A DNA stretch of 64,000 bases from Macrostomum lignano (Eukaryota), in NCBI GenBank assembly GCA_002269645.1, contig NIVC01002064.1, positions 124,001 through 188,000 on the forward strand, written 5' to 3'. Below the pieces are notes generated by a model. It searched no databases, was not told the DNA's origin, and was given only the letters and a program-made list of their open reading frames with translations. Positions within the stretch are counted from its first letter, which is position 1, and every line of letters starts with the position of its first letter. Both the position numbers and the translations under genes were made by a program. Below are positions 1 through 64,000 of this stretch, piece after piece.

Positions 1-52
1 AATTTTGCACTCTGTAAGGTTTGTCTTGAGACTAAGGACCACAAAACTGCAG

Positions 53-697
<645 letters not shown>

Positions 698-976
698 TGA
701 CATGTACTTTTACGACTAGTCCGAGCTACGCTCGCATTTCGGCGAAAAAGCTCAGGCAGAGGCAGGCAGCATGGCCCTCCCCTCGCCCGAGGAGCTGTCC
801 GTCCGCGCTTTGAACTGAAACGCATAGCCACGAAAGTCTGAGATAATTGCGGCCTGTCGGGTTTTAGGGTTCGATCAATGAAATACGAACTGTGACACCA
901 TTCTCAAATCTGAGAGTGATCGGTGGAGTACACTTCTGGCTGGCCCTCTTTGGCTATCAAAAAGGAGTTGTATCTA

Positions 977-1870
977 CTGACACCCCGCTTGTCTTCTTGG
1001 GTTATCAGGGAGGCGGTTGTGGCTCCTGACACCCCGCTTGTCCTCTTGGGTTATCAGGGAGGCGGTTGAGGCTCCTGACACCCCGCTTGTCTTCTTGGGT
1101 TATCAGGGAGGCGGTTGAGGCTCCTGACATCCCGCTTGTCTTCTTGGTTTATCAGGGAGGCGGTTGAGGCTCCTGACACCCCGCTTGTCCTCTTGGGTTA
1201 TCAGGGAGGCGGTTGTGGCTCCTGACACCCCGCTTGTCCTCTTGGGTTATCAGGGAGGCGGTTGTGGCTCCTGACACCCCGCTTGTCCTCTTGGGTTATC
1301 AGGGAGGCGGTTGAGGCTCCTGACACCCCGCTTGTCTTCTTGGGTTATCAGGGAGGCGGTTGAGGCTCCTGACATCCCGCTTGTCTTCTTGGTTTATCAG
1401 GGAGGCGGTTGAGGCTCCTGACACCCCGCTTGTCCTCTTGGGTTATCAGGGAGGCGGTTGTGGCTCCTGACACCCCGCTTGTCCTCTTGGGTTATCAGGG
1501 AGGCGGTTGTGGCTCCTGACACCCCGCTTGTCCTCTTGGGTTATCAGGGAGGCGGTTGAGGCTCCTGACACCCCGCTTGTCCTCTTGGGGTATCAGGGAG
1601 GGGTTGTGGCTCCTGACACCCCGCTTGTCCTCTTGAGTTATCAGGGAGGGGTTGTGGCTCCTGACACCCCGCTTGTCCTCTTGGGTTATCAGGGAGGCGG
1701 TTGAGGCTCCTGACACCCCGCTTCTTGTCCTCTTGGGGTATCAGGGAGGGGTTGTGGCTACTGACAGTTCGCTTCTTGTCCTCTTGGGTTATCAGGAAGG
1801 GGTTGTGGCTACTGACAGTCCGCTTCTTGTCCTCTTGGGTTATCAGGGAGAGGTTGTGGCTACTACTGAC
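977..1870 (+). repeat. 49-bp minisatellite, ~18 copies
   Basis: Unit CTCCTGACACCCCGCTTGTCCTCTTGGGTTATCAGGGAGGCGGTTG(T/A)GG; GGCTCCTGAC recurs at 1021 and 1070; 3' copies diverge in length. Confidence 0.97.
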
Positions 1871-1923
1871 ATGTAGGCTGCGTATCTGCGTTATATACTT
1901 AATTTATATAAAAAAATCCGAAG

Positions 1924-1994
1924 ATGCGAAGGAAAACAGCAAACAAAGCAGGCTCAGTTCAAGCGCGAGTAGCACTGATGAACAGCATGATGTG
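1924..1994 (+). CDS. Candidate first coding exon of the Ly6/uPAR-like gene
   Basis: ATG1924 MRRKTANKAGSVQARVALMNSMM then TG|GTGAGC donor (phase 2), matching the phase-2 acceptor at 7161. Phase agreement is a 1-in-3 coincidence, so this is unproven. Confidence 0.35.
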
Positions 1995-2202
1995 GTGAGC
2001 TGCACCAAATCGATGCTAGCTCAGCCTCCCAAACACTCCAAAGCTTAAGTCGAGAGAGTTCCTTGAGTCCTTGACTGAGTTACTTTATTAGCTTCATTTG
2101 GGGTTAGTCAGTCATCCCGATATATTCATATCTAGTCTGGGTGATTGTTGTGTACTTTTAAGTGTTGGCACCCATAGTCATGTAAGATATTCGATAGTAA
2201 AT

Positions 2203-2514
2203 ATGCTGTCTGTATGTATGCTGTCTGTAAGCATGCTGTCTGTAAGTATGCTGTCTGTAAGTATGCTGTCTGTAAGTATGCTGTCTGTAAGCATGCTGTC
2301 TGTAAGTATGATGTCTGTAAGTATGCTGTCTGTAAGCATGCTGTCTGTAAGTATGATGTCTGTAAGTATGCTGTCTGTAAGCATGCTGTCTGTAAGTATG
2401 CTGTCTGTAAGCATGCTATCTGTAAGTATGCTGTCTGTAAGCATGCTGTCTGTAAGCATGCTGTCTGTAAGTATGCTGTCTGTAAGCATGCTGTCTGTAA
2501 GCATGCTGTCTGTA
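2203..2514 (+). repeat. 15-bp minisatellite (ATGCTGTCTGTAAG(T/C))n
   Basis: About 21 copies with T/C variants. Confidence 0.97.
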
Positions 2515-3189
2515 GATGTACCTGCATACCTGTCGGCAGTCGGTACAACAGCTCTTGTGTGCATGTAGAAAATTTCTGCAAAACATTTTCGCAAGCCATT
2601 TGCTCATTTAGGCCACGTCGGCATGAAAAGCAAATGTTTATTTTTCAAGCTACAATCTCGCATATTCGAGTTTATCAAGCTGCAACTAGAAATGCTGCTG
2701 GCTCGTATCTTCTTCTAGTAGTTTGAAGTAAAAAATCAGAAATCTACCAAAAGAGAGAGATTTTTTATCTAGACCACTTCATCTTCAGAATATCTATACA
2801 GCCAATGTGTACAGGAATTTTGTGTTTTTAGCGAGAAACAAAAATTAATAATTGCCACGATCCTGTCATCACTTAATGCATATTTCAATTTTTGTACTGC
2901 TGCTTTCAGCAATGGTTCAGCGATAAGCATCTGCTTGTCAGTATCTGTGAGAAACTGCGTATATGCCAGAGGTTCGACTGCACTGTGTAGCGAATGCTTA
3001 AAGACTTTTAGATATTCTGACTGTGTAGAGAGCCAATGTATATTATATTATAGCTTACTCGATTATGGAAACACTAAATTCGAATTTCTCCTATTTAATT
3101 TGTGTGTTGAGTTTCTGGTTCACAATTATTATTGTTTCTAAGAATACTACACATAAGTTATAATTAAACGCTTGATTAATAATATAACG

Positions 3190-3517
3190 CAGGGTCTGCT
3201 AACTCCGGCCCGTGGGCCACATGCGGCCCGCAAAGCCTCTCTATCCGGCCCTCCAGCCCTTTGAAACTTCACAATAGCAATCCGGTCCTCTCAAGGTTTG
3301 TGTCTCTTCTCTCACCTCTCTTCTCCTCTCCTCTTCTCTCCTCTCCTCTCCTCTCCTCTCCTCTCCTTTCCTCTCCTGTCCTCTCCTCTCCTCTCCTCTC
3401 CTCTCCTCTCCTCTCCTTTCCTCTCCTGTCCTCTCCTCTCCTCTCCTCTCCTCTCCTCTCCTCTCCTATAGGTAATATTTTCCTTTTTAAATGAGGTAAA
3501 AAGTTGACCGACCCCTG
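3190..3517 (+). mobile_element. hAT-like non-autonomous element (MITE) with internal (CTCTC)n
   Basis: Left end CAGGGTCTGCTAACT...GGCCCGTGGGCCACATGCGGCCC resembles Charlie-type hAT ends; right end reverse-complements to CAGGGGTCGGTCAACT; 8-bp flanks ATATAACG / GTATATCG match 6/8 (decayed TSD). (CTCTC)n at ~3304-3467. Confidence 0.6.
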
Positions 3518-5084
3518 GTATATCGCCTTCTCGAATGATTTTCGAAATTTCTTAATTTTGCACAAAAGCTGAAATATCTTGGCAGCCAGCGTTATGCGTG
3601 CCTCCTTCTACCAGAAGAAATTATAAGGAAACCAATGCATTGTAAATATATCCGATTTGTTATCTCAAATGCTAAATGCTTGCTTCTGTCTTCCTGTTCC
3701 CAGCAGTTTTTGGATGCAGCATACAAATGGCGCAAGCAATCAGAAGCTTTGTCATTTGTTCTTTTATCTGTGCAAGCAGGGAATTAGCAATATAGAATTT
3801 GGGCAAGGACAGACCGAGCTTGCAAAATGTTTACGATTTGTGCTCGGATTTATATAGGAGAAAGATTGATGGAGCGGAGAGGCTGAAAGCGGCTGGGAGT
3901 TATACTGGGTGAGTCAGCATTCGATATGCAAGCAACCGACGCCATGCCGCATGGTTAAGAGCTAAGATTTACTTATGCAAACTTGACCTACAAGAATCAT
4001 TTGAAAGCTCTTCAGGCTTTAATGTCAATTCAAAGCCAATAGGTCAGGGAGGGGCATCCGTGAGAGTCTGAAAATCTCCCAGAGGCTCATGACCCCTGCA
4101 TTTTCTTTGTTGAGGGTCATGTTACACTTCAATCTTTAGTCCTAGAACTCCTTGCATCAAAGTCCCATGGCCTGTAATTATAGCATTGGTCGACACAGCC
4201 CATCTCCCATTGGCTGTGTCCGGGCCAGTGTACGCAGTGGGCCAGAAGTGGGGCATGCACTGGCGTATATCAGAAGCCTCTCTAAAAAAGACACTGAACA
4301 GCGCGAGCAACGATTTATTTATCCCTTCTTTTCGCTTCATCAACTACTAATTTTGCTTGAGAACTTCTTTTCTCTCTAGTCTGCGAGTTCGATTAGTTAA
4401 ACAGCTCAGGACTAGCTCAAGTAGGAACGATTGAAAAAATACAGACACTAATGCCTGCTGCCAGGGCTGCTCACTGTGGCAGCTCAAGCGGGTGAGTCCA
4501 ATACTATTCAACTGAAACTGCTAATCCTGTCCAGCCAGCCAAGAAGCTTTTAACCAAGGACTCTTCTTCTAGTGGTCCTTGCTTTAAACATTCCGGGTTT
4601 AAACGGCTATTTATTAATTTAAGCAAAAACACACAAGACACAAGGAAGATTTAGAAACTTTCACTGAGTCATTCTTCTCTTCTCTCAAATGCTCTCCCTA
4701 TTGAGAGTGCAAGTTCTGAGTCTGTGTGACTCAACTGACCCCCTTCCTCAACTTCTCCGTGCTGAGGACACGCCCCGCGTATGGCTTCAGGTTTCTGTTA
4801 CAACAGCCTGATTACACGCTCCGATAATTTGTTTAGTTCCGCGTAGTCTGAAAAGCACGTGCGATCATTAGGACGGTACGTTTGTGCAGCATGAGACTAG
4901 CCCTACAAGTGCCCTGCTAGCCTGCTTGTCAGCAGCAGCCGTACTCGAGTGCTGAAAACTGATTCGGTTGGTCTCTTTTTCTGGCAGGCAGCCAAATTCC
5001 TCTCCTGGCCAACCTCTGCTGGGCTGATCGCCTGTCCCTCACCTTTCCCTGTCCTGCCTCCCCCCTCTCTGTCGCCATTCTCTC

Positions 5085-5740
5085 CCCTCATCTCCCCTCA
5101 CATTCTTCTCTCACATCTCTTCTCTCACATCTCTTCTCTCACATCTCTCCCCTAACATCTCTCTCCTCAAATCTCTCCCCTCAAATCTCACTTCTCACAT
5201 CTCTCCCCTCACATCTCTCCCCTCACATCTCTCCCTTCGTATCTTTCCCCTCATATCTCTCCCCTGAGATCTCTCCCGTCATATCTCTCTCACATCTCTC
5301 CCCTCACATCTCATCCCTCACATCTCTCCCCTCGTATCTTTCCCCTCACATCTCTCCCCTGAGATCTCTCCCGTCATATCTCTCTCACATCTCATCCCTC
5401 ACATCTCTCCCCTCGTATCTTTCCCCTCACATCTCTCCCCTGAGATCTCTCCCGTCATATCTCTCTCACATCTCTCCCCTCACATCTCATCCCTCACATC
5501 TCATCCCTCACATCTCTCCCCTCACATCTCTCCCCTCACATCTCTCCCCTCAAATCTCTCCTCTCACATCTCTCCCCTCACATCTCATCCCTCACATCTC
5601 TCCCCTCACATCTCATCCCTCACATCTCTCCCCTCACATCTCATCCCTCACATCTCTCCCCTCACATCTCATCCCTCACATCTCTCCCCTCACATCTCAT
5701 CCCTCACATCTCTCCCCTCACATCTCTCCCTCTCACCTCA
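5085..5740 (+). repeat. Pyrimidine-rich ~14-bp minisatellite (CTCACATCTCTCCC)n
   Basis: Many copies with CTCACATCTCATCC variants and longer sub-blocks. Confidence 0.93.
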
Positions 5741-6544
5741 CCCCTGACTCTCCCTGTATCCGATCTCGCCCTTAACTATTTTATTTCTATACATGTCGGT
5801 ATATTCGATCCGACCTCGTTAGTTCCGCCCCTACTTAGCTCGCTAATCTTTCCAAAACCCAAATATGGACCAGCTGTGCACCTTTATCTCAGCTATCAGA
5901 TTTCTTTTGATTTAAGCGTTTTTACTAGTAGGTCAATCTGTCAACCTGTCAGCTCTTCCAGTCTCAGGCCTGAACGATAAGTCTGTCCCCCGTCGAAGTG
6001 TAGGTTTTCTCACTAAAGCATATAGAATTTCAATCTGTATGATATATAATATATATATAGCATATGTATACCCCAGCATATTCCATATATAAAATTACAT
6101 CGCAAATATATTTTGATTTTTATAGAATAAAGTTGGCCACTTCTCGATCATTCTACGAGTATCTCAGCGAAGGATGTCCTTCTGTATATTTGCTTCTGCC
6201 CTGCTGACTTCTTAGCTCTCCGGTCTCCCCATAGGAGTGATTGACAGATTCCAGAGCCCTGCAATCTATAATCCAATTCAGATATCCCCAGCTGCGGTCA
6301 CAGTCGGGTCAGAGGTTTTATCATTTCAACACGAACCAAAAACAGACTAGATTAGTCTGAAAACAGTTTGGATGCAAATTTTCTCTCTAGAAACTCTTTG
6401 TCCATGGGGTCAAAAACTTTTTCTCGACTTTTTTCATTTCGGTTGATCGGGAATGACCATCTTGGCGGAAATTTCACTTAAGATGGCTGGCTCACCCCAG
6501 AACAGAGATAAGATTTTGAAGAGAAGATATTGACCTTAAGCGAT

Positions 6545-7066
6545 GGACCCTTGACACATGGAGAGAGCATCTTGACCCACGGAGAGAGCATCTTGACCCA
6601 TGGAGAGGGGCATCTTGACCCATGGAGAGAGCATCTTGACCCATGGAGAGGGCAATCTTGACCCATGTAGAGGGCAATCTTGACCCATGGAGAAGGCAAT
6701 CTGACCCATGGAGAGGGCATCTTGACCCATGGAGAGGGGCATCTTGACCCATGTAGAGAGCAATCTTGACCCATGGAGAGGGCATCTTGACCGATGGAGA
6801 GGGCATCTTGACCCATGGAGAGGGCATCTTGACCCATTGCATCTTGACCCATGGCATCTTGACCCATGTGATCATGACCCATGGAGAGGGCATCTTGACC
6901 CATGGCATCTTGACCCACGCATCTTGACCCATGGGATCATGACCCATGGAGAGGGCATCTTGACCCATGGCATCTTGACCCACGCATCTTGACCCATGGG
7001 ATCATGACCCATGGAGAGGGCATCTTGAACCATGGAGAGGGCATCTTGACCCATGGAGCTTGACCC
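6545..7066 (+). repeat. ~21-bp minisatellite (CATCTTGACCCATGGAGAGGG)n
   Basis: Variable-length units; ends ~95 bp before the acceptor at 7160. Confidence 0.93.
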
Positions 7067-7160
7067 CATGTTGACTGATGACAGCAAAAATGAGGGATGT
7101 TTGGCCACACGCCAAAGCACACGAAACACCCCCATCTCCAAAAAGTTGCTTAAATTGCAG

Positions 7161-7818
7161 CCTCAGTCGAGCCGTGGCGCAAGCGTGTCTTCTGCTTCTA
7201 GCGGGTGCAGCGGTTGCCTCTTTGGCCACAGCCGGGCCCGCTGCTTGGAGCCTGAAGTGCCCGGTCAACATCACTTCGGCTTCGTCCAGCAGCTGGGCTA
7301 CCACCGATGGTTGCAGTTTCTGTGTGGACTTCAAGAGTCACCTGGACGGCAGCCGGCTGCTCCTGTGCGCCGTCGCTCCCCCGGCGGGCTCGCCGGCTAC
7401 GCAGGATGAGAACGACCTGCTGCGAGCGGCCTCCGGGCTGAACAACAATGCCGTGGCTCAATTGGAGCTCCTGACAGCTTGGCGGATCTCAAGACGGTGC
7501 CAGGAGGCCTGCGGGACAGCCGCGTCCAGCTGCGAGTACGGCAAGGTGACTTGGCACAACATCACGGATGCTGACGGCCGGCTGATCGACACGGTACTGC
7601 TGCTGAACGCGACTTATCGCTGCTGCCGGGACGGCGACTTCTGCAGCGTCGAGAGTCCGACAGCGGCGCCGGTGGCTGCCGAGGTGGAAAATCTGTCGGA
7701 CGACAACCGGTCTGGTGGGAGTCATCCGAGCAGACCATCCTATTGGCTGACTGTCTTTCTGTTGTGCGCACTCTCCGCTGGGTCTGAGCGCTCCGTTCAG
7801 TATTTAGGTCTGAGCTAG
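7161..7818 (+). CDS. Ly6/uPAR (three-finger, LU-domain)-like secreted, probably GPI-anchored protein, main exon
   Basis: Hydrophobic signal segment (CLLLLAGAAVASLATAGPAAWS), mature LKC start, 10 Cys ending in CCRDGDFCS (LU consensus CCxxDxCN), several NxS/T sequons, C-terminal hydrophobic tail (YWLTVFLLCALSAG), GC3-rich codons. Start is either in-exon Met 7078/7090 or an upstream exon via TTGCAG|7161. Confidence 0.75.
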
Positions 7819-7974
7819 TTTAGAGTGGCTCATGCTGGGTCAGACTTAGTCAAGGTAGGTCACAGTTTATCATAGATAGGTCAGGCTAGGTTGGACAAGT
7901 TTAAACGATAGTATGGCTGCTAGGTCATTCCATGTCACAGTAGGTCCAGGAAGATTAGACAAGGTCATGTTAAG

Positions 7975-8375
7975 TCACAGTAGGTCATTATAGGTTAGAG
8001 TAGGTCACAAAAGGTCACAGTAGGTCACAAAAGGTCACAGTAGGTCACAAAAGGTCACAGTAGGTCACAAAAGGTCACAGTAGGTCGCAAAAGGTCACAG
8101 TAGGTCACAAAAGGTCACAGTAGGTCGCAAAAGGTCACAGTAGGTCACAAAAGGTCACAGTAGGTCACAAAGGTCACAGTAGGTCACAAAAGGTCACAGT
8201 AGGTCACAAAAGGTCACAGTAGGTCCAAAGGTCACAGTAGGTCACAAAGGTCACAGTAGGTCACAAAAGGTCACAGTAGGTCACAAAAGGTCACAGTAGG
8301 TCACAAAAGGTCACAGTAGGTCACAAAAGGTCACAAAAGGTCACAGTAGGTCACAAAAGGACACGGTAGGTCACG
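7975..8375 (+). repeat. 20-bp minisatellite (AGGTCACAGTAGGTCACAAA)n
   Basis: Dimer of 10-mers, in the probable 3' UTR of the LU gene (AATAAA at 8671). Confidence 0.95.
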
Positions 8376-8809
8376 AAGGTCATAATTAGTCAGAAAAAGC
8401 AGGTCACAACCAAGTTACAGTGGATCAGACAGGCTGAGAGATTTTCTATCCAACCGCAATCACAGTATTTATTGTTGATGTTATTGCTGTTAGTATTACT
8501 AATTAGTATTGCTTTTTCATTCATTCCGCAAGTCCCGGTGGATCCCTACTCCCCCTTTCGAGGACACTTTTTTGGCCTTGCACTTTAACAAAAGTATCGA
8601 AGTTGTACGAGCGTACCTGTAACAGTTTGTAATTGTCTGTAAATTAATTATATATGAGCTAGATTGTGACAATAAAATTCATCTTGTTTTTTCTGTAGCA
8701 AGGCCAAAAAAAATGTATGCTTTACAAAGTGCTGTAATTTGAGGTGCCAGACCCACGCCACTAACAACAGAATCTCAAATATTTACCATGCAATCTCGCC
8801 TCACCGTTT

Positions 8810-9188
8810 AATCTCATACCTTCCAATCTCATACCTTCCAATCTCATACCTTCCAATCTCATACCTTCCAATCTCATACCTTCCAATCTCATACCTTCCA
8901 ATCTCATACCTTCCAATCTCATACCTTCCAATCTCATACCTTCCAATCTCATACCTTCCAATCTCATACCTTCCAATCTCATACCTTCCAATCTCATACC
9001 TTCCAATCTCATACCTTCCAATCTCATACCTTCCAATCTCATACCTTCCAATCTCATACCTTCCAATCTCATACCTTCCAATCTCATACCTTCCAATCTC
9101 ATACCTTCCAATCTCATACCTTCCAATCTCATACCTTCCAATCTCATACCTTCCAATCTCATACCTTCCAATCTCATACCTTCCAATC
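8810..9188 (+). repeat. 15-bp minisatellite (AATCTCATACCTTCC)n
   Basis: About 25 perfect copies. Confidence 0.98.
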
Positions 9189-9614
9189 TTCCTCTACCTT
9201 CTAACTTCTAATCTACATTCGAATAACTTTCTAATCTTTTCAACTTCCAACCCACATGGGAAGAGCTGAAGGTATGTCTGTAGCGCTATGCTCGTATTTT
9301 AAGATTGATCGATAATGACAGCAATTACTCAAGCAGCCCAGTTTCTCATCTCAATCTCGTTCCAATTATATGAGATTGCATAAAATGGCCAGGGGCGCTA
9401 TTTTCAGCAGGCTTAAACGAAGCGACTAATTAATGCTTTTTCATCTACGCTTCTACGTTGTAATTGGAAATCAGCAATTGCAGGCATAGTCGAGCTTGAG
9501 CATTGATTTTCGGTCCAAGAGGGAGGCCAAGGAAATTGGAACATGCGACAGTACTCTCGTAATGTTAGAAAATGCACTTAGCTGTCTTCAGGCTACATCA
9601 GGCCAGAGGATCGT

Positions 9615-9956
<342 letters not shown>

Positions 9957-10195
9957 ATAATGCATGCAGTACCCAGGCCTACACTCTGTTTCCATCTCTC
10001 TCGTTCCCTGTCTGTCAGCACCGCATGCACAAGAAACATGTACAGTGCTAAAACCCCGGGCGCACATTCACAAGGCCCGTCTCAGACAAATAATTGGCTC
10101 AGCTGAAGATTCCGTCAGTGCCATACAACCTTCAGCCCTGGGATGCTGCAGGCGGACAGTTGACCCTGGTGCAGCTGGCTGCCTGAGGCACTTAC

Positions 10196-10270
10196 GGTAT
10201 AGGGCTGGTGCCCACAGCTCGCCGCCAAGTTGAAGTGCACCGCCAGCTGTTGCACCGAATCCCACAACAA
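10196..10270 (-). other. Orphan 75-nt symmetric exon candidate
   Basis: Acceptor TTCTGTTTTTCCTGTCGCAG| and donor ACC|GTAAGT; phase-0 reading LLWDSVQQLAVHFNLAASCGHQPYT; partner exons not identified. Confidence 0.4.
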
Positions 10271-10386
10271 CTGCGACAGGAAAAACAGAAGACGGCTTTC
10301 CGAGTCTCGACTTTGTAAGAATTAAGCCTAGCAAAATTAGCATTATTGTTGATTATTCGTACCTGTATTAAAATTATGAGTATACA

Positions 10387-10572
10387 ATGGATTGCTAATC
10401 TATCCAACAAGCTAATGGATAGCTAATCTATCTTAAAAGCTAACGGATTGCTAATCTACCCAACAGGATAATGGATTGCTAATCTATCCAACAAAATAGT
10501 GGGATTGCTAATCTACCCAACATGATAATGGATTGCTAATCTACCCAACAAGCTAATGGATTGCTAATCTAT
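10387..10572 (+). repeat. GGATTGCTAATCTA-core minisatellite, array 1 (~28-bp units)
   Basis: About 7 degenerate copies, e.g. GGATTGCTAATCTACCCAACATGATAAT. Confidence 0.9.
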
Positions 10573-11113
10573 TGTATCTTAGTGGTTGTAAGAGTAGAAT
10601 CAATCGATAGAATCGATCTGTCATTCTGCCTAATATATGGGCCAAGATTGGCCTCTCATTAACCGCTTACGAGCTATGTGGCCATAGAAGTTAATGTGAA
10701 AAAAATTTGCAACTCGCGACAGCGCGAAAATCAACTACTGAACTCAATTTCGTCAGTAGTCTGCTGTGAACCATTCTTAGTTTGATTGAGTAGCTTGTTA
10801 TTTAATTCGTGAGAAGTTCTATCAAATTCTCAAAAAATAGCCTCTATGTCCCCAAGCTACTCAAATCAAGATATAAGCAACCCATGTCGGCTTTTTTGCA
10901 CAAGTGACGAAAAACATCGGTCGCAATACAAAGTGGCCTATCTAGATAATAAAAGCTCTATGAAAATACCATTAATAAAGCATACTTTGTTCCATAGAAC
11001 ACGAGTTGCGAATGCTCAACGCTTTGGTTAAATGCCGTTGCCCGATGAGAATTCTATAAGAAAAAATTCCACTTATTCAAATCGACCCTACCAGTCGCTC
11101 TACAAGTTCAAGC

Positions 11114-11488
11114 ATGTCGGGACCTCCTCAGGATGGCATCACGCTGGTTCGCGACATCGGCAAGGAGGGCCGCCTGTTTGTGCAGCACTGCCCAGTGTAC
11201 GCCAGGGCCTACTACTACCAGCTGGTCAACCAGGTGACGAATAGCAATGACAATGGGATTCTATTTATCCCTGGCAGAAAGTCCAACAACATTCAGGTGC
11301 TGGACCGGCCGGTGCACATCAAAGGCATCTTCGCAGTTTGGCTGGAGCGAAAGCACTGCAATGTCAACAGCGACAGCGTCAAAGGCGGCTCCCAGATGCA
11401 CCTCATCTGGGAGGGCAACGTGCTGGCCAAACCGCCGCCGATGGACGAAATCAGGAACGGGATTGCTTCGCACTGGAACTCCAGCTGA
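11114..11488 (+). CDS. Uncharacterised 124-aa protein, apparently single exon
   Basis: ATG-to-TGA ORF with strong GC3 bias in AT-rich surroundings and non-repetitive, globular-looking composition; family not recognised. Confidence 0.6.
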   Translation: MSGPPQDGITLVRDIGKEGRLFVQHCPVYARAYYYQLVNQVTNSNDNGILFIPGRKSNNIQVLDRPVHIKGIFAVWLERKHCNVNSDSVKGGSQMHLIWEGNVLAKPPPMDEIRNGIASHWNSS

Positions 11489-11604
11489 GGCGGCAGCTCT
11501 CTGCTCACTGGGTGCTGACGTCATCGGGTCATTGGCTCATCGGGACTTGACAATTATCAAATTGTGTTGCATTCATGATGTATATTATGCGGTCATGAGC
11601 TCAT

Positions 11605-11776
11605 TAGATCATAGACTGATAGGATTATGCGGTCATGAGCTCATTAGATCATAGACTGATAGGATTATGCGGTCATGAGCTCATTAGATCATAGACTGAT
11701 AGGATTATGCGGTCATGAGCTCATTAGATCATAGACTGATAGGATTATGCGGTCATGAGCTCATTAGATCATAGAC
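11605..11776 (+). repeat. 40-bp tandem repeat, ~4 copies
   Basis: Unit ATGAGCTCATTAGATCATAGACTGATAGGATTATGCGGTC. Confidence 0.95.
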
Positions 11777-12029
11777 TTACAACTTATGCGCTTGTAGATT
11801 CATGAGATGAGTTGATAAAGGCATATATGATCGTACGGTCATGTGTTCATTTTAGGGTCACTAGATCTTTGTGTCATTATGATCATATAACCATGTGATT
11901 AGATCACATCGTTAGATTGATAATATCATTTATGGTATATTGGGTCAACAATTAGCGGATCAAATTTCCATGGCTACTCAAGCTAATTATGGAGTAAACT
12001 GATAAAATTATACGGTCATTAGACTAATG

Positions 12030-12450
12030 GGGTCATTAGAGTATGGGGTCATTAGAGTATGAGGTCATTAGCATATTGGGTCATTAGAGTATGGGGTCAT
12101 TAGAGTTTTGGGTCATTAGAGTATTGGGTCAACATCGAATTGGGTCATATCGAACAGGGTCATTAGAGAATTGGGTCATTAGAGAATTGGGTCATATCGA
12201 ACAGGGTCATTAGAGAATTGGGTCATTAGAGAATTGGGTCATTATCGAACTGGGTCATTAGAGAATTGGGTCATTATCGAACTGGGTCATTAGAGAATTG
12301 GGTCATTATCGAACTGGGTCATTAGAGAATTGGGTCATTATCGAACTGGGTCATTAGAGAATTGGGTCATTATCGAACTGAGTCATTAGAGAATTGGGTC
12401 ATTATCGAACTGGGTCATTAGAGAATTGGGTCATTATCGAACTGGGTCAT
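12030..12450 (+). repeat. 16/32-bp minisatellite (GGGTCATTAGAGAATT-GGGTCATTATCGAACT)n
   Basis: Alternating 16-mer variants. Confidence 0.93.
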
Positions 12451-12834
12451 TTGATTTGATTTCATTTGAATTTGAAGCAGCGCAGTTTGTTATAATACTT
12501 CACTAATTAAAACTTTGCATATATTATTTTCAAGCTTCAGAAGTAATTTAAAACACCACTTCAGCCCTTTATGCTTGTGTCCCATTCAGATTAAAGCTGT
12601 AATATTGTACTAGCTTATATGTACTTTGAATATAAACTAAAAAATGAAAGTAAAACTCAAACCAAAAGTTAAAATTTTCGCACGTATCCTTCGAAGAATA
12701 ATGTTTCACTGAGTTGGTTGTTGATAATTTGAGGAATTTCTCCTTTTTATCTATTTTATCGTACGCTTCTACAGGTATCAATAAGAGTAAAGTGCATTAA
12801 CGACACTGCAATTTTATACGTATGGATTGACAGG

Positions 12835-13095
12835 TGTCAATGGGAACAGGAGTGGGGAACCAGAAACCGAGAGGACTGAGATGGAGGATATTAGAGATTA
12901 GGAATAATCAGAGAAATATGTTTATTCAAAGAGAATGACACAGGCAGGAACATAAACAAAAGAGGGATACTATTAAAAGAAAAATCTAGAAGTTGCTATT
13001 GAGTTCAATCAGCGACAGGTTGCAGAGGGCCAACAAAAGTAATAACAGAGAATAATCACACAGGAGTCTCGATAAACTAATTTATCATTGTGACA
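12835..13095 (-). mobile_element. Possible solo LTR
   Basis: Bounded by TGTCA(ATG)...(CATTG)TGACA inverted ends with a minus-strand AATAAA ~90 bp from one end; no TSD found. Confidence 0.25.
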
Positions 13096-14268
13096 GAATT
13101 TTGAACTTTAGAATGTTTGATTGATGACAGACAATAAAAGTCGCACAACAAAGTAATCAATTGTGACGAGTCGCCCCGGGATTAACAAGTGAAGCTTACA
13201 GACTGGATAGCTAGTACTCGTATTTTTCTATAGAGATATAGCCGGCACAAAAAATGAAAGCGCGTCAAGTGAACACAAAAAAATTGATAATTGAAATGTT
13301 GACGAACAGTCACAAGTATTAAGCGTAAAGTTTAAAGTACAAATTAAAAAGTACAACTTATAAATGACAAATTATATAGAACAAAGTTAAAAGTACAATA
13401 TAAAGTACAATTATAAAGTATATTGATACAACGTATAATAGTACAAAGTATAAAGTGACGTAAGATCGCTTAATTTCTATCATCAAATTAGCGGAGGGAT
13501 TAATAATTTAGTTTAAAAAGGCACTCTATATTTTTGCCTTTTAAAATATAAACAATTAGTTCGCCGATATGTTGAGTAATTCATTTTACCAATCAGAAAT
13601 TTACATAGTATAGTGTTTTCCAAGAAATATAGACGCAAAGAGAAGAGATGGACAGCAAAATGAAAAGCATTCGAGTAATTTGCTCTGCACAAACGAAAAA
13701 AATAAGTACACAGTTTAAGCATTTGGTCGGATATAGATATAAGATCGAATGACGCAATATATATGTATTTAGCATAGGTATATGATTGTTTTTTGTTTGA
13801 ATAAGTTTTTCCAGTGAAATTAAAAGTCAACAAAAAAGTTTATATCTGTCTCAGTGCACAGTAAAAAGTGTTTAAAAAAGGATACTGTGCAATTAAGTTG
13901 AACTTACTCTCTACTGATACTACTCGCTGATTTAGAGTAGTATATAAAATCGAAAAATACTCATTCGTGACGAAATTCCAGTTCTCGCAAAATGTGGGTT
14001 TAAAAAGCGCTTAAAAATGTGACGCATGTACTTTATTTTGTTTTAGGTTTTTGCCTCTGACAATAGCTCTGGCTACCACTAGATGGGCCACCCCCATAGT
14101 GAAGGACGCTATTGTCGTTTGGGCAGCACTTTAGAGTTTTTTTTGGATAAATTTGCTATCCACAAGAAATTTATTGGTAGAGAGTTTGGAGGTTTTGTCT
14201 ATGGCCAATACCACCAACAGTTATGACGTGTAGGCCAAGGGAGATTAAATAGCTTTGGTCGTGCTATA

Positions 14269-14694
14269 CCTTTTTACGTTCTATTTGATAAAAACTGCAA
14301 CCAATTTGGCCACGGCTCAGCCTGACCATAGACATAGAATTTTCCATAGACAGCCACCGCCAGCGGCAACCAATCTGGTAAAAACTGCGAGCTATTTTGC
14401 CAGCTTGAAGATAGCAGCTGCTCTGATTGCGAATCGTGGGCCGTACCAAATGATAAGTCAGCTGGATCGAGAGCGAATCGTGAGAGCGTACAGGAGTGGC
14501 GACGACTGGGGAGAGCTTGGCAGCTTGGCATCACGCCTCTCAAGTGCCTGCGCTGGATCAACCATTCCCAGACCAGAGTTTTTACCAAATTGGTTGCCGC
14601 CAGCGGTGGCTGTCTATGGAAAATTGCTGCGGCCGCGTCAGGCTGAGCCGTGGCCAAATTGGTTGCAGTTTTTATCAAATAGAACGTAAAAAGG
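14269..14694 (+). mobile_element. Tc1/mariner-like internal-deletion derivative (MITE) with ~120-bp TIRs
   Basis: CCTTTTTACGTTCTATTTGATAAAAACTGCAACCAATTTGGCCACGGCTCAGCCTGAC... at 14269 is mirrored as a reverse complement ending at 14694; interior encodes MISQLDRERIVRAYRSGDDW, which resembles a transposase N-terminal HTH start; TA dinucleotides at or near both ends. Confidence 0.75.
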
Positions 14695-14782
14695 AATATT
14701 AGAAAACGGATATCCAAAGTTTGGAGCCTGCAATTTATGGCCACAACTTGCGAAGCAGAACCGAGCGGAAAAACGGCAGTCA

Positions 14783-15034
14783 CTAATCAGCTGCAGCCGC
14801 CAACTCGCGGCAGTCCTGCTCTGCCTGCGGGCTCGGCTGCTGCTGGACGCGGCACATCAATATTGGCGACTCGGCGCAGGCCACCCAGCGACTCGCTATG
14901 GAACAACTCGGCTGTTGCTGCTGCTTCTGGGACTGCTGCTTCTGCAGCTGCTTGCGCTCCGATTCTTGGTGTTGGGTCTGGTGCGGACACGAGGCTGTTG
15001 GTCGTCGGCTTGAGCTGGCTGGCAGAATGTACCG
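14783..15034 (-). CDS. Neuropeptide GPCR exon 5/5 (Q-rich C-tail, stop)
   Basis: Acceptor CCGCAG|CGG phase 0; 84 codons to TAG at 14783; in frame with exon 4. Confidence 0.7.
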   Translation of the reverse strand, partial: RYILPASSSRRPTASCPHQTQHQESERKQLQKQQSQKQQQQPSCSIASRWVACAESPILMCRVQQQPSPQAEQDCRELAAAAD

Positions 15035-15072
15035 CTGCGGTGCGCAGGTGGGGACCGGGAGGGACTTAGGGT

Positions 15073-15686
15073 GGATTGCTAATCTATCCAACTACCATGG
15101 TAGCTCACGGATTGCTAATCTATCCAACTAGCTCACGGATTGCTAATCTATCCAACTAGCTCACGGATTGCTAATCTATCCAACTAGCTCACGGATTGCT
15201 AATCTATCCAACTAGCTCACGGATTGCTAATCTATCCAACTAAGCTCACGGATTGCTAATCTATCCAACTAGCTCACGGATTGCTAATCTATCCAACTAG
15301 CTCACGGATTGCTAATCTATCCAACTAGCTCACGGATTGCTAATCTATCCAACTAAGCTCACGGATTGCTAATCTACCCAACTAGCTCACGGATTGCTAA
15401 TCTATCCAACTAGCTCACAGATTGCTTATCTATCCAACTAGCTCACGGATTGCTAATCTATGCAACTAGCTCACGGATTGCTAATCTATCCAACTAGCTC
15501 ACGGATTGCTAATCTATCCAACAAGCTCACGGATTGCTAATCTACCCAAAAAGCTAATGGATTGCTAATTTATCCAACGAGCTAATGGATTGCTAATCTA
15601 CCCAACAAGATAATAGATTGCTAATCTATCCAACAAGATAATAGATTGCTAATCTACTTCAAAAGCTAATGGATTGCTAATCTAGC
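15073..15686 (+). repeat. GGATTGCTAATCTA-core minisatellite, array 2 (28-bp unit)
   Basis: GGATTGCTAATCTATCCAACTAGCTCAC x ~21; fills most of GPCR intron 4. Confidence 0.96.
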
Positions 15687-15743
15687 CGACATGGATGCAG
15701 GAATATAATGAATATATAAAATAGTTATCAATCGCGCCCTCAC

Positions 15744-15999
15744 GCATCGCAGCGTATTAAAGAAGTTGTCCCTGTAGCTTTGGCTGAAGGCGCAATAAAT
15801 CCAGGGATTAACGCAGCAGTTGCTGATGCCGACCCACTGGATTAGCGGCAGGCTGCCCTCCAGCTTGAGCTCTCGGCTGACGTAGAACAGAATGCCGACG
15901 ATGTGCAGCGGCAGCCAGGAGATGGCGAAGATCAGCACGACGGTGGCCAGCATCTTCACCAGCCGGCTCATCTGCTTCTTGTCGTGCGCGTTCGATGAT
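15744..15999 (-). CDS. Neuropeptide GPCR exon 4/5 (TM6-TM7)
   Basis: KMLATVVLIFAISWLP and SNCCVNPWIY motifs; acceptor CTCCCAG|A phase 2, donor TGC|GTGAGG phase 0. Confidence 0.93.
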
Positions 16000-16044
16000 C
16001 TGGGAGGAGAGAGGGAGTTTTTCGATCAGATTCCCATGTGATCA

Positions 16045-16740
16045 GGGTCCTAATGGGATCAAGACTCCTAATTGGATCAAGAATCCTAATGGGATCAAGA
16101 ATCCCAATGGGATCAAGAATCGTAATCGAATCAAGAATCCTAATCGGATTAAGAATCCTAATGGGATCAAGAATCTTAATGGGATCAAGAATCCTAATGG
16201 GATCAAGAATCCTAATTGGATCAAGAATCCTAATTGGATCAAGAATCCTAATGGGATCAAGAATCCCAATGGGATCAAGAATCGTAATCGAATCAAGAAT
16301 CCTAATCGGATTAAGAATCCTAATGGGATCAAGAATCCTAATGGGATCAAGAATCCTAATGGGATCAAGAATCCTAATGGGATCAAGAATCCTAATGGGA
16401 TCAAGAATCCTAATGGGATCAAGAATCCTAATGGGATTAAGAATCCTAATGGGATCAAGAATCCTAATGGGATCAAGAATCCTAATGGGATTAAGAATCC
16501 TAATGGAATCAAGAATCCTAATGGGATCAAGAATCCTAATGGGATCAAGAATCCTAATGGGATCAAGAATCCTAATGGGATCAAGAATCCTAATAGGATC
16601 AAGAATCCTAATGGGATCAAGAATCCTAATGGGATCTATCCTAATGGGATCAAGAGTTCTAATCGGATCAAGAATCCTAATGGGATCAAGAATCCTAATG
16701 GGATCAAGAATCCTAATGGGATCAAGAATCCTAATTGGAT
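16045..16740 (+). repeat. 18-bp minisatellite (AAGAATCCTAATGGGATC)n
   Basis: About 38 copies, starting ~45 bp from the exon 4 acceptor. Confidence 0.97.
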
Positions 16741-17217
16741 AAAAAGTCCTACTAGGATGAAGTTAGACGTAAACAATAGGCGTAAACCTATTTTTTGCTC
16801 AAAAACGTTCACCGCTAACCGCTACTTTCAGTAGTCTATATAGCAATGAATCCTAGTCAGTTTATGCACCCAACGGATAATCTAGATTGGTCAAAGCACA
16901 TCTGCTCCGGCTGTTTTAGCCGGGAAATTTTGAAATGGCTGTTGTCCTTTCTTATTCTGTTCAAAGTTTTCGCTTCTGTCTGTGATGAATATTTTAAGGG
17001 CCGGCCCCAGTATTTTGCTGTGCGAAAGAAACTCAGGAAAACTGACACAAGATAGCCATCGATATGTTGGGCAGGAATGGGCCAGGGAATTCTGGAAATA
17101 TTCTGTTTAGTTATTCGCGAAAATAGAAAGTAAAAACTTGTAAGAGGTAATCTGTGGCTGAAGCATTTTTAGTGTGCCAATAACCTATCGACTAGAAGCA
17201 GAAGCTGGGTGACTTTG

Positions 17218-17775
17218 AGAGCGGAAGTGACTGCGCGAGTGACTGGGAAAGTGGGAGAGTCACTGTGTGAGAGACTGTGTGAGAGTGAATGCGAGAGTGA
17301 CTGCGAGAGTGACTGCGAGAGTGACCGTGTGAGAGTGACTGCGAGAGTGACTGCGAGAGTGACTGGGAAAGTGGGAGAGTCACTGTGTGAGTGACTGTGT
17401 GAGGGTGAATGCGAGAGTGACTGCGAGAGTGACTGGGAAAGTGGGAGAGTCACTGTGTGAGTGACTGTGTGAGGGTGAATGCGAGAGTGACTGCGAGAGT
17501 GACTGGGAAAGTGGGAGAGTCACTGTGTGAGTGACTGTGTGAGAGTGAATGCGAGAGTGACTGCGAGAGTGACTGCGAGAGTGACCGTGTGAGAGTGACT
17601 GCGAGAGTGACTGCGTGAGTGACTGGGAAAGTGGGAGAGTCACTGTGTGAGTGACTGTGTTAAAGTGATTGCGAGAGTGACTGCGAGAGTGACTGCGAGA
17701 GTAACTGCGAGAGTGACCGTGTGAGAGTGACTCCAAGAGTGACTGCGAGAGTGGCTCTGCGAGAGTGACAACTAG
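17218..17775 (+). repeat. 12-bp-based minisatellite (GAGAGTGACTGC)n with larger sub-blocks
   Basis: Recurrent GACTGGGAAAGTGGGAGAGTCACTGTGTG blocks. Confidence 0.92.
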
Positions 17776-18460
17776 AGAGTGAATCTGAGAAAGTTATGTA
17801 GACTCAGTAATACTGCGAGTCAGTTTTAAGAGCATCTGGGAAAATTTGCAAGAAGTGCATCAGATTATGTGCCCATTGGGAGAATTAAAATTCGTTATTA
17901 AAGAGAAATAAAATCGGTTCAACTTTCTCGAACAGATCAGCATAATTTCCAGAATTCCCCATAGGGAGGTTGAATTAGTTTTTCAAGTCATGAACACTCC
18001 ACAGAAATTTCCGGGTTGCAATGCTGAGACGTTATTCAATATTCAAATAATACCCATGCATTATCATAAAATCTTTCATCTAGCTATAGCTCTTGAAAAT
18101 GAGGGATTTTAATCCCAATCGGGAGATTCTGTTACTGATGGATCGGAGACCATAAAAGACGCTGATCTCTGCTGTGTGACCCGCTTTTGAGCTCCCGAAA
18201 CAAAAGAAGGGATGCCTCTAAAACTGAGGCTTTCAAATGATCAAATGACCTGCTGTTCATGGAAACTGCTTATAAACATCAGCTGTTTTGAATTTCCAGG
18301 CATTTATTAAACTCTGGGTTTTTGTTTTAATTTCTCCAGTTTACTTGTAGGAGGGCACAGCGGCGTCTCTGCCTTGGGGGTTCGCCCTCGGACTTGTGAA
18401 GTCCAGATTGTAAAAAATTGTCAATCAAAACAAAACTAATAACTAGCGAAACTGGCTCAC

Positions 18461-18781
18461 TTTCTAAGAAAATCCGCCTGCCTGTTAGACCGGCGGCTCA
18501 GCTTGTAGGCCACCGTTGCGTAGCAACCAGCGATAAACAGCAGGGGGCCGGCGTACAGCAGAAAGAAGATCACTATGATGTGGTAGATTTTCATCTGCAC
18601 CATGTCCATGGTGTTGATGCACACCAAGTAAGTTCGGTTATTATTCGGCACTGTTTGCAGATCGTGGTAGATCAGCCAGGGCGACAGAGCCAGCAGGACG
18701 TACATCCAGATGCCGCAGATGATGCACATTGTCTTCTTCTTGGAGAAGTGACGCTTCAGAGGTCGGCAGATGGCCAAGTAG
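18461..18781 (-). CDS. Neuropeptide GPCR exon 3/5 (end of DRY, TM4-TM5)
   Basis: CG|C completes DRYLAICRPL; IW..LSPW, ECL2 Cys, YAGPL..CY; donor AA|GTGAGC phase 2. Confidence 0.93.
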
Positions 18782-18887
18782 CTGTCAGATTCGTTATATA
18801 GGTTGGGGCAATGAGAAACTCACCTCGTCCTTAGTGTGAAAAACTGATAATCTACAGTCAGCCAACAGTTGACTAAAAAAGGACGTT

Positions 18888-19407
18888 CGACCATAGACAC
18901 TAAAGCGACAGACACAGATCATACTGAATCTACCATAGACATGGATTACCCACTCGACCATAGACACTAAAGCGACAGACACAGATCATACTGAATCTAC
19001 CATAGACATGGATTGCCCACTCGACCATAGACACTAAAGCGACAGACACAGATCATACTGAATCTACCATAGACATGGATTACCCACTCGACCATAGACA
19101 CTAAAGAGACAGACACAGATCATACTGAATCTACCATAGACATGGATTACCCACTCGACCATAGACACTAAAGCGACAGACACAGATCATACTGAATCTA
19201 CCATAGACATGGATTACCCACTCGACCATAGACACTAAAGAGACAGACACAGATCATACTGAATCTACCATAGACATGGATTACCCACTCGACCATAGAC
19301 ACTAAAGAGACAGACACAGATCATACTGAATCTACCATAGACATGGATTACCCACTCGACCATAGACACTAAAGCGACAGACACAGATCATACTGAATCT
19401 ACCATAG
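18888..19407 (+). repeat. 67-bp tandem repeat, ~7.7 copies
   Basis: CCATAGACAC recurs at 18891 and 18958; lies in GPCR intron 2. Confidence 0.96.
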
Positions 19408-19475
19408 GCTTTGTTGTCTATGCTCGAGTCAGCAGTTCTGCTTGTGAGAAAAGAACAGGCATGGAAGAATCGTAC

Positions 19476-19575
19476 CGATCGAATGCGATCACGCTGAATG
19501 TTGTGACGGAGGCGGCCACCGCCACACCCTGCAGGTAGGGAATCGCTTTGCACAGGGCTCTGCCGGCTACCCAGT
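19476..19575 (-). CDS. Neuropeptide GPCR exon 2/5 (ECL1-TM3)
   Basis: NWVAGRALCKAIPYLQGVAVAASVTTFSVIAFDR; acceptor CCGCAG|AC phase 1, donor CG|GTACGA phase 2. Confidence 0.93.
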
Positions 19576-19627
19576 CTGCGGGGAGGGAGGTGCGGTGCGG
19601 TGTTGGCTGATGATTCACTGGTTTTGG

Positions 19628-20516
19628 GATCGGGAATCTGTAATGATTAGTCGGGAATCTGTAATGATTAGTTGGAAATCTGTAGTCGGGAATCTGTAAT
19701 GATTAGTCGGGAATCTGTAGTCGGGAATCTGTAGTCGGGAATCTGTAGTCGGGAATCTGTAGTCAGGAATCTGTAATGAGGAATCGGGAATCTGTAATGA
19801 AGAATCGGGAATCTGTAATGAGGAATCGGGAATCTGTAATGAAGAATCGGGAATCTGTAATGAGGAATCGGGAATCTGTAATGAAGAATCGGGAATCTGT
19901 AATGAAGAATCGGGAATCTGTAATGAGGAATCGGGAATCTGTAATGATTAGTTGGAAATCTGTAGTCGGGAATCGGGAATCTGTAATGAGGAATCGGGAA
20001 TCTGTAATGAAGAATCGGGAATCTGTAATGAAGAATCGGGAATCTGTAATGAAGAATCGGGAATCTGTAATGAGGAATCGGGAATCTGTAATGAAGAATC
20101 GGGAATCTGTAATGAGGAATCGGGAATCTGTAATGATTAGTTGGAAATCTGTAGTCGGGAATCGGGAATCTGTAATGAGGAATCGGGAATCTGTAATGAA
20201 GAATCGGGAATCTGTAATGAAGAATCGGGAATCTGTAATGAAGAATCGGGAATCTGTAATGAAGAATCGGGAATCTGTAATGAAGAATCGGGAATCTGTA
20301 ATGATTAGTTGGAAATCTGTAGTCGGGAATCGGGAATCTGTAATGAGGAATCGGGAATCTGTAATGAAGAATCGGGAATCTGTAATGAGGAATCGGGAAT
20401 CTGTAATGAGAAATCGGGAATCTGTAATGAAGAATCGGGAATCTGTAATGAGGAATCGGAAATCTGTAATGAGGAATCGGGAATCTGTAATGAGGAATCG
20501 GGAATCTGTAATGAGG
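19628..20516 (+). repeat. 21-bp minisatellite (GAATCGGGAATCTGTAATGA(A/G))n
   Basis: About 40 copies with a periodically recurring TTAGTTGGAAATCTGTAGTCGG variant block. Confidence 0.97.
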
Positions 20517-21467
20517 AGTCTGTATTCTTCGATGAAATTCATGTTAGTCTGTCTTGTAGAGGAGTTTAAGTGTGTAAAACTTAATTCTTTACTTAACTAG
20601 GCATTGTGATAAATTTCAATAAAAAACACCCACCCCAATGTCTTTGTTAACTTTTTTGCTCAAGAAAAGTTCGTCTGTCAGTCACTTGTTGGAATTTTCG
20701 AGGAGAAATACTTGAGTGGATATTTGGGAGTTCAACTCCGGGATCTACCCGGAAATCGATGGCCGCTTTTTCTGCTGCCTGGCGACACTCCCTGAGCTCA
20801 AGTCTCTCCTTACTCACAAGCCAAGGCTTTTTTAAGCTCTTGGGGATTTCTCTCCCAGGCTCAGGCAACCAACGGATTCGACTTTGATCGGCCTCCCCTG
20901 TCTCCCCTATTCCCCTCTGGAAGAATTGATGATCCCCTCAACTGGGATCCCAGATTTGCGCCGCCGCTGCTGGGGGCGCACAGACAGGCAATTAATCAGC
21001 CGGCGCCTGGCGACCTCCGAAACTGACCGCTCATGGAGAATGGAAGCTGCTGCTGCGGACTGCTGAACAGGGGGGGGGGCTTGAAGAAGGAGTGGGAGAG
21101 AGGGGATACTTAAGGGAGACTACCCGCCCTGTCGCGAATTTTACTTTCCCCAGTGATGAGCGTGTAGGGAAGTGACGGGATTTCTGGGAGAACGGGTCTC
21201 TGGGGGGGGGCAGAAGCAAAGGGAAATGGCGAGGTTGTTTGATCCCGCGAGCTGTGTTTTATGGCTGTAGCAAATTTTGAAGCTGGCAGATTTAAAAAAA
21301 TCCGCAAAAATATTAACTCGTTAAAAATTTTCCAACGTTGAGCAGGCGGATATCTGCAGATGGAGTTCATCGTCAAGTAAGGAAATATTTTCTGAGGACA
21401 GCTGGACTCGAAAGCACAGAGTCTTGGGTGGGGAGGGCTCTTGAGAGTGGCCGGATTTTGGAAAAGG

Positions 21468-22455
21468 GCAAGTCTCAGGATAGAAGGGGGCAAGTCTCAG
21501 GTTAGAGGGGGCAAGTCTCAGGATAGAAGGGGCAAGTCTCAGGATAGAAGGGGCAAGTCTCAGGATAGAAGGGGACAAGTCTCAGGATAGAAGGGGACAA
21601 GTCTCAGTATAGAAGGGGCAAGTCTCAGGATAGAAGGGGACAAGTCTCAGGATAGAAGGGGACAAGTCTCAGTATAGAAGGGGCAAGTCTCAGTATAGAA
21701 GGGGACAAGTCTCAGTATAGAAGGGGACAAGTCTCAGTATAGAAGGGGCAAGTCTCAGGATAGAAGGGGCAAGTCTCAGTATAGAAGGGGACAAGTCTCA
21801 GTATAGAAGGGGACAAGTCTCAGTATAGAAGGGGCAAGTCTCAGGATAGAAGGGGCAAGTCTCAGTATAGAAGGGACAAGTCTCAGGATAGAAGGGGACA
21901 AGTCTCAGTATAGAAGGGACAAGTCTCAGGATAGAAGGGGACAAGTCTCAGTATAGAAGGGACAAGTCTCAGGATAGAAGGGGACAAGTCTCAGTATAGA
22001 AGGGGCAAGTCTCAGTATAGAAGGGGACAAGTCTCAGGATAGAAGGGGACAAGTCTCAGTATAGAAGGGGCAAGTCTCAGGATAGAAGGGGCAAGTCTCA
22101 GTATAGAAGGGGACAAGTCTCAGTATAGAAGGGGACAAGTCTCAGTATAGAAGGGGCAAGTCTCAGGATAGAAGGGGCAAGTCTCAGTATAGAAGGGACA
22201 AGTCTCAGGATAGAAGGGGACAAGTCTCAGTATAGAAGGGACAAGTCTCAGGATAGAAGGGGACAAGTCTCAGTATAGAAGGGACAAGTCTCAGGATAGA
22301 AGGGGCAAGTCTCAGGATAGAGGGGGAAAAGTCTCAGGATAGAGGGGGACAAGTCTCAGTATAGAAGGGGCAAGTCTCAGGATAGAGGGGGACAAGTCTC
22401 AGGAGAGAGGGGGAAAAGTCTCAGGAGAGAGGGGGAAAAGTCTCAGGAGAGAGGG
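21468..22455 (+). repeat. 21/22-bp minisatellite (CAAGTCTCAG(G/T)ATAGAAGGGG(A))n
   Basis: About 45 copies. Confidence 0.97.
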
Positions 22456-23042
22456 GGTTTGAAGTTTTAAGTGGCTCTTAGTATGTAGTTACGCAGCTCA
22501 TAAATAATGAGAGGGCATGATAAGTGAAAAGATCATGAATAGATTTAAATGCAATTGTTAAACATGCTGCGATAATTAGAGCCGCTAAAATAAAGAATGG
22601 ATATGTAATTAGCCAAACATAGAATTTGCAGGTGCAATTAAAGCCTGCTAAATAAGAAAGCAATGTTAGGTTTTTGTTTTGATGAAACTCTCCACTTTAA
22701 TCAGCTTTTTAGCAAACAGATTAGAGGCTCCCTTGATGCAGAGAAGGGCAGTTGGGGACCCAAATTAAGGCTGCGTTTTAAAACACCTGGCCGTCGAGTC
22801 ATTTGGGGTGGAGAAAAAAAGAATAATTATCGAGTGAGTTTAGTAAATGCTGTTTGCAATCATTCCCCACGCATTTGGGAAATATACAGTGAGACTGCGA
22901 TGCAGAGTTTTTGGGATGCTGCATTTCTGCTAAGAAATATGCTCTGTAGAAAAGCTGCTCGACAGATAAGGAATAAAAAATACAAGTGCATCTGGGGCAA
23001 GCAAGACTTGCAGGCAAAAAAGTAGACAAGAAGACTCACATT

Positions 23043-26000
23043 AAGACACTAGGACACTAGGACACTAGGACACTAGGACACTAGGACACTAGGACACTAG
23101 GACACTAGGACACTAGGACACTAGGACACTAGTATACTAGGACACTAGGACACTAGGACACTAGGACACTAGGACACTAGGACACTAGGACATTAGGACA
23201 CTAGGACACTAGGACACTAGTATACTAGGACACTAGGACACTAGGACACTAGGACACTAGGACACTAGGACACTAGGACACTAGGACACTAGGACACTAG
23301 GACACTAGGACACTAGGACACTAGGACACTAGGACACTAGGACACTAGGACACTAGGACACTAGGACACTAGGACACTAGGACACTAGGACACTAGGACA
23401 CTAGGACACTAGGACACTAGGACACTAGGACACTAGGACACTAGGACACTAGGACACTAGGACACTAGTATACTAGGACACTAGGACAATAGGACACTAG
23501 GACACTAGAACACTAGGACACTAGGACACTAGGACACTAGGACACTAGGACATTAGGACACTAGGACACTAGGACACTAAGACAATAAGACACTAAGACA
23601 ATAAGACACTAGGACATTAGGACACTAGGACACTAGGACACTAAGACAATAAGACACTAAGACAATAAGACACTAGAACATTAGGACACTAGGAAACTAG
23701 GACACTAGGACACTAGGACACTAGGACACTAGGACACTAGGACACTAGGACACTAGGACACTAGTATACTAGGACACTAGGACACTAGGACACTAGGACA
23801 CTAGGACACTAGGACACTAGGACATTAGGACACTAGGACACTAGGACACTAGTATACTAGGACACTAGGACACTAGGACACTAGGACACTAGAACACTAG
23901 GACACTAGGACACTAGGACACTAGGACACTAGGACACTAGGACACTAGGACACTAGGACACTAGGACACTAGGACACTAGGACACTAGGACACTAGGACA
24001 CTAGGACACTAGGACACTAGGACACTAGGACACTAGGACACTAGGACACTAGGACACTAGGACACTAGGACACTAGGACACTAGGACACTAGGACACTAG
24101 GACACTAGGACACTAGGACACTAGTATACTAGGACACTAGGACAATAGGACACTAGGACACTAGAACACTAGGACACTAGGACACTAGGACACTAGGACA
24201 CTAGGACATTAGGACACTAGGACACTAGGACACTAAGACAATAAGACACTAAGACAATAAGACACTAGGACATTAGGACACTAGGACACTAGGACACTAA
24301 GACAATAAGACACTAAGACAATAAGACACTAGAACATTAGGACACTAGGAAACTAGGACACTAGGACACTAGGACACTAGGACACTAGGACACTAGGACA
24401 CTAGGACACTAGGACACTAGTATACTAGGACACTAGGACACTAGGACACTAGGACACTAGGACACTAGGACACTAGGACATTAGGACACTAGGACACTAG
24501 GACACTAGTATACTAGGACACTAGGACACTAGGACACTAGGACACTAGAACACTAGGACACTAGGACACTAGGACACTAGGACACTAGGACACTAGGACA
24601 CTAGGACACTAGGACACTAGGACACTAGGACACTAGGACACTAGGACACTAGGACACTAGGACACTAGGACACTAGGACACTAGGACACTAGTATACTAG
24701 GACACTAGGACAATAGGACACTAGGACACTAGAACACTAGGACACTAGGACACTAGGACACTAGGACACTAGGACATTAGGACACTAGGACACTAGGACA
24801 CTAAGACAATAAGACACTAAGACAATAAGACACTAGGACATTAGGACACTAGGACACTAGGACACTAAGACAATAAGACACTAAGACAATAAGACACTAG
24901 AACATTAGGACACTAGGAAACTAGGACACTAAGACAATAAGACACTAAGACAATAAGACACTAGGACATTAGAAACTAGGACACTAGGACACTAGGAAAC
25001 TAGGACACTAAGACAATAAGACACTAAGACAATAAGACACTAAGACAATAAGACACTAAGACAATAAGACACTAAGACAATAAGACACTTAGACAATAAG
25101 ACAATAAGACACTAAGACAATAAGACACTAAGACAATAAGACACTAAGACAATAAGACACTAAGACAATAAGACACTAAGACAATAAGACACTAAGACAA
25201 TAAGACACTAAGACAATAAGACACTAAGACAATAAGACACTAAGACAATAAGACACTAAGACAATAAGACACTAAGACAATAAGACACTAGGACACTAGG
25301 ACACTAGGACACTAGGACACTAGGACACTAGGACACTAGGACACTAGGACACTAGGACACTAGGACACTAGGACACTAGGACACTAGGACACTAGGACAC
25401 TAGGACACTAGGACACTAGGACACTAGGACACTAGGACACTAGGACACTAGGACACTAGTATACTAGGACACTAGGACAATAGGACACTAGGACACTAGA
25501 ACACTAGGACACTAGGACACTAGGACACTAGGACACTAGGACATTAGGACACTAGGACACTAGGACACTAAGACAATAAGACACTAAGACAATAAGACAC
25601 TAGGACATTAGGACACTAGGACACTAGGACACTAAGACAATAAGACACTAAGACAATAAGACACTAGAACATTAGGACACTAGGAAACTAGGACACTAAG
25701 ACAATAAGACACTAAGACAATAAGACACTAGGACATTAGAAACTAGGACACTAGGACACTAGGAAACTAGGACACTAAGACAATAAGACACTAAGACAAT
25801 AAGACACTAAGACAATAAGACACTAAGACAATAAGACACTAAGACAATAAGACACTTAGACAATAAGACAATAAGACACTAAGACAATAAGACACTAAGA
25901 CAATAAGACACTAAGACAATAAGACACTAAGACAATAAGACACTAAGACAATAAGACACTAAGACAATAAGACACTAAGACAATAAGACACTAAGACAAT

Positions 26001-26868
26001 AAGACACTAAGACAATAAGACACTAAGACAATAAGACACTAAGACAATAAGACACTAAGACAATAAGACACTAAGACAATAAGACACTAAGACAATAAGA
26101 CACTAAGACAATAAGACACTAAGACAATAAGACACTAAGACAATAAGACACTAAGACAATAAGACACTAAGACAATAAGACACTAAGACAATAAGACACT
26201 AAGACAATAAGACACTAAGACAATAAGACACTAAGACAATAAGACACTAGGACATTAGAAACTAGGACACTAGGACACTAGGAAACTAGGACACTAAGAC
26301 AATAAGACACTAAGACAATAAGACACTAAGACAATAAGACACTAAGACAATAAGACACTAAGACAATAAGACACTAAGACAATAAGACACTAAGACAATA
26401 AGACACTAAGACAATAAGACACTAAGACAATAAGACACTAAGACAATAAGACACTAAGACAATAAGACACTAAGACAATAAGACACTAAGACAATAAGAC
26501 ACTAGGACACTAGGACACTAGGACACTAGGACACTAGGACACTAGGACACTAGGACACTAGGACACTAGGACACTAGGACACTAGGACACTAGGACACTA
26601 GGACACTAGGACACTAGGACACTAGGACACTAGGACACTAGGACACTAGGACACTAGGACATTAGGAGACTAGGACACTAAGACAATAAGACACTAAGAC
26701 AATAAGACACTAAGACAATAATACACTAAGACAATAAGACACTAAGACAATAAGACACTAAGACAATAAGACACTAAGACAATAAGACACTAAGACAATA
26801 AGACACTAAGACAATAAGACACTAAGACAATAAGACACTAGGACATTAGAAACTAGGACACTAGGACA
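23043..26868 (+). repeat. 3.8-kb 8-bp satellite (GACACTAG)n / (GACACTAAGACAATAA)n with higher-order blocks
   Basis: Largest array in the window; variant string TATACTAG-GACACTAG-GACAATAG recurs at 23469, 24125, 24693 and 25460. Confidence 0.98.
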
Positions 26869-27528
26869 CCACAACAAGCAAGCAGCAGAGATCAAGAATC
26901 CCCGCAGGTCAAGGCTATGAAAACCACTTCCCTAGCTGTTGCCGACTACAAATCGATAATCGTATTTCCCGGAATTCATTCCCCAATACCGTAATCCCTC
27001 CGAGCTGCACAAGCATGCGGAATCTGGGTGAGAGATGAGGCAAGAGAGAGGTCACAGCTGCTGACAGGCTGGACTCCAAGAGAGCAACCATCCCACCAAA
27101 GTGTCACAATACGAGTATGTGCTCAATTTTGCATCGCGGTGTGACACGTGCCGGCTTGCGGCATGGATATGGGGCAGGCTGCGATCTCTGCTATGCCTCT
27201 AAGCATGCAAAGAGTGTTCTCAGATGTGTCTGTCTACACCATGGCTCTCTAGAGCCACCTCAGCATGGCAGAGAGAATTTTTATTTAGCCATCGAAATTC
27301 AATGCCGAAATCAGCTTCACTAAAACGCCATTATCGCCAGTTGGCTTTGTTGATGGGCTATGATTCTTCCTGTCGGGCTTTTTGGCTGATTGCTGCTCTG
27401 CTGCTTGCACCTCGGGAGCTTCAGGCGTTGCTAATCATTCTTCACACAGCATCTTTGTCAGGCCTGCCTCATCGGAGCCTGTGCGTTCTGAGTATTCTTT
27501 TGTAATTTTCTGCAAATGAAACTGTTTT

Positions 27529-27531
27529 CTA

Positions 27532-27609
<78 letters not shown>

Positions 27610-27640
27610 AGATAGATAGATAGATAGATAGATAGTAGAT
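27529..27640 (+). repeat. Compound (CTGT)n-(GATA)n microsatellite
   Basis: Directly visible in the sequence. Confidence 0.95.
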
Positions 27641-27850
27641 AGCGAGAAAGAGCGAGCGAAGCGAGCTCTTTCGAGCTTGCTTGCCGCAGCCAATCAAGCT
27701 GAAAGCACGCACACAAGATCACCGGAAACGATTAAGGCAGCTGGAAAGCCAATGGGCGCGGTAAGCGCTTTTATCCAGAGGAACTACCTGCTGGAACCAG
27801 CCATGCCGAACGAAAATCAGACTACTCAAGTAGTGCAAAAGAGTACGTGC

Positions 27851-28282
<432 letters not shown>

Positions 28283-28816
28283 GTGGTGAAGCAATACTGC
28301 ATTAGAAAAGTACATTCAGAGTCTGCATCACAAAGCATGCACTTTGCACCAGCCATTAGCCCTATTAGATTATCCTAAGCCAATGTTTCCCACAGTGAAG
28401 CAGCAATGCAAAAAAGAAACATGCGACCAGAAATGCAGAAGGGAAAGTCTCAAACCGACAGATCGCGGCTTCGCTCCGCTGCTCAGAGCTCTGCAATCAG
28501 CTGACAAATGCATGTCACATCAAGCCAGCCAGACCTTGCGTGTCACACTGAGTGATGGGGAGGGGGATGGCATTTCCCCAGTACGAGCCATGGCGCGCAG
28601 TTAATTTATATCGCCACGTGACTTTCTTATCGCACCTGCTGTCCGGGCAATTTATTAATTTACTGCAAATAAAAATGGGACAGAGCTGCAGCCGGCATCC
28701 CTAATCAGTGCTCAACAGGCCTGCTTGCACCTGTTGATGCGGGCGAGGGGTCCTGATGCGGTGCTTTTTCTGGATTAGAAGGGAAAGGTCAGATTGATTT
28801 GGGCACTAAATATAGG

Positions 28817-29140
28817 CCGGATTAGCAATGCATTGTATTCCTTCATTGATGTTGGCTAGATTAGCAATCCACTCTATTCCTTCATTGATGTTGGCTAGAT
28901 TAGCAATCCACTCTATTCCTTCATTGATATTGGCTAGATTAGCAATCCACTCTATTCCTTCATTGATGTTGGCTAGATTAGCAATCCACTCTATTCCTTC
29001 ATCCATGCAGGCAAGATTAGCAATCCACTCTATTCCTTCATCCACGCAGGCTAGATTAGCAATCCACTCTATTCCTTCATTGATATTGGCTAGATTAGCA
29101 ATCCACTCTATTCCTTCATTGATATTGGCTAGATTAGCAA
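28817..29140 (-). repeat. GGATTGCTAATCTA-core minisatellite, array 3 (39-bp unit, inverted)
   Basis: Plus strand TAGATTAGCAATCCACTCTATTCCTTCATTGATGTTGGC x ~8. Confidence 0.94.
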
Positions 29141-29467
29141 CCCAGCTCAGACACTATCAGTGCAGGGGCACTTGTGCAACAATACTAATATTAAATTTTG
29201 CAGGTGCTCTTTGCTATCAAAATCAGCTGTCGAGCTCGGACTCAAAGTGTTTTCCCGGTTTTTCTTATAAAAGCAGATTCTAGAGCAACACGAATGGCAC
29301 TGCAGGCCTTTGTCCAGGAGGGCCCTAATTGCTTTGTCCGAATTCGGTGCTCGCGTCTGGGCAAAAGCAGATTATTAGAAGATGAAAGAGCGAAGCACAA
29401 ATTGAAGGGGAGACCCGCAGAAAGCGGCTTAGAAAAAGCAGAGGCGCTGCCGGTGATTCGTTCCGAA

Positions 29468-30084
29468 AGGCTGAGACTGAGAAGGCTGAGACTGAGAAGG
29501 CTGAGACTGAGAAGGCTGAGACTGAGAAGGCTGAGACTGAGAAGGCTGAGACTGAGAAGGCTGAGACTGAGAAGGCTGAGACTGAGAAGGCTGAGACTGA
29601 GAAGGCTGAGACTGAGAAGGCTGAGACTGAGAAGGCTGAGACTGAGAAGGCTGAGACTGAGAAGGCTGAGACTGAGAAGGCTGAGACTGAGAAGGCTGAG
29701 ACTGAGAAGGCTGAGACTGAGAAGGCTGAGACTGAGAAGGCTGAGACTGAGAAGGCTGAGACTGAGAAGGCTGAGACTGAGAAGGCTGAGACTGAGAAGG
29801 CTGAGACTGAGAAGGCTGAGACTGAGAAGGCTGAGACTGAGAAGGCTGAGACTGAGAAGGCTGAGACTGAGAAGGCTGAGACTGAGAAGGCTGAGACTGA
29901 GAAGGCTGAGACTGAGAAGGCTGAGACTGAGAAGGCTGAGACTGAGAAGGCTGAGACTGAGAAGGCTGAGACTGAGAAGGCTGAGACTGAGAAGGCTGAG
30001 ACTGAGAAGGCTGAGACTGAGAAGGCTGAGACTGAGAAGGCTGAGACTGAGAAGGCTGAGACTGAGAAGGCTGAGACTGAGAAG
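29468..30084 (+). repeat. 15-bp minisatellite (AGGCTGAGACTGAGA)n
   Basis: About 41 perfect copies. Confidence 0.98.
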
Positions 30085-30222
30085 ACTTCTATTTGTAAGT
30101 CTTTTAGTGACGTCACTTTTGCCTACTTTATATTCTATGGCAAGACTTGGCTTGAGGGTGCTTGGCTCGGGGGCTGTACATGAAAATTGGCTGACGGGTT
30201 GTCGTGCGATTCGCAGCCATGA

Positions 30223-30621
<399 letters not shown>

Positions 30622-30834
30622 TAGGGCGCTGTTAAGCCGGTACGCGCCTATGATAGTGCGCACTTTATAGGGCGCCCCTTCTCCCCCTAGTAGCTAGACA
30701 CTTTCCTAGGAATCTTATTAAAGGCAAAGATAGCAGATAGTTGAGTTTTTAACTCAATATCAATTGAATTGAATTGTAGATTGACACATTAAGCGACTCG
30801 AGAGAGAATGGATAGTTCCTGCAAGTTCCGCAGT

Positions 30835-31088
30835 CAAGGCTTACTGGGGGGAATTGCTGAGATGTCAAGGCTTACAGGGTGGAATTGCTGAGATGTCAAG
30901 GCTTACAGGGGGAATTGCTGAGATGTCAAGGCTTACCGGGTGGAATTGATGAGATGTCAAGGCTTACAGGGGGAATTGCTGAGATGTCAAGGCTTACCGG
31001 GTGGAATTGCTGAGATGTCAAGGCTTACCGGGTGGAATTGATGAGATGTCAAGGCTTACAGGGTGGAATTGCTGAGATGTCAAGGCTT
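30835..31088 (+). repeat. ~30-bp minisatellite (GGAATTGCTGAGATGTCAAGGCTTACAGGG(T))n
   Basis: About 8 copies. Confidence 0.93.
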
Positions 31089-31178
31089 AGAGGTCGGAAG
31101 CTACTGGTACATGTAGTTTATTCAAAAGTTTTATTTCATTCTTTTTTGGGTCCCCAACGGGGGGGCGCTGCTTGCTAG

Positions 31179-31331
31179 TGCCTACCGATAAATAAAGTTA
31201 GGGCCGCTGTACACTCCTGTGTGAGTGTGCGCCTGCTCACTGTGCTCAGGGGAGTCGGTGAAATGGGCAGTTATGCCTCTCGCCGGTTGTGTGACAATGT
31301 CGCTTAAGTGCGCCATAGGGTGCACACAGCC
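31179..31331 (+). mobile_element. Dispersed repeat: headless copy of SINE-like family B
   Basis: TGCCTACCGATAAATAAAGTTAG...GGGAGTCGG...TGCCTCTCGCCGGTTGTG.GACAATGTCGC...GGGTGCACACAGCC matches the reverse complement of 49460-49643. Confidence 0.6.
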
Positions 31332-31536
31332 TCTGCCTCTATAAATAGGTGATATGTTGGGAATTCAATTGCAAAAAATGCATTTCGCAGCGTCTAGGGA
31401 ATTCGCACGCACGATTTGCCAGTGTAGCGATCTTCTGCTTCAGTTGACCGAGTTCTCAGACAAAACTCTTGATCACGTCGAGATGTTGCTTACAAAGTCC
31501 CACAGTTAATACACAAAACAATTTGCACAGACTCAC

Positions 31537-31792
31537 TGGAAAACGCGTTGGAGATGTTGTTCAGCGGCAGGCAGAAAATCGCCATTAGAATGTCCGCTGT
31601 GCTCAAATTGCAGATAAAATAATTTATAGTTGTGTGCATCGATGGTATACGATACACGGTTGCTATGACAACGAAGTTGCCAATCAGAGACAACAGGAAC
31701 ACTAGGGCATAGGCCGCTGTGATGACCACCAGAACTTCTGTGCTGAGCTTCACCTCCCAGAACGGCACCGCAGGCAGAGTCAGGTTCTCCAT
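31537..31792 (-). CDS. Neuropeptide GPCR (SIFamide/NPFF receptor-like) exon 1/5 (N-terminus, TM1-TM2)
   Basis: MENLT (sequon)...YALVFLLSLIGN...MHTTINYFICNLSTADIL..FCLP; donor A|GTGAGT phase 1. Model complement(join(14783..15034,15744..15999,18461..18781,19476..19575,31537..31792)) = 1185 nt, 394 aa, all phases consistent. An upstream in-frame ATG at 31951 is possible. Confidence 0.92.
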
Positions 31793-32024
31793 ATCCTGCT
31801 TCAGTGACTGCTCGGTAAGCCAGAATCGGGAGCGATGTGGGCTGAGAGTCAAGCAGCGAGAACAGATTGTCAGTTTTGTAGCTGCAATGCTTATTGGAAC
31901 CGGCCTTATCTGCGTCGGCCAATCAGATTCGCGTGGAATTGCGCGGTCCATTGAAAGACATCGCTTCCGGGTGCTTCCCTCTTTGCTGTGGGATTTTCTT
32001 AATGGTCTTTATGGAACTAGCCTA

Positions 32025-33075
32025 TCTCACCCACACTCACACCTGAGATCTACGCACACTCTCACCTGAGATCTCACCCACACTCTCACCTGAGATCTCA
32101 CCCACACTCTCACCTGCGATCTCACCCACAATCTCAACTGCGATCTCACCCACAATCTCACCCGAGATCTAACCGCAATCTCAACCGAGATCTACCCACA
32201 CTGTCACCCGAGATCTACCCACAATCTCACCCGAGATCTACCCACACTCTCATCTGAGATCTGCCCACACTCTCACCCGAGATCTACCCACACTCTCACC
32301 CGAGATCTACCCACACTCTTATCTGAGATCTGCCCACAATCTCACCCAAGATCAACCCACACTCTCACCCGAGATCTACCCACAATCTCACCCGAGACCT
32401 ACCCACACTCTCACCCGAGATCTACCCACACTCTCATCTGAGATCTGCTCACACTCTCACCCGAGATCTACCCACACTCTCACCCGAGATCCACCCACAC
32501 TCTCACCCGAGATCAACCCACACTCTCATCTGAGATCAACCCACAGTCTCACCCGAGATCAACCCACAGTCTCACCCGAGATCTACTTACAATCTCACCC
32601 GAGATCTACCCACAGTCTCACCCGAGATTTACCCGTAATCTCTACCGATATCTGCCCACACTCTCACCCGAGATCTACCCACAATCTCACCCGAGATCTA
32701 CCCACACTCTCACCCGAGATCTATCCACAATCTCACCCGAGATCTACCCACACTCTCACCCGAGATCTACCCACACTCTCACCCGAGATCTACCCACACT
32801 CTCACCCGAGATCTACCCACACTCTCACCCGAGATCTACCCACAGTCTCACCCGAGATCAACCCACAATCTCACCCGAGATCTACCCACACTCTCACCCG
32901 AGATCTACCCACACTCTCACCCGAGATCTACCCACACTCTCACCCGAGATCTATCCACACTCTCACCCGAGATCTACCCACACTCTCACCCGAGATCTAC
33001 CCACAGTCTCACCCGAGATCTACCCACAATCTCACCCGAGATCAACCCACACTCTCACCCGAGATCTACCCACAC
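32025..33075 (+). repeat. 23-bp minisatellite (CTCACCCGAGATCTACCCACACT)n
   Basis: About 45 copies just upstream of GPCR exon 1. Confidence 0.96.
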
Positions 33076-33589
33076 TGATTTCACCTACACTGCCGAAACT
33101 GGTGTGCCAGCGCTCCAGTATTCCGAATCCCTCCGAAATAATCTGCTAGGAGTTCGCAAAAATGAACCACCTAATCCCTCACAGATTAGAACGGACTCAG
33201 CCTTTTCAATTGAGGCTCAATCCGCTATAGGGGCCGATTGCAATGCCAGAATTCCTAGAAATAGTGATTGACTGCCAGCCCTTATTCGCGTTACTAATTT
33301 ATCCCCGAAATGGCCACTGCGATGGGATTTTTTCGGGATTGCAGACCGGAATAAACATTCGCGACACCGTCAGAGGACAGCGAGCTGAGGCGTGAAGCGA
33401 AATGTGATAATTGAATTTGCCAATATAAATTTAGCAATATCTGTATAAATTCTTTTGTCAGTGTGCAGCGTTGCTCTGCATGAGCAGTTTGCACTTCTTT
33501 CAGGCATAATTATTTCTGAGCCTCATTGCGGAAAATCTGCATCCAGACACTCATCGCACTGCCTGAGACCAGGAGAGACCAGGAACCAC

Positions 33590-33990
33590 CTCAGCCCACA
33601 CCAGTGACCCCACAGTCCCCTCATCAACCACCAGTGACCCCACAGTCCTCTCAGCAACCACTCGTGACCCCACAGTCCCCTCAGCAACCACTCGTGACCC
33701 CATAGTCCCCTCAGCAACCACTCGTGACCCCACAGTCCTCTCAGCAACCACTCGTGACCCCACAGTCCTCTCAGCAACCACTCGTGACCCCACAGTCCTC
33801 TCATCAACCACCAGTGACCCCACAGTCCTCTCAGCAACCACTCGTGACCCCACAGTCCTCTCAGCAACCACTCGTGACCCCACAGTCCTCTCAGCAACCA
33901 CTCGTGACCCCACAGTCCTCTCAGCAACCACCCGTGACCCCACAGTCCCATCAGCAACCACCCGTGACCCCACAGTCCCCTCAGCAACCT
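33590..33990 (+). repeat. 30-bp minisatellite (GTGACCCCACAGTCCTCTCAGCAACCACTC)n
   Basis: About 13 copies. Confidence 0.96.
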
Positions 33991-34396
33991 CCAGAGATGG
34001 CACACAGGTTTTCAAACTGCGAGTAAAAAACTTCTCTGCAGCCTAATCAGACAACTCAAGATCGAACCTTGAAATAAGATACTCGCAAGCCACTGACAAG
34101 TTGTCAGTTTTTTTCTAAGAAAATCCCATACCAGGCTCAATTGCATAGTGTTAAAACTGTCAATAGATTTCAGACCGTCGGATGGACCGTGTGATCGGCA
34201 CGAAGCTGTTCTCAGGTGTTCAAACTCAAGACAACTAGATGAAGCTGTGCAAATTTGAATCTGGAAACAGAACCTGATAGCACTCATTTGCTGCCGTGCT
34301 TTTTTGTAGAATTGGAACACGAACTGCAAGCAATCTGATTATTTAAATACAGATTGTTAACATGCTCATTGTCGTTGTCTGGCAAAATAAACAGCC

Positions 34397-34410
34397 GTTG
34401 CTATAGTAAC
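34397..34410. promoter_or_regulatory. RFX X-box-like dyad GTTGCTATAGTAAC
   Basis: Matches GTHNYY-AT-RRNAAC; lies between the divergent GPCR and WS/DGAT-like genes. A chance match is not negligible (rough estimate ~0.2 per window). Confidence 0.35.
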
Positions 34411-34914
34411 CGAGGTCAACGGTATTTGGCGAACCGTGTCTCGACCAAATCGGTTGATTTTTTTTTCGAAAAACCGAATTTGAAAGCTTGAAAAAATATT
34501 ACTAGCTAAAATCACACTACTCTACTTTCTGCCAGATAGTAGTATCGTTGGGGCATATGTATTTAAATTTGCAGTACGCAGTAAAGCTGCAATAAAAATA
34601 CAATACTCGTATATGCAATATAAAAAAATTTCGCAGAAGCAGAAAATCACTACACTCGCAAGCCGTGCAGATTGCGCTGGGGTGGTTTTCTGCTGCAAAA
34701 TGCACTGCCGAGATTATGAATTTTCTGTTTCTTAGCCCTGAATTCCTAATATCCCACCCTCACAATTTTACTAAACTATTTTTCTATGAAATGCCATCAG
34801 AAACCGGCAGGCAAGCAAAGTTCCGGGTGAAATTTCCAATTTTGATTTTAACTGTCCTTCACATGCAATATTTCCTAATTGAAGAGGGAACTAGAGCATA
34901 TTTAAGTGGTTGAA

Positions 34915-36040
34915 ATGGATTGCTAAACTAGCCTACATATACGATGGATTGCTAATATAGTCGACTAGGATGATGGATTAGAATAGATAGCTAATCTAGC
35001 CTACATCTATGATGGATTGCTAATCTAGCCTACATCTATGATGGATGGCTAATCTAGCCTACATCTATGATGGATTGCCAATCTAGCCTACATCTATGAT
35101 GGATTGCTAATCTAGCCTACATCTATGATGGATTGCTAATCTAGCCTACATCTATGATGGATTGCTAATCTAGCCTACATCTATGATGGATTGCTAATCT
35201 AGCCTACATCTATGATGGATTGCTAATCTAGCCTACATCTATGATGGATTGCTAATCTAGCCTACATCTATGATGGATTGCTAATCTAGCCTACATCTAT
35301 GATGGATTGCTAATCTAGCCTACATCTATGATGGATTGCTAATCTAGCCTACATCTATGATGGATTGCTAATCTAGCCTACATCTATGATGGATTGCTAA
35401 TCTAGCCTACATCTATGATGGATTGCTAATCTAGCCAACTGGAATGATGGATTGCTAATCTAGCCAACTGGAATGATGGATTGCTAATCTAGCCAATTAG
35501 TTTGATGGATTGCTAATCTAGCCAACTGGAATGATGGATTGCTAATCTAGCCAACTGGAATGATGGATTGCTAATCTATCCAACTGGAATGATGGATTGC
35601 TAATCTAGCCAACTGGAATGATGGATTGCTAATCTAGCCAACTGGAATGATGGATTGCTAATCTAGCCAACGAGTTTGATGGATTGCTAATCTAGCCAAC
35701 GAGTTTGATGGATTGCTAATCTAGCCAACTGGAATGATGGATTGCTAATCTAGCCAACTGGAATGATGGATTGCTAATCTAGCCAACTGGAATGATGGAT
35801 TGCTAATCTAGCCAACTGGAATGATGGATTGCTAATCTAGCCAACGAGTTTGATGGATTGCTAATCTAGCCAACGAGTTTGATGGATTGCTAATCTAGCC
35901 AACGAGTTTAATGGATTGCTAATCTAGCCAACGAGTTTAATGGATTGCTAATCTAGCCAACGAGTTTAATGGATTGCTAATCTAGCCAACGAGTTTGATG
36001 ATTTCTTAACCTACTCAACAAGGATGATGGATTGCTAGCC
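34915..36040 (+). repeat. GGATTGCTAATCTA-core minisatellite, array 4 (29-bp unit, segmented subtypes)
   Basis: Subtypes ...GCCTACATCTATGAT, ...GCCAACTGGAATGAT and ...GCCAACGAGTTTGAT occur in blocks. Confidence 0.97.
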
Positions 36041-37025
36041 TACGAGTGATTAGAATTAATGCAGTCCAGCTATAGTTTCCTAAAGCCAGACAAGCCGATC
36101 AAATGCGCCACGCGCTGCAATTTTATGTGGGGTGGCAGCTGACTGACTGACAGAATGCCCAAGTGAGCGAGATTGAGTTGCAGAGCAAGCAACATAGGCA
36201 GCTGACGGAGGCGCAGCCTGTGGATCCCATGGAGTGGCTAGTGAGTGGTGTATAACGGATACACAACCAAGACCGTAGCCCGCACAGATCACGCCATGCC
36301 CCTCCCCCACCCAGCCAGGCAGGGACCTCCAGCCCTCCATGCGCACCCATTGGTTTCTCCAGTTGATGCGGAACTGGAGGATGAGGTGAGGGAGGAAGAG
36401 GGGACTGCCCCTGCGTGTGTGCCTCCCGCTTGCCATGCGGTGGAACAGGGAGCCGTGGGGATGCGACATGCAAATTGACCCCCTGGCGCTACCCCAGCCC
36501 TCCCTCACGACCTCCCCGTCCTCCCCCGCAGTCCTAAGCTCGACTTGTGTTTTTCGTACACCAGCCACCCCCCGCCTCTCTCTCTGCCCGGCTCTGCATC
36601 AACCGACCCCCCCCCCGGCGACCCCCAGCCGTTTCCTCTCCGCCCTACGCGCGGCATCATTTCTCCCAGATATCCCAGCGTCTTCTCTTACCCTTCGTCT
36701 CCTCATCCTCTGCTTCATCTCCCAGCATCTCCCCAGCTCCGACACACTTTTCCCTTCGGCCCGCTGCTTCCTCATCCTCCTTCGCTTCCTAGCAAACTCC
36801 CCACCAAAAGAAACGCGTTTTATCCCAATTCAACTACGAGCGTAGAGGCAAGGCAAGATTTCGCTCTCTTAAAGTCCCGGAATCTCCCAGTCAGCCCAGA
36901 TTCAACAAAGTTCAGTCGATCGGCCTTGGGTTGCCGGCGCCAATCTGCCTTCTTCTCGTCTCTCTACTGTCGATGCCCGACGCTGACGGGCAGCTCGACA
37001 GGCACCGCGGCGGCGGCCGAGTCGG

Positions 37026-37760
37026 ATGTCCCGTCTAGCGTCGGCCGCATCGGCGTCGGATTCGACTGTCGACGCGACAAAACCATTGTGGACAGAGCCG
37101 GAGCGGATCAACGGCGCCGGTGGAGGAGGAGCTCCTTATCAACATCGCCGTCTTCAACAAGAATTCGTTGACGAAGTTGACCAGCTGGACGGCGAGACGG
37201 CGGCGGCAGCGGCGGCGGTGGCGGCGGAGACAACAGATCCTGCAGAGCTCGGCGAGGATGACTTGGAGACCTACGTCGCCGAGGAGGACGAAGCCGACGA
37301 AGAAATTGACGACGAGGAGGACGCCGAGGAGGAAGAGGAGCTGATGAACGGCGGCGGGCTCGGGCTGCACTACCCGACTCTGTCCGAGCCGTGCAGCGTC
37401 CGGCACCCCACCGAGCAGAACCCGGCAGCCGAGCTCTGCAGCTGGGTGCTGCGCTACGCCGGCCTGTCGCTCCTCTGCCTGCCGCTGCTGGCGCTGGCCT
37501 GCATGGCCTGCCTGCCGCTGGCCTGCCTCCGACTGGCTGCCGGCGCGTTCGGCAAGACTCCGCTGAGCCACAGGGAGCTCGCCTGGTTCCGCCGGGACGC
37601 CAGAGCCGTTGTAGCTCGACTGGACGTGCGAAATAACGGCGGCAGTACCGGCGGCGGTCTGACGCTGGCTCGGCTGCGTCAGCTGGTCGGCCAACGAGTG
37701 ATCGGCGCCGAGGATAAATCTGGCGAGAGGCGCTATCCAAGATTTAGCCAGCGTGTCGAG
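37026..37760 (+). CDS. WS/DGAT-family acyltransferase-like protein, exon 1/2
   Basis: ATG37026; acidic D/E tract, Cys-rich hydrophobic segment, LSHRELAWF, RYPRFSQRVE; donor GAG|GTCTGT phase 0 (245 codons). Confidence 0.82.
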
Positions 37761-37794
37761 GTCTGTTGGGACGGCTGGTTGGCTGTGCAGGGGG

Positions 37795-38180
37795 AGCGAG
37801 GTGGCTGTGTACGGGGAGTGAGGTGGCTGTGCAGGAGGAGTGGGGTGGCTGTGTACGGGGAGTGAGGTGGCTGTGCAGGAGGAGTGGGGTGGCTGTGTAG
37901 GGGGAGTGGGGGGTTTCCAGGGGGAGTGAGGTGGCTGTGCAGGAGGAGTGAGGTGGCTGTGCAGGAGGAGTGAGAGTGGCTGTGCAGGAGGAGTGAGGTG
38001 GCTGAGCAGGAGGAGTGAGGTGGCTCTGCAGGAGGAGTGAGAGTGGCTGTGCAGGAGGAGTGAGAGTGGCTGTGCAGGAGGAGTGAGAGTGGCTGTGCAG
38101 GAGGAGTGAGAGTGGCTGTGCAGGAGGAGTGAGAGTAGCTGTGCAGGAGGAGTGAGAGTGGCTGTGCAGGAGGAGTGAGG
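37795..38180 (+). repeat. 22/23-bp minisatellite (GAGTGGCTGTGCAGGAGGAGTGA)n
   Basis: Fills most of the WS/DGAT-like intron. Confidence 0.94.
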
Positions 38181-38279
38181 CGGTTTCCAGGGGGAGTTGG
38201 GTGGCGGAAAGAATACGATGGTTTCAGTGTGTTAGAAACTTTTTTAAACCTTTTCTACCACCTATATTACCGATTGCAG

Positions 38280-39410
38280 GACACCTGCGCAGGCCCAGTT
38301 TGGGCAACCGACACCACCTTCAGCTTAGATGATCATGTCCGCGAGATCCAACCGCGACTGCGCGGCCCCGCCGACCTGTCCGCCTTCTTGGCCTCGGCGA
38401 CGGCTCGCCCGTTCGCACGCGACCGCCCGCTCTGGGAGCTGCAGTTCCAGGCCGCCTACGGTTCGGCGGGCGACGCCCTGCTGGTCTACAGGCAGCACCC
38501 GAGCTTCGCCGACGGCCTCAGCATGACCCGCTTGCTGTCCGGCGCTCTCTGCGACTCGCCAGCACACGATGTGGCGTCCACGTTGGCGACAAATTCGGCA
38601 GCAACCTCGGCAGCGGCGGCGCAGCAGCCCGGAGTCACAGCGGCCGGCCTGCTCGAGGAGGCCCGCTGCCTCTTCCTGGCGCCATCGGTGCTGCTGCTGC
38701 ACTACCTGCTGGGCCGGCCGGACTGCAACCCACTGCACGGCGGCCCGCAGAGGTTGGCCAGGCGGCGGCGGCCGGCGCAGCTTCGGGCGAGTCTCGACGC
38801 CCGCCAGGTGTGGCGCGTCCGCCAGGTGACTCGGACCAGCCTTAATGATGCCTGCCTGCTGCTGCTGACCGGGGCGCTGCGCTCCTACAATCAGCTGCTG
38901 GGCCTGCCGCACCCGCCCGACTGCCGCGCCGCCCTGGCTGTCGACCTTGGCGGTGGCGAGGCCGCCGGCCGCCTGGGCAGTCGCTACGCGCTGTCCACTG
39001 TGCGGCTGCCAGTCAGCGTCGAAGGCATGCTGCCGCAGCTCTGGCAGCTTCGGGCTCGCCTCGCCGAACTCCGAGCCGAGGCCCGGTTTCGCGCTGTCCG
39101 CCTGGTGGACTCGCTGATGTTCTGCGCTCTGCCGGCCGGCTTGGCCAGCCGGGCTGTCCGGCTGCACACGGACAGGGCCAGCTGCTTGGCGCTGTGCCTG
39201 CCCGGCCCGGCCGGCCCGCTGTGGCTGGACGGCTGTCCGGTTGACGGCGTCTGCTTCTGGTTCCCCGCGTCCGAGCCCGTCCGGCTGTCCGTGACATTCT
39301 ATTCTTATTCGGACAGCCTATCCGTCTGCCTGTCGGCTAGCCAGTCTGTCCGGTGTCCGCGCCTGCTCATCCGCTGCATGCGGGCTCAGGTCTGTGACTT
39401 GGTAGCCTGA
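38280..39410 (+). CDS. WS/DGAT-family acyltransferase-like protein, exon 2/2
   Basis: Acceptor TTGCAG|GAC phase 0; W..D..FSLDDHV, PFARDRPLWE, YRQHPSFADG (HHxxxDG position), TSLND..L, SVTFYSY C-terminal domain. join(37026..37760,38280..39410) = 621 aa. Confidence 0.88.
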   Translation, partial: DTCAGPVWATDTTFSLDDHVREIQPRLRGPADLSAFLASATARPFARDRPLWELQFQAAYGSAGDALLVYRQHPSFADGLSMTRLLSGALCDSPAHDVASTLATNSAATSAAAAQQPGVTAAGLLEEARCLFLAPSVLLLHYLLGRPDCNPLHGGPQRLARRRRPAQLRASLDARQVWRVRQVTRTSLNDACLLLLTGALRSYNQLLGLPHPPDCRAALAVDLGGGEAAGRLGSRYALSTVRLPVSVEGMLPQLWQLRARLAELRAEARFRAVRLVDSLMFCALPAGLASRAVRLHTDRASCLALCLPGPAGPLWLDGCPVDGVCFWFPASEPVRLSVTFYSYSDSLSVCLSASQSVRCPRLLIRCMRAQVCDLVA

Positions 39411-39411
39411 T

Positions 39412-40030
39412 TAATGACCGATTTCTTGAATGACCAATTTCTTGAATGACCGATTTCTTGAATGACCAATTTCTTGAATGACCGATTTCTTGAATGATCG
39501 ATTTCTTGAATGATCGATTCTTGAATGACAATTTCTTGAATGACCGATTCTTGAATGACCGATTCTTGAATGACCAATTTCTTGAATGACCGATTTCTTG
39601 AATGACCGATTCTTGAATGACCGATTTCTTGAATGACCGATTTCTTGAATGACCGATTTCTTGAATGACCGATTCTTGAATGACCAATTCTTGTATGACC
39701 AATTCTCGAATGACCGATTTCTTGAATGACCGATTTCTTGAATGACCGATTTCTTGAATGACCGATTTCTTGAATGACCGATTTCTTGAATGACCGATTC
39801 TTGAATGACCAATTCTTGTATGACCAATTCTCGAATGACCGATTTCTTAAATGACCGATTTCTTGAATGACCGATTCTTGAATGACCGATTTCTTGAATG
39901 ACCGATTTCTTGAATGACCGATTTCTTGAATGACCGATTTCTTGAATGACCGATTTCTTGAATGACCGATTCTTGAATGACCGATTTCTTGAATGACCGA
40001 TTCTTGAATGACCGATTTCTTATTGAATGA
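39412..40030 (+). repeat. 16/17-bp minisatellite (AATGACCGATT(T)CTTG)n
   Basis: Starts 2 bp after the TGA stop at 39410. Confidence 0.96.
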
Positions 40031-40604
40031 CTAATTCCCACCCTTACCGAACACCACCCCTAAGTGTGGAGCAGTAGAAGTGAATTTTCGTTTGCCTTGT
40101 CGCAGATGCAGCAAAACGCTTCGAAGTTCCGCTAAGCTGCACTGAATTCTCAGTTGGCATCCGCCCCTTCTCTCCATCTTTGTCATATTTGATATATTTT
40201 ATACCACCTAGAAAGTCTGCTTGGCTCTGCTGCAACTTAGAAGACTCAGCCTCAGGCTTAAAATAGGCTGAGTCTCCATCGCTCAATCTCGAGAATCTAT
40301 CCTCCCAAAGCTGCTTTAAGTTTTTTGCCCGCTTTCCTTTCTCTTTTAGAAGAAGCAGAAGAAGTGCCGCTTCAGCCCGCCCAGGGGGGGGGAAGCAGCG
40401 GGGTGCCTAATTGTTGCCCGCAGCTTGGGACGGGATGGAGCAACTGCCAGCCAATTAATCTCCCCCAAGCTGAGAAGGGTTGGGATTATTTAGAAAGCTG
40501 GCAAATTTATCCCGTCCCGTTGGAAAAGTGCAATCTTTTATTTTGATTTTTATGATTTTGACGTGGGTCGTAAGAGTCGGCTGAGCTGGGATAACGTCCA
40601 ATGG

Positions 40605-41135
40605 ACAGGTATAATGTTGCATAGGACATGTGTAATGTTGCATAGGACAGGTATAATGTTGTATAGGACAGGTATAATGTTGCATAGGACAGGTACAATG
40701 TTGCATATGACAGGTATAATGTTGTATAGGACAGGTATAATGTTGCATAGGACAGGTATAATGTTGTATAAGACAGGTATAATGTTGTATAAGACAGGTA
40801 TAATGTTGCATAGGACAGGTATAATGTTGTATAGGACAGGTATAATGTTGCATAGGACAGGTACAATGTTGCATATGACAGGTATAATGTTGTATAGGAC
40901 AGGTATAATGTTGCATAGGACAGGTATAATGTTGTATAAGACAGGTATAATGTTGTATAAGACAGGTATAATGTTGTATAGGACAGGTATAATGTTGCAT
41001 AGGACAGGTATAATGTTGCATAGGACAGGTATAATGTTGTATAAGACAGGTATAATGTTGTATAAGACAGGTATAATGTTGTATAGGACAGGTATAATGT
41101 TGCATAGGACAGGTACAATGTTGCATAGGACAGGT
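40605..41135 (+). repeat. 21-bp minisatellite (GGACAGGTATAATGTTG(C/T)ATA)n
   Basis: About 25 copies. Confidence 0.96.
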
Positions 41136-41984
41136 ATATTAATTCGAAGTATGAGATTCTAAACGACAGGTATACCGGTACAAATACTCTAATTATAATC
41201 CAATTTCCAAACTCGAATGGCGGTGCCGTTGATCCAACACAACCGAGCTTTCTCACCCTGACACAGTCACCTCAGGGCCCGCAAACATTTTCTGCTCAGG
41301 GCCAAGCAAGTTCGACGATCTGCTTTCACTTCCTCCCGCTTCGGCGCCCAACCCCCCTTCCCTAATCTTCTGCCTCGAGGGACTTCTCTCCATCTCCATC
41401 CCATCGTAGTTTTTCTATACGAGCGCACCCTTCTCACTCTCTCGCCGTCCTGTGTTATCCCACTGCTAGTGCGAGTTAGAAGCGGCTCAAACAGAGGAAC
41501 AGAGCAAAATCCTGTAGCTACTATCCTACTTTTTCTTTCCCCACTCCCATCTATCTTCTTCCGAACCAGCAGGCCTAACTAAGTTTAAACCGAATACTCT
41601 CTACAACTCACGTGAGCGTGGGAACGAGCTCCCTTCTCTCTGACTGTCGGTCTGATATTGGCGTGGCTGTCTTTTGCGGACGAACTTTGTCCAGCAACTG
41701 GAAGCTTCAAAGCTTTCGCTCGATTAAAACACAATTATTTAAATATCCGAGAAAAGTTGGCCTGGAATTTTTCGTGCAATTGGTGCTCATGAGGGCCGAC
41801 ACCCCCCCCCCCCCTATAGCACATAGAGTGGACATGCCTGACGATTAGAAAGTGTGCGTGCTCAGGGGCCAGCGGAATGGGCTGGTTACCTTCTCGCTTG
41901 CTTTGAGTCTGTGCAGCGATGCAGTGAGGCAGTACACTAAAATACCGTACTTCTTTAACGTAGGAGGAGGAGCGAGCGACTTGT

Positions 41985-42300
41985 GAAAAGGGGCGTGGTA
42001 AGGGAGCCAAGAGGCGTCAACCAATCAGCTCTCGAGGAGGAACGACTTGTGGAAAGGGGTGTGGTTAGAGAGCCAAGAGGCGTCAACCAATCAGCTCTCG
42101 GGGAGGAACGACCTGTGGAGAGGGGTGTGGTTAGAGAGCCAAGAGGCGTCAACCAATTAGCTCTCGAGGAGGAATGACCTGTGGAAAGGGGTGTGGTTAG
42201 AGAGCCAAGAGGCGTCAACCAATTAGCTCTCGAGGGGGAACGACCTGTGGAAAGGGGTGTGGTTAGAGAGCCAAGAGGCGTCAACTAATCAGCTTTCGAG
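41985..42300 (+). repeat. 66-bp tandem repeat carrying CCAAT and GC/GT-box motifs, ~4.5 copies
   Basis: AGCCAAGAGG recurs at 42005 and 42071; units contain AACCAAT(C/T)AG, GGG(C/T)GTGG and GGCGTCA. Confidence 0.92.
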
Positions 42301-42392
42301 AAGGAGGGAGCGACTCGTACAGGCCACAACATGGCTTCGACTTGGAGATCAGCATCGATCTTTAGCGGACCGCCCTCGCCTTCTGTTTGCAG

Positions 42393-43076
42393 GCCGCTGC
42401 GCTGAGCAAGCTCCTAGAGCATCGCCGAGTTCCAGGCGAGGGCCGCGAGCTCGCCAAACGGAATCGAGCCGCTCGAATCGCCGCGGCAAACAACCCGGAG
42501 GCTTCGTCGACTTCGTCGGCGGCGTTGAATTCGCGTCGCAGGTCGCCGTCGCCACAGCCTGGCGACTTCAGCGGCCTCGGAGTTGGCGGCGGCTCCGACC
42601 AGGCTCTTGCCGTGTCATCGGCGGACAGCCTGACGGTGGCATCGACACCTCGAGGAAGCCGTGAATCCAGCGAGGAGCCGCACCAGCTGGAGGCCTCAGC
42701 CCTGCTGTTGGCGGCCCAGACAGCCAGCTACGACGACCTGCAACTGCGACTTGCCGGCGTTCAGCTCCGGCTGCAGGATCCCGACGGCCTTGCCCCGGAC
42801 GAGCGCGACCTGCTGAAGGCGGAGTTCCACCTGCTCATGACGGAGCTGCGTCGGCGAAAGACGAACCGCGGCGACGGCGACTTCGACGATCCGGAGTTCG
42901 ACCGGGTGCCGGCGGCGCGGCGCAAGCAGTCACTTGTGTCGCTTCGCTCGTTCGGCCGACGGCGCTCGACTTCGTCGCAGGTCGGTCTGGCGGTTGTCGG
43001 CGGCTCGTCTATGGAGCAGCCCAACATCACGGTGTTCACCAGCCGGCGCTTCGAGACCTGGGAGTACGAAGTCTGA
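42393..43076 (+). CDS. Uncharacterised protein, main or terminal coding exon (low-complexity N-part, helical hairpin, C-terminal ETWEYEV)
   Basis: Strong GC3 bias; frame open from 42366; acceptor TGTTTGCAG|GCC; true start unresolved. Confidence 0.65.
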   Translation, partial: AAALSKLLEHRRVPGEGRELAKRNRAARIAAANNPEASSTSSAALNSRRRSPSPQPGDFSGLGVGGGSDQALAVSSADSLTVASTPRGSRESSEEPHQLEASALLLAAQTASYDDLQLRLAGVQLRLQDPDGLAPDERDLLKAEFHLLMTELRRRKTNRGDGDFDDPEFDRVPAARRKQSLVSLRSFGRRRSTSSQVGLAVVGGSSMEQPNITVFTSRRFETWEYEV

Positions 43077-43200
43077 GCTGGGGTCTCCCCTGAGAGTCCC
43101 GAGAGTGCTCAGTCTGAGCTGTCACCAATGAGAGTCCCGAGAGTGCTCAGTCTGAGCTGTCACCAATGAGAGTCCCGAGAGTGCTCAGTCTGAGCTGTCA
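43071..43200 (+). repeat. 38-bp tandem repeat x3 overlapping the stop-codon context
   Basis: TGAGAGTCCC at 43091 and 43129; the unit contains AGTCTGAGCTG, identical to the stop context at 43071-43081. Confidence 0.9.
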
Positions 43201-44705
43201 AAGTAAGAGTTTGGCTATTCAATTTTCATCTGCCTTTCAAGCAACACCAACTAAATTTGCTTCATTCAAATATTTGCTCCAGTTTGACGAACAAGCCTCA
43301 CCTCATTTGTGATTGACACGTTTAATTGAAGGGCATCCGTACGCTCGCAGATCAGGGTTGTTATTTTTTTGACAGAGGATCAGCGCCACGCTTTACAAGT
43401 TTTGTGCTTTGCATTTCAACGCCACTTGATCGCACGAACAAGCGCATACTCACACAATGAAGTCAGACAGCTTTTATGTGGATAAAAAGTATAGTTGTCT
43501 AGACCACAGATACTAGAATATCTGGTTGGGCCACTCAGAACATTTGTGTTTAAGCTACTTTCAGTTCAGTAGTATAGGTTAAACAGAAGCATTTTAATGT
43601 ATTTTAAAGCCAAGGCTCAATTTATGGCTTTTACCTCTCCCAGCTTAAACCTCCCCCCCAGCCGCACCTTTCCACACTACCCTCCCCAATTTTTGCCTTT
43701 CTCGAAATTCCAGCCTAAAGCTGCCATGTACATTTCAGTGGACTGGCTAATGTACATTATGGCTGAACCAATTAGCAGTTGCTTACGTCTGCAAGCTTGG
43801 GCTTCTAAACTTATCAAAATCATTTCAGCTGCCCTTATTTTCATAAAATAGCTGATGTATTCTTCTTTGCTACTGAACTGAAAGTAGAAAGCTGTTTTAA
43901 CAAGTATATATGCCTGAGTGGCCCATCTGGTCATTTTAGTATCTGTGGACTAGACTAACTGAATTCTGTTTATAAATTGAAACAATAAATTTTAACTACT
44001 CATTTTATATCGATCTTGCATGCCCTTCAACTGAATTTGTTGCAGTGCTATTGTTAATAATGTTCAAGAACTGTGTTAGTAGAGCATAGTGTTAGCTAGT
44101 AGTGTTTCATCGCTAAATGCTATAATCTTGGTTCAACTGCAAATAAAAATACATTCGCGTTTTGAAGCAATGAAAAAGAGGATGTGAACTTAAGCGCGAT
44201 TTGGAAGCCGTGAGTCCAGCAACCAAACTCAAAACTCAAACCAAACTGAAATTCTCACTATTCAGACCCAAAATAGACAAGAAAAGCGTAATTGATCTTT
44301 CTTCCACCCCGGCTGCTTCCGCATGGGATAAATGGGGAAAAATTTGGATTTCATGTGAACTTAAGGCTCTGAAATGGAAGCGGTGGCCGATTGAGCCGGT
44401 TTCTCTATCGGATCTCTCTACTGGACCGACAATGAGAGAAGAATCGTCGAAAACCGCATCTCTCTATCATTTGGTCTCCCTGAATGGGATAAATGGGGAA
44501 AAATGGGGATTTCATGTGAACTTAAGGCTCTGAAATGGTGTCTTTAATTGGTGAATTTTTATTTCTGATTCTCTGCGATTGGTTGTGCAAGAGGTCCCGG
44601 GCTCGATTTTGGAAAGGGCGTTTTATAAGCTTGAAAGTTCACAAGCTCGAAAGCTTGACAAAAGTGTTGTTGAGTCACTTCCTAAGCTTCTTTCTTGCGT
44701 ACAAT

Positions 44706-45640
44706 GGGGGTTTTAGCCTAGTGGTTAGAGCGTCGGACTCACGACTTGAAGGTCGGGGGTTCGATTCCCGATCCTACTCGGAACTATTTGTGTCCTTGAG
44801 CAAGGTTGTGCGAGGCTGCGATTTTGTGCCGAGGCGCTGATGGACAGGCGACAGAGCTTCCGCGTTGTCAGCAGTTCGTCTACCTCGACGGTCTGGTTCC
44901 TGGCGTCCGCGAGAATTTGCGGCGTCGCCGCAGGCTTGCCTGGGCTGCCAGTGAGGGCAGTCCTGCAGTCCGAGGCCTTACCTGACCGCCAGAAGGCGAC
45001 GTTGTTCCAGCGCGTGATCGAGACCGTCCTGCTGTACAACGCCGAGACCTGGACGCTGACGGAGTCACTCGAGCAACAAGTTGACGCACCGCCTTCAAGA
45101 TCGGCTACGAGCGAGTGACCAACGCGGCTTTGTATCGCCGCGCCGGCCTGGTCCGTCCAAGCGACCTGTTGCGCCGTCGGCGACTCCAGCTGGCAGGCCA
45201 CATCATCCGCGCCGAGTCCTACTGCCCAGAGCCGGTGCAGGAGGTGCTGCTGCTGACGCTGCAGGCACCCTACCGGCGGGGGCAGGCGCGCACTCGGCAT
45301 TTCGTCGACTGCCTGCTGGCTGACGCCGGCGCCCCGGATTCGGCCGGCGGCTTGGCGTTCATTCGCGACCTGGCCTTGAAGCGCGCCCTGTGACGCAACT
45401 GCGTATTCTGTAGTTGGTGTTGAGCATGACACTTAACTCTGCATTGCTTCAGTTCACCCAGCTGTATAAAATGGGTGCCAGCATTAGCTAGCTGTGGTAA
45501 TTGAGGCTGTGTGGCTGCCCCCCAGTCCTTGGACAGAACAGCCGTACGCAGCCTTCAGATGCACCGCGCAGTAGCTGCGGCTGAGCTGTCGGTTGCTCAT
45601 CTGCCTATCAGGGCAGGTGATGTATCATAATTATAATTAG
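44706..45640 (+). mobile_element. tRNA-derived CORE-type SINE (family A, copy 1), interrupted by a LINE fragment
   Basis: A box TAGCCTAGTGG, B box GGTTCGATTCC, then TGTGTCCTTGAGCAAG [insert] ACACTTAACTCTGCATTGCTTCAG...CTGTATAAAATGGG (CORE-like) and an AT-rich tail; colinear with copy 2 at 57858-58118. Confidence 0.8.
44805..45419 (+). mobile_element. 5'-truncated, frameshifted RTE-like non-LTR retrotransposon (end of RT and C-terminus)
   Basis: Across frames: PRCQQFVYLDG..RRRRRLAWAA / LFQRVIETVLLYNAETWTLT / TNAALY..RRRRLQLAGHIIR; flanked by TTGAGCAAG / TTGAGCATG TSD. Confidence 0.85.
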
Positions 45641-46477
45641 TATTTTAACCAGCTTGAACAAAAGCAGAACCTTGCACTGTTTTAAGCCGCCCAAGTTCAC
45701 CAATATGAGAAACACAGAAGCCACACTGAAGTTTTTCAGGCCATATATTCTTGGCACACACAAAATAAGCTTCTTTTATTTTGCTTTTAAAAGACAATCT
45801 TGGCAAAACAGTTCGCATTGGACTGGCACGTCTTGAAGAAAATTTGAAAAGAAAAATAAATTTTGTAATTAGATTTGAAAGCAAGTTATTTAAGAGATTC
45901 GGCAGCATAAAAATCGATCAATAAAAGACAAATAGAAGCAGATTAATTTGCTTTGCAAGAAGGAATAGGAGTTTGCCGATGTATCCAGGGCGTTTGTGTC
46001 ATGGACAGTTTATTTGAAGGGCCTAATTTTGCCACAGAAAAAGCAAAATGTTTCAACAGAATGTGGTCAGTATGTCCTGGGTACAAGGGCAGCTTGGTGT
46101 CACTTGGGTCTCCTCACCGGCTTTTGTTTGTACAAATTAACAGCAAATCAATTTGATCTGAATGAATGCGATTCTATTATAGGCAAAAAGACACTATGAG
46201 TTTAAAACAATTCGTTGCTATTAAAAAGTAAGTTACTTGACTTGGGTTTTTGCTTGGCTTAGACTTTTTCAAACCAAACTGAGACAACAGCAACAATAGA
46301 AACTCGAAGCACAACCATCTGTAAGTTGAAAAATAGGAAATAACGTCAGTTTGCGAAAAAATCATAAATAGAAAATATAACAATAGTTTATTCCGTTAAA
46401 AGATATGAAACACGGTGAATATGACTGAAAGCATTTATATAACAGTCACTCCTGTACTTTGGTTACAGTTGCCATCT

Positions 46478-47092
46478 GATGTTCAAGTTTCAGATCCCGG
46501 TGTTCAAGTTTCAGATCCCGGTGTTCAAGTTTCAGATCCCGGTGTTCAAGTTTCAGATCCCGGTGTTCAAGTTTCAGATCCCGGTGTTCAAGTTTCAGAT
46601 CCCGGTGTTCAAGTTTCAGATCCCGGTGTTCCAGTTTCAGATCCCGGTGTTCAAGTTTCAGATCCCGGTGTTCAAGTTTCAGATCCCGGTGTTCAAGGTT
46701 CAGATCCCGGTGTTCAAGTTTCAGATCCCGGTGTTCAAGTTTCAGATCCCGGTGTTCAAGTTTCAGATCCCGGTGTTCAAGGTTCAGATCCCGGTGTTCA
46801 AGTTTCAGATCCCGGTGTTCAAGTTTCAGATCCCGGTGTTCAAGTTTCAGATCCCGGTGTCCAAGTTTCAGATCCCGGTGTTCAAGTTTCAGATCCCGGT
46901 GTCCAAGTTTCAGATCCCGGTGTTCAAGTTTCAGATCCCGGTGTTCAAGTTTCAGATCCCGGTGTTCAAGTTTCAGATCCCGGTGTTCAAGTTTCAGATC
47001 CCGGTGTTCAAGTTTCAGATCCCGGTGTCCAAGTTTCAGATCCCGGTGTTCAAGTTTCAGATCCCGGTGTTCAAGTTTCAGATCCCGGTGCT
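46478..47092 (+). repeat. 21-bp minisatellite (GTTCAAGTTTCAGATCCCGGT)n
   Basis: About 29 copies, ~70 bp past the PLD stop (3' UTR side). Confidence 0.97.
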
Positions 47093-47164
47093 CAATACTC
47101 AGGCTCCGGTGTTACATTTCCAGGTCTGGTTCAAAGTCCAGCCTCGGTGTAGGGGTTCAAGATG

Positions 47165-48654
47165 CTACAGCCAGGTGATCAGCGGCAGCAGCGAGGCGCT
47201 AGAAATCCGGCCAACCTGAAAGTCCAAGCTGACCCCGTCCAGGAAGTTCAGCGGAAACTCCACCAGGAAGCCGCGAACCTCGGTCTCCAGCTGGTGCACC
47301 GCCTGCTCCCGGTCGGTGGCGGCCAGGCTGGGCTCGCTAACCCAGTCTCGAAGCTCCTTGTAGTTGCTGGTCCGGTCAGTGGGGTAGCAGTGGAACACCT
47401 GCTCGAATATCTCCGTGTTTCGCCGGGCCGTGGCCGACCAGACCTCGTGGAAGAATTGGTCGCTAGTTGGGTCGGCCAGAGCCTGGTTGGCGGGATCCGA
47501 GATGGACAGGCCGAGGTGCTCGCGCATCAGGCAGCGGCGCAGCGAGCCGCAGAACGAGCCGGCCTGGGCCGGAGCGGCTGACGCCGCCGCCTGCCAGTCG
47601 GCCGGTGCCAAATCCGAGCCGGAGTCCTCGAATCGAACCGCGATCTCCGAGTCCCGGTAGCCTAGCAACGACCGGTCGTTGATGTTGGCGGAGCCGATGA
47701 TGGCGACTCGATCGTCCGCTATCATCAGCTTGCTGTGCACGTAGATGAGCTCGGAGACCAGCTCGCCGCCAGCCAGCTGGCCCCAGGTTCGCAGCGCGCA
47801 AACGGACAAATAGTCGGACGCTTGAATGCCCGCATCGGACAGCTGGGCCATCATGGAGCTCTCAGATCGGCACAGGCAGGCGTAGGTGTGGTGCAGGATC
47901 TTCTTGATGCTGTCAGCGCTGCTGGGACTCTCGGCTACGTCGCCTTCGAACTGCGGCAGCAGCGGCAGCACCAAGTAGACGCGGAATTTCCGGCCCTCTC
48001 GATTGGCTCGGACGATCCGCTGGACAAGCCGGCTGGCTATGGGGTTCTGCACCGGCCACTTCCGGCCGAGGGTCTCGTCTGCGCAGCTGATGAAGAACTG
48101 GTTCTCAATGTAGACATAGTACTCTGAGTTGTCGATCGCGTCGCACATAGCGCTGAGCACGGACGTCTCGGGCTCCTCAATGCCGCCGGACCACATGCCC
48201 AGGCTGCGCAGTACGTTCACTCGATTGGCAGACTTTGGCGCGATGCTCTTGAATGGCAGCGGCGGCTGACGGACCGACGGCTTGCTGTTCGAGTCTGTTT
48301 GGGACAGGTCAGATTTTACCTGGTATTGATGCTGCTGCTGCTGCTGCTGAGGCTGGTGGTGATGCAGCCGGTCCAGCAGCCCGAGAAAAGTGCGCCGCTG
48401 CCCCGGCTGCTTGGCCGCGCTGGCCGCATTCTCGCCGTCAGCGTCCGGCTCCAAGTCGCTGTTGTCCGGCCCGGCCGGCTCCGGCTTCAAAGATTTTGGC
48501 ATGAGCAGCGGCAGCTGGCAGCCGGACTTGCTCTTCACGGTGAAGTTCCAGCGCTCGATGAAGTGTCGGGCCACGTCGCGGGCAGCGTTGCCGCCGACGA
48601 CGCAGCCGATGTCGTGCCAGGGCATCCGGGGCACGCGGCCGCGGTCAACCAGCT
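47165..48654 (-). CDS. PLD1: Phospholipase D1/2, terminal exon (PRMPWHD, polybasic motif, second HKD)
   Basis: PRMPWHD, AARDVARHFIERWN, YIENQFF, YVHSKLMIADD, GSANINDRSLLG.RDSE; acceptor CCGCAG|AG phase 1; ends LITWL-stop. Confidence 0.96.
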
Positions 48655-48717
48655 CTGCGGGTTGCGGTCGGGCGGGAGGGTTCAAGCTCGAAACTTCCCA
48701 AAAACTTGAAGATTCGG

Positions 48718-49136
48718 AAGGGGAGTGACAATCTTATACCGTAGATCGAAGGTACTGAGGGGAGTGACAATCTCACAGATAGAAGGTACTGAGGGGAGTG
48801 ACAATCTCACAGATAGAAGGTGCTGAGTGGAGTGACAATCTCACAGATAGAAGGTACTGAGGGGAGTGACAATCGCACAGATAGAAGGTACTGAGGGGAG
48901 TGACAATCTCACAGATGGAAGAACTAAACAGAGTGACAATCTCACAGATGGAAGAACTAAACAGAGTGACAATCTCACAGATAGAAGGTACTGAGGGGAG
49001 TGACAATCTCACAGATGGAAGACTAAACAGAGTGACAATCTCACAGATAGAAGGTACTGAGGGGAGTGACAATCTCACAGATGGAAGAACTAAACAGAGT
49101 GACAATCTCACAGATAGAAGGTACTGAGGGGAGTGA
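48718..49136 (+). repeat. 33/34-bp minisatellite (GTGACAATCTCACAGATAGAAGGTACTGAGGGGA)n
   Basis: Two alternating unit variants; begins ~65 bp from the terminal-exon acceptor. Confidence 0.94.
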
Positions 49137-49459
49137 GCTCAACAAAGGTGCTAATTATCTTTTAAAAAACACGCAGATGCACGATGGCGAGACCGCTATC
49201 AACCAGAGGGGACCTCTATATTCTTTCTCTGAAACTCAGCTGAAGCAGAGAAAAAGAGGAAGGGAAAGTGTGTCTTCATCTCCCCAGTGAAGCGGAGCAG
49301 CTGTGGGGAGACGAGAAGCGGATTATCCCAGCCTTGCCTGCATTGCTCACTCAGTCTTTATCTTACGAAAAAAAGACTGAAGCATGAAACAAGCTGAATA
49401 AGGGGATGAAACTATTCAGAACCCAGGACTCAAAAATTTCCTGGATTGGCACCGTTTGT

Positions 49460-49805
49460 GGCTGTGTGCACCCTGGCGCACTTTAGGCGACATTGTCGCA
49501 CAACCGGCGAGAGGCATTGCTGCCCATTCCGCCGACTCCCCTGAGCAGGCACACAAGCGGCGCGGATACGTACGCAGTCATACGCACAGGCACGCACTCA
49601 CACAGAAGTGTACAGCGGCGCTAACTTTATTTATCGTTAGGCATGTACACTTCACTGTGCCTTGGGGTTGGCCATCAAGACCGTTAATTGCACGAGCAGA
49701 GCCAAGCCGAGATTCCAATTCAGCCCCAAATTAATGTGGCTGGAATCGAGCCTGGGCCGCTGGCACATCAGAGGGCCGCGCTGGACCACTGGACTACGCC
49801 CCCCG
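49460..49805 (-). mobile_element. tRNA-headed SINE-like element (family B)
   Basis: Minus strand starts GGGGGCGTAGTCCAGTGG...GGCTCGATTCC (A and B boxes); its 3' body is shared with 31179-31331. Confidence 0.55.
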
Positions 49806-50627
49806 TCTGCCCCCTACAACTTTAGCATAGTAGATAGACTAGCCTTTCCTGCCCCCCTTCGGGAAAATTAAGAATCCCTTTAAATAAGTGACACCCTCCC
49901 CAGCTTCTCAAAAAGTTTAGTCTACACTTTTTAGGTTGACAGAAATACAAGTAGAACGCACAATCAGTTTAGTACATGTAAAGTTTGTGCTTTCCTCCAG
50001 CTTTCCTCCAGTCCAGAACAGTTCCGGGGGTCCCTGTCGCGACTCTCGGTTCGAAACCTCCTTCTCAGGCCTCAGCAGCTGCTATAGATTTGTGCTTTAA
50101 AATCTATTCCAGAAAGCGGTAAATCCGATAAGTAGCTTACGACCACGAAAAACTTTTATAGACTATAGAGCTGTGTGAGTATGAAGTGGATAAATATCTT
50201 CCCCTTTAAAAGTCCCTTTTAATCAATTTCGCTAATCGCGAGAATATCGATTGGGATTCTGAGAGGCATGGAATATGGCTCGCAAAAATAGCATGCAAGA
50301 GTAACTTATGGAATGTAAAATTTCTAATTAGTTGCTTTTATACACCATGCTTTACTGCAAGTAGAATGATTCTGATTTTGTCATAGAGTGTCGGATTCGT
50401 AAAATCGTAACCTGCCGTCATTAGCTACCTGATGAGTGATATCTGCGTACCATATGAAAAACAAATTATATACATGTAGGAATAATCCGGACTTGACCGA
50501 TATGTAGCGCAACTCAGTTTATTAAGCTCAATTTTATACACATTACCGAAGTTTACTTTTAGCCGATATGTAGAGTAAGAAACTAAATAAAGCAACATTT
50601 CATATTGAAAATAAAAAACCTGCTCAC

Positions 50628-50752
50628 CCTCTTCGGGTAGGTGCAGTCGCACGGGCTCCTTGAGAATCCAGTTGACGTAGTCTTTGCCGCGCCACATCCG
50701 AATTTTCGCAGCCTCGTCCGGCCTGATGGCGAAGTTGGGGTCGATCTCGTAG
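50628..50752 (-). CDS. PLD1: Phospholipase D1/2 internal exon (MWRGKDYVNW)
   Basis: Corresponds to the conserved W.GKDY.N motif; acceptor ATTTCAG|C phase 2, donor G|GTGAGC phase 1. Confidence 0.92.
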
Positions 50753-50789
50753 CTGAAATGAATTTCCAGGTTTTCAGGGCGGGTTTTTA

Positions 50790-51275
50790 GATATATTTAT
50801 GGCCTCCCCTACAGCACAGGTGTTATATTTATGGCCTCCCCTACAGCACAGGTGTTATATTTATGGCCTCCCCTACAGCACAGGTGTTATATTTATGGCC
50901 TCTCTTACAACACAGGTGTTATATTTATGGCCTCTCTTACAACACAGGTGTTATATTTATGGCCTCTCTTACAACACAGGTGTTATATTTATGGCCTCTC
51001 TTACAACACAGGTGTTATATTTATGGCCTCTCTTACAACACAGGTGTTATATTTATGGCCTCTCTTACAACACAGGTGTTATATTTATGGCCTCTCTTAC
51101 AACACAGGTGTTATATTTATGGCCTCTCTTACAGCACAGGTGTTATATTTATGGCCTCCCCAACAGCGCAGGTGTTATATTTATGGCCTCCCCTACAGCA
51201 CAGGTGGTATATTTATGGCCTCCCATACAGGACAGATAATATATTTATGGCTTCCCCTACAGGAAAGGTGATATA
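50790..51275 (+). repeat. 32-bp minisatellite (ATATTTATGGCCTCTCTTACAACACAGGTGTT)n
   Basis: About 15 copies, ~40 bp from an acceptor. Confidence 0.95.
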
Positions 51276-51829
51276 TTAATTTTGCCCTTCTACAGACGGA
51301 ATGGAGATAGAGATAGTAAAAATATATTTGCCTTTTCCAATACACGGGGGGGGGTTGATTTATTTGCCTTGGATGATTACCCCCTCCCCCCACCAGCCAG
51401 TAAAGCTTTCGGGAATGGCAAGCAGACAGACAGAGCCACAGTGACTATGGATGCAGGGCATTAGGCAGGAGCAGCCAACAGGAACAGAAGACGAGATGGC
51501 GCCATTGTTTAAGAACTGATAATCAGCGGCGTAAGCTATAGACTCCCCAATATCCCGCCGCTCCATCAGCCAGTAGTTAAGGGCAAAAATTCAGTAAGGG
51601 ATTTTTTCAGCCATAAGCTAACCCAGGATTGGCGCACTTTGGTAGGCACTGGGGAATTGCAATTCCACAGGGGAGACAGAAAATCCCGAGATGAGGGGAG
51701 AGAAGCGGGCGGTATGGGATTGAATGCAATAGGAAAGTGCACAGGTCCCGATTAAACTTTCCTATTGAATTGGGCGGCATAGTGACGAATGTAGAGACAA
51801 AGAGACAGAGGGGAGCTGAGAGGATGTTA

Positions 51830-53280
51830 TGCTTCAGAATCTGAGTTATAAGTCTCAGGTTAGTAATGTGAGGCTTCAGAATCTGAGTTATAAGTCTCAG
51901 GTTAGTAATGTGAGGCTTCAGAATCTGAGTTATAAGTCTCAGGTTAGTAATGTGAGGCTTCAGAATCTGAGCTATAAGTCTCAGGTTTAGTAATGTGAGG
52001 CTTCAGAATCTGAGCTATAAGTCTCAGGTTTAGTAATGTGAGGCTTCAGAATCTGAGTTATAAGTCTCAGGTTAGTAATGTGAGGCTTCAGAATCTGAGC
52101 TATAAGTCTCAGGTTTAGTAATGTGAGGCTTCAGAATCTGAGCTATAAGTCTCAGGTTAGTAATGTGAGGCTTCAGAATCTGAGCTATAAGTCTCAGGTT
52201 TAGTAATGTGAGGCTTCAGAATCTGAGCTATAAGTCTCAGGTTAGTAATGTGAGGCTTCAGAATCTGAGCTATAAGTCTCAGGTTTAGTAATGTGAGGCT
52301 TCAGAATCTGAGCTATAAGTCTCAGGTTTAGTAATGTGAGGCTTCAGAATCTGAGCTATAAGTCTCAGGTTAGTAATGTGAGGCTTCAGAATCTGAGTTA
52401 TAAGTCTCAGGTTTAGTAATGTGAGGCTTCAGAATCTGAGCTATAAGTCTCAGGTTAGTAATGTTATGCTTCAGAATCTGAGCTATAAGTCTCAGGTTAA
52501 TTAATGTGAGGCTTCAGAATCTGAGCTATAAGTCTCAGGTTAGTAATGTTATGCTTCAGAATCTGAGCTATAAGTCTCAGGTTAGTAATGTTATGCTTCA
52601 GAATCTGAGCTATAAGTCTCAGGTTAGTAATGTTATGCTTCAGAATCTGAGTTATAAGTCTCAGGTTAGTAATGTTATGCTTCAGAATCTGAGCTATAAG
52701 TCTCAGGTTAGTAATGTTATGCTTCAGAATCTGAGTTATAAGTCTCAGGTTAGTAATGTTATGCTTCAGAATCTGAGTTATAAGTCTCAGGTTAGTAATG
52801 TTATGCTTCAGAATCTGAGTTATAAGTCTCAGGTTAGTAATGTTATGCTTCAGAATCTGAGTTATAAGTCTCAGGTTAGTAATGTTATGCTTCAGAATCT
52901 GAGTTATAAGTCTCAGGTTAGTAATGTTATGCTTCAGAATCTGAGCTATAAGTCTCAGGTTAGTAATGTTATGCTTCAGAATCTGAGTTATAAGTCTCAG
53001 GTTAGTAATGTTATGCTTCAGAATCTGAGTTATAAGTCTCAGGTTAGTAATGTTATGCTTCAGAATCTGAGCTATAAGTCTCAGGTTAGTAATGTTATGC
53101 TTCAGAATCTGAGCTATAAGTCTCAGGTTAGTAATGTTATGCTTCAGAATCTGAGTTATAAGTCTCAGGTTAGTAATGTTATGCTTCAGAATCTGAGCTA
53201 TAAGTCTCAGGTTTAGTAATTTTATGCTTCAGAATCTGAGTTATAAGTCTCAGGTTTAGTAATTTTATGCTTCAGAATCC
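51830..53280 (+). repeat. 42/43-bp minisatellite (GCTTCAGAATCTGAG(C/T)TATAAGTCTCAGGTTAGTAATGTTAT)n
   Basis: About 34 copies; left half is the GTGAG subtype, right half the GTTAT subtype. Confidence 0.97.
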
Positions 53281-53829
53281 GATCTTTCAACTTATATCTC
53301 GGCGGCAAAGTTAAAGTAATGCAGTTGAGTCGGCAGCAGAGATGGACAGAGGCAGAAGGGAACAGATAAAAAGACAGGCAGGTGAAGTGCAGGCATCCTT
53401 GACAACGCTATTCAGGTCAGCACTAGCATATATGGCCACTTAAATAGCCAATAGGCAGTGCATAGCATGCCTGCCCCCCGGTGATTTATTGGGGATTCTC
53501 AAAAAACAAAAGTGGCGCTGCTGCTGCTGTGTGTGTGTGTGTGTTTGCTAGCAGGCAATAGGTAGGTCCTTGAGTACAAAATTTGCTCAGCGGCGGTGAA
53601 GACTAACTAACTAATTAATTAGCAATTGTCAGTTAAATTAGTAAGAGAGGGCCTAAGCTGGCAAAGCTTAGAAAGAGACGGAAAAACTAGGAGCGCTGAA
53701 GAACCCAGGAGAAACAATGAGAATTCAGAGTTTGTGGCTACAATGAGTTTAAGCGCAACCTGAAGGCATAGAATTTCCGCTAGTCAAAAGTTTTGGTGCT
53801 TATAGAAGTTGAAAAAGGACATGAAATAC

Positions 53830-54095
53830 TGGGAAATGAGGAACTGGGACATGAGAAACTGGGACATGAGAAACTGGGACATGAGAAACTGGGACACGAG
53901 AAACTGGGACATGAGAAATTGGGACATGAGAAACTGGGACATGAGAAACTGGGACAAGAGAAACTGGGACATGAGAAATTGGGACATGAGAAACTGGGAC
54001 ATGAGAAACTGGGACATGAGAAACTAGGACATGAGAAACTGGGACATGAGAAATTGAGACATGAGAAACTGGGACATGAGAAATTTGATATGAGA
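53830..54095 (+). repeat. 15-bp minisatellite (GAAACTGGGACATGA)n
   Basis: About 17 copies, ending ~80 bp from a PLD donor. Confidence 0.95.
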
Positions 54096-54172
54096 AACTG
54101 CGGCAGGAGAATCATTAGGCTTCAGCAGCTCAGACACTGATGACGCACACAGCAGCTTGACCGGGAGCTCAC

Positions 54173-54786
54173 ATTCCGTTGCTGTGCTCGCCTCGACGCA
54201 GGCGCTCCCTGACGCCACGCGTCACCCGTCGTTTCTCGGCGTTGCTCCGCAGAAAATTGCCCATCCGCTGCATTACGGGATCGTAATGCCGCACCTGCAC
54301 CTGCCCGTCCTTCAGCCGCTTCGCGTCCGGTGTGTCCGCAACCAGGCGGCGATCGTCGTCGGCGCGACGCTCCTTGGCCGTCTCGACCTCGACGTCGGCA
54401 CCAACGCCCGCTGCAGCCACGACGGCGTCAGCGGCCTCCGCTGTGGAAGCGTAGCGGCGGAGCACGACAGAGTCGCTGCCGCTGCCGCCGCCTCCGGCGA
54501 CGTCGCCAGCGTCTCCTCCGCGACGAAGGATCTTGCGTAGTCGATCGCTGACAACTGAGGCGCGGCTCCAGGCACGGTCGGGCAGGGGCTGCTGCTGCTG
54601 CTTCTGGGCGACATCTTCAGCTCGCTCTGTCACCAGAACTACCGTCCGACGAGTGTCCTGGCCTCCGACTTCGTCGGCTGAGCTCAACTCTGAGATTCTG
54701 TCCATCCCGGCCGGGCCAGCGGACGCGTCATCACCGGCGGATGATTCGGAGTCGCTGTCGGCTCGGCGATCTGCCGCCGCGTTTTG
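54173..54786 (-). CDS. PLD1: Phospholipase D1/2 loop-region exon (low complexity)
   Basis: GC-rich 204-codon frame; donor AT|GTGAGC phase 2 fits the next exon; acceptor CCTTGCAG| phase 0 fits the previous exon but has an A-rich tract, so the 5' border is uncertain. Confidence 0.75.
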
Positions 54787-55516
54787 CTGCAAGGTGTCGT
54801 TTTTTGTGTCGGTTTTGTGTTGATTTTGCTTTGTTGTTTTTGTTTTTGTTTTTTGTTTGTTTGTTTGTTGTTGTTGCTGTTGTTGTGGTTTTTGTTGTTG
54901 TGTTTGTTATTGATTTGTTGCTGTTGTTGTGGTTGTTGCTGTGGCTGCCGTTGTTTTGATTATTTTACTATCGTTTCTTTCTTTGTTGCATTTGTTGTTG
55001 TTTTTTTACAGAATTTTCTGTTCGCTAATTCATTCATGCATGAACAACATGCATGTCAGGATAGTCTCTTTTGTTGGATTTTTTCCATTCAATTGTCTGC
55101 ATTAGCAAACTTGCATGCAATAAACCGAGGGCCTCATGTATTATGCATTTTGTTCCATAGGCTGGCTGACAGTTTATTACAGGGGTCTGCTCAGGGTTCA
55201 CAAAACAGCCTCGCGGATTATTGTTGAGCAGAGCAGTAAAGATGGATTAAGCGAGTCAGACCTGTACAGCTAAGGTCTCAGGAGGAGAGAGGAGAAGTAC
55301 AGGGTTAGGGTTGGGGAGCAGATGGCGTCGACTGGGATAAACTGGAGCTAATTCTTCCCTTTACTCCTTCGTTTCGCTTGCAAGGTTATCCATCTCAACT
55401 TGTCGCCTTAGAGTACAAGCACGCCTTGACAAGCGATTTTCAATGCCAAAGTGGTCCCAAGGCCCGTTTAGGCAGTCAAACAGAAACCTGGAGTTTTTAT
55501 ACATTAGGCAACTTAC

Positions 55517-55552
55517 ACTGTTTGTAGTGGCTGAGGCTCCGGCCGGTTTCAC
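55517..55552 (-). CDS. PLD1: Candidate 36-nt symmetric PLD microexon (VKPAGASATTNS)
   Basis: Acceptor CTCTCTCGTTTCCAG|GTG, donor AGT|GTAAGT, phase 0/0. Confidence 0.55.
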
Positions 55553-57857
55553 CTGGAAACGAGAGAGTTTGGAATATTTGTCTTAGTAATTATTGACTAT
55601 AGTTACAGCCCTGTGAGTTCACTTTTAGTGCAAATAAAGGAAGACCTCTCTCAGGCAGAGGCTGTGCATTTAAAAGTACAAGCAGAACATGTAATATTTA
55701 TGATTTTTATCAAAGAAGAAGACGTCTGCAAAAACATTGCTAAAGAAAAGCACAGGATCTAGACATCTGGATACCACAGTAAGTTTAGAATATAGTCAAG
55801 TTCTCTACTACCCAGAGAACAAAAACTGCATTAGAGCATGCAATGATTCTTATTGTGCGATAGCAGAAAGAATAAACCGTAAAAGAGTGAAACAAAAAAA
55901 TGAGGAAGGACAACTTTAAATTTCGTTGCAAAATGCACTGGGGAGATAGGAAGTGCTCAGTTTTTTAGCACTAAATTCGCAATATTTCAGTTTCTTGACT
56001 TCCGAATTACAAATTGAGCCAGCATGTCTTTTATCCGAAGTGCGCTCACAAGTTTGTTGAGAAAAATAGAAAAAAGTGTTTTTTCAGCGGATTTCGAATC
56101 AAGGATCTGCTTGTTTTGCACTGCGCTAAATAGGCTTTCGCCGGTTCAGGAATAAGACATCTTGATAAACTTATAAAGACACACACTTGCTTCATTTGTA
56201 ATTTATAAGTCTACAAGGTGAGATATTGAGAATTTAAATGTAATGCATTTTTTCAGGAAAAACTTGCACGAGCGTCCTTCTACCAGTGCATGCAGTTGTC
56301 CGTGATAAACCGTAAGAAGAAACGCTTCAAATGAGTTGACTCATTTATTGGTTTATTGATTATTGATTAATAATGTACTGTCGCGACCTTCCTATTCATT
56401 CTTTAGTTCATCGATCTTCACTTAATTGTCATTGTTGTCTCTCTCTCTCTCTGGTTCAGTCTTGTTATTTTTTCTCTCTCCTCGCTGCCTTCTGATTGGC
56501 TCTTCGATCTCGCCTCTTTCTTTCGTCGCGCACTCCACCCCATCCTTGTCTTATCTGGCACTCAACCCCCTCCCCTAGTTTATTGACGTGAATATACCCG
56601 GTTCACGCCCAAGGACCACTAGCATATAAGAGGACGTAAAACTCACGATTCGTGGAAAAATAGTTGAAGGTCGATTTTCGACGAAAAATGCATTAGCGAG
56701 ATGGGAATTTTATACTTTTTAACCAAAAGCAACACCTTGACCATACTATATCGTTGCAAGACATCAAAATATTTGTTTCCATTGAACCTTGCCGACATTG
56801 TTTTATATTGCTTTCTTTGGAATTTAATGTTTGCTTCGATTTATTTACATTTTAACTATATAGCAAATAATGCATAGCTATAGTATAGCTAGTCCTGTAT
56901 GCCTACTATTTTGTGGCCTGTCAATCTATGCAAAAGTTTTCAGTTGACTTTGAACACTCTAATTTTCTGAACCATGTGTTGAGCTGTCGATATAATATAA
57001 TATATCAGATTAAAAGTTAAAACATCATCTTCATACGTGCGACTTATCAAAATTTATAGGGAAAAGAAAAATCGGCCTTCAACTATTTTGCCACCATTTT
57101 AGAGTGTTGGTGTTGCTTTCAACTCAAATTAGAGCGAGTGTCTCTTGATTTGCTCTACACCAGTGTTTTCTCTGCATAGTACATCTATATATGTAGAACA
57201 TATATCAGCTTAATCATGCCCCTCGGACCAATATTCTCGAACAATAAGCAGCTACCTGAACTGTAGCTCTAAAGCAGCCAGGGAGTGTCTTTTGTCAAAC
57301 TAATAGTTGTCTCAAGTTTCCTAAACTAATAATTCACAATAGAAAGTCACGCTCTTGATGTAGACCTGCTATTGTTTGCAAGTTCAAGGGCTAGTAGTGA
57401 AAAGAAGCAAGCAGATGAATGAGAAAATGCCTAAATTGATTCAGCTGGGCATAGGATAGCATAGTAAAGCGTGAGCACACTGTATAGACAGAAAACTGAA
57501 AGAGAGACACGGGCTAAGCGCCAACTGACTTGAATAGTGCCCTGCGGCGTGAAAGCATTAGACTCGTATAGTCTGGAAAAGTGCTGCAACTCCTGAAGCT
57601 TGTGCAGCCAAGCGGCTCGTCTCAAATCGGCTCTGCGCGACGAGTTCGGCGAGTGCAACGACTGCGAATTGGCGAAGTTGTCCATTTTTTTGGGGTGGTG
57701 GTTGGCGTTGTTTCTCTTTTTAGAACGATTGTACGCAGGGAAATGTACGGTAGCTAGCCAAAAGATACAAAAGCAAAAGCTTTTGATTCGCTAACGTCAA
57801 TTGGCCAGGCATTTACGCAGAATACACATTGAAATGGGAAACTATAGGCTAATGTTA

Positions 57858-58118
57858 TTAAAAATAATAATGATGGATTACACCTGCCCCAATTGGGCCA
57901 GATGCAGATATTGCGCGGCGCATCTGAAGGTTAGGTACGGCTGTTCAGTCCAAGGACTGGGGGGGGGGGTCGCCACACACACAACCCTCAATAGCCCCAG
58001 CTAGCTAATACTGGCACCTATTTTATAGAGCAATGCAGAGTTAAGTATCTTGCTCAAGGACATACATTTGTTCTTCAAGTCGTGAGTCCGATGCTTTAAC
58101 CACTGGGCTACAACTCCC
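57858..58118 (-). mobile_element. tRNA-derived CORE-type SINE (family A, copy 2; no LINE insert, B-box region deleted)
   Basis: Minus strand GGAGTTGTAGCCCAGTGGTTAAAGCATCGGACTCACGACTTGAAG...GTCCTTGAGCAAGATACTTAACTCTGCATTGC...CAGTCCTTGGACTGAACAGCCGTAC...(ATT)n tail. Confidence 0.8.
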
Positions 58119-58656
58119 TTATGGGCTAAATTTGCTATCGCTTATGCCAAAACTCACGAGGGCTATGAAATAAATGACTTTATCATAGGACAAGAGCTTA
58201 TGTCATCAGCACTTCTGGGTGTTTGTGGCAGAGAGTTAGCCCAGTTCTACAGAATCATATATAAGATGCTGCAGACTATCAGCCTGCCTTAATGTCATTA
58301 AACTCTTACACGACAAATTAGCACTTAGCATTGGGACTCCCATCATATCAAATGCGCTTCAAGCTGTATTATAGAGCAGATCTGGGGCTGGTAGAGAAAA
58401 TCCATAACTTTTTGGATCAACAGCATTGGTCGAAAATTTTCGCAGAACTAGATTGGCATTGGTTCGTATTAAATATCTTTACACTAATCCTAGTGAGCTA
58501 TTTGATGCAACAGCTGACGATAATCCCTGTACGAGTGTACTATTAAAGTCTAATATAAGCTGATTAAATTTAATTATGCACAGTTTCTGGAATAATTCTG
58601 CTAAACTCCACTATGCTAAACAAGATTTAAATACGTACGCAATGCAGCAAACTTAC

Positions 58657-58932
58657 TGTTAGCACGGGAATGAGCGGCGGGTACTTGGTCCAGTCTGAGT
58701 CGCCCAAGTCCGTAATTCGATGCTGCTGAGTGTCCCAGCGCCCCCAGCACAGGTCGATTCCGCCAACGAATGCCAGCTTCTGGTCGACCACTACTAGTTT
58801 TTCGTGATGCGCCCACAGGAACTCCCAGGAGGACAGGTGATTTGGATGACGCAACACGTGAATGTTACACTTGTTTAGCGTGCGCAGCATCAGCTTCGTG
58901 TACCAGCTGTCAATCTTCAGCGTGTATTTCAC
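58657..58932 (-). CDS. PLD1: Phospholipase D1/2 exon with first HKD
   Basis: [34 protein letters not shown]; acceptor TTCCATAG|GTG, donor ACA|GTAAGT, phase 0/0. Confidence 0.96.
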
Positions 58933-59231
58933 CTATGGAAATTAAAGTCAAATTACGAGAAAGTAATTGCCTAGAGCATACAAAATTGATCTAAGTATAG
59001 GAATCCCTCTGTATGAAACTCTTGTCACGAAGATGGAGCTGGGTAGGACTCACTCTGTGGGGGACTCTCTGTCACCAAGATCGAGCTGGGTGGGACTCAC
59101 TCTGTGGTGAACTCTCTGTCACCAAGATCGAGCTCACACTCTACAGGGAGCTCTAGTTCAAACTTAGTGTCGGTTAACTCATGGAGATCAGCAACCCAAG
59201 CTATATAGTTTTGCATCGCCTCAACGCGCAC

Positions 59232-59706
59232 CTCCTTATAGATGAGTATGAAGATCTGCACGCCGGCATCCGCTCGGCGCTGCAGCACATTCATCAGTCT
59301 GTAGTGCCCGTCATCGTCCGGCCTTTTTAGATGTACCTCTGGCGTTAGCCACCAATCGCAGATGAAGATCTCTTCGTTGGCTTGCTCCATGGCGTCGAAG
59401 ATGTCAGCAAAGTAGGTGGCACCGTCCACGTACCATTTAGCTGGACAGTTGGCACGAGTGCCAGCAAAGCTGCCAAAATTGTGCTGGCCACCACCCTGAG
59501 ACCGGCGACTTCGGTGCGTGACGATGAGCTCCAGCTGCTGGTCCTGGAGCTGCTGTTGCTGTTGCCGGTGCCGACGCTGCTGGCTCTGCTGCCTGGGAGT
59601 CGGATCAAGCAGTCTCTGATGCTGCGTAGACAGAAGCTCCTTAATGCGAGTCATCTCCGCAGCCAGCATCGGGTAGTCTCCGTAATCGCACTGAATGATC
59701 ATCAAC
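59232..59706 (-). CDS. PLD1: Phospholipase D1/2 exon (end of PH domain, start of catalytic region)
   Basis: FGSFA..KWYVDGATYF..A.EEIFICDWWLTPEVHLKRP..ILIYKE; phases 2/0. Confidence 0.94.
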
Positions 59707-59977
59707 CTGTGGAATCAGTCGGAAAAGGTGGATCTAAGTTTATATTCAAGTCTCTGAGATACGTAAATACGGATTTCGACGCGAATTCGTTTCTAGTATG
59801 TTTCTACCATATTGTATGTTTCTTCTATCCGTTTCTACTATATTTTCTAGCACTCGTTCCTAATGTCGACAGTGCTTTATTTGTAAAAAAAATAACTTTC
59901 CAGTGCGATCAATGACCGAATCGAACAACATATACGAGCTGTAGGCTCTTATCATAGCAAAACGTTTATTTGCTTAC

Positions 59978-60136
59978 ATGCTGGAATTTCTCAGCACAAA
60001 GCCAGATAAGTAGTTCCGCATAGACGGGTCCAAGCCGTTGATAATCAGGCAGGTAGAGTCCAACAGGAACACCTCTTTGACTTCGGACAGGTTGTCCTTC
60101 AGGAAGACGATGCAGCGCTCTTTGATTACCATCCAC
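59978..60136 (-). CDS. PLD1: Phospholipase D1/2 exon (PH domain)
   Basis: WMVIKERCIVFL..VFLLD; acceptor TTTTTCAG|G, donor AT|GTAAGC, phases 2/2. Confidence 0.9.
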
Positions 60137-60229
60137 CTGAAAAAGAGTGTGCAACAATGAATTGTCAACAAACATCAGAGATTGAAGAACTGTAGACAGT
60201 GCTATATGCCAGGATCAGCAATGGCTCAC

Positions 60230-61131
60230 ATTGTCTTTTTCCGCGCGAACAGTCCAATGCAGGACTGGCAGCCGGTCAGCGGGGAGGCCGCATAACGCTG
60301 AATGTGAACGCTGACCTCCGCTTCGCCGCACTTGCCGCCGACTCCTCGAACAAAGGAGAGTCGCGATACGCCAAGAAACTTCAGCAGGTTCAGAGTTCGC
60401 TCAAGGCTGTCCAGCTTATCTAGAATCTTTTTCAGCTGCTCCTCAAAGCGGGACCTTTTGAACTCTTCGTTGTCCAGCACCGCCGATACTGTTGAATCTC
60501 GCCGGTGCTGCTGTTGGCTGCTCGACTCGATCATCGAGGTCCCGTGCTCGCGCCTCGGCTTAGTGCCCATATGTGGGAGCAGGCCCGATGCCAGCAGCAA
60601 GGGGTAGAGCCGTCTCCAATGACTCCACTTCCGGGTGACTGTCCACGTGAAGATGCCGTGGCTGAAGGTGATTTCGAAGCTCAGGTCGAGGTTCAGCAGG
60701 CGCTGAATTCCACGTCGAAGTTGGCGCATTCGCTGCTTGCCGCCGGCCGACCCGACGCCGCTCTGACCTTCGCGCACGCTGAAGGTCAACCGCTCGCCAG
60801 TGAGGAAAAGGCCGCTCTCCGGCAGACGGTAGCGACAAGAGAACGGCATCCCTGTAGAGGGCATGTATGCCATGGCGGAGATGATGCGCAGCCCGCGCTC
60901 CATTTTTCCCAGAGCCACCAGCTTTTCAGCCTCTGCGGCAGATTCTGGAGACTCTTCCTGCAGTTGGTGCAGCTCAACGGACTCCTTGGCGATTAGAGAG
61001 TTCTGCGCCTCGTTCAGATTAAACAAGGACGCGCCCAGCATAGGATCGTCGCCTGAGTAGCAGCTTGTGATGCTGCCGCGATGACTGTAACAGCGAGAGT
61101 CCACGTAGGACACCGCTCCATCCGATGACAT
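60230..61131 (-). CDS. PLD1: Phospholipase D1/2 first coding exon (N-terminus, PX domain)
   Basis: FEITFSHGIFTWTVTRKWSHW..L, FLGVSRLSFV..GGKCGE; donor AT|GTGAGC phase 2. Minimal 7-exon join = 4041 nt, 1346 aa. Confidence 0.9.
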
Positions 61132-62420
61132 GCTGGCTATGTTTTTTAAAGTCTGTAATGTTACTTCTGGATCGTCATTGCTGAAGAAGCAAGTAGATTT
61201 TTAAGTATTAAAAATTCTCAAATTCATTACGTAATACTAATACCATGTGCAATTTTGGTATTTCGCATCCAATTTTGAAGCTATTTTTATTAAGTCTTAT
61301 AAAACATACTGAAAACGCTTGAAGTTAGTTAAACTTATTCTACTATAAAATTATATTGCGTTGAATGATACTAATTCAAATATGACAGGAATCACATGAG
61401 AATTAATAAAGCTAAAATTCATATTATAGTAAACTAGAGCTTCTGCAGTAGGCATTAAATGTAAGAAAAAAAACTATAGCCTCAAACTACAATATTTGCT
61501 AGGAATGAGAAATTATTATCGTAGGTTGTTACTACTAAATTGCAACCAAACGTTTGAGCATGTTGTAAATCGCCGTAAAGATGTACAAAAAACGAAAAAG
61601 AGTTTGTAAAGAATTCAAACTCTTTCTACATGTTTACTAACCAAATATACGTTCGACTTTGCTTATAAGCCGGAAACAGTAGGAAGGTATAGGGTATAGA
61701 CGAGTGCGTGAAAATTCAGGTGATTTGCAGTAATGCCAGCGGGCGATGCTGTTCTAAAATTAAGCTATAAAACGCAGAGTAAAAAATTGAATTAGAGCCA
61801 AAACTTTTTGCGCATTTCTAAAGACGCGTAATACTTGTAGTTAGCATAGTCTTTTTTATGTTTAATAAAGAAAACTCTAGGTCACATGTTCTGATTTACG
61901 CGCATACTCACGTTATCTTCTTAAAAATTGCAAGTCATCTGTTAAAATGAATAAAACTGTACTTAAAATACGACTTTTGGCACGTTAGGTCTATGTTGCT
62001 GCAATATCTGCATGGCTAGTTAGTCCATCGTATAGCTCAGCTCCTCGCCCACTAGGGGAGCCTTTTTAATGCAGTTAACAAAAATTAATTACTTCTTAAC
62101 TGTCAAGTCAGCATAGGCTTAACGTCTTATCGACAGCTTGGCCTTATTCTGCATTAAATTGTAGGCCTAACCCAAAAACTAGAGCAGTATAACTAGGGCC
62201 TATGTTTGCATGCAAAATAACTGACTTGACTTAATTGCCTAATCTAGGCCTAGGCTTAGCCTACTATAGATAGACCCAAAATAATATGAATTAATTAAAG
62301 ACCTTTCGCCTGTATTAATTTTTGTATATCATTGATTAATGTGACAATATTAGGCCCCTATTAGTAAATAAATATGACAATAGAAAAAGCAGACAAAATT
62401 CACATGTTTACAATTTCAGC

Positions 62421-62902
62421 ATTATCCTAGTTTCCCACGTTAAATTATTTTGAGTTAAAAATTGACTCAATAAGTTAAAACAAGTTAGTCCATAATTGAT
62501 AGCACTCAATAGTCTGCTGAGCTCACTAAATGGCATAGCATATAGGCCTAATAATGAGCAATCCAAAACTAGTTAGAAACTAAGAACTTTGCATTTGCAT
62601 ATGAATGAATGCCATTGAAAGGACTTAGGCGCATGTCAAGGCAAAGTTCAAGAACATATATGGCACCAGTGATAACTTATTCAATTCACACTTGAACAAG
62701 ACCTCTGGAGTCTGGTGTCACCTTTACCTAGAGAAATTCTTCGACCTTTGTCCTTTGGCAACTTCTTGTTTTGGGTTGCCCATTATTATGCGATTTAGTG
62801 AGCTCAGCAGACTATTGATTACTATTAACTAGGCCTAACTTGTTTTAACTTATTGAGTCAATTTTTAATTCAAAATAATTTAATGCAAGAAACTAAGATT
62901 AG
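62421..62902. mobile_element. Foldback/MITE-like element with ~150-bp inverted arms
   Basis: TTAAATTATTTTGAGTTAAAAATTGACTCAATAAGTTAAAACAAGTTAG...CAATAGTCTGCTGAGCTCACTAAAT (62440-62530) is mirrored at ~62790-62885; spacer ~190 bp; termini and TSD not resolved. Confidence 0.65.
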
Positions 62903-64000
62903 GCCAGCCTATGCCACAATTTCTGTCTTGATTGAGTTACAGAGTTGAGAATTTACATTTAGTTAGGAAATAAGTCAATGAAGAATTGTGTCAAAATTGA
63001 AGTCAATCACTTTATGTGGAGCAAACTTATAATAGCCAAAGTTAGTCAGTTTTGAAACCCTCTTTTTCTACATCTAGCCACATAAGGGCATAAGGCTAGG
63101 GATTGAAAGAGAAAGAGATAAAGGTTAAAGTGGTTGCTATGCTAAAAAAAGCAGACTAACTTAAAGTGCACAATGCCATTCAAGACTGACTTTGAACCTC
63201 AAAATTTTAGGTAATTGTGTAAAAATATAAAAAAATTGATTGTGTCAAATTTAAAGAAGATTGGTAAAACTAAAGCGACACTAGGCCTATAGAGAATTTA
63301 GTGAAAAAATCACATGTTTAAGCATTTTTTTGCACTTTTTAGGTAAGAAGACTTAAATAATCTTCAAAGTCAAGTGCAAATTTGCACCTGGCATAAATTT
63401 GATTGTCATAGGCACAAAAGCACAAATTCTAAACATATGGTGCAAATTTCTTTGCTTATCAAGGGTGCAAATTTGGAAGTACAATACCTCTTTGCCTATA
63501 TAGACAATATGTTTTTTGCCTGGTTCTACCTAATTATAAGTTTTGCATTGTACTCTCTAATATAGTGGATCTTAAATCTTTGTATTTATGGTATTTCTTA
63601 GTTTCCTAGTCATGATCTACAAGTGAATTGCAGCCAAATTTGCGTTGATTTTTGCTAATTTAATTAACTTCTTAAAAGTATATATACTGGCTATACATCT
63701 AAGCAGTAGCAAATAGCTCATTCCATATAAGATGGACATATTTGGAAAATAGAAAAAAGTCAATATTTTTGCTTGCCATTGCCTAATTAGCCTATTTTTT
63801 TACCAAATGTTTATATTGTGCAATATATACAATCTAAGAATAAAGGAATGGTAAAATGTTGGATTAGTATGTTATCAATTGGAAAAAAGTCATTTTTGTA
63901 AAAATTTGGACATTTTTCGAAGCAAAAGACATCATTAAGATTTTGTACCTTTTAAAAACAAATAGAAAGCTTTTGAAGGTTGAAACAAACTATAGATAAA

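Follow-up and report, generated by a model that had tools for sequence, protein, structure and literature searches.

An animal family of WS/DGAT-fold proteins, most of them lacking the catalytic second histidine, and its member in the flatworm Macrostomum lignano

Mlig032752.g1 of the flatworm Macrostomum lignano is a genuine gene under selection. Its product falls within an animal family of WS/DGAT-fold proteins that is ancient and has been passed on vertically; in 78 of its 82 members (95%), the second histidine of the HHxxxDG active-site motif has given way to P, Q, L, M, A, S or T. We consider it most likely, with modest confidence, that the protein is non-canonical, probably lacks catalytic activity and binds acyl lipids, while a hydrophobic segment with two prolines holds it on a membrane. 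WS/DGAT proteins are regarded as bacterial and plant enzymes, and neutral-lipid synthesis in animals is credited to DGAT1, DGAT2 and AWAT; this locus shows that a third family, derived from the WS/DGATs, persists in invertebrates ranging from flatworms to echinoderms and arthropods.

Results

The initial annotation of this DNA had recognized a WS/DGAT layout, and domain searches and structure prediction bear this out. WS_DGAT_cat (PF03007) matches residues 235-357 of the protein with 43.8 bits against a gathering threshold of 23.6, and WS_DGAT_C (PF06974) matches residues 478-614 with 40.6 bits against a threshold of 20.7, while TIGR02946, the NCBIfam model for the wax ester/triacylglycerol synthase family O-acyltransferases, aligns to residues 235-619 at 128.5 bits, far below its cut-off of 309.95. 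The AF2 model is confident (pLDDT 87.8, pTM 0.89) and adopts the two-lobed CAT / NRPS-C-like fold. Its best Foldseek matches are WS/DGAT structures, with 6CHJ (Marinobacter Ma2) at the top (E 1.3e-19, TM 0.61/0.66) and 7NXG (Acinetobacter baylyi AtfA) among them (TM 0.62/0.69), and both of these proteins also match at the sequence level.

The extent of the gene had to be revised (Table 1; positions are those of the window, the whole stretch of 64,000 nucleotides that was analysed). An intact frame of 621 codons had been annotated over 37026-39410, an interval that is ruled out as a single ORF: its straight translation runs into seven in-frame stops between 37866 and 38150, and its terminal stop is intronic. 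The GT donor at 39390 leads to a third exon, and the protein is 842 aa long, not 621, because the stop at 39408-39410 falls inside the second intron; the annotated end was about 3.7 kb short. The spliced three-exon product is identical, residue for residue, to the annotated M. lignano protein PAA61174.1. Exon 1 covers the N-terminus, which is acidic and disordered, together with the hydrophobic anchor and the first part of the WS/DGAT N-domain (YPRFSQ, 37734-37751), and ends at the donor GAG/GTCTGT (the slash marks the junction). A 22-bp tandem repeat (37780-38205; TRF: period 22, 19.2 copies) fills intron 1; it is partly in frame and is the source of the in-frame stops; exon 2 is bounded by the acceptor TTGCAG/GAC and the donor CTCAG/GTCTGT, and intron 2 holds three minisatellite arrays. 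In exon 3, LLEHRRVPG at 42411-42437 (residues 622-630) represents a family-conserved LL..RR[IV]PG motif, which takes the form LLA[NH]RRIPG in relatives; the tail that follows, about 210 aa long, is rich in Ser and Arg and matches nothing in Pfam. No second copy of the gene was found within the window by tblastn; an ORF at 15995-16834 (279 aa), considered as a tandem copy because the exon-1 ORF has this length too, contains only a simple NPNGIK repeat.

Table 1. Features of the M. lignano gene in the window
Feature	Position	Strand	Extent and evidence
Exon 1	37026..37760	+	Codons 1-245; tblastn of P0001, residues 1-245 at 99% identity
Intron 1	37761..38279	+	GT...AG, 519 bp; in-frame stops on translation
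Exon 2	38280..39389	+	Codons 246-615; most of WS_DGAT_cat and the whole of WS_DGAT_C (Pfam, TIGR02946)
Intron 2	39390..42392	+	GT...AG; contains the false stop 39408-39410
Exon 3	42393..43076	+	Codons 616-842 and stop; tblastn 97% identity, translation
Hydrophobic Cys-rich segment, residues 137-168 (LCSWVLRYAGLSLLCLPLLALACMACLPLACL)	37434..37529	+	Kyte-Doolittle 19-residue windows up to 2.44
Degenerate active-site motif, R-Q-H318-P319-S-F-A-D323-G324	38490..38516	+	Sequence and alignments
Motif I, PLW (residues 295-297, RPLWEL)	38427..38435	+	Retained; read from sequence
Motif II, ND (residues 434-435, SLNDAC)	38844..38849	+	Retained

The active-site motif is read directly from the codons AGG CAG CAC CCG AGC TTC GCC GAC GGC and is as initially annotated, with His318 encoded at 38496-38498 and Pro319, by CCG, at 38499-38501; a change from CCG to a His codon does require two base changes. 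In phmmer alignments with the PDB entries 6CHJ and 7NXG, the segments vHHslvDG and iHHamvDG pair without gaps with qHPsfaDG, and MAFFT and hmmalign place the residues in the same register, such that His318 corresponds to the first His of HHxxxDG and Pro319 occupies the position of the second His, the general base of the canonical motif. A register shift placing His318 at the catalytic position, which had been named as an observation that would overturn the annotated reading, is ruled out, all alignments being gap-free across R-x-H-[H/P]-x-x-x-D-G. In active WS/DGATs, the second His is strictly conserved and the first can be Ser or Asp (PMC5513132). Motifs I (PLW) and II (ND) of the WS/DGATs, defined in PMC4520822 and PMC5407786, are present in the M. 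lignano protein.

Among 2295 homologues collected at E<=0.001, the top matches were long proteins with an H[PQLMAS]xxxDG motif. A consensus emitted from the clade HMM served as the query of the clade search, which is word-indexed and returned almost nothing with the M. lignano protein or a 21-sequence alignment. In a tree built by neighbour joining only, with Kimura distances, 82 relatives form a single clade (bootstrap 84/100) separate from 114 sequences with HH. Many of the 82 are metagenome or transcriptome sequences; all those that bear a name come from animals (annelids, molluscs, a brachiopod, echinoderms, chelicerates, a millipede, crustaceans, insects, a tardigrade and a rotifer), and the groups within the clade track animal taxonomy. 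The M. lignano protein has the H-[not H]-x-x-x-D-G form of the motif and is placed within the clade, beside two HP sequences (P0005 and P0190). A homologue with canonical HH is present in the unicellular opisthokont Syssomonas.

The initial annotation had raised HP..ADG as the possible mark of a conserved metazoan clade, of which the clade stands whereas proline as its specific residue does not: HP is the commonest state (35 members), followed by HQ (26) and other non-His residues (17), and HH is retained in four members (P0189, P0036, P0119 and P0110). We compared the 82-member clade with the outgroup of 114 sequences at the 49 columns in which the latter reaches at least 80% conservation. 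The second His falls from 98% in the outgroup to 5% in the clade, and the C-lobe motifs PVNLR, GNxF and NVPGP are relaxed, while the first His (99% and 99%, invariant in 81 of the 82 clade sequences), the Asp (100% and 100%), the W of PLW (99% and 100%) and the N (97% and 93%) and D (98% and 90%) of motif II are kept. Conservation of the loop around the motif, R-x-H-x-[CS]-x-x-D-G-x-S-L, is very strong in the clade, which has in addition invariant acidic and basic residues of its own; examples are found in a TEGxIPRLW motif, in D..N and in QVTRS (its R). In the M. lignano protein, D337, D393, R430, E493 and W500 are among the residues invariant in the clade.

Both features that had been annotated in the N-terminal region are present, an acidic N-terminus (E 16% and D 8% over residues 1-145) and a Cys-rich hydrophobic segment, the latter with two prolines about 10 residues apart and located 103 aa upstream of the W motif. 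Of 23 clade members inspected, 21 have an equivalent double-proline hydrophobic segment, at a distance of 103-152 aa upstream from the W motif (103-127 aa in 19 of these 21); the soluble HH relative P0054 has none. The M. lignano protein combines, like its relatives, the double-proline segment with RR[IV]PG after the C-domain. That the segment anchors the protein in a membrane, as initially proposed, is a prediction from its sequence.

The M. lignano genome contains two paralogous copies of the gene; of the changes that separate them, 20 are synonymous and 8 non-synonymous (dN/dS 0.145, binomial p 1.2e-6). Both have an intact 842-codon frame, identical splice sites and CCG at Pro319; synteny with a phospholipase D gene is shared by the two copies, and the flanking DNA is eukaryotic and repeat-rich. 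The copies are under purifying selection, not the relaxed selection that the annotation had listed as evidence against its reading; dN/dS rules out a pseudogene or relaxed selection, and we regard this explanation as largely refuted. The M. lignano protein is nonetheless the most divergent member of the clade, with a mean identity of 28% versus 36% within the clade. Of 34 residues conserved in the clade, 5 have been lost from it, several C-lobe residues are missing, the C-lobe motifs are further degraded (AVDLG, GSRY and CLPGP), and the KPRFG linker motif of the clade is absent. Its composition is unusually rich in Ala, Arg and Leu and is GC-driven. The GC content of the gene is about 60%, versus about 45% for the window.

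Discussion

Members of the family still have the two-lobed CAT / NRPS-condensation-like fold together with the first His, the Asp-Gly, PLW and ND, their C-terminal lobe motifs are relaxed, and the residues found in place of the general-base His (P, Q, L, M, A, S and T) are incapable of acting as a base. We infer that catalysis has been lost and that the protein has a binding or adaptor role. In our working model, the protein would no longer pass acyl groups from acyl-CoA to alcohols or diacylglycerol by the canonical His catalysis, and its retained hydrophobic tunnel would bind an acyl chain, an acyl-CoA or a neutral lipid. The conserved double-proline segment, of 30-35 residues, would hold the protein on a membrane, probably that of the ER or of the lipid droplet, leaving both ends of the protein, an acidic and disordered one at the N-terminus and a long tail at the C-terminus, free for partner recruitment or regulation. 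Such a mode of action would resemble that of the plant ER-associated CER2-LIKE proteins, members of the related BAHD acyltransferase superfamily that have a CAT-like acyltransferase fold, associate with the ER membrane and play a role in lipid metabolism without acyl transfer (PMC5489795). Some CER2-LIKE members lack the catalytic His, which is dispensable where it is present, and the Asp of the motif is structurally required (PMC5489795). CER2-LIKE proteins belong, however, to the HxxxD family and not to the HHxxxDG family of WS/DGATs, come from another kingdom and have a KCS condensing enzyme as their partner, so that we draw an analogy of mechanism and not of membership.

A less probable reading, which we nevertheless take seriously, is that the protein is still an enzyme (an acyltransferase, a thioesterase or another acyl-CoA-dependent enzyme) whose base is His318, another conserved residue or the substrate itself by assistance; on this view, the metazoan clade would represent a variant in mechanism rather than a pseudoenzyme. 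The near-invariance of the first His argues for this reading, as do the conservation of the motif loop, PLW and ND as in the bacterial enzymes, the rise of invariant acidic and basic residues specific to the clade and the persistence of HH in four members. Superfamily folds can also catalyse reactions without HHxxxDG, and 5T3E (Cy, heterocyclisation, DxxxxD) as well as 7R9X and 8S6L (dehydrating) are among the Foldseek matches; moreover, the thioesterase activity of yeast Atf1p survives mutation of the catalytic His (PMC5489795). Against it, the His that characterised WS/DGATs strictly conserve is the second, the first being dispensable (PMC5513132); the clade tolerates chemically unrelated residues at the second position and has relaxed the PVNLR, GNxF and NVPGP motifs near the tunnel, which are further degraded in the M. 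lignano protein.

We find it very unlikely that the locus is a decaying copy or a base-call, assembly or annotation artefact without function. Its marked divergence, the loss of clade-conserved residues and its position amid tandem repeats could point that way, but two independent genomic copies share an intact frame, splice sites and the CCG codon, the excess of synonymous changes between them is significant, the structure model is confident, and the proline is the commonest state in the clade. The high GC content of the gene, and a family that is best known from bacteria and plants, could raise the suspicion that the gene was recently acquired from bacteria by horizontal transfer or that bacterial DNA contaminates the assembly, and we give this even less credence: the two spliceosomal GT-AG introns, the eukaryotic flanks with synteny and the metazoan clade lead us to reject it, the nearest relatives being all metazoan, in a topology that follows animal taxonomy, and a canonical HH homologue being found in a unicellular opisthokont.

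Returning to the acyl-lipid-binding reading, we tentatively propose, with rather less assurance than for the binding role itself, that near the base of the animals a bacterial-type synthase, whose HH is intact in Syssomonas, became a membrane-anchored non-catalytic acyl-lipid sensor or regulatory subunit, and that purifying selection has since maintained this protein across most of the invertebrate phyla. If this is correct, animal lipid metabolism includes an unrecognised, phylum-spanning pseudoenzyme family that is mis-annotated as diacylglycerol acyltransferase. A non-catalytic family would represent a widespread lipid-binding regulator in the biology of the ER or of lipid droplets and would clearly illustrate the passage from enzyme to pseudoenzyme, and a catalytic one would reveal a new mechanism within the HHxxxDG superfamily. 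The choice between enzyme and pseudoenzyme is directly testable, since RNAi and transgenesis exist for M. lignano.

In databases, members of the clade are labelled "uncharacterized protein", "putative diacylglycerol O-acyltransferase tgs1" or "DUF1298 domain-containing protein". The label of diacylglycerol acyltransferase is probably wrong because the catalytic His has been lost in the animal family: automatic pipelines assign "diacylglycerol O-acyltransferase", yet 95% of the clade sequences lack the residue that does the chemistry. Our literature search for an animal WS/DGAT-like family or for the gene ID found no specific description, with one exception, an Anopheles "DUF1298 domain-containing protein" (AGAP012388) listed in an expression table, which we liken to the clade by this label alone. 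The members from Owenia, Lingula, Argopecten, Asterias, Centruroides, Tachypleus and Macrobrachium have the same anchor, WS/DGAT domain, RRIPG and H[P/Q/...]xxxDG as the M. lignano protein.

With the bacterial WS/DGATs (AtfA/AbWSD1, 7NXG; Ma2, 6CHJ) and plant WSD1, the M. lignano protein shares the two-domain fold of PF03007 and PF06974 along with PLW, ND, the first His and the Asp-Gly. It differs from these enzymes by Pro in place of the catalytic second His, by its low score against the NCBIfam model, by its relaxed C-lobe motifs and by the added acidic N-terminus, double-proline segment, RR[IV]PG and tail, which go with a length of 842 aa versus about 460 aa for WS/DGAT enzymes. The fold superfamily also includes the NRPS X-domain of glycopeptide synthetases (4TX2) and the Cy and dehydrating domains, with Foldseek E values of about 1e-13 to 1e-16. 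The X-domain has a degenerate HHxxxDG and a recruiting, non-catalytic role, and the Cy domains combine a degenerate motif with altered chemistry; unlike the M. lignano protein, all of these domains are parts of bacterial megasynthases, with no membrane anchor and no lipid context.

Gene structure

The WS/DGAT-like gene of Macrostomum lignano, a free-living flatworm (Platyhelminthes), has three exons, a coding sequence of 2529 nt and an 842-aa product identical over its full length to PAA61174.1 (BOX15_Mlig032752g1, P0003). The initial annotation had read one intact frame at 37026-39410, a region of about 60% GC against about 45% across the window. Straight translation of this region meets seven in-frame stops, all within a 22-bp tandem repeat, and removal of a GT-AG intron is needed to join two ORFs into the 621 codons reported. 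Nor does the gene end at the proposed stop. The closest database protein, M. lignano BOX15_Mlig032752g4 (P0001, 842 aa, 99% identity), placed a third exon at about 42375-43073 in a tblastn search against the window, the second donor shares the hexamer of the first and pairs with an acceptor at the start of exon 3, and the identity of the product to PAA61174.1 therefore makes the earlier stop intronic. Independent support for the three-exon model comes from the start of exon 3, which encodes AAALSKLLEHRRVPG, and from the motif LLA[N/H]RRIPG, which most relatives carry after their WS/DGAT C-domain. A Pfam search with the 227 residues of exon 3 gave no match. The M. lignano gene identifiers presumably come from a transcriptome assembly.

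Features of the WS/DGAT-like locus, its paralogous locus and neighboring repeats
Feature	Position	Details
WS/DGAT-like gene	37026-43076 (+)	
Exon 1	37026-37760	
Intron 1 donor	37760/37761	GAG/GTCTGT
Intron 1 acceptor	38279/38280	TTGCAG/GAC
Exon 2	38280-39389	
Intron 2 donor	39389/39390	CTCAG/GTCTGT
Intron 2 acceptor	42392/42393	TTTGCAG/GCC
Exon 3	42393-43076	
In-frame stops	37866-38150	seven
Intronic stop	39408-39410	
Active-site motif	38490-38516	AGG CAG CAC CCG AGC TTC GCC GAC GGC
His318	38496-38498	
Pro319	38499-38501	CCG
Tandem repeat, intron 1	37780-38205	22 bp, 19 copies, consensus TGGCTGTGCAGGAGGAGTGAGG
Minisatellites, intron 2 and 3' flank	39413-40021, 40603-41138, 41967-42305, 43091-43200	periods 16, 21, 66, 38 bp
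Phospholipase D gene	47165-48685 (-)	Pfam PLDc/PLDc_2
Second copy (g4)	L001 (NIVC01000525.1) 10001-16910	
Phospholipase D gene, paralogous locus	L001 21805-26910	
Repeat array	15995-16834	279-aa ORF
Low-complexity ORFs	52506-53216, 29198-30613	

Domain homology and active-site motif

By homology, the M. lignano protein is a member of the WS/DGAT superfamily. Both Pfam domains score above their gathering thresholds (WS_DGAT_cat, residues 235-357, E 3.5e-11; WS_DGAT_C, residues 478-614, E 3.4e-10), and the only two PDB sequences matched by phmmer are the two solved WS/DGATs, from Marinobacter (6CHJ, E 4.9e-10) and Acinetobacter (AbWSD1, 7NXG, E 1e-8). Residues 186-632, modelled with AlphaFold2 from 63 aligned sequences (mean pLDDT 87.8, pTM 0.89), likewise match these two structures best in a Foldseek search of the PDB, followed by NRPS condensation, heterocyclization, epimerization and X domains. 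The motifs PLW (residues 295-297) and ND (residues 434-435), which count as defining WS/DGAT motifs alongside HHxxxDG (PMC4520822, PMC5407786), are present.

The catalytic site of WS/DGATs is HHxxxDG, and here the codons read R-Q-H-P-S-F-A-D-G, exactly as first annotated. Phmmer pairs k-v-H-H-s-l-v-D-G and k-i-H-H-a-m-v-D-G of 6CHJ and 7NXG with r-q-H-P-s-f-a-D-G without a gap; this register makes His318 the first His and puts Pro319 where the second would be, confirming the earlier reading of a proline at the catalytic position. By its defining catalytic motif, and by a score of 128.5 bits for TIGR02946 (NCBIfam, residues 235-619), far under the curated 309.95, the protein is not a canonical WS/DGAT.

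An animal clade without the second histidine

An exhaustive phmmer search of 1.84 billion representatives gave 2295 matches at E<=0.001. The best approximately 60 are long proteins (500 to 1350 aa) with the motif R-x-H-[P/Q/L/M/A/S]-x-x-x-D-G, and lower-ranked, typical proteins of 420 to 480 aa have HH. Every source name of the long proteins is metazoan: annelids (Owenia, Paralvinella), a brachiopod (Lingula), molluscs (Lottia, Argopecten, Ylistrum, Elysia), echinoderms (Asterias, Amphiura, Antedon), chelicerates (Tachypleus, Limulus, Centruroides, Ixodes, Ornithodoros, Varroa, Pycnogonum, Cordylochernes), a millipede (Chamberlinius), crustaceans (Scylla, Macrobrachium, Palaemon), insects (Timema, Ladona), a tardigrade (Hypsibius) and a bdelloid rotifer (Didymodactylos). 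No vertebrate, cnidarian, sponge or nematode appeared among the matches named, a limited list that does not prove absence.

Across 196 domain sequences aligned with hmmalign, the motif column reads HH in 115, HP in 34, HQ in 27, HL in 6, HA in 4, HM in 4 and HS in 2, with single others. In a neighbor-joining tree of Kimura distances, one clade of 82 sequences (bootstrap 84/100) takes all non-HH sequences except three and includes the M. lignano protein, so that the missing His, which had been put forward for testing as a clade trait, is indeed one. Subgroups track taxonomy (echinoderms, lophotrochozoans, chelicerates, pancrustaceans, rotifers and a flatworm-like branch of the M. lignano protein, P0005 and P0190). 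Only 4 of the 82 members have HH, all nested (P0189, P0110, P0119 and the millipede P0036). Two of these, P0036 and P0119, have D-A where others have D-G, and this pair, with its restored HH, shows a loop that appears to have drifted further in particular lineages. P0183 (the brittle star Amphiura), P0185 and P0022 likewise have D-A. Outside the clade, a 431-aa homologue from the unicellular opisthokont Syssomonas multiformis (EukProt, P0047) has canonical HH, a hint that the His may have been lost after animals split from such protists.

For the 49 alignment columns with conservation of 80% or more among the 114 outgroup sequences, mostly bacterial and HH, we scored how often the clade has the same residue. 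Several C-lobe motifs are relaxed relative to the outgroup; the M. lignano protein has AVDLG for PVNLR, GSRY for GNxF and CLPGP for NVPGP. New, clade-specific conserved motifs are QVTRSTLND, TEGxIPRLW and D.N.L. The M. lignano protein is the most divergent member (mean identity 28% versus 36% within the clade). Of the 34 positions with the highest conservation in the clade it retains 29; the clade median is 32.

Conservation of selected positions in the outgroup and in the animal clade
Position	Outgroup	Clade	Details
Second His	98%	5%	P 35, Q 26, L 6, M 4, A 4, others
First His	99%	99%	
Motif Asp	100%	100%	
Motif Gly	100%	90%	
PLW, W	99%	100%	
ND, N	97%	93%	
ND, D	98%	90%	
PVNLR, P	99%	72%	
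PVNLR, R	90%	62%	
GNxF, N	98%	45%	
NVPGP, N	95%	60%	
NVPGP, G	99%	70%	
NVPGP, last P	97%	71%	

Termini and hydrophobic segment

The acidic N terminus and Cys-rich hydrophobic segment noted initially are both present, as an acidic, low-complexity region (residues 1-136) and residues 137-168. Of 23 clade members inspected, 21 have a hydrophobic stretch of about 30 to 35 residues located 103 to 152 aa N-terminal to the conserved W motif (103 to 127 aa in 19 of the 21); the soluble HH relative P0054 has none. The stretch contains a pair of prolines some ten residues from each other, as in F-P-x9-LLP-L (scorpion, tick) and C-L-P-x9-C-L-P-L (M. lignano). Judging from sequence, such a long, proline-broken stretch would suit a helix that spans the membrane or, alternatively, a monotopic hairpin like those that bring proteins to the ER and lipid droplets, and it may have such a targeting role here.

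Gene copies and selection

At least three copies of the gene are annotated in M. lignano. The g4 copy shares the three exons and splice sites of the window copy (g1), and g2 is an N-terminally truncated prediction of 516 aa starting at Met326, directly after the motif. Between g1 and g4, 28 codons differ, 20 synonymously and 8 non-synonymously (dS 0.030, dN 0.0044, dN/dS 0.145, Nei-Gojobori); the synonymous excess is significant over the whole coding sequence (binomial p 1.2e-6) and within the domain (12 versus 5, p 2.2e-4). Both copies have CAC-CCG at the motif, and the two proteins differ at 8 amino acids. The downstream neighbor of the WS/DGAT-like gene, in tail-to-tail orientation, is a phospholipase D gene, and its presence at both loci means that the duplication spans more than one gene. 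That this neighbor is lipid-related may be a coincidence.

Possible function

Our analyses establish the homology and fold of the protein and demonstrate purifying selection on its gene. They also show a monophyletic animal clade, coherent in its taxonomy, that has lost the general base and kept the structural motif residues. Gene decay or an artefact is unlikely given the dN/dS between copies, the intact frame and shared splice sites of both and the clade-wide loss of the His, and horizontal transfer or contamination is also unlikely for a spliced gene whose relatives form an animal clade tracking taxonomy. The main competing explanation is an enzyme that is still active and relies on a clade-specific residue or on the first His, which is invariant. 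The fold itself can support catalysis without HHxxxDG, as the Cy and dehydrating domains among the Foldseek matches show. In active WS/DGATs, Ser or Asp can replace the first His, and the second is strictly conserved (PMC5513132); in the clade, the second position is Pro, Gln, Leu, Met, Ala, Ser, Thr or occasionally His, and a side chain there therefore has no chemical role. We regard continued activity as possible but somewhat doubtful.

We lean instead, with moderate confidence, towards a protein that has abandoned canonical acyl transfer. It would be sited at a membrane and bind acyl-CoA or an acyl chain in its retained tunnel, and its disordered ends would be free to engage partners. The best-documented precedent for such a non-catalytic role is that of the plant CER2-LIKE proteins of the BAHD family, ER-associated modifiers of fatty-acid elongation that lack the catalytic His or can do without it and still need the motif Asp for their structure (PMC5489795). 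Public databases already list the gene and its orthologues, either as hypothetical proteins or under automatically assigned acyltransferase names, and an expression study (PMC11756067) lists Anopheles AGAP012388 as a "DUF1298 domain-containing protein"; we found no description of the animal clade or of its missing His in the literature searched.

Repeats and spurious ORFs

Since its 22-bp period is not divisible by 3, the tandem repeat filling intron 1 reads through several frames. It artificially lengthens both flanking exon ORFs (37026..37865 and 38175..39410), which probably misled the initial frame count. Minisatellites in intron 2 and the 3' flank create long spurious minus-strand ORFs, such as "VIQE" and "MQHYTCP" repeats. 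A 279-aa ORF considered as a gene copy was rejected, as it consists wholly of NPNGIK-type repeats, a tandem DNA repeat and one array among many in the window. Two further ORFs score weakly in Pfam, below threshold, against the calreticulin C-terminal acidic region (52506-53216) and against pentapeptide repeats (29198-30613), and both are probably low-complexity artefacts.
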